Shown in pieces: positions 1 through 64,000 of a DNA stretch of 64,000 bases. The DNA is from Octopus vulgaris (taxonomy: Eukaryota), in assembly GCA_951406725.2 (NCBI GenBank), contig OX597816.1, positions 140,864,001 through 140,928,000 on the forward strand. Direction: 5' to 3'. The stretch's first letter is position 1. The number at the start of each line of letters is the position of its first letter. The position numbers were made by a program, and so were the translations under genes. Under the pieces are notes generated by a model. It searched no databases. It was not told the origin of the DNA and saw nothing but the letters and a program-made list of their open reading frames with translations.

Positions 1-407
1 TGTGAGAGTGGTTGCTATAAGAGTGAGGTAGACCTGACACCCCCGCCTATTAACAGGGGGGACAAACCCGGATTTAAAATATTGGAATTCATCTTCATCA
101 TCACCATGGTCGTTGTTCAAAGAATTTGGTACCAGCCAAAAGACTGATAACAAATTCCTCAAAATAGCTACCATAATTGTTGCGAAAATTTAATCAAAAG
201 CTATTTCAGTTTAATAAAATTTGTAAATTCAAATAAGATGTGAATTCTAATGTTTCAGGCAGACCTGTTCTTGTTTTCTTTCAATTCTTTATTACATGTC
301 GATCACTAAGTAAAAATAGTAATCTTAGATATTGCTCAGGACTTTTAGCTGTTAAGGAATTTTATTTAACTGTAAAAGAAATTTACATGAAAATCTGAAT
401 GTTGCAG

Positions 408-498
408 ATATTGGTGGTCGTCCAGACTACAGAAATGAAGCAAGTTCTCGTGGAAGATATTCTAAAGCTCAAAAAGGAAGGGCATATTTTGATGGAAG
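408..498 (+). CDS. ZNF598: ZNF598 penultimate coding exon (IGGRPDYRNEASSRGRYSKAQKGRAYFDGR)
   Basis: Acceptor ttgcag|AT at 407/408 and donor AAG|gtaaac at 498/499. The 91-nt exon ends in phase 2 and joins in frame (AG+A=Arg) to the 4641 exon. The R/G-rich stretch followed by 'RDADLQKAIAAS' parallels the corresponding ZNF598 region. Confidence 0.75.
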
Positions 499-1154
499 GT
501 AAACATCTATTTACATTTTCTTCAATAGTTATATGCACTAATGTATTTGTAATGTTTTATTTATTGGAATATAAACGTTCAGATTGAATGAAATTTTGTC
601 ATAATTTTTTTCAAGAGATCCACTTAGTGAAAGTAAGTGATGTTATTGCAGAGTTGGTCAATACATTTTCTAGAAGCTCAGAATCTGAACAATATGTTTG
701 TAATAAACTTCAAACCTGTGATCTTTGTTCTATTTATCATGACACATAAAACACAGCTCTTCAATAGTTTCCATGCCTGTACAGACACATTTTCAATATC
801 ATATTGAAGAGAAGTTTGTTCAACTCAGAAACAGCTGAGGAGATCCAACATGCTGGAAATAGATGTCCTTCATTTTGCTCTGTAGTCTGGTTTAGTGGAA
901 TTGGAACTTAAATTATTCAGGATTTGGTGTGATGCTGACTATATAACAGTAGGTAGGAATGTATTAGTTACATAAGCCAGTGAATCTTAAACTGACAAAT
1001 GCCAGCCCCTACTCCATCTCCTTTCCTAATATGTACAAGTTGAAAAGTAAGTCATGTTGTATTTTTGACATGATCACATTGAAGGTACTTTTTCAATAGT
1101 TAGGTAAAATAAACATTAAATTTTATATTCTAATGGTTCCTTCTTTGTTTGCAG

Positions 1155-2370
1155 ATTACTTTACACTGTTGTGGTTAAATTCATATCAATCTTTACCCTT
1201 ATAAAATGATTTTAGATCAGATGTATATCAGACACTGCATGCTGTATGAATTCCAAAGGGGCTCTTCAGCAGTGGAAGTGGCAAGTAATATTCACCCAGT
1301 CTATGGAAATGAAGCTTTAAGTGTTCAGGCATGCCAATGATGGTTTGACTAGTTTTGCTTAGGAAATTTTTCTTCTGCAGATTCTCCTGAGTCTGGATGA
1401 CCAAGTTTTGTTGATATTGAGCTTCTGAAAATCATAGTTGAAGAAAATCCAAAGCAAACTGCACAAGAATTAGTTGAAGTCATACTTTGATCATAAAACA
1501 TCTTCATGTCTTAACTTGGTTATTAGGTTCCCTCATCATCTGATTGCTTCTCATCTTAATCAAAGAGTTGCTTTCTACTCATCTTTGAAGAGTAGACTTG
1601 CTATTGAGTCTTTCCTAGGTAGAATCATCACAAGTGATGAAAAGTGGATTCTCTATAATCATATCCAATGAAAAAAAACAATGCTTTGTACCCAATGAAA
1701 AAGGAGAATCCATCTCCCAAGCCAGGCTACAACCAAAAAATGTTATGTTCTGTTTGGTGGGATATGAAGGATGTCATTCATATTTAATGCCATAATCTTT
1801 TCCTGAATGACTTGGTCAATATCTGGCCTTAGATTGTCATGTAAGATCAATACTTCTTTATGATTGACCAATGGTAGGTACTTTTTGTAAATTTTTGTGC
1901 AATGCTTCCAAGTTGAGAACAATATTTCTCTGCATTAACTTAAGCCAAAATGAAACAGTAATGCAGCTAAGTATTGTCATTTGGAAGCCCAGCACATAAA
2001 AAGTGTCTATCATTGGTAAATCATAAAGGGGTGTTGCTCTGAGATGTTAATGCAAGACCATATATTTCTCAAATCACTCAGGAAAAGATTGTGGCATTAA
2101 ATAGGAAAGTTTTGCCTCACCCTTCATACTCCATCTGACTATCATCTTTTCAGACTATCATCTAATCAGTTGTGAAGGGGTTAAAAAGGATACTGATGTT
2201 TCTTTACTTTAAAATCCAAAGAATTTTATGTCTGAAGGATCAACAATTTGCCAAATAGATGGAATTATGTTATCAATAGTGAGAGGAAATATATTTTGAT
2301 TAAATCCATTAATTAAGACCAAAGAAGCATTTGTTTCTTTCTAATCTAATTGTGAAATTATTTGTTCCCC
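1155..2370 (+). mobile_element. Degenerate mariner transposon
   Basis: Broken frames give IRHCMLYEF (HTH), RIITSDEKWILYN (first catalytic D) and LPHPSYS..SDYHLF, with many stops and frameshifts. Confidence 0.85.
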
Positions 2371-3106
2371 TCCTTGTTATTGAGAAGGCAAAATAGAATT
2401 TACATCTTTATAATTCTTCTTTGTTTGCCATGGTGTTAGACAAATTAAAAAAATATTGAAAAGCAGCTTGATTTATTAAACCGAGCAATTTGTTTGCCCT
2501 ATTTTCAAACCTCACATTCCCCTCCACAAGTGAGAGTCCTTATGAGAAACACTGTCTTGGCTAAGTTGATTTTACAAAAAGCTGTTAATCTATGTGATAT
2601 AACATTGTTATTAACTGTTATGAAAATGTTGGTGAAACACTAGAAAAATTACAGGATTGAGTAGTGAAAATAACGGAGACCTATTATATCCAAGTTGGTA
2701 CAAGACAATTTTTATGGATAGAATTAGGTTTGTGTGTGTGTAATCACATTGTAACTGCTAGAATTGTCTTGAATAAAGTAAAAATGCTTTTGACCTAGAA
2801 AAGGCATTTGACATGGTTCTATTTTGTATAGTCTGTCAAGCAATGAATCATCATTATCATTTAACATTCGTTTTCCATGCTAGCATGGGTTGGATGGTTT
2901 GACAGAAGCTGACCAGCTGAAGAGCTGTTTAGGCTCCATGTCTGTTTTGGCATGGTTTCTACAACTGTTTGCCCTTCCTAATGCCAACCACTTTACGGAG
3001 TGTACTGGCTGGTTTTACACAGCACCACAAGGAAATGTCTGTATCAATGAAGGAAGTCAATAAGAAGTGTCAGATTAAGATTATCAACCAAGCTCTGTAT
3101 TGACAT

Positions 3107-3330
3107 TCTTTTACTCTTTACTCTTTTACTCTTTTACTTGTTTCAGTCATTTTGACTGCGGCCATGCTGGAGCACCACCTTTAGTCGAGCAAATCGACCC
3201 CGGGACTTATTCTTTGTAAGCCCAGTACTTATTCTATCAGTCTCTTTTGCCGAACCGCTAAGTGACGGGGACGTAAACACACCAGCATCAGTTGTCAAGC
3301 AATGCTAGGGGGACAAACACAGACACACAA

Positions 3331-3361
<31 letters not shown>

Positions 3362-3534
3362 CATATATACGACAGGCTTCTTTCAGTTTCCGTCTACCAA
3401 ATCCACTAACAAGGCATTGGTCGACCCGGGGCTATAGCAGAAGACACTTGCCCAAGATGCCACGCAGAGGGACTGAACCCGGAACCATGTGGTTGGTTAG
3501 CAAGCTACTTACCACACAGCCACTCTCCTGCGCC
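3107..3534 (-). mobile_element. tRNA-derived SINE, family A, full length
   Basis: On -: GGCGCAGG..TGGCTGTGTGGT (A box), GGTTCAGTCC (B-box-like), internal (TA)/(TG) tract, (GAGTAAAA)n tail. Homologous copies at ~20003-20158, 21670-21825, 22905-23300, 35443-35840, 37800-37990, 45560-45965, 54095-54310, 57200-57360. Confidence 0.85.
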
Positions 3535-4291
3535 TCATCATTTTTGTCCCTAAAAACAAAGAAAATAATCCCCAACTAGACACTGTTACTCGCTTCAGTA
3601 TATAGAGTAAGTTATGGCGCATGTTATGAAGTAAGACCAAGTCTAAAGTATTAGAGTGGTTTAGGCTTCCTAAACCCAACAGACAGTACTCTAGGCACCA
3701 TCTTCAAAAGTGAGTATGCAGAAAGATGGCTTTAAGAATGGGCTGTTTTACTGTTGTAGAAGATAACAATTCTAATTTTACTTGTTCGAAAATCTCTGTT
3801 ATCAGTGAAGTGATCTTTTTTAATATATAAGCAGTTAGTGGATAAGACTTCGCTATCTAAATTCATAGTAAGCAGTGAGTGTTTACAAAGATGTAGTGGA
3901 TCTCTAGCAGACTTGAAGAGAACTAGGACTACAGATGTGCTAGATGCACTGGATTAGTTATCAGTAAGAGCACTCATGAAGTGATGGTCAAGTACTAGAT
4001 GTAGATAATAATTAGGTGATCTGATTGTCCTGGCGGCAGTTATCATCATCATTTCTGTTTTGTCACACATGAGCTCACATCTCAGTTGCCTGAATATGGA
4101 AGATCTCTGGAGATTGTAGAGACATGAATTGAGTATGATTTGTTGAATGTATATTGTTACATGGAAAGCATAAGTGGACTAGAATAGCTGCTTATTATAC
4201 ATAATCTGAAGTGCAAGTATGTTGATATAGATGATATCTACATTATCTACAAAAATGTGTGATATCTACATTAGCTTGTAGAAATAATTAC

Positions 4292-4521
4292 TTAACCCTT
4301 TAGTATTCAGTTTATTCTGTCAAATATAATGCTTTTTTTTATTCACATTATTTTGAATTGATGATGCATTATCTCATAGCTTTGAGGTTTTGATGATGTG
4401 GTTGTTTATTTTTAGAATGACTAAGTAGGGTAGGTGTGAGAAGTAAGTTCTGGCCAGTTTAAACATAAATTGGGTAGAATATTTGAGCTGGACATGGCTG
4501 GTTTAAACGCTGAAGGGTTAA
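4292..4521. mobile_element. piggyBac-like MITE (TTAA|CCCTT...AAGGG|TTAA)
   Basis: TTAA on both sides and short TIRs. Same family at 39753-39966 (inverted) and 43162-43388. Confidence 0.75.
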
Positions 4522-4640
4522 AATAATCACTTAGAGTTCTGAAGGGCAGCGAAATTACAATATAACTATAGTTCCTTTTTAGCAATTACATATTCTTTTC
4601 TCTCATGATTTTTAATGAAATATTGTTTGTTCTTCCCTAG

Positions 4641-6672
4641 AGATGCTGATTTACAGAAAGCTATAGCAGCTTCTATAGAAGATGAGGTCCAACATCAGCA
4701 AGCATTAATGAAATCAGAAGGGGAAAAGACTGTCAGAAAGGAAAAGTCTGAAAACAACTCTACTAAGCCTTTACCAAAATTAAGCTTGAATGAAGATTTT
4801 CCAAGCCTTCCGTCTGCTACTGGAGTTAATAATGATCAAAGCACATTCCAAACCCGTTGGGCTACTCGATCAAATCCACATAACTTAGCTAACAATATGG
4901 TTGAAGAATTTCCATCATTAACATTGAACTCTTCATCAACTGTTAATGCTGAGGTGAAACCAAGTCTTAAAACTTACATTAGTAAGAAGAAAGAGACAAA
5001 CTCTCATAAACAGAAACAACCAGTTTTATTTGAAGAAGACTTCCCTCAGTTAGCAACCTCAAATAAGAAAAATAATTCTGCCAATCATGCCTCTGGTACA
5101 CAACCAAATGTATGGACCAAAAATACAAAGCAGCAACCCAAAAAGCAAAAGCAAACAACATTCAATTATAGAGTACCTATGAATATTGATTCAACCGATA
5201 TAAGTCAATTATCACACACAATGCCAGTGTCTGTCAACACTAAGCAGCAGACCAATGTGAAACAACCAAGTGCCAAAGACCAAAGCAGCAATAAGCAAGC
5301 GTCTAGTGCTAAACAGTTTGCCGGTGTTAAGCAACAAACTAATAATTCTAAGCAACAGGCCAGTAATAAACAAGCCAGTAATAAGCAACAGAGTAATAAT
5401 AAACAAACCAGTGCTAAAGCAAATGATATGTCACCTGTTGTAACATTGAAAGATGTTAGCAAATTATTAGATAGTGAAGAAAACTTCCCAAGCTTAACAA
5501 ATAAGAAGAAAAGTCAAGAAAACAATGTTCCTGTTGCTACTTGGCCTATTAAAAAACCTACTGTAAAAAACTCAGAAGAAAAAAAATCAAATTCTTTTAC
5601 TGGGAGCCTTGTGTTGAAAAGTAAAAAGAATAAAGAAAAAAATTCTTCTACAGAAAAGGTGTCATGTGATTCATCAACTAAAGATGTAAAGAAACCTGTA
5701 CCTGCTGCTGATTCTTCTGAAAGTAGTGCTGCTGCCTCCGACCCTGATAGCTCAAGAGGGAATAGTAAAAGTTGTGTGGATTGTGTGATACAGTTAAATG
5801 GTAAAGCAGAGTTGGATGAAGGTAGGGCTGATAAAATAGGTAAAAACTGGGAAGAGTCAGATGTAAAAGCTGACACAAAGCGAAACACAAGTAATAAACA
5901 GCTTGATGCTAGACCCAAAGAATTTACTGTTCAAAATATACTGTCTGAAGAAGATTTTCCTGCTCTTTGCAAAAATGACAAACTTGCACAGGGATCAAGT
6001 TCAAAAACTTCTGTGAAACCACCTCCTGGTTTTGCAGGTTTCCCTAACAACAAAGACAGTAGTTCAGCCTATAAATCTTTACTGCCCCGACCTCCACCAG
6101 GCCTTTCATTGTCAAATTCTGCAATTACTAACTTTCAACAAGCACTAACTGGTCAACATCCAATAAATGCAACCCTTAAATTTAATTACTGTCCCCCTTC
6201 AAATTTTGTGGGACGTAACCGACAATTGATCACTGAGATTCGCACTGCTCTTTCCAATGATGAAAATCGTTTTGACACTTTTAAATCATTATCTCAAGAT
6301 TTCCGTCATGGTGTAATCTCATCCCAAGAATACTATCGACAGTGTTTTGATTTACTTGGGTCTGAAAACTTCCCTAATATTGTTCAAGAACTTATTGCTC
6401 TTTTGCCAGATATTGCTAAGCAACAGGCTTTATTTGGGGTTCATCAAGACAACTCCGCCACACATATTAACACTGCTTCAAAGCATGTTTGGACTTCAAA
6501 GGAGAACCTTCTCCAGAGTTGCCACGTCTGCCAACAAGTACTTTCTCAATCTGACTATAAGGCACACATTTCTCTCTACCATCAAAATAGTGACTTCACA
6601 TGGGATTCTAGAGAGCCATCTTCATGGTCATGTGGTAATTTTCAGAATACTAGTTTGGTTAAGGCAAAATAA
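4641..6672 (+). CDS. ZNF598: ZNF598/Hel2-type E3 ubiquitin ligase, large terminal exon (disordered middle, GYF-binding PPPG motifs, PAH-like domain, C-terminal C2H2 finger)
   Basis: Polypyrimidine acceptor ttcttccctag| at 4640, then ~2 kb open frame to TAA. Five (E)E(D/N/E)FPxL motifs, PPPGF and PPPGL, a 'RNRQLITEIR...FKSLSQDFRHGVISSQEYY...ELIALLPDIAKQQAL' block and CHVC-x12-H-x4-H match the ZNF598 C-terminal architecture. The N-terminal RING/ZnF exons lie upstream of the window. Confidence 0.85.
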
Positions 6673-8030
6673 TATTGTTTTACTTTTAGACCTTCAAAAT
6701 GATATAGTGAAATTTTGTCCATGATCATCTGTGATACAAGACATTACTCAGGATGTTGTTGGGAGTGTATAATTTTGTTTTTTTAATGTTCTTTTCCCTT
6801 GTTTTCATTGTTTGGTATCATCCAACAGGAAAACCAAGTCAGCTATTTTGACTTTTTTTTTCATATTTATTTCTCTAGCTATTTACTTTCCAGGTGTGAG
6901 CTTATTTCTGTCAGGTAGAAATGAGTTCCTGTCTGAAGATATTTTGTTTATACATTCTATAATTTACATAAAATTATTTGAAAATAACTCAACAAATCCA
7001 AATATATTTCCACTGCAGACCAGCTTTAAATTGTTTTTGTTGTTGAGGATGTCAACATCTCACTTGAATTGAGATATCCAACGCAATTAAATATCTGCAG
7101 CTATATATTTGACTCTTTCTTGAAATTAGGTGAAAATTTGAGATATATCTTCACATTTCTTATAAACTGATATGAAGGAAACTAATTTTATACTATTCAA
7201 AATCTATTGAGGTCAACAACTCTTTACTCTGTTCCCATCCTAATTTCACTGCTGCTTAATATTTGCCCAGCTCTGTTGTACAAAAGTCTAAATTTATTAT
7301 AATGGGCTCACGTCTTCATGTTTCTCTTCACAACAATTACTTCAGTTGTTGTAAGACTGAATAAAAATAAGATTGTTTACCAATGCCAGCATTTTTGAAA
7401 AATTGCTTTGTGATGGTGCTCATAGAAATGGTCAGTCAGATACATTGAAATGTTAGCTAAATACATAAGAATCATATCTGTAAGTTCAGTTAGTATACCG
7501 TGTACATCAGATAAACAGGGTTATATAACTACAGAAATGAAGCAGACTTCAAGTTTGTTATTTTATTTTCTCATATACAAGGTAACCTTTTTAATATATG
7601 TTGTAGGTTTAATTTTTAAGTTTTAGCTTATGACTATGTATATATTGCTATAATTATCCTTTTAGTGTACAGTGAGGAAAAACAGGTTTAATTTTTAAAA
7701 AAATGTTTTTTTAGTTTATGAATATATATGTATTGCTATTAAAATGTAAGCATGCTTATGCTCTTGGAAAGCTATATGTATATATTCAGCTAATTTGTTT
7801 TGGAATTATCATTGCAGAAAGTTTTAAAATTGATTTCATAAATCTCAATTTTTTTTTGTTTTTTGTTTTTTATGAATTTGAGCCTTCAATAGGAAATGTT
7901 CTGAGCCTGGCATGTCAAACCAGAATATGATTACTGAGTAATTACAAAGATATTTCCATTGAATTACCTTCTTTAGTTACTGTGTTTTTTTTTGTTTGGT
8001 CTATTGGTAAAATAAAATAAATTTATTACT
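6673..8030 (+). other. Probable ZNF598 3' UTR
   Basis: Repeat-free, T-rich stretch after the stop codon, with AATAAA at 7360 and 8011; repeats resume at ~8175. Confidence 0.5.
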
Positions 8031-8174
8031 TTCCTACAAAAAAAGAAAAAAAATTGAGATCAGACATGAAGATAATTTTCTCCAGGTTGAAGTTCATATT
8101 TGATAAATGCATTAAAGAATTTGCTAAAACCAGCTTTAGACATTTGTATTTGTACTTAATGGGTGTGTAATTAC

Positions 8175-10592
8175 ATCATCATCATCATCATTTAACGTCT
8201 GTTTTCCATGCTAGCATGGGTTGGATGGTTCGACCGGGGTCTGGTAAGCCATGGAGGCTGCAGCAGGCTCTAGTCTGATTTGACAGTGTTTCTACAGCTG
8301 GATGCCCTTCCTAACGCCAACCACTCCATGAGTGTAGTGGGTGTTTTTTACGTGCCACCAGCACAGGAGCCAGAGCAGGCTGGCAAATGGCCACGATCAG
8401 TTGGTGCTTTTACGTGTCACCGACACGGACGCCAGTCAAGCAACGCTAGTAACTGCCACGCTTGAACGGTGCTTTTTACGTGTCACCGGCATGGGTATCT
8501 TAACTACAATTTCCATTTGAATTTTTTGATGTTGACGAACTTAACTCAACAGGTCTCCTCAAGAACAGCGGGTCACTCTACGATCCAAGGTTAGCACAGC
8601 AGGCTGTCCTGCAAGCATGAACTCACTTCATTTGTCGCTTCTTCGGATCCTCAAGAACAGCGAGTCACTCTACGATCCATGGTTAGCACAGCAGGCCATC
8701 TTGTGAGCCATGAACTCACTTCATTTGTCAGGTCTTCAGAGGTCTTGGTCTTTCGTCATAACCTCTGTGAGGCTCAAAGTATGAAGGTCATGCTTGACCA
8801 CCTCGTCCCATGTCTTCCTGGGTCTACCTCTACCCTGGATTCCTTCAACTGTTTGGGAGTAGCACTTCTTCACACATCTCTCCTCATTCTTCCTTAGTAC
8901 ATGACCGTACCAACACAATCGTCTCTCCTGCACGCTGCATCCAATGCTTCTTATGCCCACCATTTCTCTCAGGATGCTTACACTCTGTCATGCATGGACA
9001 CTGACATTACACACCCAGCGGATCATGCTAGCTTCATTTCTTTCAAGCCTACGCATGTCCTCCGCAGTCACAGCCCTCGTTTCACTGCCATGAAGCATGG
9101 CAGTTCACACACATGCATCGTACAATCTACCTTCCACTCTGAGCAAGAGACCCTTTGTCGCCAGTAGGGGTAGAAGCTTCCTAAACTTTGCCCAAGCTAT
9201 TCTTATTCTAGTGGTAATGCTCTCTGAGCATCCACCCCTACTACTAACTTGGTCACCTTGGTAGCAGAAACTATCAACTACTTCTAGTTTCTCCCCAAGG
9301 AGTGTAATGGAATCTGTTTTCTGAGTATCAATGGTGTCTATTGCCCCTATGCATCTGCTGCACACGAAAGCTATCTTCTTGGTTAATTTTCCTTTGATAT
9401 TGCTGCACCTCTTATGTGTCCATAGCTTACACTGGGTACATCTTATGGAGTTTCTACCTACACCTTTTCTACAGATTGAGCAGGGCCACCTACCTGAAGG
9501 GGTGTGTGGTGAATTTGCCTTCCTACTTACTAGAACTTTGGTCTTTGCTACATTGACTCTAAGGCTTTTTGATTCTAAACCTAGCTTCCACACACGAAAT
9601 TTCTTCTCTAGTTCCAGTAGCAATTCTGCTACAAGGGCTAGGTCATCAGCATAGAGGAGCTCCCAGGGGCAACCCGTCTTAAATTCCTCTGTTATTGCCT
9701 GGAGGGCTATGATGAATAGAAGGGGGCTGAGGGCTGAGCCTTGGTGGACGCTAACTTCTACCCTGAATTTTTCACTGTACTCATTGCCAATTCTAACCTT
9801 ACTACTAGCCTCTCTGTAGAGAGCTTGTACAGCCCTTATTAACCATTCGTCAATCTCCAGTTTCTGCATCGCCCACCAGATAAGGGATCGTGGGACCCTA
9901 TCAAAGGCTTTCTCCAAGTCCACAAAAGCTAAGTATAGGGGCTTATCTTTGGCTAGGTATTTCTCCTGCAGTTATCGAACCATGAATATGGCATCAGTGG
10001 TGCTTCTGCCAGGCACAAAACCAAACTGCATCTCATCTAGGCTAACTCTCTCCCTAATTAGTTGGGCTATGACCCTCTCTGTGACTTTCATTACCTGATC
10101 CAGCAGTTTGATACCCCTGTAGTTATTTCTATCTAGAGCATCACCTTTACCCTTGTAGCAGTTGACAATGGTGCTGCTGCACCAGTCATTGGGTATGACT
10201 CCATCTTGAGCTACTTGGTTTACAATGCAGGTGACTAGGCCGTATCCCACACCACCAGATGTTTTAAGCATCTCAGCAGTGATTCCTGATGGGCCGGGGG
10301 CTTTTCCTGGCTTCATTCCCTTAATTGCCTCAACTACTACAGAGCTATCTATACGGATAGCTGGTCCTTCTACTGGGTCCACAATTGGCAGGCTCTCCTC
10401 CTCCCACTCATTCTCCACATTCAGCAGTCTCACATAGTGGCTTCTCCAAGCCTCTTTCTTTTCAGAATCACAAAATGCAAGTGCCCCATCATCCATTCAA
10501 ACACATTTCTGCCCTGTGACATCACAATTTTCTCTCACACACTGTCTTGCAATCCGAAATACCTCAGTTCTTTGGTCCTCACGTCTCTGGAC
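8175..10592 (-). mobile_element. 5'-truncated RTE-clade LINE (RT, PHD-like finger, C-terminal domain, 3' tail ending (TGA)n)
   Basis: ORFs 9972-10496 (KAPGPSG, YKGKGD, NYRGIKLL, QFGF), 9105-9923 (DLEKAFDRV, HQGSALSPLLF, LLYADD) and 8736-8963 (RLCWYGHV, RGRPRKTW), interrupted by stops and frameshifts. Confidence 0.92.
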
Positions 10593-10724
10593 AGGTTTGT
10601 GTGTGGGAGAAGTTATACATATGTGTGTATATATATATGGATTCTGGGTTCACATACATGCATATATAAATGTACAAACACACACACACATATATATGTA
10701 GCTGTGTATAAGTGTGTGAAAACA

Positions 10725-11030
10725 CATGGCTTAGTGGTTAGAGTTTTGTGCTCACAATCATGAGGTAGTGAGTTCAATTCCCAGACCAGGCCATGTGTTG
10801 TGTTGTTGAGCATGGCATTTTCTCACATTTCTCCAGTTCATTCAGCTGTAGAAATCAGTTGCAACATCACTGGTGCCAAGCTGGTATCAGCCTTTGCCTT
10901 TCTCTTGGATAACATCAGTAGTATGAAGAGGGGAGGCTGGTATACATGGGCGACTTTTGGACTTTCATACAACCCTGCCCAGACTTGTGCCTCGTAGGGT
11001 AAATTTCTAGGTGCAATCCCACTTATTCAT
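10725..11030 (+). mobile_element. tRNA-derived SINE, family C
   Basis: TGGCTTAGTGGTTAG A box and GAGTTCAATTCCC B box followed by a conserved-looking core; related fragment at ~53480-53640(-). Confidence 0.6.
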
Positions 11031-12949
11031 AGCTAGGGTGAAGACCCTAGCTGTGTATAAGTATGTGTGTTTGGGTAGTTGTATATGTGTGAGAATAAAT
11101 GCTTATATGTATGGATACTTTTTGATTCTCTTGAGAGACAATGAAAGGAACACGGCTATAGAACTGTAACCTGCCGGGATACTTTAAAATAGAGAAACAA
11201 GTACAAGTTTGTTTATGCTTGTGTGCATGCACACAACCTGCACTCCAACCAAATGACCCCCTCCCCCAAATTTAAACCCAATGAAATGTATCCATACACT
11301 CATGATTATACTAATGTGTTTATGCTCTTGGAAAGCTATATGTATATATTCAGTTAATTTGTTCCCTCTATTCAGTTTGTTTCTGTTTATCTTTCTACTT
11401 AAAGTCCTCATGTATTGACTGATACTAACACACAAATGTGTTTCCATATGCAAAGCAGTCACACTTAAATGCAAACACATACACATGCATACACATATAT
11501 GCAATTACTGAGATTTCTCACTCACGTCCCTAAAATGTTATCATTTAATGTCCATCCTCCAAGCTGATAGGATTTCTATAGCTGGATGCCCTTCCCAACA
11601 CCAAACATTTTTTTTTTAGTGTGTACTGGATCTTTTCTCTTGCTACAGGTACTAGTGAGGTTGCCAAGTAACTTTGAAGTCAAGAAAGTACAGTAAAAGA
11701 AAAAAGGAACTCAGTACATCAAGCTCGGACGCACCACGATGCCTGGTGCAACTAGAGCATGTCATTGATGGAGTCATAAATGATAACAAAATGACTGACA
11801 AGCAATTATCCAAGCAAATGATTAGTTGATTGGCTAATTAGTTAACTAGTTGATTAACAACAATTCTTTTGAATTTTGGCACAAGGCCAGTGGATGTGAC
11901 ATAACTATTCTTTTCTATTCTAGGTACAAGGCCCGAAATTTTTGCAGAGGATGTCAGTCAATTAGATCAACCCTAGTATGTAACTGGTACTTAATTTATT
12001 GACCCCGAAAGGATGAAAGGCAAAGACAACTTTGGAATTTGAACTCAGAATGTAAAGACAGACAAAATACCACTAAGCATTTCGCTCAGCATGCTAATGT
12101 TTCTGCTAGCTCGCCACCTTAAAGAACCCCTTCTACTCTAGGCACAAGGCCCGAAATTTTTGGGCTGAATTTGAACTTAGAATATAAGTTGTAAGAAAAA
12201 CAGGTTTTCCATTGGTCTAACAATTCTGCTAGTTTGCCACCTTAAGTTGACAAGCAATAATACAAAATAAAGTGAAAAAGAGAACCAGTGCATGTGTTTC
12301 TATTGGCCAAATAGTCGTCCAAAGATACAACATATCATTTAACACCCACTTTTCTCTACTGGGATCAGAGAAAATTTGTTAAGACGTATTTTCTATGGTA
12401 GGATGCCCTTCCAGTTGCCAACCCTCACCTGCTTCCAAGTTAATATTTCCCATGGCTAGAGACATGTTTTTTTACAGAGGACTGGAAAGGGAAAAAATAT
12501 GACTTGTGTCAATGGTACACATACATTATATATATATAATGTATGCTATACACACACATGCACATAGACACAGACAGTCTTCTTCCAATTTCCACCTGTC
12601 AAATCTACTCACAGGGCCCTAGTTGGCCTGCAGCTATAGTAGAAGACAAAGGTGTCACATAGGAGGATAAACAATTTAACAGTAAGCTTTTACAAGCGAT
12701 ATATGTGTGTGTCTGTGTCCCCTTATCTTGACAATGATAGTTGTAACCAAATGTCACTGTCTTACAAGCAATGTACTTTATTTCCAGTCTTCCATGAAAA
12801 TATGTCCAGCCAAGAGGAAATATCACCTTGCTTGGAAATGAGGGTTGGTGACAAAGGGTATGCAGCTGTAGAAAATCTGCCTCCACAAATTCTGTCCGAC
12901 CCATACTAGTGTGGGAAAGTGGATGTTGAAACAATGATGATATATATAT

Positions 12950-13540
12950 ATCATCATCATCATGTATTGTCCATGTTGTCATGGGTTGGATGGTTTGACC
13001 AGGGCTGGTAAGCTGAGGTGTTGCACCAGACTCCGGTTTGATTTGGCCTGGTTTCTATGGCTGGATGCCCTTTCTAATGCTAACCACTCCAAGAGTATAA
13101 TAGGTGCCAGTTGCATGACACCAGTATCTGCCACAACTACATTTTCATTTGGCTTGATGGGTCTTCTCAAGCACAGCATATTTCCAAAGGTCTTGGTCAT
13201 TTGTTATTGCCTCTGTGAGGCCCAATGCTCAAAAGGTGCTTTTTACATGCCACTGGCATGGGCGCCAGTTATGTAACACAACAGCCACAACTATGCTTTC
13301 ACTAGGCTTGATGGGTCTTCTCATCACATGCCACCAGCACAGGTTTTAGTTATGTGACACCAACAACAGCTACAACTATGATTTCACTTGGCTTGATGGG
13401 TCTTCTCCAGCATATTGTCAAAGGTCTCGGTTACTAGTCATTGCCCTGAGCCTCAACATTCAAAGATCATGCTTCACCATCTCATCCCATGTCTTCTTAG
13501 GTTTCCCTCCACTGTTAGAGATGGTTCTTCTTCACACAGC
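12950..13540 (-). mobile_element. RTE 3' tail fragment
   Basis: Shared block GCTGGATGCCCTT..AATGCTAACCAC and (CAT)n end. Similar tails at ~2849-3030, 19113-19510, 20790-21185, 22453-22897, 23843-24038, 30455-30620, 42325-42615, 63706-64000. Confidence 0.8.
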
Positions 13541-16500
13541 TGTCCACACTCATAGGTCTGTGGAGGGAGATGAAGAGCAACTTGTGAAATTCAATCCTTG
13601 ACTGAGGCAATCCTCAGCCACACATACATGCATGCACATACATATGCATACACACTTATGGTTTAATACATATTTAGATAGTGTAAGGGGTATAGGAGGA
13701 AAATGGCAATTAAGTGTTCAAACAGAAAAGTCTTAAATGAAAATAGAAGTTGCAATTATAAAATTGAATTTGTAACTTTGATAGAATAACTAGATTTCTC
13801 AATAGTTCAGCATAGATATTTTCCTTTTCACTGATCTTTAGCTTTATGTTAACATCTGCTGGACAGCTGATTTCCTCAACTCTACAGTTTCTCTTCTCTA
13901 TCCTAAATCACTGTCAGGTCTGTTATGTTTACATTTTATCAAGGTTTTCACTGGGAAATTCCACCCATACTCTTTATTTTGAGTGGCTATGGCTTCTACC
14001 ATACTGTGGGAGCTTATTTCTTTGGCCTCAGGGTTATCCTTCTGACAAATCTCATTGAGTAGTGTTTTTGGTATAACATGTTTCATCAATAGATAAAATG
14101 TGATGACGTTTTCGGACAGCTGCTTATGATGTAGGTGATATCTTCAGTGTGTGTGTGTATCTATGTATGTTTGTCATTATTCAGTTTATTTCAAGATTTC
14201 TTGCCATTAGAGAAAGAACCAGTTTCTAACTTAGATCCAAAGTTCCTTCATTGGAATTTCAATATCAACAGTATTTTTGTATATGTGCAGATTTGAATGT
14301 TTTGTTTTATGTATGTATTCTCATACGTATAGTTGCATATCTAGACATGCTCATATATACTTAAATGATAAATTTGATAGTTCCAGTGATTGATTAGATC
14401 TGTAGTCTTTGAATCAGCTTTCTCTTTTCTGGTTTTGAGAAACCTAATTTCTCAATATTGATATTTAGGCAGTGTTACATACTCCAGGGCCCCAATAATT
14501 ACAGGTATAAACATGTATTTAAGGTTATCATACAAGGAATGTTGCTCATATGTATGTGTCCTTCACCTAGAAGGATTCTGTGACAATAGCTTGGGGTCCC
14601 TCATTCCTAGAGGTTTTAGTGCATGCTCTGATACAAGGGTATTTATGCATTTCTGTACTTGGAATGTCATCACATATGCTATTTAATCTACAGCTGGAAC
14701 TCCGACAAGTGCTACTACCATGGGTCTGAGTAGACCTGGGAACAATAGTGGTTAAGAGGTGATTCTACACTCCTCAAAATCCTTGAACTCCCGAATCAGA
14801 GACCCACTACAGATGCAGTTCAAAGTTACTCTGATGTAAAACCTGCAGTTTCACACAATTACTGGTCATCTTCCTTCAGCCCATCATGGAAACTAACGAG
14901 TCGTACTTGTGTTGTACAAGTGTTTATCACTATAATCCAATGACACATCATTCCATTAGTGACCTCATCATTCCATCTACTGAAATTCCTGTGGTGTCGT
15001 GTGGACCAAACCAAGTGGAAGAGCACAATGAGTTACAACTTTCGTCTACTACTTATGCTTCAAACAATCCAGATCTGCAGAAAAGTCGTCCAAGAAATCG
15101 TGGATAGAAAGTCAGAAATGTTAATTAGAATGTGGAAGCTGAAGAAGACGATAATAATTAGTGTGGATAGAGCAATCTGTATGTATGTATGCATGCTTAG
15201 GAGATTGCTTTCCTCTGTTCGAGTGAGATTCGAAACCGGATTCACACACCTGTTGCTTGTCAGGCGAATGTCTGATCTTGTGTGTTTTATCTCTATATTG
15301 GGAGTGTAATGAGAAATATCTGACCTCCGAGGACCTTTGGTGGCCGTGGACTGGTCAAAACATTGTTTTAGATCTGACCTACTTCCTGATCAAACATTAT
15401 ATAACTGAGAGCATCTCTCTCTCGCCCTCTTCGGTTTTGAACCAGCTAATTGAGATCGTCTCTCTCTCTCTCTTTCTTCGATTGCAGCCGGTTAACCGAG
15501 AGCACAACATCAGGTGAATGAAAAGGGACCATGCAATTCTTACCCCTTCTTCTTCTCTGTCAATAGACAGTACTTGGCTTCCATACACAGCTTCCAACAC
15601 ACATTTTTGTCATTGTCATTTATTTACAATTACTACTAATCTGTCTTACTAACTACTTCTGGCAAATAAAGTCTGTGAATATTATTCTTTTCTTTTTGAT
15701 GTTGTTATGACGCTGCCTCATCCTACTTTCGACGATCTACTTGAAGCGACTAACGAGAGACAAGAATCGCTATTTCTACATCAAGTAACTTTTCATCTGT
15801 ACGATATGATTGGTAACTCCGACGTGACCCTGTACATTACATTTGACGGCTTCAGCGTAAGAAGTATATTTTATCGGTTTATATATATATACACACACGC
15901 CAGCAATGCTGACAGTGGTTACCTACTGGTGTTGGACAAATTTCGTCTGCTGTTGATTTTTTATGTTTCTAAGCCCTAAACCTCTATACGAAATACTCTC
16001 TCAAGACAAATCCCCGTTAACTAGTATACAAAGATTGCGCTTCGGTAATAAATTATACTGTTTCCAAAGCTAATATCTAATGTGTGTACATATCAAATGT
16101 AATTGTGCAGATTTACCCTTCATCAGGCAGTTGGGGGAAGCATGTGCGAATTAATGTAAGGGATGCAACTCCGTAGCTATTAGTTGCTTCCCTGGTGTCG
16201 GTATTTTTAATTCGTGTAATCTATCAGTTGTTTGTAGAAATGCTCCCGCATAAACGGAAGAAAATCTTAAAACTAGGAAGGTTAGTTGTTGTGTGTGTAC
16301 GTTTTTATGCAACTTATTTTTTTGCACCTTCTCAACAAGAAAATTAGCTATTTTGGTATCAGAGGGCATGTGATGACCACTAGCACAAACACTTTTATCT
16401 TAGTTTATAAAATCAAAGACCACATTTGATTAACAGTTCGATATAATTAAATGCTAGTTTCTCATTGGGTAAAAGAATAATAAAAGCATAAGGTTTTGAA

Positions 16501-17034
16501 AAAAATATTCTAACACCGTTATTTTTTTTTGTTTTGTTTTTCGAGAATTTTACATTCAAAACGGAGCAATATAGGAGGGGAAATAACTCATGTTTTTATA
16601 TTCTTCTTATCTGGCTTTCAGGGACCCAGGAATATTGTGCAATATCCTGCTGTACCCTACTGAATTGAGTAAATAGAGCCTGTTTTTTAAGTTGGTTTAT
16701 TGCATACGGTGCGTTAAAAATAGTTATGTTCTTTACTTTTTAAAGTTAATTGATGAAGCTCAAAAAATTCCCTTGTTTACAATTGTATTAGTTGTACCTG
16801 ATAAATAAAATATTCTTTTCTCCGTTTAATTTTCCTCTGATAAACACTTATGCTGTATTCATGGTAGAGTATGATATATTATAAGAATATAGGTGGATTA
16901 ATAAATATCAAAAGAGGCCTTACTTAGAAATGTACTAATATAATTCTAGGTTAATGTTTACATCTTGACCCGGAAATGAAAATAAAAAAAATATTGGAAT
17001 GGGTGTAAAACAATGTGTAGGAATCGAATATGAA

Positions 17035-17278
17035 AAAAAAAATGTGCGGAAAGGAACGGGTAGGTGAGGAGAGGACTTCGGAAACTTCACAAGATCCGAG
17101 TTTTCCCCTCATAACTTTCAGGAAAATGTTTTTTTTTTCAATGAAATGTTATAGAAATACCATTCAAACGACATACATTACGATTTTAAAGTAATTTGTG
17201 GGGAAAATCTTTTCCAAAGGGTGGGGAGATGACTTCGGAAAATTCACAAGATCCAAGTTTTTCCTCATAACTGTATAT

Positions 17279-17312
<34 letters not shown>

Positions 17313-17955
17313 GTGTGTGTATGTGTATATATATGAGTGTGTATGTATGTATATTTATATGAATATATATGTATGTATATAATGTATATATAGAGAGATT
17401 ATCTATCTCTATATAGAGAGAGAAAGAAAGTAATAACGAGTGAATGAGAATAACGACAAAGGGTTTAAAAAGCGTAAAAATAATTGAAAATGAAGCAAAA
17501 TTGAAGCCAAAGCATTAAAAATTATTGAAAGTGGGTAGAAATAAACACTACGTAACTACGCTAGGGTATCTGTAGAAAGTTGAATGTGATTTCGGAATAT
17601 AACGAGGAAAAATACGAATCTTGGGAATTTTCTGAAAGTCCTCTCCCCACCTCAAGATTTTCCCCACAAATTACTTTATAGTCATAATGTATGCCGTTTC
17701 AAAGGTATTTATATAAAATTTCATCGAAAAAAAACCCATTTCCCTAAAAGTTATGAGGGAGAAACTCGGATTTTGTAAATTTTCCTAAGTCCTCTCCCCG
17801 CTCCCTTGAAAAAGATTTTCCACACAGATTTCTTTATAATCGTAAAATATTGAAAAAAACCCCATTTTCCTAAAAGTTATGAGGGAAAAGCTCGGATCTT
17901 GTGAATTTTCCGAAGTCCTCTCCCCACCCTCCCGTTGCTTTGCATGCATTTTTCA
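17035..17955. mobile_element. Foldback-type element with long TIRs made of ~120-160-bp subrepeats
   Basis: GGAGAGGACTTCGGAAA.TTCACAAGATCCGAGTTTTCCCCTCATAACTTT occurs twice on + (17068, ~17225) and three times in reverse complement (17600-17925). Further partial units continue to ~18270. Confidence 0.75.
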
Positions 17956-18466
17956 GATAGGGCATACTACACAAGAGTGCCCTACCGAATTTGTTTATTC
18001 ATAACTTTAGGGAAAATGAATATTTTAAAATAAAATTTTCTACATAATTGCTTCTAATGATGTCGATTCCAACTATATGGAAATTTCTTTTGAAAACCAT
18101 TTTCACTCCCATCAAAGCCGAATTGTTTGAATGTTTCAAAACTGCTCTCCTGACTTGCAGAAAATGTTTTTCACAACAAATTGCAAAATAATCAGTATCA
18201 TAATCATCTGAAACGGGTTTTTTTATATAAAATTTCATTAAAAAATATTAATTTTTCTGAAAGTTAGGAAACAAATTCTGTGGGCCACAGTTGCGTAATT
18301 ATGGTTGTAAATGAACATTTATGCAAGAAAACTAATATTTTTACACACACATTCTGATATATAAACATAACACATACACATATATTTATATACCTACATA
18401 TACATACATTCCTATAGTTTTAAACATATAACTTATAGATGTATACTTTTATAATATATTACAGAT

Positions 18467-18498
<32 letters not shown>

Positions 18499-18628
18499 CT
18501 CAAAATGGCTGATGACTAGCATCATGCTTGAAACTCCAGAGTACCAATGAATTTGAATCAAACTGTTTTGATCTATATATGTAACTCCCAATAAATTGGT
18601 TGAATGCCTTCTTTCATTCGTCCACTCA

Positions 18629-18666
<38 letters not shown>

Positions 18667-19073
18667 TACACATACACACATATGAATAATGACTATATAT
18701 TTATACACACACATATATTTGTATAAATGTATGCTTGCAGTAAACCTTATGGAAGTATAAACTTAACAGATAACCTGTTTGTTTGTACAATTTCAGATAG
18801 CCACTGATTATGTGAACACTTTCTAAACTCAATATCTAATCCCTTCTAGGGATTAGGCATTGATCTCAGATGTACATCTGCATGTGTATGCTGGTATATG
18901 CATTACTGGCAGTACTTGCACTGATGGTGCACCCTGTGTCCTGAATGTCCATACATATGCATGTGTGGATGTTTGTTTACATTTCTGAAATCAATAAAAT
19001 CTGTAAAATATCTTATTCTTTACTTGGAAGAAAAAAATATTTTCAAAACACAAGAGCTTAATATTTAATTTCA

Positions 19074-19117
<44 letters not shown>

Positions 19118-19233
19118 CATCATCATCATCATCGTTTAACGTCCGTTCTCCATGCTAGCATGGGCTGGACGGTTCGACCGGGGGATCTGGGAAGCCAGAA
19201 GGCTGCACCAGGCTCCGGTCTTATCTGGCAAAG

Positions 19234-19517
19234 TTTCTACAGCTGGATGCCCTTCCTAACGCCAGGTCCAACATTTCTCTCAGGGTACTAACACTCTGTC
19301 GAGCATGCACACTGACATTACACATCCATCGGAGCATACTGGCTTCATTTCTCACAAGCTTATGCATGTCCTCAGCAGTCACGGCCCATATTTTCCTGCC
19401 ATGTAGCATGGCTGTTCGTACACATGCATCATACAGTCTGCCTTTTACTCTGAGTGAGAGGCCTTTAGTCACCAGCAGAGGTAAGAGCTCCCTAAACTTT
19501 GCCCAGGCTACATATAT

Positions 19518-19584
<67 letters not shown>

Positions 19585-19615
19585 AGCATAGAAGGTGAAC
19601 ATTAAATGATGATGA

Positions 19616-19651
<36 letters not shown>

Positions 19652-20159
19652 ATATGATTTAACTTATCAAACACAGTTCAACAAATTCATTATGTAAATG
19701 GATATTTATGTAAATGTAAGATGCTAAAATGGATTATAGTTTTTATTTCTTATGTTGCTATATAATTTGTTTCATACAGAAAGACAGGGATATTCAGAAA
19801 GTACTCGTTGGTAGCTAAGATGAAAACTAAAAAGACATTAGAATTACATGGGTATGGTGTTATTAATCATTTTGTAATGTGTTCTTGTTCTTGGAGTTAT
19901 GTCTATTTTAAACAAGACTTAATAACACCATAAACTTAGAACTTAGATATGTTTCGACCAGAGATTGGTCCAGGCCATGTCTAACTTAATAGCACCACCT
20001 GTATTCTTTCAGTTTCTGTCTATCAAATCCACTCACAAGGCTTTGGTTGGCCTGAGGCTATAGTAGAAGACACTTGCCAAAAAGTGCCACGCAGTGGGAC
20101 TGAACCTGGAACCATGTGGTTAGTAAGCAAGCTACTTATCACACAGCCACTCCTGCATC

Positions 20160-20197
<38 letters not shown>

Positions 20198-21191
20198 ATA
20201 ATAATAATATTAGGGAGTAAATCCAAACTTACAGGGAAAAATTAGATTTAGGATTAAATCTAATTTTATAGTATAAATATATATTATATTAAATTAGAGA
20301 TAAAACCACTATTAGGCAAATCAAACAGTGAAAATCATAAGCCAATACATAGAAATAAAATTAATTAAAAAATATGTAAAAAATATAAAATATAAAATAT
20401 AAAAATCCAATTAAAATTTTAAAAAAATTTATTTAAATTAATAATTTAAACTTATAAATTAAAATATATATATATTTTTATTATTATTTTATTTAATTTT
20501 TTCTTTTTTCTTTTTAATACTATCAAAAAGTATTAAAAGTTTAAATAAATAAAAAAATAATTAAATAAAATAATAATAAAAATATATATATATTTGTAAG
20601 TTTAAATTATTAATTTAAATCATTTTTTAAAAAATTTTAACTTTAATTTAAATATTTTAATTGGATTTTTATATTTTATATTTTATATTTTTTATATATT
20701 TTTTAATAAATTTTATTTCTACGTATTGGCTTATGATTTCCACTTGTTTGATTTGCCTAATAGTGGTTTTATCTCTAATTTAATATAATCATCATCATCA
20801 TCATCATCATCGTTTAACGTCCGCTTTCCATGCTAGCATGGGTTGGACGGTTCAACTGGGGTCTGGCAAGCCCGAAGGCTGCACCAGGCCAGTCAGATCT
20901 GGCAGTGTTTCTACAGCTGGATGCCCTTCCTAACGCCAGGTCCAACATTTCTCTCAGGGTACTAACACTCTGTCGAGCATGCACACTGACATTACACATC
21001 CATCGGAGCATACTGGCTTCATTTCTCACAAGCTTATGCATGTCCTCAGCAGTCACGGCCCATATTTTCCTGCCATGTAGCATGGCTGTTCGTACACATG
21101 CATCATACAGTCTGCCTTTTACTCTGAGTGAGAGGCCTTTAGTCACCAGCAGAGGTAAGAGCTCCCTAAACTTTGCCCAGGCTACATATAT

Positions 21192-21254
<63 letters not shown>

Positions 21255-21825
21255 AGCATAGAAGGTGAACATTAAATGATGATGATATTTATATATATAT
21301 ATATATATATATAAAGTATATGATTTAACTTATCAAACACAGTTCAACAAATTCATTATGTAAATGGATATTTATGTAAATGTAAGATGCTAAAATGGAT
21401 TATAGTTTTTATTTCTTATGTTGCTATATAATTTGTTTCATACAGAAAGACAGGGATATTCAGAAAGTACTCGTTGGTAGCTAAGATGAAAACTAAAAAG
21501 ACATTAGAATTACATGGGTATGGTGTTATTAATCATTTTGTAATGTGTTCTTGTTCTTGGAGTTATGTCTATTTTAAACAAGACTTAATAACACCATAAA
21601 CTTAGAACTTAGATATGTTTCGACCAGAGATTGGTCCAGGCCATGTCTAACTTAATAGCACCACCTGTATTCTTTCAGTTTCTGTCTATCAAATCCACTC
21701 ACAAGGCTTTGGTTGGCCTGAGGCTATAGTAGAAGACACTTGCCAAAAAGTGCCACGCAGTGGGACTGAACCTGGAACCATGTGGTTAGTAAGCAAGCTA
21801 CTTATCACACAGCCACTCCTGCATC

Positions 21826-21860
<35 letters not shown>

Positions 21861-22601
21861 AATAATAATAATATTAGGGAGTAAATCCAAACTTACAGGG
21901 AAAAATTAGATTTAGGATTAAATCTAATTTTATAGTATAAATATATATTATATTAAATTAGAGATAAAACCACTATTAGGCAAATCAAACAGTGAAAATC
22001 ATAAGCCAATACATAGAAATAAAATTAATTAAAAAATATGTAAAAAATATAAAATATAAAATATAAAAATCCAATTAAAATTTTAAAAAATTTATTTAAA
22101 TTAATAATTTAAACTTATAAATTAAAATATATATATATTTTTATTATTATTTTATTTAATTTTTTCTTTTTTCTTTTTAATACTATCAAAAAGTATTAAA
22201 AGTTTAAATAAATAAAAAAATAATTAAATAAAATAATAATAAAAATATATATATATTTGTAAGTTTAAATTATTAATTTAAATCATTTTTTAAAAAATTT
22301 TAACTTTAATTTAAATATTTTAATTGGATTTTTATATTTTATATTTTATATTTTTTATATATTTTTTAATAAATTTTATTTCTACGTATTGGCTTATGAT
22401 TTCCACTTGTTTGATTTGCCTAATAGTGGTTTTATCTCTAATTTAATATAATCATCATCATCATCATCATCATCGTTTAACGTCCGCTTTCCATGCTAGC
22501 ATGGGTTGGACGGTTCAACTGGGGTCTGGCAAGCCCGAAGGCTGCACCAGGCCAGTCAGATCTGGCAGTGTTTCTACAGCTGGATGCCCTTCCTAACGCC
22601 A
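19234..22601. repeat. ~1.67-kb tandem duplication (two near-identical units)
   Basis: 19265-20938 matches 20939-22601; the differences I can see are (TA)n and homopolymer lengths. Confidence 0.95.
20283..20789. repeat. ~500-bp extremely AT-rich imperfect palindrome (second copy 21947-22452)
   Basis: ATTATATTAAATTAGAGATAAAACCACTATTAGGCAAATCAAACA pairs with TGTTTGATTTGCCTAATAGTGGTTTTATCTCTAATTTAATATAAT; centre ~20525. Confidence 0.9.
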
Positions 22602-23302
22602 ACCACTCCGAGAGTGTAGTGGGTGATTTTATGTGCCACCAACACAGGTGCCAGACGAGGCTGGCAGACGGCCACGCTCTGATGGTGTTTTTTATGTGCC
22701 ACCGACACAGGTGCCAGACGAGGCTGGCGAACGGCCACGCTCGGATGGTGTTTGTTACGTGCCCTCAGCACGGAGGCCAGTCGATGCGGTACTGGCTACG
22801 GTCACGTTCGGATGGTTTTCTTATGTGCCACCGGCACTGGTACCACAAGGATACAAATTCCATTGATGTTCATCTATTTTGGTTTGATTTGATTTGAAAT
22901 ATATTTTACTCTTTTCAGACATTTGACTGTGGCCATGCCGGAACACTGCCTTTAGTCAAGCAAATTGACTCCAGGACTTATTCTTTGTAAGCCTAGTACT
23001 TATTCTATCGGTCTCTTTTTGCCGAACCACTAAGTTACGGGGGACGTAAACACACCAGCATCGGTTGTCAAGCGATATTGGGGGGACAAATACAGACGCA
23101 CAAACATATACACACACGCATACATATATATATATCTACAAAGGACTTCTTTCAGTTTCTGTCTACCAAATCCACTCACAAGGCTTTGGTCGGCCTGAGG
23201 CTATAGTAGAAGACACTTGCCCAAAGGTGCCACGTAGTGGGACTGAACCTGGAACCATGTGGTTGGTAATCAAGCTACTTATCACACAGCCACTCCTGCA
23301 TC

Positions 23303-23333
<31 letters not shown>

Positions 23334-23597
23334 GCAGTGGTTATTTTAAGCAGTGTCGATTTTTACAATTCTGTAAATAATAATAATAATAGTATTTTAT
23401 AAGCTTAAAGCTTATAAGTAATCAGCGCGCAATGACTAAAGAAAATAGTCAAATAATGGGCCATATAAGCCCTTGACAGACTAAAGTAAGTTTACTCATA
23501 TGCGTGGGGCTCAAACCCACACCCCTTTGTTTATGCGACCAAGTGTGCATCTGTTACACCAATGCACAAACTTGCTTCTTTTGGAGGGCATTTGCTA

Positions 23598-23642
<45 letters not shown>

Positions 23643-23790
23643 CATAATAGTATTTTATAAGCTTAAAGCTTATAAGGGATCACAGCACAATGACTTTTCC
23701 TGCTGAGGGCTTATATGCCCCATTATTAGACTATTTTCTTTAGTCATTGCACGGTAATCCCTTATAAACTTTAACCTTATAAAATACTAT

Positions 23791-23846
<56 letters not shown>

Positions 23847-24121
23847 CAGGTGGCACGTAAAAAGCACCCACTACACTCGCGGAGTGGTTGGCGTTAGGAA
23901 GGGCATCCAGCTGTAGAAACACTGCCAGATCTGACTGGGCCTGACGAAGCCTTCCAGCTTCACAGACCCCAGTTGACCCGTCCAACCCATGCTAGCATGG
24001 AAAACGGACGCTAAACGATGATGATGATGATGATGATGATATGTATGTATGTGACCGCATGTGTACCGTTGGCGAATTTTTTTCCTCCATCCTCCCTTCT
24101 CTAGATCTTTCCTTTTTCTAT

Positions 24122-24156
24122 GTTTCTGACGAAGAGATCCACTCGAAACGTAAAAC
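24122..24156 (+). ncRNA. Minimal type I hammerhead ribozyme (PLE-type)
   Basis: GTTT-CTGACGA-A-GAG atcca CTC-GAAA-C G-TA-AAAC: stem I GTTT/AAAC, intact core, stem II GAG/CTC, palindromic ACGT stem III. It lies in a ~180-bp repeat (24069-24245) also present at 55645-55832(-). Confidence 0.7.
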
Positions 24157-25980
24157 CCTCCTTCTTCCCTTCCTTCCTGAGCATCCAATAATACTATATT
24201 TGTTCCATGTTCTCACGTTGTTGTGTTTTCATGTTTGGATTAACTATATATATATACATACATACATACATATACATATATATATATTATTATTATATAT
24301 ATTACGTATATATTATTATATATATATATATATATGTTATTATATATATATATATAATATTGTATATATATATTATATATATATATATAATACTACCAAA
24401 CGCCTCCTGTCCATTGGATGGTTTGTTTAGATGAAGGGGTTAACTTGAATAGTGTTATGGAAGTTTTAATCATCTGAGGGACAGGCCATAAGGATTACAA
24501 AAATAACGATTCTCACTTTGAAATTGACAGTTTTGAAAATCTTTTTAGATTACGGTACACTCCACTCTCTCATGTATTCATGTTTAAAATTTCAGCGTGA
24601 TCAGATGAACAATACTTGAGTTTTAAGCGCACAAACAGACAGACAGAATGGGATTTATATATTATATTATATATATATATATGAGAGATTTCTTTCAGTT
24701 TCTATGAACTAACTATGAACTAAGTTCACTTGCAAGGCTTTAGTTTGCTTGGTGTTATAGTAGGAGTTACTTGCTTAAGATGCAACACTGTAGGTCTGAA
24801 CCTGAAACCATGTAGTGTGGGTGTGTATTCTCAAACACTAGATAAGTACTAAACATGAACAGAAAATCAAAGCAAACCATGGAAAAGTCCAAAGTGGAAA
24901 CACCATTTTCCAATATTAATGTATGTATGTATATATATACATATTATGTATGTATGTATACATATATGTATATATCATCAATTTACAAGCTTAAATCAGT
25001 GTTTATGATATTTCAATCAAATCTCTAAATAGCATTTTAAATTATAATAAAAGTGTATTTTTGTCATTCATTTTTATTATTCTACATTTATTCAAGTTGG
25101 AAAAGGGTACGGTTTTAAGTGATACTATTATGGAAGTGAAGAACACTGAATATTGAGGTGATGGAAATTTTAGAATGAAGAATGATATAAAGTTGTTTTG
25201 AAATGTAAGTCATACTTTTAAACAAAATGATCATATCGCTCTGTGAGCAGAAAAAGTAAGATCAGTCTGGTTAGTTTTTACTTTTCATAGTGCGTCATTA
25301 AAGAAAGAAAGACCAACCCCATCTTCTCATCTACAGTGTAACCCCTTTGGTTACTTTTCACAGAATTCGAAAGGTATAGCTTACACTTCAGACTATTAAA
25401 AACTGTTATATAGTACACAATGAATTTATTGATCAAGTCTTATCTTCATAAAGCTGACCAGAATACAGAGGAATTATTAATGTCTGCAAATTTTCAAAAT
25501 GCATATTGAAAAATTAAGTGAACAAAAAGAATGGAGGATTAACCTTGAGCCAGTCATACATTGTCTGTTTTCTCTGGTATTAATAGAAAATATAGAAGCA
25601 AAAGATTTTGCTTCTACAGCTGAACACAGCTGTAGAATAAAACACAACAAATACTACTGATTAAATAATATTTATAATTTATAATGTTGTCCATGGATTA
25701 CAAAATGTTGAATTGATTTGAATTAATAGTTAATTAGAAATAAAAATGGTTTTATCAGATTTAAGTCTTTGTATGATAGAGGCTTACTTCAAGTGTTTGT
25801 ACAATGTTTAAAGGATAATAGCAGGAAATTATTGTATTCATGACCAAAAGATTAAAATAATCAATAATCCATGTCCAAAATATTTCTAACTTAGTTTTAG
25901 TTTAAATTTGGATGTTAGAAACAGAAAAGAACTGTTTAAGTTGTCCAGAATTAGCACAGCGGCAACTGTACATCATAAAA

Positions 25981-26023
<43 letters not shown>

Positions 26024-26693
26024 CACAGATTGCATTAAATGGTGTGTGTGTATGTGTGTGTATATATATATATATATATATACACATATATACATATATG
26101 TGTGTGTGTGTGTAATTTTCTGGTAAGATGATAACAAGAGCTATAATAATAATACTAATTATAAATATTTTGTAAGTTTTTCTGGTTGTTTTTAGGTTAG
26201 CAATAAAGAATTTTAGTTGATCCTTTAGTCAAGAAGAAAAAAAATTATTCATAGTGGATATTTAAAAAAGGAAATGTTGCAGAATTAATATTGTCCAAAC
26301 TGTAAACCTGTTGTTTATATTTTAGTAAAAGCTTTTTAAAGAGATAAAACCCATTATAATTGAATAATTAGAGTTTTCTGGGTCAAAGGAAGTACTCCTT
26401 GAGTTAAGAGCTGTGTAATTAAGTTGTTTGAATGGAAACAAAAATCATTGAAGTATTGGTTATTTAGTCATTAATGAATGTAACAGACACCCGCACTCTC
26501 TCTTTCTCATTGTTTGGTCTCCATTTCAAACACTGAACAACTGTAGAAAGCCTTCTTTCTCCCTCTTTTGCTTTCTCTCCCTTTCTCATTTACTCTCTCT
26601 TTCTCTCACTCTTTCTCTCTCCTTCTCTTTCCTTGTACTCTCTCTCTCTGATTTTATATAAAGTTTAATCATTAACTTTTAAGTGAATCTGAT

Positions 26694-26969
26694 TCATTTT
26701 GGGTTTTCACTAGATATTGACTTTCGTCTATGTTTCCTTCGCTTTTTGTGTGGTTTTGAGTTGTCACATGTATGAAGGATATTTTCGAATGCTTTCATTA
26801 AATGATCGTAACGTAAACTCCGATTGCTTGTGACATTCACCAGTTTTGTACTGTTCAAATAATACCATCTTGACCGAACATTATGCAGCTGACGATGTAA
26901 TCTTTTCAGGCCTTTTGCAATTTTTTCAATTTTCTGACAAAACCTTAGTTTCTTCTTCTTCCTTTTACA
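26694..26969 (-). CDS. Uncharacterised protein, terminal coding exon 7 (CKRKKKKLRFC...KKRRKHRRKSISSENPK*)
   Basis: T-tract + catgtttcag| acceptor, phase 0, 276 nt to TGA. Confidence 0.85.
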   Translation of the reverse strand, partial: CKRKKKKLRFCQKIEKIAKGLKRLHRQLHNVRSRWYYLNSTKLVNVTSNRSLRYDHLMKAFENILHTCDNSKPHKKRRKHRRKSISSENPK

Positions 26970-27176
26970 CTGAAACATGTAAAAAAAAAGTATTATTTTT
27001 TAATAATGACTTGCTAATGGAGAAGGGCATTTTACAATGAAACATTCACTAGGAAACTAGTCAAGTGACTACAATTTAATTGGTCTTTATAAAATATTAG
27101 AATCACAAGATTAATTCAAAATGTTAAACTAAGCGAGGGCATTAAATTCAGGGGCGTATATTCCGGGTGTGCTAGG

Positions 27177-27244
<68 letters not shown>

Positions 27245-27248
<4 letters not shown>

Positions 27249-27465
27249 TATTCAGACAAATACATAACAAAAACACCAGGACTTACAAACACATATAACA
27301 TACAGAAAATTGCACTACTAGGCACTGCACACATCCTACGCAGAACACTTTCCATACAATAACCATCAGAGCATCACAACAAATCACAGCACATACCCAA
27401 GGCACACAGAGCTGCGCTCGGTAGTGAAGTGAAAGCACGCTATAAAAATAAAACTACTGAATAAT
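27245..27465 (+). mobile_element. 3' end of an REL-endonuclease (R4/Dong-like) non-LTR element within (TAA)n
   Basis: Encodes IQKIALLGTAHILRRTL*; flanked by (TAA)n at 27181-27240 and 27461-27474. Confidence 0.7.
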
Positions 27466-27474
27466 AATAATAAT

Positions 27475-27800
27475 GAAATTATTGTATACAGTGCTCAGGT
27501 GCACCACAACTTGTCAGAGTATATGCAGTAATGTACAAATGTCTGGAAAGCGAACAATGCATGAGTCAGATACATGCTTGTGTGTGTATGGAGGGGAGAA
27601 AATCAGGTGTAGTGTTGGCGAATCTCAGAAAGCATGGAAGTTTTGAAGGATGCAGTGCTCCGACAACTAACAACTGATGCTGGCAGTTTGTTCCATGCTT
27701 CAGCAACTCTCAGCGTGAAAAAATGTTTCCTGAAGTCATGGGAGCTGTGCTGTTTTCTGACTTTGTAAATATGTCCACGGGTGTTAGATGGGTGGAGTAT
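27475..27800 (-). mobile_element. CR1/L2-like LINE 3' fragment
   Basis: TRGHIYKV...RKHFFTLRVAEAWNKLPASVV...SFK is the typical CR1-group ORF2 C-terminus. Confidence 0.8.
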
Positions 27801-29102
27801 GTGCTGCACACTCATTGAAAATGGTAAATTCCTTATAAATATTGACCTTACTCATTAATTTAATCATAAATCTTAATAGAAATCTTTCATTATACCCCTG
27901 CTTGAAATTTGGAAGCTTTGGGTGTGGCAGCACATCCAATATAACAACCACCATACACCACTGTGTAGATTCAGTATTCAACTTATACATGACATTATAT
28001 CTGAGGTTAAAAGTAGGTCTTTCTTTTATTCTTGTACTTGTTACAGTCATTTGACTGCAGCCATGCTGGAGTACCACCATAAAGGGTTTTTTAGTCAAAG
28101 AAATCTTCGTAAGCCCAGTACTTATTCTATCTTGGTTTGTAATAGCAGAAGTACCCCCATACAATACAGTTATGTGTGTATGTAAATTGTGCATTAGAGA
28201 GTCCATGAATATTCTTAGTTGATATGAGCCTACATCATTAAATAAGTTCTCGGATGCTATATTTTCGTGTAACCATAGATACCATTCAACATTGAACGTG
28301 TGCGTGTCTTTGTCATGTTTTTACTGAAAAAAGATTCAAAGTCCCAGTTTGAAGCAGATCAGGTTTGGCATGAAGTGTTGCTTGTGGATGACACCTAGAT
28401 GTGTAGAAGGTGAGGAAGGGGTGGTATCATCTACAAAGTAACAAGCATTGTTGGAGATGATAGCAAGTGTTTTAAGGAGAGAAAACATGCAGTGTGGTCT
28501 GTGATGAAAAAATGCAAATTACTTTACAACTAGATGATACCTTAGAATTATACATTGGAATAGATGGTGAAATTCACGCTCATAGTACATTTAATGAATG
28601 CTCAGTCAAAATACACCAGGCTTATGATATATGACTTATCACATTAATATTCCAAACATTCACCATCCTACCTATTTATTGTTTCTATCATAAATATATT
28701 AATAATGGTTGACGTGATAAAGAATGCAAACAGATTGACTCTTTTAATAAACCCACCTGAAACTACTCAGTTCTATGAGACAAACTTATTTTGTTAAAGA
28801 GATCTAAATTGAAACATTCCATCAAAATTTTATGTTAATTATTGTATTATACACCAGGTTAATAGATTTTTCATTATTTTCAAAATTAATTGAAACAAAA
28901 GCAGTGTATTTCATCAGAAATATGGAAACAAAAGGGTTAAACTGAGTGATACTTTTAGTGCTATTTCAAACTACCAAAAATGATATTATACTCTGGCAAA
29001 GTCTTTGAGAAAATACAAAATAAGAATTTAAGACGTAAGAAGAAACCAAGAGATTTTTTAACCAAAGAATTGTTATTCCTTGATGTACTGTGACCTACTT
29101 AC

Positions 29103-29206
29103 TCGCTCAGTTGCATGTTCAGCTTCTGATATAGCTTTTCCTGTTTGAATTTCCATTTGAGTGACATTTTCCCAAAGGCGTCGGGACCGAGTGGTTAGTG
29201 ATTTTT
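29103..29206 (-). CDS. Uncharacterised protein, coding exon 6 (EKSLTTRSRRLWENVTQMEIQTGKAISEAEHATER)
   Basis: atttacag| acceptor, |gtaagt donor, 104 nt, phase 1-0. Confidence 0.85.
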
Positions 29207-29832
29207 CTGTAAATAATTAAGAAACAAGAGAATAAATTAATTAGGGAGCAAAGCAAATATGAAAGGAAATGGTTACAAGATGATATTCCACATATTAACT
29301 TGTCTTTATTTGATTTGATTATTAATTAATTAATTTTTATTTTTATTTTTGTAAATTTCCAATACCAAAATTGTTGCCTGCGACTAATTCATGATTTTGG
29401 ACTCCTTAAGCTCCCTAAAACACTTCATGGGGTTTTAAGGGTTCTATGGGGACTAAAACTAATTTCTATAGAAAGAAAGAGAGAAATTAACCCTGCTATT
29501 GGACTGGATCTTTATTTATCAATTCTCAGTGGATGAAAAGCAAAGCTGACCTCAGCAGGATTTGAACTTAGATCATACAGATCTGTAATATTGCTTAGCA
29601 TTTTGTCTAATGCTCTATTAACTCTACCAATTTACTGCCTCTTGATAATAGATGCTAAGTTTATTAACTAAATTTAAATTTAGGAGTGGCTGTGTGATTG
29701 AGAAGTTTACTTTCCAATCACCTGGGTGTGGCACCTTGGACAAGTGTCGTCTACTATAGACCCAGATTGACCAAAGTACTTGTGAGTGAATTTTGTAGAG
29801 GCAACCGTATGGAAACCCTTAATATATATATA

Positions 29833-29874
<42 letters not shown>

Positions 29875-30916
29875 CATGTGTGTGTGTGAGTATGTGTATG
29901 TTTGTGTCACCTTGTCTTGATATCACATGATCATTGTAAATGTAAGTCATACATTTCAAGTATTCTGTGAAAACATGTTTGGCCAAAAAGAAATATTACT
30001 TTGCTTGGAAACAGGTAAGGGTTGATTGTAAGAAAGGTTTCTGGCCATAACAAATCTGTCTTGATAAACTCTGTCCAACCCATGCAAGCATGGAAAAGTG
30101 AGCATTAAAATTATGATAATAAAGTTCTGGTTTTAGAACCAGCTTTGTTTTGATCATGAAAGGAAAAAAAAATCTCTGAAAAGTAATTTTACTAATTTCA
30201 TTTCCATTTACTTGGCATCATTAATTAGCTTTAATTAGAATATCCTGTCATATGACATTGAAACATTAGAGCAGCAAGTTATTACTTTATAAATGAGAAG
30301 TTACCATTACTGGGACTATACCAGATGTCAGCTAAAATATTTTCAGAGCAGTACAACTGACAGCACGAATCAACATATAAATCTTTGAGCTTAACCCTTA
30401 TTTCAACTGTGAAGATTTGATGGTTTTTAACTTTCTTGTAACATCTCAAACTAATTCATCATCATCGTCATTCTTTAACATCCTTGTTCCATTTTGGCAT
30501 GGGTTGGACAGTTTAACAGGAACTGGCCAGGTAGAAGACTGCACCCTACTTCTGTGTCTGTTTTGGCATGGTTTTTTTATGGTTGGATGTCTTTTACGTG
30601 GCACCAGCACTGGCAGGGTCACCAAGTAACATTGCAAGACAAGGAAATTTTGAGAGGGGGTGATCTTGTGTAAGATGAGGATAGGTTAGAGTGTGACAGA
30701 GACAGAAATAAATGTCTGGCTGTAGAGGAGGTACATAGTTACCTGACCAGAGAGGGGGGGAAAGAGAGAGAGAGAGAGAGAGAGAGATACCAAGAAACAG
30801 GAGTGCTGCTGTAAAGAGGATACATGGTAACTTAGCCCATGGGTAAAGCAAGAAAAGGAGAGAGAAGGTGATCAATTCCTATTTTGCAATTTCTCAGACT
30901 ATGTTACACTCTAAGG

Positions 30917-31196
30917 CAGCAATTCTCAACGTAGGGCCTGAAAAAATTGTGGTAGGGCATGGTGCCATAGTTGTAAGGCACAAGGTCCTCATTAAAGTGA
31001 ATCACTTTATTTTCTTAGTCAATAGAGTACCTTTTTTGCACTCAGTATTTAATAAAAGAGTTACTAGTAGATTTTTGTATTAAATAATTATGATAAAATA
31101 TTAAAAATAAAGTTGTTTTTTCTCAACCACCAGTGAGGTATAGATTTTTCTAGAAAGTTATAGTGGGCCTGAGGGAAAATAGGTTGGGAAACACTG
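30917..31196. mobile_element. hAT (Charlie-like) MITE
   Basis: TIRs CAGCAATTCTCAAC / GTTGGGAAACACTG; 8-bp TSD CTCTAAGG (30909-30916) / CTCTAAAG (31197-31204). Confidence 0.8.
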
Positions 31197-31948
31197 CTCT
31201 AAAGGAATGTACTACAGTTTATAATAATTTGATTTGAGATGGTATCAAAATATTCACTGTGTCAATCTGGTTTTACATTCTCTACCATAATTTCGTTGTT
31301 CAATCCCAACGATTGAATCAACACATAGGTAGGATGGAAAATATTTGGAATATTGATGTGTGAAGCATTTAATATTATATCAGCATGAATTTTCACTTGG
31401 CTGTATGGTTAAGAAGTTTTCCTCCTAAATATATCAGTGTCGTTGCAGTCGTCATCATCATCATCATTATTATCATCATCATCATCAGTAGCAGCAGCAG
31501 CATTTAATGTCCATTTTCTCCATGCTCGCATGTGTCTAAAGGAATTTGTTGAAACAGATTGTCTACAGCCAGATGCTCCTCCTGTTGCTAAGTCTCACCT
31601 GTCTCCAAGGAAGATAATATTCTCCCATGGCCAGACATGTTCTCACAGAATATTGGAAGTGAATGACACTGCTCGTGTGAGAGCGACACTTGTTTACAAC
31701 TATCATGTGATGTCAAGATAAGTCCATTCCCAGTTATTATTGCATATATTCTTTCATTCTTTTACTTGTTTCAGTTGAAGAAATCAACCCCAGGACTTAT
31801 TCTTTGTAAGCCTAGTACTTATTGTATTGGTTCCTTTTGCTGAACTGCTAAGTTACAAGGCCATAAATGCACCAGCATTGGTTGTCAATAATGGCAGGGG
31901 AACAAACACAGACATATACACATAAATACATACATATATATATATATA

Positions 31949-32454
31949 CTAGCAGTATCGCCCGGCGTTGCTCGGGTTTGTAAGGGAAATAACTATATAA
32001 GCATTTTTAGAGAGTTACTTCCCTTATAAATTCGGGCTTTCTTAGCCATTTTTATTTTGGTGTCTTCAAGCCATGAAGTCGTTGTTCTAAAAGAACGCTG
32101 GTTTCCTTCACAACGCATTACGACGTTGATTTCTTTACACTCCCTTCCCCACAGCTTCACGAGGGAGGGAAGGGGGAGAAGCAAACAGGTGCAGCTGTGA
32201 GCGTGGACGCCAACTCCGCCGCCATCGACATACGATGCATTTTATGCATTAAAATGGAATAAAAAATGATGTTAAATTATTTTTAAAATCGTAGACTCAT
32301 CGTTGATGCGCGCTAATAGTCAGACGGGCTCGATATGAATCACGACTATAAGATACCCGAATTTGGTTAAACTGCACCGCAAAATGTGGGAGGAGTTAGG
32401 AATCTAAATCGAAGGGGACAGACACTCACACAACTAGAGTTTTATATATATAGA
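31949..32454 (-). mobile_element. Non-autonomous Helitron
   Basis: On -: A|TC...CCCGAGCAACGCCGGG hairpin...CTAG|T, no TSD, CpG-rich. It interrupts the (TA)n of a family-A SINE (31760-31948 / 32455-32515). Confidence 0.85.
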
Positions 32455-32527
32455 TATATATATATATATGATGGGCTTCTTTCAGTTTTCACCTTACCAC
32501 ACAGCCATGCCTTTGCCTATATATGTA

Positions 32528-33440
32528 TATTGGGTCATCCCATAAATAATGCAGTGTTTACACTTCTTTTATTTTTCAAAATTAAGATAAACAAAGTTCT
32601 TTTTTAATCTAAAATATATTCTCCTTCATTTTTGACAATGTTCTTCCATCTATCTAGTAGACTTGCAAGGCCCTTATTCCAAAATTCACTTGTCCCTGAT
32701 GAAAAATACTCCACCAGTACAATTCTGACCTTGTTTACAGAATTCATATTTTTTCCATCCAAATGATTTTGAAGACTGCAGGAAAAAAATGATAATCAAT
32801 TGGGGCAATATCCAGCAAAAATGGTGGGTGAGGCATTGTTTCCCATTCAAACTGCTTCAGCCTTTGGAATGTCATCCTTGCTGTATGTGGCTGAGCATGA
32901 TCCTGATGGAAGAAAACTTTTCATCTTGAAACCAAAGATTGTTGTTTTTCTTCTAGCACCAGTGTTGATGAAGGGTTGAATGATTGAATCCAAGCTTCTC
33001 TGGTGGTTTCTCAACAGTTACAATGGGATTTTGTTCCACCAGGGTTTGCAGGATGTCCTCGTTGAGCTCTATAGATCTTCCAGGATGACACTCATCTTCT
33101 GGACTGTAGTTTCTGGCTTGGAATTCCTGGAACCACCATTGACACTCACTTATGCTTATCGTCCAATCCCCATATACTGCATTAATATTCCTTGCACTTT
33201 CTGTTGTGTTGTTACTTTTATTAAACTCACAAAGCAAAATATGCTGAATATGCTCCTTTGTCACTTCCATGATAGTTTTGAAAAAATAACTGTTTAAAAC
33301 TAACTGCACTCTTCAAAACTTGCACTATGAATTACTACTTGCTTTTGTCACGAGTTGATGCAGGTTGTTTATCCCATTCCCCTCTGACTTTTAGTTCATG
33401 CAATTGAAAAAATCACATTATTTCTAGGTTGACCCGGTAT
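32528..33440 (-). mobile_element. Internally deleted mariner element
   Basis: TIR-like ends TATTGGGTCATCCCATAAATAATG / CATTATTTCTAGGTTGACCCGGTA. N-terminal HTH ORF 32953-33309 is joined to a C-terminal remnant (PHTARMT, PHPP..DIAPIDYH). Confidence 0.85.
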
Positions 33441-33944
33441 ATATATATATATATATAGTATTAATAATGATCAGGAGAATGGAGATTTTCCACATCTATA
33501 ATTTTATTGCACAGTTATTTACAGCATTTTTTCATGGACCTATGCACATTTCAACTGTATCAACTGTACACTGTCAGATATGCATCCTGGTGCCATGGTT
33601 GGTACAGTTTCATCAAGGTTCATTATTTACTGCCATTTGAAGTGAAGCTGAAGGAATCAGCAAGCTGAGAGAATAAAGTGATTCTTCAGAGGTATTGGTA
33701 ATACTACAAATAGCTGTAGTATCATGGTTTACCTCTGATAAGTGTGGTAGTTAAAGTGAGATACAGTCTTAAAAATAGGTCACGGTTAGATTAAAAGTTT
33801 GCACAGATTCATTAATACTATCAAAAAGTTTGCTATACTACTCATTTCAAGGAGAATATTCTTATTTTTAGAAGTATTCAATTAATTTTGATTTATTATT
33901 TGTTTTTGTTTTCACAATCGTTATATGCACCAAGTGTAAGCAAT

Positions 33945-35217
33945 GGACACATAAGAGGTGCAGCAATGTCAAAGGAAGGCTAACTAGGAAGATAGTTTTT
34001 GTATGTGGCAGATGCTCAGGAGCAATAAACACTGAAAATGCTCAGAGAACAACTTCCGCCTCATTCCAGGGAGAAAAACTAGAAATTGTTGATAGCTTCC
34101 GTTACCTAGGTGACCAAGTCAGTAGCAGGGGCGGGTGTGCTGAAAGTGTAACTGCAAGAGTCAGAATAGCCTGGGCAAAGTTCAGAGAGCTCTTACCTCT
34201 GCTGGTGACAAAAGGCCTCTCGCTCAGAATAAAAGGCAGACTGTATGACGCATGTGTACGAACAGCCATGCTACATGGCAGTGAAACTTGGGCCGTGACT
34301 GCTGAGGACATGCGTAAGCTCACAAGAAATGAAGCCAGTATGCTCCGATGGATGTGTAATGTCAGTGTTCATACTCAACAGAGTGTAAGTACCTTGAGAG
34401 AAAAGTTGGACCTAAGAAGCATCAGTTGTGGTGTGCAAGAGAGGCGTTTGCGCTGGTATGGTCATGTAGCGAGAATGGATGAAGATAGCTGTGTGAAAAA
34501 GTGCCACACCCTAGCGGTTGAGGGAACCTGTGGAAGAGGTAGACCCAGGAAAACCTGGGACGAGGTGGTGAAGCACGACCTTCGAACATTAGGTCTCATC
34601 AAGGAGATGACCAGAGACCGAGACCTTTGGAAGTATGCTGTGCGTTGGAAGACCCGGCAGGACAAGTGAGACCATAACCCATGGCCTCTACCTGGGACAT
34701 AGCCAGTCCCCTTATGCATACCTTTCCTTCTTGTGACACAAACCCTATGTGTGAAGACCTGTTGAGGAAAATGAAAATGAAAATGAAAATCAAAATCGAT
34801 CAACATCAATGGAAATTGTAGCTGTGATACCAGTGCCGATGGCACGTAAGAGAACCATCCGAACGTGGCCGTTGTCAGCGCCCCCCCACCGACTGGCCTC
34901 CGTGCCAGTGGCACGTAAAATGCACCATCCGATTGCAGCCATTGCCAGCCCCGTCTGGGCCCCGTGCCGGTGGCATGTAAAAAGCAGCATCCGATCATGG
35001 CCGTTTGCCAGCCTCATCTGGCACCTGTGCAGGTGGCACGTAAAAAGCACCCAGTACACTCACGGAGTGGTTGGTGTTAGGAAGGGCATCCAGCTGTAGA
35101 AACTCTGCCAGATCAGACTGGGCCTGGCGCAGCCTTCTGGCTTCCGAGACCCCAGTTGAACTGTCCAACCCATGCTAGCATGGAAAACGGACGTTAAACG
35201 ATGATGATGATGATGAT
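33945..35217 (+). mobile_element. RTE LINE 3' fragment with repeat-containing tail
   Basis: ORF 34205-34669 (LHGSETW, RLRWYGHV, RGRPRKTW). The tail has ~55-65-bp GTGGCACGTAAAA subrepeats, a CCATGCTAGCATGG palindrome and (TGA)n. Confidence 0.9.
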
Positions 35218-35365
35218 TAAATTCAATATATTTATTTGAATTGCTTAAAAGTATATTTATTTGCATGAAGACACCTTAAACCACATACTTGCCTAGTGTT
35301 TATCAGATAAAATTTAGAAGTGAAAATTTGGTACATTTCCTCAACACATAAGTCGCATTGTTTAC

Positions 35366-35441
<76 letters not shown>

Positions 35442-35839
35442 CTTTTATTCTTTTACTTGTTTCAGTCATTTGACTGCAGCCATGCAGGAGCACCACCTTT
35501 AGTCAATCAAATCGACCCCAGGACTTATTCTTTGTAAGCCTAGTACTTATTGTATCGGTCTCATTTGCCCAACTGCTAAGTTACAGCGACATAAACGCAC
35601 CAGCATTGGTTGTCAAGTGATGTTTGGGGGACAAACACATAGAGATGAATACAAACACACATACATATATATGTATGTGTGTTTGTGTTCTTTCAGTTTC
35701 TGTCTACCAAATCCACTCACAAGGTTTTGGTCAGCCTCCTGAGGCTATAGTACAAGACACTTGCCCAACATGCCATGCAGTAGGACTGAACCCAGAACCA
35801 TGTGGTTCGTAAGCAAGCTACTTACCACACAGCCTCTCC

Positions 35840-35871
<32 letters not shown>

Positions 35872-36423
35872 TTCACACAATAATAAGGATTCTTGAGAGA
35901 ATCAGGTACTTGAATGATAGGGTTGAGTTAACCTGTGATCACCTTTAGTCAAATAAATATCCAGTAAAATATTCAGGTTGTGTACACAGAGAAAACCACC
36001 CCTATACATATTTAGCACCTGGGGACTGGTTCAAAGCACACATTTTGTTGATCATACATTGTTTGGTATACTCTAGGATGACCAATATCTCATGAATCCC
36101 TTTGGTATATTATGAGCAAATGAATAACAATAGGTGATGGATAAATGTCAGTTCATTACAACTGTTTCTTACACATTTTAAATGGATGAATGAGTACATT
36201 ACATCATTTCAAAAAACCATATTCATCAGATGATACATATAATTTCAAAACAACATAAGAACACTCCATGAACACCATCAGAACATGATTGTTTTGAAAT
36301 TATATGCATCATCAATTGAATAAGGTTTTTTGCAATGATGTAGTGTACTCATTCATCTATTAAAAATGTGTAAAAACAGCTATAATAATCTGATATAGTT
36401 ATTCATTTGTGATATTACATTAA

Positions 36424-37213
36424 AGAGACTTGTTTGGTAAAGCTGGAACAATGTGGGAAGATATAAAGTAAACTACAAAAAGAAAGCAATGTAAAATTGG
36501 AGTTTTACCATATATTTCTACATATCAGGATTATGGCATCTCCTTCAGGACATGTGGATGAGTGAGGGGTTACTCAGATGTGCTGGGGAGGATAGTGACA
36601 TGTGCAGACTGGTGTTGCTTTATGTTGCTCTTTTCTGTTATAGCTGGTCTCAGTTAGTTGATAAGGTGAGCCTCTATGATTCTGTGATTGTCTCTATTGT
36701 GTTGATTTGTCCTGATGGATACCATAAAATCCTGCCACTGCACTTTTGTAGGTGGTTTTTTACTTAAATGTCGGTGAGCATCCTATACTGGGAGCACCAC
36801 TAGGAAACTGCATGTTTGTATCAAGGAACATTTACAGACAGACACTTCAAACAAAAAATTCAACAGAAGTGCCAGATCCAGGATTTCACAGTACCCATCA
36901 AGGCCACTCAGTGTAATAGAGACAATCTTAGAATAATGAAGGCCCTCCTTATCAACAAATTGAGACCACCTATAAACAACAGAAAAGAGCTACAAGAAGC
37001 AGAATGGTTACTAAAACAACACCAGCCTGCACATGTCATAGCCCTCACCCACATATCTGAGCAATGACCTTTTTTCCATCCTTTGTTTGTCCTGAAGAAG
37101 AGGTCATAATCCTCCAAAATAGAAATATAAGGTAAAACTCCAATTCTGTTCTGTTTTCTTTTCATAGTTTACATCTCATCTCACATTATTCAGGTCTTAC
37201 CCAACAAGTCTCT
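36424..37213. mobile_element. Two diverged Penelope-like 3' ends in inverted arrangement
   Basis: The + arm encodes a GIY-YIG remnant (YTGSTTRKLHVCIKEH...LRIMKALLINKLRPPINNRKE). 36424-36780 is its reverse complement; outer ends AGAGACTTGTTTGGTAA / TTACCCAACAAGTCTCT. Confidence 0.75.
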
Positions 37214-37587
37214 TAAATATTTATCCAGAGGAAAATGTAATTCTCACCAGCTATATAAACCTACAGCTTTTTCACTTATAACTAGTTTGATAAGTGCCAA
37301 CACACAAAACTCTCAGCCCTATATATAAATATTTGTGGGCCTTCTTTCAATTACTGTCTACTAAGTCTATTCACAAGGCCCTGGTCAGTCCAGGCTAAGT
37401 AGAAAACACTTGCCCAATTTCTCAAGGTGCTGTGCAGTAGGACTGAACACGAGACCACATAGTTGGGAAACATGTTTAATATCCATATGGCAATGTCATA
37501 GGCTGTATGATTAACAAGCTTGCATATATATATATATATTATATATATATATATATTATATATATATGTAAGAAAAAAGATATACTT

Positions 37588-37629
<42 letters not shown>

Positions 37630-38204
37630 TTACATTTGTGTGTGTGTATATATATATATATAGTCAAAATGAGGGTGAAAAAATTGGATATTGATTTAAT
37701 AACATCATTTTAACACCAGTGGTTTAGCGCAGTTTTCTCTATATATGTATATCTATATGTAAGTATATCTTTTTTCTTACATTTTTTATTTTTATTTTTT
37801 CAGTCTCTTTTGCCAAACTGCTAAGTTATAGGGATGTAAGCACACTAACACCAGTTGTCAAGCAGTGGTGTGGGACAAATGCATACACACATATACGATG
37901 GGCTTCTAGTTTCTGTCTATGAAATCTACTCACAAGGTTTTGGTTGGCCTGAGGCTATAGCAGGGGATACTTGCTCATGATACCATGCAGTGGGTCTCAA
38001 CCTTCTCTTTCATGTGGTTTACCTTACAGCTACTCATGTACAATTTATACACAAACATACATGAATACATTTTAAATACAATAACTGAAATTAAGGTCAT
38101 CTTGTCTTTTTGCTTTAACCTTAAAATAACAGTCATTGTGTTGTTATTATCAATGAAGGTCTTGATTTTGGCAGCTGCATATGAAAAAAAAATTGAATTG
38201 TTAC

Positions 38205-38394
38205 CTGGGACAGCATTTGCAAAAGGGTGGAATTCATACTCCAGATGATGTTTGCTTTTATCTTCTTTAACCATTTTTCTCATTCGTCGAACATCATTTT
38301 CATAACTTCTGATTTGGTAGAGAACCTCAGGGAAATTTTCAGCATTATAATCCTTGAATTTTTGGATATATTCTGCTGTGGAAACTCTAATGAG
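38205..38394 (-). CDS. Uncharacterised protein, coding exon 5 (LIRVSTAEYIQKF...HPFANAVP)
   Basis: atttatag| acceptor, CAG|gtaaca donor, 190 nt, phase 0-1. Confidence 0.85.
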
Positions 38395-38627
38395 CTATAA
38401 ATTATAAAATACAAAATGAATGAAGAAACTGCTGTGATTTTGAAACTTGAAATGATTGCTTGTTGAAATCTGCATGTGATGTGTGCATGTGTGTGTGTGT
38501 GTGTGTGTGTATGTGTGTGAGAGAGAGAAAGTGTACATACACCCCAAAAAAGATAATACATCAATCATAGACATACATAATATCAATCACAATATACAAT
38601 ACATAGATCATTCATACAAGATGAGTG

Positions 38628-38671
<44 letters not shown>

Positions 38672-38749
38672 GATGTAAAAGAATATTACATAAGAGTTTT
38701 TTTAAAATCCAGGTAGGATGGTGTCTACAGTTCTTATTTAAAACTTCAG

Positions 38750-38987
38750 TAAACCCTCTAGCCCTGTATTTTGTTATTTATATTGAAATATATTGACTTT
38801 GTTTCTATTAATTAATAAGAAAAAATGAAGAATTTATTAAAATAAATTTGTCATTATTAAGCTGGTGTTTGGAACAAATTAACAAGAAATTTTGATGGTA
38901 GGCTTTTAAATTAGTTCACTTTCAAATGGGAAATTTGTATCATAGAACTAAGGACAGTCTCAGACAGGTTGGTATCAAAAGGGTTAA
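38750..38987. mobile_element. piggyBac-like MITE, second family
   Basis: Ends AAAAGGG|TTAA. Related copies at ~28735-28940 (inverted) and a split copy at ~61930-62587. A third TTAA-bounded element lies at 43491-43735. Confidence 0.65.
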
Positions 38988-40380
38988 TACAGTTCTAGGT
39001 AGAACTTTTTGAGGGAAATGAAGAATTAATTCTTTTTTTCCAAGGTTAAGATTAGAGATTGGTTCTTTTGCATGAAGAGTCTTCAGATTTTAGAACAGCT
39101 TCTAGAATTATAAGAATAAGGTTCCCTTGTACTAGATCATTATTTTGGCAAAATGGATGGCAGAGTTGTGGAATTACGTTTCAGACAAAATACTTTGCAA
39201 TATTTGTCCTTGTTAAGGTGGTGAGCTGGCAGAATTGTCAGCATACCAGGCAAAATGCTTTGTGGCATTTCATTCATCTTTATGTCTTTAGTTCAAATTT
39301 TGCCAGGGTTGACTTTACCTTTCATCCTTTTGGGATTGATCAAGTAACTACCAGTTCAATACTGGGGTCAATGTAATTGACTTACCCCCTCTCCTGAAAT
39401 TGTTGGCCTTGTGCCAAAATTTGAAATCAATATTTGTCCTTACTTTTTGAATAGAAATTGTTTTTTAACCAAAATAATGATAGTAATTCTCTTACTCACT
39501 GTGCCACTGATGGACACATCTCTTCTCTACTTGTCATCCCTAATCTATCATAATACTCTTTAAATCCTGCACTAAATCCTTTCACAACCATTCCTCCCCA
39601 GACTGTAACACTCTAGAATTCTATTTCTTACCATGTTTCCTGAACAGACATCAATCTTTCACTCACAGAAGTTGAAGTTCAACACAAGCCACAACAATCT
39701 CAGAATTAAAAAAATACTGTGATTTTAATCCTATAAAGTCTTAGCTACAATTTTAACCTTTTAGCATTTAAACTAGCCAAACCTAGCCAGAATATTCAAC
39801 CCGTTTTATGCTGAAACTGGCCAGAACTGGCTTTTCACAACTAACCTATAATATCATTTTACAAATAAACAATCACATCATAAAATTCTCAACGCTATGA
39901 AATTTAAGATGATGTGAATACATAAGTATGACATTTGATAGAGTAATCTGAATGCTAAAGGGTTAAAAAAAACTATAAGAGGAAATAGCTGTTGTTGCCC
40001 AGAATGTGGTATCATAGAATTCAAACACAGTTTTTGGTGCCGTGAAAGAGTTAGTAAATAGATGTTATCCATTTCTTCTTAAGCAAACTATGCACACAGT
40101 CTCTACTTTTCTGACTATTTAAAAAACATCTGATACACACACACACATACATGCACACTTGCAGATACAAAGATATACAAACTCATTGCGATGCAAAGAT
40201 ATACAAGCATTCTCACAGAAGCACACATACACATGGACACATTTGCACACACACATACATATATATGTACTCATACACAAGTACCTATGCATGCAGTTAT
40301 ACAGAGATGTTCATACACACAAAAACACATACACATATACACAAACACAAAACATAACTATATGTGTAACATATACTTAC

Positions 40381-40689
40381 CCGAATGTGCTGTGGTGTGC
40401 CAACAGCTTCGTTTATGACTTCCATTTGGTCAGACAATAATGGTGGTGTTAACACAAGGTTTTGTGCAGCATTTCTCTGGTTGTTATTTTCAAATGTCAT
40501 CTGAGCAATAATTAATTCATAGGTACCATAACTACGTTTCTGCAGGTAATAAACCTGTTTATAGTAATGTGTGAAGCCTTCGAAAGGGCTCCAGTCAACA
40601 GTCAGTTCATCGATACCTGTTCTGTAATTCTCCACGAAAGCTCTGATGTAGGTACTTTGGTTGAATGTTATCATATTACCAATTTCCAC
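40381..40689 (-). CDS. Uncharacterised protein, coding exon 4 (VEIGNMITFNQSTY...VGTPQHIR)
   Basis: attattag| acceptor, |gtaagt donor, 309 nt, phase 0-0, non-repetitive coding-like sequence. Confidence 0.88.
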
Positions 40690-41640
40690 CTAATAATCAT
40701 AAAAACAATACCAGAAAGGTTAATAATGACGGTTTCTAACAATGGCACATGGCAACACAATTATTTTGGTAATAGGGGAAGGTTCAGCCAATTACAGTTT
40801 CTAATAGTCGGCACAGGTGTGGCTATGTAATAAGTTTCCTTCTCAGCTATATGGTTCTGGGTTCAGTCCCACTGCATTGTACCTTGTGCAAGCATCTTCT
40901 ACTTTCATCTGAGGCCAACTAAAACTTGGAGCAAGAAATATCAAAAAAATACATTTTCAGTTTATAGATGGGCTGAAAGTGTACTAGAAAATCCACTCTC
41001 AATTAGGAGTAGTAAATTGCATTGTAGCACAAACTGAGCATGATATAGGAGTATGCTAGACATACAAAACACTTGCATATCTGCTGTGTAAGAGAAGCAT
41101 GGTGAAGGTGGTATATTTGGAACTGCACTCAAAAATACAAATCACTTGATCCAAAAAAGGATGAAGCCTTAGTTGGAACAAATCTATTCTCTTTAAAAAT
41201 CAAAGAGTAGTGGACTACTCTGAAGGAAAAGACAAGTGGGGAAAATATGGAACTGGAATTTCAAATATCAAATGCATAACTTCCCCTCTGCCAGAAAAAT
41301 TTAGTTATGAAAATACTCTTCTCAAAAGAAAATTTGAATCATTGATATGTCCTGTGCTTGTGAGAAAATGTTTAGACAAGTCAAGAGAAACAGAGAAATG
41401 GCCACAGCATACTTTGTATATATCTGAGAAGGGAAGAAAGTATTACATGTGAATTATGTCACTTGTGATTGGTTGTTTGGAGAAATGACTGGAGTTGACA
41501 GACAAGTCAGCAAGTTAATTAGAAGAAAGTGAGTGGCTGGGCAAAATAAGACAAACAGCTGAGGAAGTATGTTTACAGATGTGAATAGATGGGGCAACAT
41601 ATGTGTCTGCACACACATACCTACATACATATATGTACAG

Positions 41641-41745
<105 letters not shown>

Positions 41746-41771
41746 CACACACAAACTCACACACATACATA

Positions 41772-42325
41772 CAGGGTGTGGTGGGTAAATTGTCGCCATT
41801 ATATATTTTAAATTTTGCACATGAACATTGTTTTTGATTTTGTATATTACTCAGTATAGTAGGGTCAGTTGGGCACCATCTGTGAAAAAAAAACAGCACC
41901 ATGACACAATTCACTCAGTCAGAAATTTGGAAACAACATATTGTATTACTTGGCATTCATGCTGGAAGCTCCAATATAAATATTTCAGAGTGTTTGGGTG
42001 TCAATCTGGGGAAGGCACAATCTGAGGACATGTACTGAGAGTGAAAATCCAGTCAACATCATGGTGTTTGGGGTGATCACTAGTGATGGCGACATTATGC
42101 CTTCATTCACCAACTTAAACAAGGAGACTATCCAAAAGAGTTGCAGGAGATTTTTAAGTCGTCTGGAGGCTATGGTTGAAGCCAGTGGCAATTTTATTGA
42201 ATAAATTTACTCTTTAGTATTTCAAAATATTCTTATGTAATTTTAGTAAATATATCTGTTAAAATGAGATGTCAGTGTTATTTTCATTTTTGCATGATTT
42301 AGATGACATTTTATTCACTGCGCCC
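41772..42325 (+). mobile_element. Internally deleted Tc1/mariner (maT-like) element
   Basis: TA|CAGGGTG.. terminus, NPVNIMVFGVITSDGDIMP and CRRFLSRLEAMVEASGNFIE remnants, degenerate right TIR. Confidence 0.75.
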
Positions 42326-44514
42326 GTCTGAACATGGCAGATGCCAGTGCTGTGTTGACTAGCTTCTGTGCCGGTGGCACGTAAAAAGCACCATCTGATC
42401 ATGGTCGATGCCAGCTCCTCTGGCACCTGTGCTGGAAACACATAAAAAGCACCCACTACACTCTCGGAGTGGTTGGCGTTAGGAAGTACATCCAGCAGTA
42501 GAAACACAGCAAGATCAGATTGGGGCCTGGTGCATCCTCCTGGCTTCCCAGACCCCAGTCGAACCATCTAACCCATGCCAGCATGGAAAACAGGCGTTAA
42601 ACAATGATGATAATGATACACACACATACATATATCATATACATTACTTGACTCCATATATTGTGACTTAAATTTACACACACACACACAAACACACGCA
42701 TGCACAAACACACAAACACACGCATGCACACACAAACAAACACACACGCATGCACACACACACAAACACACGCATGCACACACACACATACACCCACACA
42801 TGTGCAAACATCTGGAAAATGTATGCACAGATGTGAACAGCTGAGGAATTAAATATGTATACAGATGTAGAATACTATGTTGTGTGAAAATGAAACAATA
42901 TTGAAAAATTTACTGTCTGGAAATATTTGAAGAGACTAAATTTTCCTGTTCTAAAACACTAACAAACTATTGGTAGCCTGACATCATCTGGCTCGGTGTA
43001 GATGTTGTTGCTGCTGCTGCTGCTGATCAACTGGTAACTTATTTCTTTGACCTTGAAAGGATAAAAGGCAAAGTTGACCGTGGCAGGTTTTGAACATAAA
43101 GATGGACAAAATGCCTCCAAGCATTTGTCCGGTAGGGTAATGATTCTGTTGGCTCACCACCTTAACTCTATGGTATTCACATTATTCTGTTAAATGTAAT
43201 GCTTATTTATCCACATTGTTTTGAGTTAATCATGCATCATCACACAGCTTCAGGATTTCCAGGATGTGATCATTTATTTTCAGATGATGTTGTAGGGTAG
43301 CTCTGAGAGGCCAGATGTGGTCAGTTTAAACATAAAACAGATGGAACATTTGAGCTGGATATGGCTGGTTTAAATGCTAAAGGGTTAAATAATTCTGACA
43401 ATGATCTCTTATATTGATGCAGAGCCGCAAATTTAAAAGGATTAGTTATAATCTATTGGACAATCTCTCGACACATTTCTGGTATATATTTTAACCCTTT
43501 TCTTGCAGAAATCAGATACATCCACTCAAAATCTCATTACTCTTAATAGCAGAAGGCAGTTTTATATACCAATCTATCTTTTTTTGATAAATGTCCAGTT
43601 CGAAACTTTTGTTGAGACATGTCAAGTTTATTGAGGCAATGTGACTTGCAGAAAATACAAATTCTATTTTTTGGTAGATATTTAACATCATTGCTGGAAT
43701 AACCATGAAATTGAATTTCACAGTTAAAAGGTTAAGGAACCAACAGTTATAAAAATGCAAAGTTGACACTAGTAGGGTTTGAACTCAGAATGTAAAGGAG
43801 CAAGACTAAAAGCAATAAGGCACTTTTCCCTTTAATAATGTTTTTCTTACATTGGCACAAGGTGACACGTATACTATTAGTTTTTTTTTTATTTTAAGGA
43901 CCCAGAAGAGATGAAAGACTGCATTTCATCCCTTCTGAGTGGAAACCACCAATGCAATACTGAACTAATGAAGAAAACTATTATCTGGTTGCTTGACCTG
44001 CCATGAATAGCAGCTAAATTTCCTTCAAGTCACACTATACCAAATAGGGCAAAGGCACTTAAGATAATTCTTTCTACTTTCTACTATAGGTGCAATGATT
44101 GAAATCTGTGTGTATGTGTGTGTGTGTGTGTGTGTGCATGAGAGAGTGAGAGAGAGAGGAGGGATGGTGTGTGCTAGTCAATTACATCAACCTCAGTGCT
44201 CAACTGGTATTTATTTTATTGATCCTGAAAGGACAAATGGCAAAGTCAGCCTTTGTAGAATTTAGGCTCAGGAGGACCAGAAGTAGTGCCACTAAGCACA
44301 TTTTGTCTGGTGTACTAACAATTCACCTTGAATGGCACTTTAGATAATACAAGTCTTCATAATACGCCTAAAAAAGATGGATGGTCACAGGTGGCCTTTG
44401 GTCTTATGCCTGCTCCAACATGGCTAATCTAGGGGCAAATAACAGCAACAACAACAATGACCATTGCAATACAAAAAAGTGAGTGGGAAAAAAAACAACA
44501 AAAATCAAACTTAC

Positions 44515-44674
44515 TGCTAAACATTCTCCTTCATATAAAAGCCCCATGTACGAGGCAGCATCACCATCACACAAGTTGATGTGAGTCAGTAGATTTTCTT
44601 CATTCAGGCTTACGATGAAGGAATCATTGGTATTACTTGCTTCAAATTTAGATGTCCCCATTTCATAGAATGCA
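44515..44674 (-). CDS. Uncharacterised protein, coding exon 3 (CAFYEMGTSKFEAS...YEGECLA)
   Basis: tttcag| acceptor, |gtaagt donor, 160 nt, phase 2-0. Confidence 0.85.
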
Positions 44675-44708
44675 CTGAAACACACACAAAGAAAGAAAAA
44701 AATCATAT

Positions 44709-44874
44709 AGGCACAGGAGTGGCTGTGTGGTAAGTAGCTTGCTTACCAACCACATGGTTCCGGGTTCAGTCCCACTGCCTGGCACCTTGGACAAGTGTCT
44801 TCTACTATAGCCTCGGGCTGACCAAAGCCTTGTGAGTGGATTTGGTAGGCGGAAACTGAAAGAAGCCTGTTGTA

Positions 44875-44915
<41 letters not shown>

Positions 44916-45135
44916 GTATATGTTTGTGTGTCTGTGTTTGCTCCCCAACATCGCTTGACAATCGATGCTGGTGTGTTTACGTCCCCGTAACTTAGTGGTT
45001 TGGCAAAAGAGACCGATAGAATAAGTACTAGGCTTACAAAGAATAAGTACTGGGGTCGATTTGCTCGACGAAAGGTGGTGCTCCAGCATGGCCGCAGTCA
45101 AATGACTGCAACAAGTAAAAGAGTAAAGAGTAGAG
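44709..45135 (+). mobile_element. tRNA-derived SINE, family A, full length
   Basis: Reverse-complement match along its whole length to 3107-3534. Confidence 0.85.
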
Positions 45136-45139
45136 TTAA

Positions 45140-45525
45140 CTACCGTATATAATCGTAGATAGGTTGCACTTCTTTTACACCCAAAATTTCGATAAAAATT
45201 GGGTGCAACTTATTCACTTGACAGAAGTGGGATCTGAAATAGACAACTGCATATCAGTAAGGAAGTTGATTTATCAATTAGACTACTTCCATAAAGCCAC
45301 TTCCGCAAAAATGTTTAAATATTTGGAAGCTAAGTTTTGAAATAAAGGTGAAAATTTGATAACATTTAACAAATACTAGTTAAATTTATGCTATAAAGGG
45401 GCCATTTTAACTCCCCAGATTATAGTGTGATCTGTTTGCAAGTCAAGTGCAAATACCTACTTTGACAACCCCAAACTAAGGGTGCAATCTATCCAATGGT
45501 ACAACCTATCCACAAGTAATAGTAT
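45140..45525. mobile_element. Degenerate TACCGTA-type MITE
   Basis: Starts TACCGTA; GATAGGTTGCAC pairs with GTGCAATCTATC / GTACAACCTATC near the right end. Confidence 0.5.
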
Positions 45526-45980
45526 TTGATATTGGCACGAAGTCACATAATTTATCTTTTTGTCATTTGTCCATTACTTGTTTCAGTTACTGGACTGTGA
45601 CCATGCTGAAGCTCCACCTTGAAGAGTTTAGTCAAACAAAGCCACCCTAGTACTAAGTATTTAAGTCTGGTAATTATTCTTTTGGTCTCTTTTGCCAAAA
45701 TGACTATGTTACAGGAATGTAAACAAACCAGCACTGGTTGTCAAAAGGTGGAGGGACAAACACAAAGACATACACATACATACATACATATACATAAACG
45801 CACACACACACACATACATACAAAGGGCTTCCACAGTTTCCATCTAACAAATTCACTCACTAGGCATTGGTCAGTCCAGGAATATAGAAGATAATTGCCC
45901 AGGGTGCCAGGCAGTGGGACTGAACCTAAGACCACATGGTTGTAAAGCTACCTTCTTAACCACATAAACGTTTATGGGCA

Positions 45981-46031
<51 letters not shown>

Positions 46032-46270
46032 AGCAGTGAGCTGGCAGAATTGTTAACATGCCAGACAAAAATGCTTAGTAGCATTTTGTCTGTCTTTATA
46101 TTGAATTCAAATTCCACCAGGATCAACTTTGTCTTTCATCATTTCAGGACCAATAAAATAAGTACCAGTTAAACACTGGGGTTGACATAATCAACTTACC
46201 TCCTTCCCTAAAATTGCTGGCTTTGTGCCAAAATTTGACACCATCATCATCATCATTATTTTTTTTTTTC

Positions 46271-46485
46271 AGGTGGCAAACTGGCAGAGTTGTTAGTATG
46301 CCAGGCAAAGTGCTTAGCGACATTTTGTCTATTGTTATGTTCTGAGTTCAGATTCTGCCGAGGTTGACTTTGACTTTCATCCTTTCAGGGTCAATAAATT
46401 AAGTACCAGTTGAGTACTGGAGTCAATGTAATTGACTTAACTCCTCCCCCCAAATTTCAGGCCTTGTGCCTATAGTAGAAAAGAT
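46271..46485 (+). mobile_element. tRNA-derived SINE, family B (conserved CTTTCATCCTTTC.GGGTC.ATAAATTAAGTACCAG domain)
   Basis: GAGTTCAGATTC B-box-like motif. Copies at ~11905-12120(-), 39215-39430(+), 46030-46240(+), 43030-43160(-), 44070-44330(-), 58150-58362(-), 29500-29640(-). Confidence 0.75.
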
Positions 46486-46932
46486 TTTTATTATTAGTAT
46501 TTCCATTTTATTTCTCAGAGCTCTCAATTTGACTTGGTCTGGTTAATTCTGTAGGAGTGGACAGCAACCTGTTGTCAAAGGTCTCACAGGGTTTCTTTAC
46601 TCAATACTCAACACTCAAGCACCAATCTCAAAATCCTGACTGTCACCACCCTAATCTATCATAATTCTCTTTAAATCCTGCACTAAATCCTTTCACAACC
46701 ATTCCTCCCCAGACTGTAACATTCTAGAATTCCATTTCTTGCCATGTTTCCTGAACAGACATCAATCTTTCACTCACAGAAGTTGAAGTTCAACACAAGC
46801 CACAACAATCTCAGAATTAAAAAAATACTGTGATTTTAATCCTATAAAGTCTTAGCTACAATTTTAACCTTTTAGCATTTAAACTAGCCAAACCTAGCCA
46901 AAATATTCAACCTGTTTTATGCTGAAACTGGC

Positions 46933-48170
46933 CAACACTCAAGCACCAATCTCAAAATCCTGGCTGTCACCAATAGAACAGTTTTCTGAGCATGTTCTAC
47001 TCTCATGTTAATTCCAATTTCTCCATCATATTTCTCAAACCTAGTTGTTAGTGCTCTGAGTGCTCCTACACCTACTGAGATGACAGTTACTCTCTTTATT
47101 GCCCACATTCATGCAATTTCATCTTTTAGTAGTTTGTGTTTTTCACAATCTTTCCCAGCTCTTTGTCATCCATGTGTGCATCTCCAAGTATGACAATATA
47201 TATAATCTTGATTTTCTTCCTTTTATCCACTACAACAGCATCCGGTCTTCAAGCATCAATCATTGAGTTATATTAGCTTGTAAAATCCCAAAAGATCTTA
47301 TATTCATTATCTTTGGTGATGCTTTCTTGGTTATTCCCATACCATTTCCATCTAAGAAATTCCCATACCATTTTTCCAAGACCATACTTCTCATGCAAGC
47401 TCCAGTGAACAAACGTAGCCCTGTTATCATGCCTCCTTTTATATTCCTTTTGGGCCAGTTTGTTACACTCACTCAAAATATGTTAGACCGTTTTATTTTT
47501 GCTGCCACACATCCTACATATGAATGATTCACTGCTCTTATCTAATTAGAACTTGGTGTAATTAGTTCTCAGACCTTTTTCCTGGGTTTCTCATATCAAT
47601 GTTTCAGTGTATCCTTTCAGATCCCTTTTTCTTAGCCACCTCCAGGTGTTGGTATTGTCTTTCCCTTCAATTTCTCTGAGGTACTGCCCATGTATTTTTT
47701 TCATTTTTCAGTTGTTTAATTTTTGTTCTGTATCTCGTTTCTTAAATGTCACATTTCACTAGGTATTGTGTTATTTCTTACAGCAACAAACAAAGGTTCA
47801 ACCTGCTTTTTGACATACCATCCCAGACCGTTTTCCTCATTGACAATACAGATCTTCCATCCTATGAGACCTCTATCTCCCTTGTATTTTGGCACATACA
47901 ATCGATATCACTTTTAGGGTGTAGCTCCTTGTTCATTGTCATCATTTTCTTGATTTTTCTATCCATGTCCTCAAGCTTGTTTTTGTCCACCTAACAACAT
48001 CTGCACTGTGTCACATTAAAGGCACAACTCATGTATTCATTTCCCTGGTCTTGGTCTTGTTCTTTCCATTGAGTCTACTCCCCATAATTAAATTGGTTCT
48101 TTTGAGGTATTCTCACTTGAAGCTTTCCTTCACATCCCTTTCCTTGACTGTAAAACACCCAGATACTTAT
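46933..48170 (-). mobile_element. Degenerate R4/Dong-like non-LTR element (CCHC knuckle + REL endonuclease)
   Basis: HILSECNKLAQKEYKRRHD, KIFWDF, RPD, VISVGVGAL and QKTVLLVTARILRLVL in broken frames. Confidence 0.8.
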
Positions 48171-48243
48171 ATCCACCCATCTCAACATCCTTGGTTCTCT
48201 TGCCATTGGGTAGTTCTACACCATCAGATGATATATAATAATA

Positions 48244-48303
<60 letters not shown>

Positions 48304-48817
48304 GCAACAACAACAATATATGCCATGATGTAATATCAGGTGCTAGCTCACATGGCTTCTGATCTTAACTGATTGGAAGTATTATCATGTATAAAAGATG
48401 GGCTACAGTAAATATTCTGCTCAATACCACAGATTTGCTTGTCAGTGATTTGACCATAACCAGTTGAGCATGCCTCGTGGTGGCTGGCGATAGATGCATC
48501 TCAGATCATGAGCAGAAGTATTGGGGGAGCATCATAGCCATGTGTTGAGAGGAATTCTTTGGGGTTTGAATAATTCACCTCTGGAAACATGTGTGTTTCA
48601 CTCATCATCCTTAAACAAACCTTATTCACGGACCTTTTGAGTGGGATAGCTTACTAGTACTGAAGAAAATTCTAACTGGGCTGCACCTGCAAGGTCCTGC
48701 ACTGTTTATCCAGACAAGTGATCACCATGTCACACACATATAGTTGTGATGCATGTGCCTGGTGTACCCTTATATATTTTACTCCAGTGTCAATTTGATG
48801 ACATGCACTACTCTCTC

Positions 48818-48877
<60 letters not shown>

Positions 48878-48885
48878 TATAATAA

Positions 48886-51779
48886 TCGTTTAATGTCCGC
48901 TTTCTATGCGGCCATGGGGTCGACTGTTTGACTGAGGGCTGGCAAGCCAGAAGGCTGCACCAGGCTCCAATCTAATCAGACAATGTTTCGACAGCTAGAT
49001 GCCCTTCCTAATGCCAACCACTCTGAGAATGTATTGGGTGCTTTTACATGCCACCAGCACGAGGGCCAATGTTCGAAGGTGGTGCTTCACCACCTCATCC
49101 CAGGTCTTCCTGGGTCTACCTCTTTCACAGGTCCCCTCAACTGCTAGGGTGTGACACTTTTTCACACAGCTGTCCTCATCCATTTACAGCACATGACCAT
49201 ACCAGTGCAGTCGTCTCTCTTGCACGCCACATCTGATGCTTCTGAAGTCCCACTTTTCTCTCAAGGCGCTTACACTCTGTCGTGTATGCACACTGACATT
49301 ATACATTCAGCAGATCATACTGGCTTCATTCCATGCAAGCTTACACGCCACAGCCCATGTTTCACTGCCATGTAGCATGGCTGTTCGTGCACATGTGTCA
49401 TACAGTCTACCTTTTAATCTAAGCGAGAGGCCCTTTGTCACCAGCAGAGGTAGGAGCTCTCTGAACTTTGCCCAGGCTATTTTTATTCTAGCAGCTACAC
49501 TTTCAGAGCATCCACCTCTGCTACTGACTTGGTCATTAGGTAATGGAAGCTATCAACTACTTGTAGATTTTCCCCCTGGAATGTGACAGAAGCTGTTCTC
49601 TGCACATTTTCAGTGTTTATTACTCCTGAGCATTTGCCACACACAAAAACTATCTTCCCAGTTAGCCTTCCTTTGATATTGTTGCACCTCTTACGTGTCC
49701 ATAGCTTACACTGGGTACATCTTATAGAGTTCCTACCTACACCTTTTCTACAGATCAAGCAGGGCCATCTACTTGAAGAGATTTGATTTATCTGCCTTCC
49801 TAGTTATTAAAACTTTGGTTTTTACTAGGTTGACTCTAAGCCCCTTCGATTCTAATCTTTGCTTCTACACCTGAAACTTTTCCTCTAGTTTTGACAGTAA
49901 CTCAGCAATTAGAGCAAGGTAATCAGCATAGAGAAGCTCCCAGGGTCATCCTGTCTTGAATTCCTCTGTTATTGTCTGAATAACAGGGGCCTGAGGACTG
50001 ATCGTTTGTAGACCTCTACCCCTACCTGGAATTCTTCACTGTACTCATTGCCAACCCTCACCTTACTGACAGAGTCCCTGTACATGGCTTGTACAGCTCT
50101 CACTAACCATTCGCCAATCCCTAGTTTCTTCATTGACCACCAGATAAGGGATTGGAGGACCCTGTCAAAGGCTTTCTCCATGTCAATGAAAGCCAGGTAC
50201 AGAGGTTTATCTTTGGCTCGGTATTTTTCCTGCAGCTATCTTACTAGAAATATAGCATCAGTGGTGCTTTTCCCCAGCACAAACCCAAACTGCACCTCAT
50301 CTAGACTGACCCACTCCCTAATTAATTGGGCTATGACCGTCTCTGTGACTTTCATTACCTGATCCAACAACTTGATACCTCTGTAATTAATCATATCTAA
50401 TGCGTCACCTTTACCTTTGTAACAGTTAGCTATAGTGCAGCTACACCAGTCATTGGGTATGACTCCTTCATGCATCACCTGGTTAACTATATGGGTGACT
50501 AAGCTGACACCGCCAGATATTTTAAGCATCTCTGCGGTGATTGCTGATGGGCCAGGGGCTTTGCCTGTCTTCATACCCTTAATTGCTTTATCTATCAAGG
50601 TACTGTCAATTCGGATAGCTGGTTCCTCTGTTGGGTTGACATTTGGCAGACTCTTTCTCCCATTCATTCTCTTCATTTAGCAACCCTTCATAGTTGCATC
50701 TCCAAGTCTCTCTCTTTGCAGCCTCATTAAATGCAAGTGAGCCATCATCCATGTGGACACATTTCTCTCCTATGACATCATGATTCTCTCTTATGCACTG
50801 TCTTGCAACATGAAACACCTCAAGTCTTTGGTCCTCACGATGCAGAACATTAGCAAATTTTTTCTTATCTGCTTCCCCTCTGGCTAAATAAACCTGTCTC
50901 CTAGTTTCCCTTCTGGCAGTCGGATACAATTTCCAATCCTTTCATGCCTGTTTCTTTTCCCTAATGGCCTTGTCAACTACATTGTTCCACCACCATGTTA
51001 CCTTGGGTTGAGAGGGGACTTTGCACCATCCACAGATCTGGTCAGTAGCCCTCAACAAGTTGTCCCGTAGAAACCTCCAGTTGTCTTCCACATCATGTGA
51101 TGCTATATCCCCCTCTATTTAATCAAAAGCTTTGAGTAATATGTTTCTAAATCTCTGTCCATTCGTAAGATCCTTAAGCTTCGAGACCCTTCTCCTCCAT
51201 GCTGGTCGTCTTCTGGGCATTCATTTAGCCCTGATCCTGAAGTCGCTAACTACTAATCTATGTTGTGGGGTGTATTCTTCACCTGGGAAGGTTTTGGCAT
51301 TTATAAGTAACCATCTTTCCCGTTTCCTGGTGAGGATGTAGTCAAGTTGACTAGTGTGTCTACCAGATCAGTAGGTGAATAGGTGACTGGCAGGTTTCCT
51401 GAAGTTAGTGTTTACAAACCATAAGATCACTTGCATCACAGAGCTCCAGCAGCCTGGTTTCCTCCTCATTGCGGGAACCAAAACCATAGCCTCCATGTAT
51501 GCCATGGAAGCCCCTTGCATGTTGTCCAACATACCCATTGAAGTCACCAGCCACGAAGAGAAGTTCCCTGCCATTCGTCGATGAGGTAGTCTGCAAGAGG
51601 GTGTCATAAAATCGGTCTTTCTGTCCATGAGGTAGCCCCAGCTGATGGGCATAGGCCAAGATAATGGTTGCTCACCCATGATGCAGCACTAATCTAATCT
51701 TAAGTATTCTATTGCAGACTCTGACTGCCTCAATTACTTTATCAACCCATTTCTCCACAAGAAGTATACCCACGCCCCC
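48886..51779 (-). mobile_element. Longer degenerate RTE LINE (APE endonuclease remnant + RT)
   Basis: AYAHQ/GDFNGYVG (APE) at 51405-51659, RT motifs at 49969-50676, PHD-like Cys cluster at 49495-49758. Confidence 0.9.
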
Positions 51780-51780
51780 A

Positions 51781-52945
51781 AGGGCCTTAGAGTTAATTTA
51801 GCAAAGACCAAAGTCCCAGTAAGTAGGAAAACAGACATATCACTGATCCCTTAAGGGAGATGGCCCTGCTTGTTATGTAGGAAAGGTGTTGGTAGAAATC
51901 CATATGGTGTGCCGAGTGCAAGCTATGGACACATAAGAGGTGCAGTGGTACCACAGGAAGATTAACAGGGAAAGCAGCTTTTGTGTGCAGCAGATGTGCA
52001 GGTTCATTATACACTAGGAACGTACAGAAAATAGACTCCCTCAAATGCCTGTGGGGAGCCTTAGAAGTAGTAGGCAATTTCTGTTACTTAAGTAAACAAG
52101 TTAGCAGTGAAGGAGGTAGTTCTAAAAGCATACTTGCAAGAATAAGAATGGGTTGGACAAAATTCAGAGAACTACTACCTTTCTTAGTATTAAAGGGCCT
52201 CTCTTTCAGAGTGAAAGGCAGATTGTATGATACCTATGTATGAACAATTGAGCTACATAGCAGTGAGACATGGGCTGTGAGTACTGAGGACATGCAAAGG
52301 CTGGAAAGAAATGAAACCAGCAAGCTCTACGGGATGGGTGATGTCAGTGTGCATGTACAACAGAGTGTAAGTGATTTGAGAGAAAAACTGGGTATATGAG
52401 GCATCAGATGTCATGTGGAAGAGAGCAGACAGTGCTGGTATAGTCATATGATGTGTATGGATAGAGGACAGCTGCATCAAGAAGTGCTGATGTCTCATTG
52501 AGAAAGGAAAGTGTGGAAAGAATAGACCCAAGAAGATGTGGAATGAAGTGATGAGAAAGGACTGAGTCTTCTGGTGGTTTGCTGTGCTTGAAAAACACAT
52601 CAAGCTAAGTAAAATCATGATTGTCCATACAAGCATGTCCACTACATCCCTCTCTCAGCTATGTGGTCCAAGTTTTGCAGGCTCATGGGTGCTGGTGCCT
52701 TGTAAAAGCCCCCATGCTGGTGACATATAAAAGCACCTGTGCCAATGCTACATAACAGCATCTGTACCAGTGCCATGTAACAGTATCTGTGCCAGTGCTA
52801 TGTTAAAAGCACCCAGTACACTCTATGAAGTGGTTAGCATAAGGAAGGGTATCCAGCCATAGAAACCATGCTAAAACAGACAAAATGGAGCCCAGGCCTG
52901 CTTCTGTCAAACTGTCCAACCCATGCCAGCATGGAGAATAGTCAT
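51781..52945 (+). mobile_element. Older RTE LINE 3' fragment
   Basis: ARIRMGWTKFRELLP..KGRLYD, plus tail with CCATGCCAGCATGG. Confidence 0.85.
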
Positions 52946-52955
52946 TATGTACATT

Positions 52956-53444
52956 ATTTACATTTGATGGATATTTGTCCTCATCTTGTTTGTTGTTAAC
53001 ATGTTTTGGTTGATATACCCTCCAGCCTTCATCAGGTGTCTTGGGGAAATTTCGAACCTGGGTTCTCATTCCTAAGCTATTTTTTTGATGTTATTAGTAT
53101 TATTATTATTATTGCTATTATTATTCAGGTCACTGCCTGGAATCGAACTCACAATCTTGGGGTTAGCAGCCCGTGCTCTAAAGCACTATGCCATATGCCT
53201 GTGGGCATACGGCATAGTGGTTAAGACTGCAGGCTACTAACCCCAAGATTGTGAGTTCAATTCCAGGCAGTGACCTGAATAATGATAAAAATAACAATAA
53301 TAACAACAACAACATCGAAAAATACCTTAGGAATGAGAACCCAGGTTCGAAATTTCCCCAAGGCACCTGATGAAGGCTGGAGGGTATAAACTGAAATGTG
53401 TTAACAACAAACAAGATGAGGACAAGTATCCGTCAAATGTAAAT
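52956..53444. mobile_element. ~490-bp palindrome: head-to-head tRNA-like SINE units, each ending in a hammerhead-like motif
   Basis: Arms are reverse-complementary around ~53201. Each has GGCATAGTG(G) A box, GAGTTC(A/G)ATTCC B box, an (AAT)-rich linker and CACCTGATGAAGGCTGGAGGGTATA. Confidence 0.8.
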
Positions 53445-53855
53445 CATGATTATTATTATTATTATTACTCTTTTTTTTGCAGTTCTCATGGAGATTCAGT
53501 GTGACACAGAATGTGATAAAGCTGGTCCTTTGAATTACAGGTACAAATCATTTTTTGTCAGCTGAGTAGACTGGAGCAATGTGAAATAAAGTGTCTTGCT
53601 CAAGGACATGTGCTGCTGTGAATTGGCAGCTATTAAGCCATGCATCTTCACAGAACATTAGTAGATGATGTTGGAGTTTGATTGTGTATGACTTGATGCT
53701 AATTGGTAGAATGACCCATAATTGGATATGGTCTAGGATTTGTGTGTGCATGTATGTGTGTGTGTATGTGTGTGTGTGTGTGTCTGTGTCTAGCAGCAGT
53801 ATCATCCAAGATGTGAGAGCAAAGGAGGAATAAAGAAAAAAAGAAAAATACTTAC

Positions 53856-53996
53856 CAATCTTGGCGAAAAACTTGTTGTTTACCACGAAGGGTGACATAT
53901 CGATAAGCACATTTCCCAAGTTCTACAGGCTTTTTAAATCGTTGAATATAATCAAAGGATAACACATTGAAGTTGGTTGCTAGACACAAGACAATC
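53856..53996 (-). CDS. Uncharacterised protein, coding exon 2 (IVLCLATNFNVLSFDYIQRFKKPVELGKCAYRYVTLRGKQQVFRQD)
   Basis: T-tract + cctgtag| acceptor, |gtaagt donor, 141 nt, phase 2-2, open frame; absent from the ORF track. Confidence 0.85.
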
Positions 53997-54399
53997 CTAC
54001 AGGTAAAAAAAAAAAAATTGATAAAACTTCAGTATAAATAAAATTGATTTGGGTAGACAAAAGATTTCAGATTTATATAACAAAGGAAAATCATATTCTT
54101 TTATTTATTTCAGTCATTTGAGTGCAGCCATGCTAGAGTACCATCTTTTTAGTCAAACAAATTGACCCCAAGACTTATTCTTTGTAAGCCTAGTAGTTAT
54201 TCTATCGGCCTATTTTGCCAAACTGCTAAGTAACAGGGGCATAACACACCAGCATCGGTTGTCAAGCAATGGTGGGGGGACAAATACAGACACAAATACA
54301 CACAATCACACACACACACATAATTACAATATCCATGATAACCATCCAAAAAACAACAGCAGCAACAATTCAAATAATAAACTGAGAACACCAAGTGAT

Positions 54400-54920
54400 A
54401 ATAAAATGATAATATTGACAACCAAAATACCAAACAGAACCAATCCCTCCAGTGCCCAATGTACACAAACCAACAAAATAAAACAGTTATGCCCACACAG
54501 AGATAGATCCAGCTGCCCTTTGGATAGCCAATGTATAACTAAGAACGTGGTATACAAGTGCACTATAAACACTAGAAGTCCCCTACATATATATTGAGGC
54601 ATCATTCAGTTTTTTTCAAAAACCGATACCACAACCACATTGCCAGCTTTCGAAATATCCTTAAACAATGTGTAACATCACTGGCCAATTTTATCAGGAG
54701 GCTTAAGGAAGCAAAGACAAAATACGACCTTACATGGTCCATACTTAGACATGCGAGTCCCTACAACACTATATCCTGCAAATGCCAATTATGCTCTGAG
54801 GAGTCACTATTGATAATGCTAACAAAGGAGCGCATTATAAATAAATTCACTGAACAATTACCCAGATGCCTACACACAGCTAAACATACATTCACATATT
54901 ACAATCTAGACCATACATAA
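54400..54920 (+). mobile_element. Penelope-like element 3' fragment (Cys-containing GIY-YIG endonuclease)
   Basis: CPLDSQCITKNVVYKC...IY*G, then KNRYHNHIASFR...WSIL...PY...CQLCSEE...IN...RCLH; one stop and a frameshift. Confidence 0.85.
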
Positions 54921-55022
54921 CTTGATATATACATGTCGCCCACAGCTCTTAATACACCTGAACTTGAAGAACTATATTTGAATATCTTGTATTTGACATA
55001 TGATCTTGCAATCTAGATCCAT

Positions 55023-55154
55023 ATATGTATGTATATAATATATCTGTATATGTATGCATATCTATATGTATATATATATGTGTATATATGTGTGTATATG
55101 CATATATGTGTATGTGTATGTGTGTATATGTATATATATATATGTGCCTGTGCA

Positions 55155-55191
<37 letters not shown>

Positions 55192-55609
55192 GTATATGTC
55201 TGCATATTCATCTGTGCGCATTTGCATTTTTGTAGGTGTATGTATACATTAGTGTGAATTTGTGTATACATTTATGCGGGCATGTGTTTATGCGTGTATA
55301 TGCATACATATATGTATGCGTATGTGAATATGTATATGCGTGTATATATTTACTTATGTGTATACACAAGTGTATTAACACGCGTGTGTATGTTGAACTT
55401 TGCACAGACGTCTTTATTTTGCTTTACATAGGAATATATGCACATATTTCTGTATGCTATGTACGTATATTTATGTATATATACATGTGTACCTGCATAT
55501 ATGAATTCCTATACATATATATGCATGTATTCGTCCATACGTGTGCGTATGCGCGTGTATCTAGTTGTATGTACATACCCATATACTTGGATGTACCTGT
55601 GAGCACATA

Positions 55610-55645
<36 letters not shown>

Positions 55646-55831
55646 GTTAATCCAAACAAGAAAGCACAAAAAAACACAACAACGCGAGGACGTGAAACAA
55701 ATATAGTATTATTGGACGCTGAGGAAAGAAGGAAAGAAGGAGGGTTTAACGTTTTGGGCGGAGCTCTTCGTCGGAAACATAGGAGAAGGAAAGATCCAGA
55801 GAAGGGAAGACAGAGGAAAAAAAATCGCCAA

Positions 55832-55873
<42 letters not shown>

Positions 55874-56027
55874 GTTTGTATCTGTGTATGTATATGTCAT
55901 CCGACGAAACTCTGCCCAAAACGTTAAACCCTCCTTCTTTCCTTCTTTCCTCAGCGTCCAATAATACTATATTTGTTTCACGTCCTCGCGTTGTTGTGTT
56001 TTTTTGTGCTTTCTTGTTTGGATTAAC

Positions 56028-56061
<34 letters not shown>

Positions 56062-56479
56062 TATGTGCTCACAGGTACATCCAAGTATATGGGTATGTAC
56101 ATACAACTAGATACACGCGCATACGCACACGTATGGACGAATACATGCATATATATGTATAGGAATTCATATATGCAGGTACACATGTATATATACATAA
56201 ATATACGTACATAGCATACAGAAATATGTGCATATATTCCTATGTAAAGCAAAATAAAGACGTCTGTGCAAAGTTCAACATACACACGCGTGTTAATACA
56301 CTTGTGTATACACATAAGTAAATATATACACGCATATACATATTCACATACGCATACATATATGTATGTATATACACGCATAAACACATGCCCGCATAAA
56401 TGTATACACAAATTCACACTAATGTATACATACACCTACAAAAATGCAAATGCGCACAGATGAATATGCAGACATATAC

Positions 56480-56516
<37 letters not shown>

Positions 56517-56648
56517 TGCACAGGCACATATATATATATACATATACACACATACACATACACATATATGCATATACACACATATATACACATATATATA
56601 TACATATAGATATGCATACATATACAGATATATTATATACATACATAT
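55023..56648. repeat. ~750-bp near-perfect inverted duplication (55023-55775 / 55900-56648)
   Basis: Direct comparison; ORF-track translations of the two arms are almost identical on opposite strands. Confidence 0.95.
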
Positions 56649-59201
56649 GTTTGTATCTGTGTATATATATATATATACATATGTTTGTATCTGTGTATGT
56701 ATATGTACATCTAAGCACAAACATAAAAAAATTTTCATCTAAGTATTATTTTCCTTTCAACTTCTACATCCTTTTCTTTCTCTTAACAGTTACAATAGCG
56801 AAAGCTCATTATGTCATTTTATCTAAACTAAAATGTATAATTTTCATGTTCATATTTGAATTTTTTTGTATTTCAATCATTTTTCTCTGTTTTTTTACTC
56901 ATTCTCAAATTTGATGGACATATAGCGGTACATTAGCTGAATCAGAAAATCTATAGTGAGACCTTTTATTGATGTACCCGAAGAGACCCAGAATGGATCA
57001 AAACATGTGTTGTACCCAATAAAATCTTTTACTCATTCCATCTATCTTATTAATACTGTTACCCCAACTGCCACTACGAAGTTCCTGCAATAAATCTACA
57101 GATAACAACAGGTAATTGAAACTGTGCCAGTGCTTTACTGATCATTTATTTATACATTTTGTATAATTTCCCCATTATATATATATATATATATATATAA
57201 CGGGCTTTTTTCAGTTTCTGTCTACCAAATCCACTCATAAGGCTTTGGTCAGCCTGAGGCTATAGTAGAAGACAATTGCCCAAGGTGCTCTGCAGTGAGA
57301 CTGAACCTGAAACCATGTGGCTGGGAAGCAAGCTTCTTACCACACAACCACTTCCATGCCTGTGATTTTTTTTCCAAACCTGTTTATAAAATATTGAGAA
57401 ACAAAACCAGTTTACTGGTCCAAGTTTACTATCAACCTAAATGGTGCAATGAGAAAGCTTTTGCATATTTGCTCAACCTCTTACAAATAAAATCCAGATA
57501 TCTTTCATGTCACATCCTATAAAAAGGAAAGATACATTGGACCGTGTAGTCCTAGACACACAGTGTCTAAAACAATTTAGAAGGATACCTGATTGGAACA
57601 CCTTTTAACTCAATGCAGACAGACCTGTGGCTTAACAACAACAATCAATAACTTAGTGTTCTATCATTAATTTCTAGCACCAATAATTACTAAGTTAAAT
57701 GTGAAGTATGTTACTGAAAATGGTAAAACAGTGATCACTATATTAGATGGCATATAAGATGCATTTATTTTCCAGACAAAATCAACCTGGGTCCTATATG
57801 TTTGGTTGGGCCTCCCATAAGCTTTAATGCAGTAAAAAAATATCTTTTTCTTGAAGCTCCACTGTTGAAATTGAGGGCACATCTAATATGCCTGTGAGTA
57901 TTTTATGCCATCAAATATAGTAAATGCCCAATCAGTATTTAACTTGGAAACTCTGTTTGGAACTAAACTCTTTAGCATTTACTCAGGCCATATCTGTCCA
58001 AGATTTTCTATCTGTTTTATGTTCAAGCCAGTCACATCTGGCCTCTCACATCTACCCAACAATGTTACTGCAAAAAGAAACGATCACATCATTGAAATCT
58101 CAAAGCTACAAAATAATGCATGATTAATTCAAAACAATATGAATAAATGGCTTCAAATTTTGGCACAAGGCCAGCAGTTTTGGAGGAGGGAATAAATTGA
58201 TTACATCAACCCCAGTGCTCAACTGGTACTTATTTTATTGACACCAAAAGGATGAAAAGCAAAGTTGACCTCGTTGAAATTTGAATTCAGAACATAAAGA
58301 CAGACAAAATGCTGTATAGAGTTTTGTCTGGGATGCAAACAATTATGTCAGCTCACCACCTTTTTGAATAAATGTGAATAAATAAACAATGCATTTCACT
58401 GTGTTATCTTAGTGCTAAAGGCTTCAATTTCTCAAACTTTAACTTTGGTTTTTATTACTCCAGAGTGAATAATATATGCACTAGAAATCTCATCATCAGT
58501 ATCATTTTTATCTTCACTTTTTTTTATGATGGCATGGGTTAAACAAGACTTGTTGAGGTAACATTCAACAGCCAAATGCTTTGTCTATCACTGATACCCC
58601 TCCTTGTTTTCAAGTTAGTTACATTAGCCTATGACTTCCCAGGAACTGCCAAGCTGTTTCTATAGGCCATATTTTGTGTTTATCTGAGACATAAACACTG
58701 TCAATGCTAGCTGCATTGTGTCAGTGCAAAACATGCAGGTACAGACACCCCTAACTCCTTACACACACACACACACACACACTCACACATACAAATGTAT
58801 AAATATTCACACACACATACACACACACGCACACACATACACACATTGAGGAAGCTATAAGTTGATACTCAAGCACTCAGCTCTGAGTGCATTGCTTCAT
58901 ATAGCAGAAACAATTATAAGCTGACGAAGTTGGTTATGTAATTCCTATTCTCTGTACTTGCCTGATACTTTATTCTAAAGCTATGTATATTGAGTTATAG
59001 CAACAGGTTATTAGTATTACTATGTCTAATATGACTATTAAAATATGTATTTGTATTATTTTTATTGTATTACCTATTGATTTATATAATGTTTTGTTTG
59101 ATTTTGATGTTCTCATTTGTATAATTAATAAATAATGTAAAATTGTAATATCCGTAAATTGATGAACGAGATGAATTTGTTTCTCCATTTTCTTATTTGT
59201 A

Positions 59202-59241
<40 letters not shown>

Positions 59242-59243
<2 letters not shown>

Positions 59244-59635
59244 ACAGGGTGCGTAAGATATTTGAGGAGAGATTTATGTTTATAAAAAACAGATATATAA
59301 TAACAGATAACTTTATTTATCAAAAAATGCTATGAGAATAAAAATAAACCTTCTTTTCTATTATTTTCATTCAATAAAGCCACCTTCAGCTTCAGCAACT
59401 GCTTCTGTATGAGATCTAAATCATCTACATGCTCAAATTAAGTGGTCCTGGTTCATTTTGGACATTACTCTGACTATGCCACCTTTCAAAGAATCTTTGG
59501 TATTATGGGCATGTTCTCCTGCAACAATGTTCCATATGTAATAGTCTAATGGATTGAGATCGGGGGAATTAGGAGACCAAATGGTAGGAGTTGTGTGATC
59601 ATGAAAATTTTCAGCCATCCATTCCTGTGTTACTA
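59242..59635 (-). mobile_element. Tc1/mariner (maT-like) transposase 3' fragment with TIR
   Basis: WSPNSPDLNPLDYYIW motif and TA|CAGGGTG terminus. Confidence 0.8.
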
Positions 59636-60349
59636 GATGTGGAAATTTTACCGTTAAGTGTGTTAAATTATAAGGCACCAAAAGAGAAGGACTCTCCCCA
59701 GACACAACAGAATATGCTTCAACACACAAAAACCTCATAAAGAATCTTGTAAACCAAATCCCAAAACGAAATATATATATATATATATATAAATTATTGT
59801 CAAGAACACAGTATTTCATTCTGCAATCAATATATACCACCAAGTATATTATATGAAATTTATCTCTATAGAATTGTAGAATTTCGAACAAGCATTGCAA
59901 GTTATGATGTTTCATATAAAACATTGTATCTTGCAGTGCTGGCTCTGAATCATATAGGAAATCTATAAACTTAAATGTATACATATATATATTCCTGTCG
60001 AATTTTATCCCTAATTTTGTGGTTATAGAACCGAGCTGTTCTTTCTAGCATGTTGAATCACATGAGTGGATTCCTTATGTGTTTAAATGTACGCTGTATC
60101 TTATGACTAATACATAGTCTTTTGGACTAAATCTTTACACGTTAGACCACTGGAAATGTAAATTTTAATTAATTTCCATTTCCCTTTGATATGATTAAAT
60201 GTATGTATGTATGTATGATGTATGTATGTATGTATGTATGTATGTATGTATGTATGCATGTATGCATGCATGTATATATATATATATATATATAACATGC
60301 ACACACACAGATATATATATATCTGTGTGTGTGTGTGTTTGTATGTATG

Positions 60350-61065
60350 AGCAAATTAGCTAGTTAGAAAATCTCTATAAGAGATGAAATCAGTAATTAT
60401 ACTGAGAAGTATATTTATTGCTACTTAAACATAGCTGTTCTGAAGGAACTGACATTACTACTATTTTTAATCCCAGGAGGACGCCACCTCCAGCTAGTTA
60501 TACAACGCAATCTGCACCTGATATATATTGCAAGCAGGAGTAGTGAACCCCAACCATCTTCTAGTCATGAGACTACTAGACTGTACAAGTTCGACCTCTT
60601 TGTCATCATCCTCAGTGGTGGATACTCACTAGTTAGAGATAGCAATACTTCACTCCAGCTTACAATTATAGACAACCAAGTCACTGATCTTGCAACAAGC
60701 AAATTAGCTAGGTAGAAAATCTCTATAAGGGATGAAAGCAGTAACTATACTGAGAAGTAATGTTTATCATCACTAAAACATGGCTGTTCCATAGGAACCG
60801 ACATTACTGCTATTTTGAACCTCAGGAGGATTCCTCCTCCAGCTGGTTATTCGTTGCAATCTGCACCCAATATATATTGCAAGCAGGGGAGTGAACCCTT
60901 ACTATCTTCCAACTAGCTAATCTGCTTCTTGCAAGATCAGTGACTGTGTGTTGTTTGGTTTTCTATATATTCCGAGCTGGAGTGAACTACTGCCATGTCT
61001 AGCAGGCAAGTATCCACCACTGAGGATGACTACAGAGGTTAAAACAATATGGTCTGGTGGTCTTG
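60350..61065. mobile_element. Direct + inverted partial-repeat element with two hammerhead-like motifs (PLE pseudo-LTR-like)
   Basis: 60350-60565 is repeated at 60698-60915, and 60566-60711 is inverted at 60913-61065. Hammerhead-like motifs at 60573-60621(-) and 61014-61060(+). Confidence 0.7.
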
Positions 61066-62595
61066 TATTCCGTCCAACATAAATACCTGGACTCATGCTT
61101 TCATGTGTGTGCAACAATGCAGTTAAGCTTCTTTGCATACGACTTATTCCAGTCCGTACCATGTGCCAAAAGTTAAACTGAAATATATATGGTCTTGGAC
61201 ATACTGGAGAAACTGAAAACTGTCAGCATTGATCAACTTAAGCAGGCTTTTATTGAGTCAATACCCCTACCACAATAATCTTCCTCCACATCCACCACAC
61301 TAGAACAATCCAAACAAGAAAATATCACATTATCCAACAACATAGCACATCACACAGACAAAGTAAGCAAAAGTGGCAGATGAGTCCATTGATCAGTTAA
61401 GTGCATCTGAACGTAATCTGAACATTCACATGATGTCTTAGAAATAACTTCTACAAACACAGCACAGCTTTTCTCAGTCAGCAATTGTATTATTAACAAC
61501 TTTCATTGTAAATAGCCAAGACAAATATCATGTCTGGCAATAAACATTAAGGTTGAAAATTCATGGGTTTCCTTCATGAGCTCAGTTATTATTCATGTAG
61601 CCAACGACATTCTACATGTACACTATAACAACGGTGATAAAACCATCCATTATGACAATGGTGATTCAGAAGTTTAAAATATATTGTCATTAACTGTGTT
61701 GAAATGAGCAACCAAGCTCCACCACAACACATTTAAAGTGCTTTCTGTTCCTCTGAAATAGCTAACAGCATACTTTTCTCACTTGTACCCACTCACTCTA
61801 CTCATCTCTCCTTATTCTATCATCCACACTGTGTCTAATTTCTATACCTTGCACAAACACCTTTTCCAGTTTTTCCCACCAAAGTTGTAACCCTCTTGTA
61901 TTCCTTCACTTATGTTTTCCCTTTAGTCCTTTTGTTCCCAAATTTCTACTGAAATGCATTGCCTTTGTTTTGATTAAATTTGAAAATAATAAAAAATTTA
62001 GTAAAAAAAAATGTTGTCCTTATTAAGCTGATGTTTGGAACATAAACTAACAAGAAATTTTCATGGAAGGTTTTAATTTAAATCACTTTAAAACAAGAAG
62101 TTTGTATCACAGAATCAACAGTGGTTGGAATTCTTGCTTAAGCACCCCCATATAATCCTTCATAACTAAAATTTCCACTCTTTTTGAATTTTAAAATCAG
62201 AGTTTAAAATACAGACAGTCTGAACTTTTTGCTTAAATCCCAGTAATGGAGCACTCTTGGGGCCATTATCATTCCATTAGATGTGTTTACGGGGAAAAAA
62301 ATATTGAAAAACATCAGTACATGTTAGAATGATAAAGAAACAAAGAAGGTATCAGGTGGTCATGAGATGTGCTAAAAACAACAGGGAAATTGCCCTTAAA
62401 TCACGTACACACAAAATTTTGTTTTTTTTTCCATAATCATATGAATTTCTGTGTACAGATCACAAATGTGCAAAAGATTTTCTGAAAATTCCCAAAACAT
62501 AAAGAAGTTATGAGGGGTTATATGGGATGCTTAAACCAGAATTCCATCCAAGAATGTTCTTAGGTGATTTGGTATCAAAAGGGTTAAACACTGAC

Positions 62596-62714
62596 CTAGA
62601 AGTGTTCAAGCTGAATATCAACCACACCAGTATCACAAGTCTGGTGGTGGCAGCTACAAAGGGCATGGTTATTTTTGCTATTCTTCTGGTTAATATACCA
62701 TAGAATGGTGACAT
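62596..62714 (-). CDS. Uncharacterised secreted-type protein, coding exon 1 (MSPFYG...MPFVAATTRLVILVWLIFSLNTSR)
   Basis: Acceptor cttttcttccactgcttgcag| (exon begins 62720). In-frame TAA immediately precedes ATG 62714; a second ATG at 62666 has ACCATG context. Hydrophobic stretch, then donor TAG|gtcagt in phase 2 matching the next exon. Confidence 0.7.
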
Positions 62715-63649
62715 TTACAACTGCAAGCAGTGGAAGAAAAGTGTGTTGTGTTTCACTGGTATAATGTACCTTTATATTAGCTATGGTCATACATCAGCAT
62801 GTCCAAAAATTAAAGACATTTAGTTTTAATGCCAAGTAAATAATTAAATTGGAATATTTCCATGTAGTTATTCAAACTTGAGATATCTGATGTTATTCAA
62901 AATGACACTTTGGTTTTATAGTTTCTATGTAGAGAGTAAATGGGGAGGAACTGATCTCTGATAGATAGTCTTTGAAAGCAAAATGTATGCATATGAATGT
63001 GTGTGTGTGTGTGTGTAAGAGAGAGAAAGAGAGAAACTAAGTATTTATGTCCACTTGAGTTTTCGCCTTTTTGACTTTTATCATCATGAGGATGATAAAA
63101 TCAAAACCAGACAAAATAATACACTCTATAACTGGCTAAAAATCTTAAGGAGTGGTACCCTAGCATGGCAGAGTTACAATAACTGAAATTAGCAAGAAAT
63201 AGAATACACTAACATATGCAATACACACAAACACTCACGCACATATGTATTGATTTTTGTTTTTATCTAAAGCTATATGTAAAAACAATTTAACATTATA
63301 CAATAGGATTACTCAATACTTTTTAGTGGAGTACATATTTATTAACTTTTACGAAAAAAAGGTTGTCAATAACTTCATCTTTAGGATATTAGAATGTTGA
63401 CTTATTTATTCATCAAAACGACAACCATAATAACATACATATATACATTCTAAAATTCAATACATATAAGATAAGAATAAAAGAGGTTATTAAAAAATGG
63501 TAAAATATTTCTTTACCTTCACCCATAAGTAAGTTTATTGCATTGCAATTAAAAACACTTGTGTATTAATAATTTGGGTATTATACCAACAGTATATTGG
63601 ATAAATATTATCCCTTAGTGGGTTGGATCCACAACCCCTAACTTACTTG

Positions 63650-63705
<56 letters not shown>

Positions 63706-64000
63706 TATCATCATCATTTAACATCCATTGTCCATAATGGCATGGGTTGGATGGTTTGACCAGAGCTGGTAAGCTGTAGGGCTGCACTAGATTCCAGTCT
63801 GATTTGGCATGGTTTCTATGGCTGGATGCCCTTCCTAACGCCAACCACTCCAAGAGTGTAATGGGTACTTCTATGTGTAATGGATGCCAGTTGCATGACA
63901 CCAGTATCTACCACAACTACAATTTCAATTGGCTTAATGGATCTTCCTTCTCAAGCACATCATATTACCAAAGTTCTCTGTCATTTGTCATTGCCTCCAT

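Follow-up and report, generated by a model that had tools for sequence, protein, structure and literature searches.

The palindromic insertion that spans positions 52948 to 53439/53444 of the window, by which we mean the whole 64-kb stretch of Octopus vulgaris DNA analyzed here, is probably a decayed pair of copies of one octopus repeat: a non-autonomous derivative of Penelope-like elements (PLEs) that combines a tRNA-type promoter with a minimal hammerhead ribozyme (HHR) motif and that was inserted head-to-head. Repeats of this family are abundant in octopus, short (~245 nt), and non-coding.

Anatomy and age of the palindrome

As the preliminary description held, the locus is a ~490-bp palindrome, composed of two ~245-nt arms that are 87.9% identical over 248 columns and are separated by a 4-nt central loop (53200..53203). 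Three pairs of inverted segments make up the structure: 53081-53199/53204-53322 (85%), 53014-53084/53318-53388 (97%), and 52937-53015/53385-53463 (82%). The left arm (52948..53199, minus strand) comprises a tRNA-like head, an AAT linker, a body, a broken HHR, and a 3′ part whose end is a twice-repeated 9-nt unit, and the right arm (53204..53444, plus strand) has the same anatomy, with its final 5 nt (53440-53444) compatible with both the element and the target. In the right arm, the (AAT/AAC)n linker occupies 53276..53320 (plus strand); its left-arm counterpart lies at about 53082-53127. No head-to-tail repeat of the unit is present at the locus, and the 64-kb window contains no third copy of the arm.

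Aligned over 247 columns, the two arms show 20 transitions, 7 transversions, and 4 gapped positions, and the 27 substitutions in 243 columns correspond, by hand calculation, to a Jukes-Cantor distance of 0.12, or 0.06 per arm. At a rate of 0.0036 per million years, taken from PMC13282606, the arms would be roughly 13-17 million years old (~17 at this rate, ~13 if the linker is excluded); the same paper reports a SINE/LINE burst at 18 million years. Two sites within the HHR read TG in one arm and CA in the other, as would be expected of former CpG dinucleotides that have decayed in both arms. An assembly fold-back artefact is ruled out by the divergence of the arms (27 of 243 columns), by this reciprocal CpG decay, and by flanks that are not inverted.

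The proposal that read-through of the palindrome would yield double-stranded RNA is supported by its predicted fold, a single hairpin of -357 kcal/mol (z -42) that none of 100 shuffles equaled, and at the center of the palindrome the 10 bp flanking the 4-nt loop form a DNA hairpin. Matches to the Rfam families MIR5048 and mir-607 fell far under their gathering scores and were discarded as reflections of this hairpin.

Hammerhead motifs at the locus and in the family

Each arm carries a minimal type I hammerhead motif, and both of these local HHRs are broken. In the right arm (53362..53402, plus strand), CUGAUGA at 53367-53373 is followed by an extra A and by G10.1 at 53375, and the left-arm copy lies at 52998..53040 (minus strand). 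Neither local copy has the full set of features of a PLE-type minimal HHR, and neither folds as an HHR (z +1.04 and +0.87). Rfam at default settings reports no HHR in the arms, and our minimal-HHR descriptor has 0 matches in the 64-kb window, with neither arm passing. A model built from 28 related HHRs scores the arms at a non-significant 11.2 and 10.7 bits (E 0.44 and 0.6; ranks 4 and 5 of 20).

Family-level data were drawn from the contigs of 4 of 24 listed runs, representing three organism labels and four studies, with the right arm and its flank serving as the reference for contig placement. The runs yielded 22,449, 17,723, 24,580, and 3,827 placed contigs, counts that include the neighboring SINE, and in the three larger, DNA-type runs the summed depth over the body and the 5′ half of the HHR is near 1e6, a value that is distinct from copy number; as a rough inference, the family numbers 10^4-10^5 copies. 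Family contigs are also found in the run guessed to be RNA, where their presence shows neither Pol III origin nor editing. The contig data skip the head, the linker, and the outer end as repeats, and the linkage of head to HHR and the frequency of the head-to-head form are read from one locus; none of the listed pieces bridges the head and center, and strand changes number 0 among 15 of 51 joints, which is no evidence either way.

In these contigs the majority base at 53363 is A (G53363A, 98-99% of depth), yielding a stem I of GACAC/GUGUU. Loose ends at the arm indels, present in all four runs (142, 117, 179, and 39 contigs, agreement 0.76-0.90), supply by consensus what the arm lacks: stem II (GGCUG/CAGCC) is followed by GAAA, after which come the palindromic ACGU and a cut site of GUU. 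Assembled, the majority motif has a 5-bp stem I, CUGAUGA, one extra A, a stem II of 5-6 bp closed by G10.1-C11.1, and GAAA, and it reads as a complete Penelope-type minimal type I HHR that matches the four marks by which PMC4209133 defines the minimal HHRs of metazoan PLEs (an extra base at 9-10.1, G10.1-C11.1, a palindromic 15.2-16.2, and a short stem I). The 3′ half of the HHR is spanned by ~1% of family depth, and the majority there is drawn from hundreds of contigs, not from all copies. A descriptor of this kind occurs once per 60 window shuffles, or ~3e-5 per arm, for a majority motif that was fitted by eye. The consensus that the preliminary description had guessed from the two damaged copies, including GAAA, agrees with the family contigs in 4/4 runs. 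Its related suggestion, that each copy had lost different residues, is only partly right: two lesions are common to both arms, the replacement of a G by A within stem II and the deletion of 3 nt at the cut site.

Core conservation, which had been proposed as a check on the family, is high: across 53367-53375 the sole position listed as variable is N7 (7-13%), and the core is otherwise invariant at the 10% level. Because the variation listed is confined to N7, the one position at which the fold tolerates change, this pattern suggests selection on the HHR motif.

Insertion site and origin of the pair

The whole arm pair sits within one interrupted target, the 3′ end of an older high-copy retroelement that we take to be of RTE type. 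The left part of this target (52787..52947, plus strand) aligns with 10 other window copies of this 3′ end as far as the point where the tail begins and is cut just before the ATG-repeat tail, and the 3′ end resumes on the right (53440..53469, plus strand) with TAAAT followed by ATG/ATT repeats. TA flanks the insertion on both sides (52946-52947 and 53440-53441), the right TA lying inside a 5-nt microhomology, and at this single locus no target-site duplication (TSD) extends beyond these 2 nt. The outer ends do not form symmetric terminal inverted repeats, the left arm exceeding the right by 8-13 nt.

The pair interrupts one target, and its arms share two lesions that depart from the family majority, namely the stem II G-to-A change and the absence of 3 nt at the cut site. 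The most likely origin of the pair is therefore a single fold-back event in which one template was copied, the simplest reading; the shared lesions would also be compatible with a minor subfamily or with conversion between the arms. The divergent dimer proposed for this locus is thereby upheld, the pair having been inserted as one unit.

The same cannot be said of the role assigned to the ribozyme. The preliminary description envisaged transcripts that end in the HHR and are processed by it. Both arms extend 40-50 nt past the HHR cut site, and because of this continuation a transcript of the element would not end in the HHR. Processing by the ribozyme is likewise doubtful, because a cleaved 5′ product would lack these 40-50 nt; the template, moreover, appears to have lost its cut site, and for an anole PLE PMC11167929 describes HHR cleavage as dispensable in vitro, with mutants inserting normally and uncut RNA as the main substrate. 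If the shared lesions were already in the template, this insertion needed no cleavage, in agreement with the anole PLE. As to function, the HHR most likely serves as a conserved signal in cis or as a regulator that depends on dimerization, rather than as the maker of the 3′ end of the transposing RNA.

The best surviving alternative, though an unlikely one, is that a tRNA SINE mobilized by LINE machinery captured a piece of a PLE pLTR, in which case the HHR would be a passenger and the palindrome a one-off inversion. The size, head, and copy number of the element are indeed SINE-like, a short tandem unit closes the left arm, and the insertion falls in the tail of a LINE-type element. A passenger HHR, however, would not need a core that is invariant at the 10% level except at N7, and the 3′ part of the arm matches neither the LINE-type repeats of the window nor the 3′ end common among them. 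The TSD of at most 2 nt and an inversion that begins exactly at the head, with a hairpin junction, also argue against LINE mobilization.

The tRNA-type head and related hammerhead loci

In keeping with the Pol III head proposed previously, A and B boxes stand in tRNA spacing in both arms, at 53139..53193 (minus strand) on the left and at 53210..53264 (plus strand) on the right. The A box-35 N-B box pattern has three matches in the window, comprising both arms and a repeat at 10727, and 0 in 100 shuffles. When the T of the A box is set as tRNA position 8, the anticodon-like loop (CT-GCT-AA in the left head, CT-ACT-AA in the right) falls at tRNA positions 32-38. The HHR motif lies ~160 nt downstream of the A/B-box head in each arm, and no run of four T is found inside either arm. 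Neither Rfam nor ARAGORN reports a tRNA in either arm at default settings; under relaxed settings, ARAGORN assigns a tRNA-Ser(gct) to the left arm, but spurious genes appear at that threshold as well. The tRNA-type promoter geometry is evident in both arms, and the putative tRNA origin rests on this box geometry. Elsewhere in the window, a decayed tRNA-headed SINE-like copy (10727-11040, plus strand) has equal A-B box spacing and a different body.

For comparison, a pattern scan over 7 of 64 parts of a metagenome collection provided 119 loci with the same HHR grammar; these were picked by the core letters of this family, and only their stems, inversions, and flanks count as independent evidence. 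Both stems covary: in 28 distinct motifs with a stem II of at least 4 bp, from 120 examined, 86% of cells are paired, a level reached in 0/500 shuffles. An inverted copy extends over the HHR in 22 of the 119 loci and is centered upstream of the HHR in 18 of the 22; with two redundant pairs dropped, the upstream-centered fraction is 16/20, and three of the other four are centered inside the motif. Head-to-head HHR palindromes are thus ordinary for this motif class, and the tRNA head is the unusual part: A/B boxes were found upstream of 0/106 other HHR motifs with at least 250 nt of upstream sequence, and 1/112 on the control side. Relaxed ARAGORN returned 6 matches in the 119 loci, at a threshold that gives spurious calls too.

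Beyond AAT repeats, the arm has no homology to the 119 metagenome HHR loci, and searches with the family pattern recovered 0 copies in metagenome contigs; further copies also numbered 0 in viral contigs and 0 in plasmids, and all four matches in prokaryote genomes were rejected as chance (19-31 nt). Five of the metagenome loci (L059:459-674, L069:1444-1659, L090:243-466, L096:247-471, L070:1358-1604) are palindromes of ~220-250 bp, each with two back-to-back minimal HHRs and a center 15-22 nt upstream of the core, and are likely PLE remnants of animal hosts.

A second alternative is that the locus is a private chimera in which a fragment of a tRNA-SINE head joined a common, promoterless PLE pLTR fragment and was folded back, leaving the head foreign to the HHR family. 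If the arms derive from one template, as is probable, the linkage of head and HHR has been seen once, the contigs are silent over the head and the linker, and the 0/106 result points in the same direction. We nevertheless judge this improbable: blastn gives no match between the head and the other tRNA SINE of the window, and head, linker, and body are joined without a visible seam or TSD. The head-linker-HHR palindrome is also probably a common octopus repeat.

Penelope-like and other repeats of the window

A PLE partner for the element is plausible. PLEs account for 6.83% of the assembled O. vulgaris genome (PMC13282606), and no autonomous PLE that shares the 3′ part of the arm was found in the 64-kb window. 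A GIY-YIG fragment at ~54480-54920 (plus strand) is the frameshifted, decayed 3′ end of a C-terminal-endonuclease PLE with a cysteine linker. A full scan identified 1,778 relatives of this fragment at E 0.001 or better, and a word search none; by eye, its long relatives contain RT-like motifs, the cysteine linker, and the nuclease end, and Pfam GIY-YIG matched only weakly, in 1 of 7. Although the fragment lies only ~1 kb from the palindrome, we rejected it as kin of the element, as the two have no DNA in common.

The window is repeat-rich, and several other features were recorded. A second, unrelated repeat with a minimal-HHR-like motif occurs at 24068-24250 and again as a tail-out inverted pair at 55.6-56.0 kb (55645-55835, minus strand; 55895-56030, plus strand). 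Among all matches to the HHR model this repeat scores highest (14.6 bits, E 0.04); it ends in (TA)n, and no tRNA head was seen on it. A 1.6-kb inverted duplication (55023-56648), 94.9% self-complementary with flanks included, is centered on the second HHR pair and could be either a PLE-type fold-back with captured flank or an assembly error. At 53481-53608 (minus strand) lies a fragment of another very high-copy repeat, presumably the main octopus tRNA SINE, whose summed depth is above that of the palindromic family. A direct duplication of 1.8 kb (19105-20938 and 20783-22601; 98.4% identity) is either a recent tandem duplication or an uncollapsed haplotype. Finally, a single 2-kb exon at 4609-6672 (plus strand) encodes the C-terminal 687 aa region of ZNF598, with 100% identity over 258 aa to an O. 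vulgaris protein and 83% to Argonauta.

Proposed mechanism and significance

The reading of this locus as a decayed, head-to-head double copy of a tRNA-promoter, HHR-bearing PLE derivative suggests the following course of events. A pLTR-derived, HHR-bearing 3′ part may have gained a tRNA-derived head, which would have released the element from dependence on tandem copies, without which PLEs and retrozymes have no promoter. Pol III would transcribe from the head through the HHR, with no run of four T within the arms. A PLE reverse transcriptase-endonuclease would then copy the element RNA in trans: it would nick AT-rich DNA and prime cDNA synthesis on uncleaved RNA, at a point 40-50 nt beyond the HHR. 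The 5′ end of the cDNA could fold back on the short head palindrome and be recopied, giving rise to two tail-out arms. The last steps are visible at the locus itself: a single older 3′ end is interrupted by the pair, with at most a TA duplication and unequal outer ends, and decay of both arms has followed.

Movement by a DNA transposase is very improbable. A near-perfect palindrome with TA on both sides could suggest a MITE or foldback DNA element, two inverted units moved by a Tc1/mariner transposase, but the outer ends differ in length by 8-13 nt, the right TA belongs to a 5-nt run compatible with the element as well, and DNA transposition would not keep the HHR core. Least probable of all is a cycle like that of Sm-alpha or retrozymes, in which the HHR cuts tandem transcripts, the RNA is circularized, and the palindrome is a by-product, since despite the two modules shared with Sm-alpha and the complete HHR of the family majority there is no head-to-tail repeat, the arms are not permuted at the cut site, beyond which they extend for 40-50 nt, and one HHR per strand would be unable to dimerize in cis.

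More tentatively, the PLE derivative described here may stand for an entire class of PLE-dependent SINEs with a tRNA promoter and a minimal HHR, for which the head-to-head dimer is the normal form and which would number roughly 10^4-10^5 loci among the octopus species. Such a class would be a clear instance of a Pol III SINE whose partner is a PLE and not a LINE. The usual definition of SINEs has them rely on LINE enzymes, and a tRNA-headed element with a PLE HHR and inversion would, if correctly interpreted, extend the SINE partnership to Penelope-like elements and suggest how elements of the Sm-alpha type move. Octopuses also belong to a group of animals in which A-to-I editing is notably extensive. 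If insertion as a dimer is the rule, each transcribed copy would be a ready-made long hairpin, with implications for ADAR editing and small-RNA control, and a PLE-dependent SINE class would be a genome-wide source of 240-bp RNA hairpins, comparable to built-in inverted Alu pairs.

The PLE papers leave open both the role of the minimal hammerhead and how inverted copies form; with its 245 nt and thousands of natural variants, the octopus unit would offer a minimal substrate on which to address these two questions. The octopus family may already be annotated with its ribozyme unnoticed, because 893/900 recently active SINE families in the octopus catalogue are unclassified (PMC13282606).

Comparison with known systems

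The preliminary description overstated the novelty of the combination, as its components are already known separately: a Pol III promoter with an HHR in Sm-alpha/Sj-alpha, head-to-head inversion in PLEs, and HHR-bearing PLE derivatives in retrozymes. Ohshima and Okada reportedly described the octopus tRNA SINEs OK, OR1, and OR2 in 1994. Compared by description, the element is like these in its tRNA-derived head, genus, and high copy number (PMC4758252); the passages on OK, OR1, and OR2 mention no ribozyme or palindrome, and the element may be identical to one of them. The literature searched, which took in few subscription papers and lay apart from Dfam, Repbase, and SINEBase, held no report that unites a tRNA head, a minimal PLE-type HHR, and a head-to-head arrangement, and no HHR-bearing short repeat or SINE from octopus; for the giant squid, the genome paper gives a count of 235 HHRs and no particulars.

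One close likeness is to canonical EN+ PLEs. Like their pLTRs, the family majority has the extra base at 9-10.1, the G10.1-C11.1 pair, the palindromic 15.2-16.2, and the short stem I, and the locus likewise has an inverted copy with a palindromic junction, a pair of HHRs on opposite strands, an AT-rich target, and no clear TSD. As described in PMC4209133, PMC3846280, PMC8557442, and PMC11167929, PLEs have inverted 5′ copies with opposite-strand HHR pairs 100-700 bp apart and a tail at one end that is usually 30-40 nt, and PMC3846280 identifies head-to-head palindromic junctions as the most frequent PLE inversion and reads them as self-priming. The octopus element differs in that it has a tRNA-type internal promoter and no ORF, in that both arms reach the head and neither is 5′-truncated, and in an end asymmetry of 8-13 nt as opposed to 30-40 nt.

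Animal non-LTR retrozymes, non-coding 150-400-nt repeats with type I HHRs, have been proposed to be non-autonomous PLE derivatives (PMC7229834, PMC7761336, bioRxiv 10.64898/2026.07.22.740005). These sources present them as head-to-tail tandems, said to be promoterless, with circular RNA, whereas the octopus element has A/B boxes and is inverted, and the locus contains no head-to-tail HHR tandem.

In the accounts of PMC6765202, PMC2770079, and PMC8490949, Sm-alpha/Sj-alpha of Schistosoma consist of a Pol III-type promoter followed by an HHR, in tandem repeats, and a tRNA-Gln-derived SINE is described as similar to Sm-alpha. The octopus repeat is likewise short, non-coding, and high-copy, with a Pol III-type promoter and then a type I hammerhead, a likeness of modules as described. 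Sm-alpha, in contrast, is arranged head-to-tail, and cleavage by its canonical HHR has been demonstrated, whereas the octopus pair is head-to-head with a minimal PLE-type HHR. By its arrangement the element belongs neither to the retrozymes nor to Sm-alpha; by analogy, it would resemble a PLE pLTR provided with a SINE head, and also Sm-alpha in the modules that the two share.
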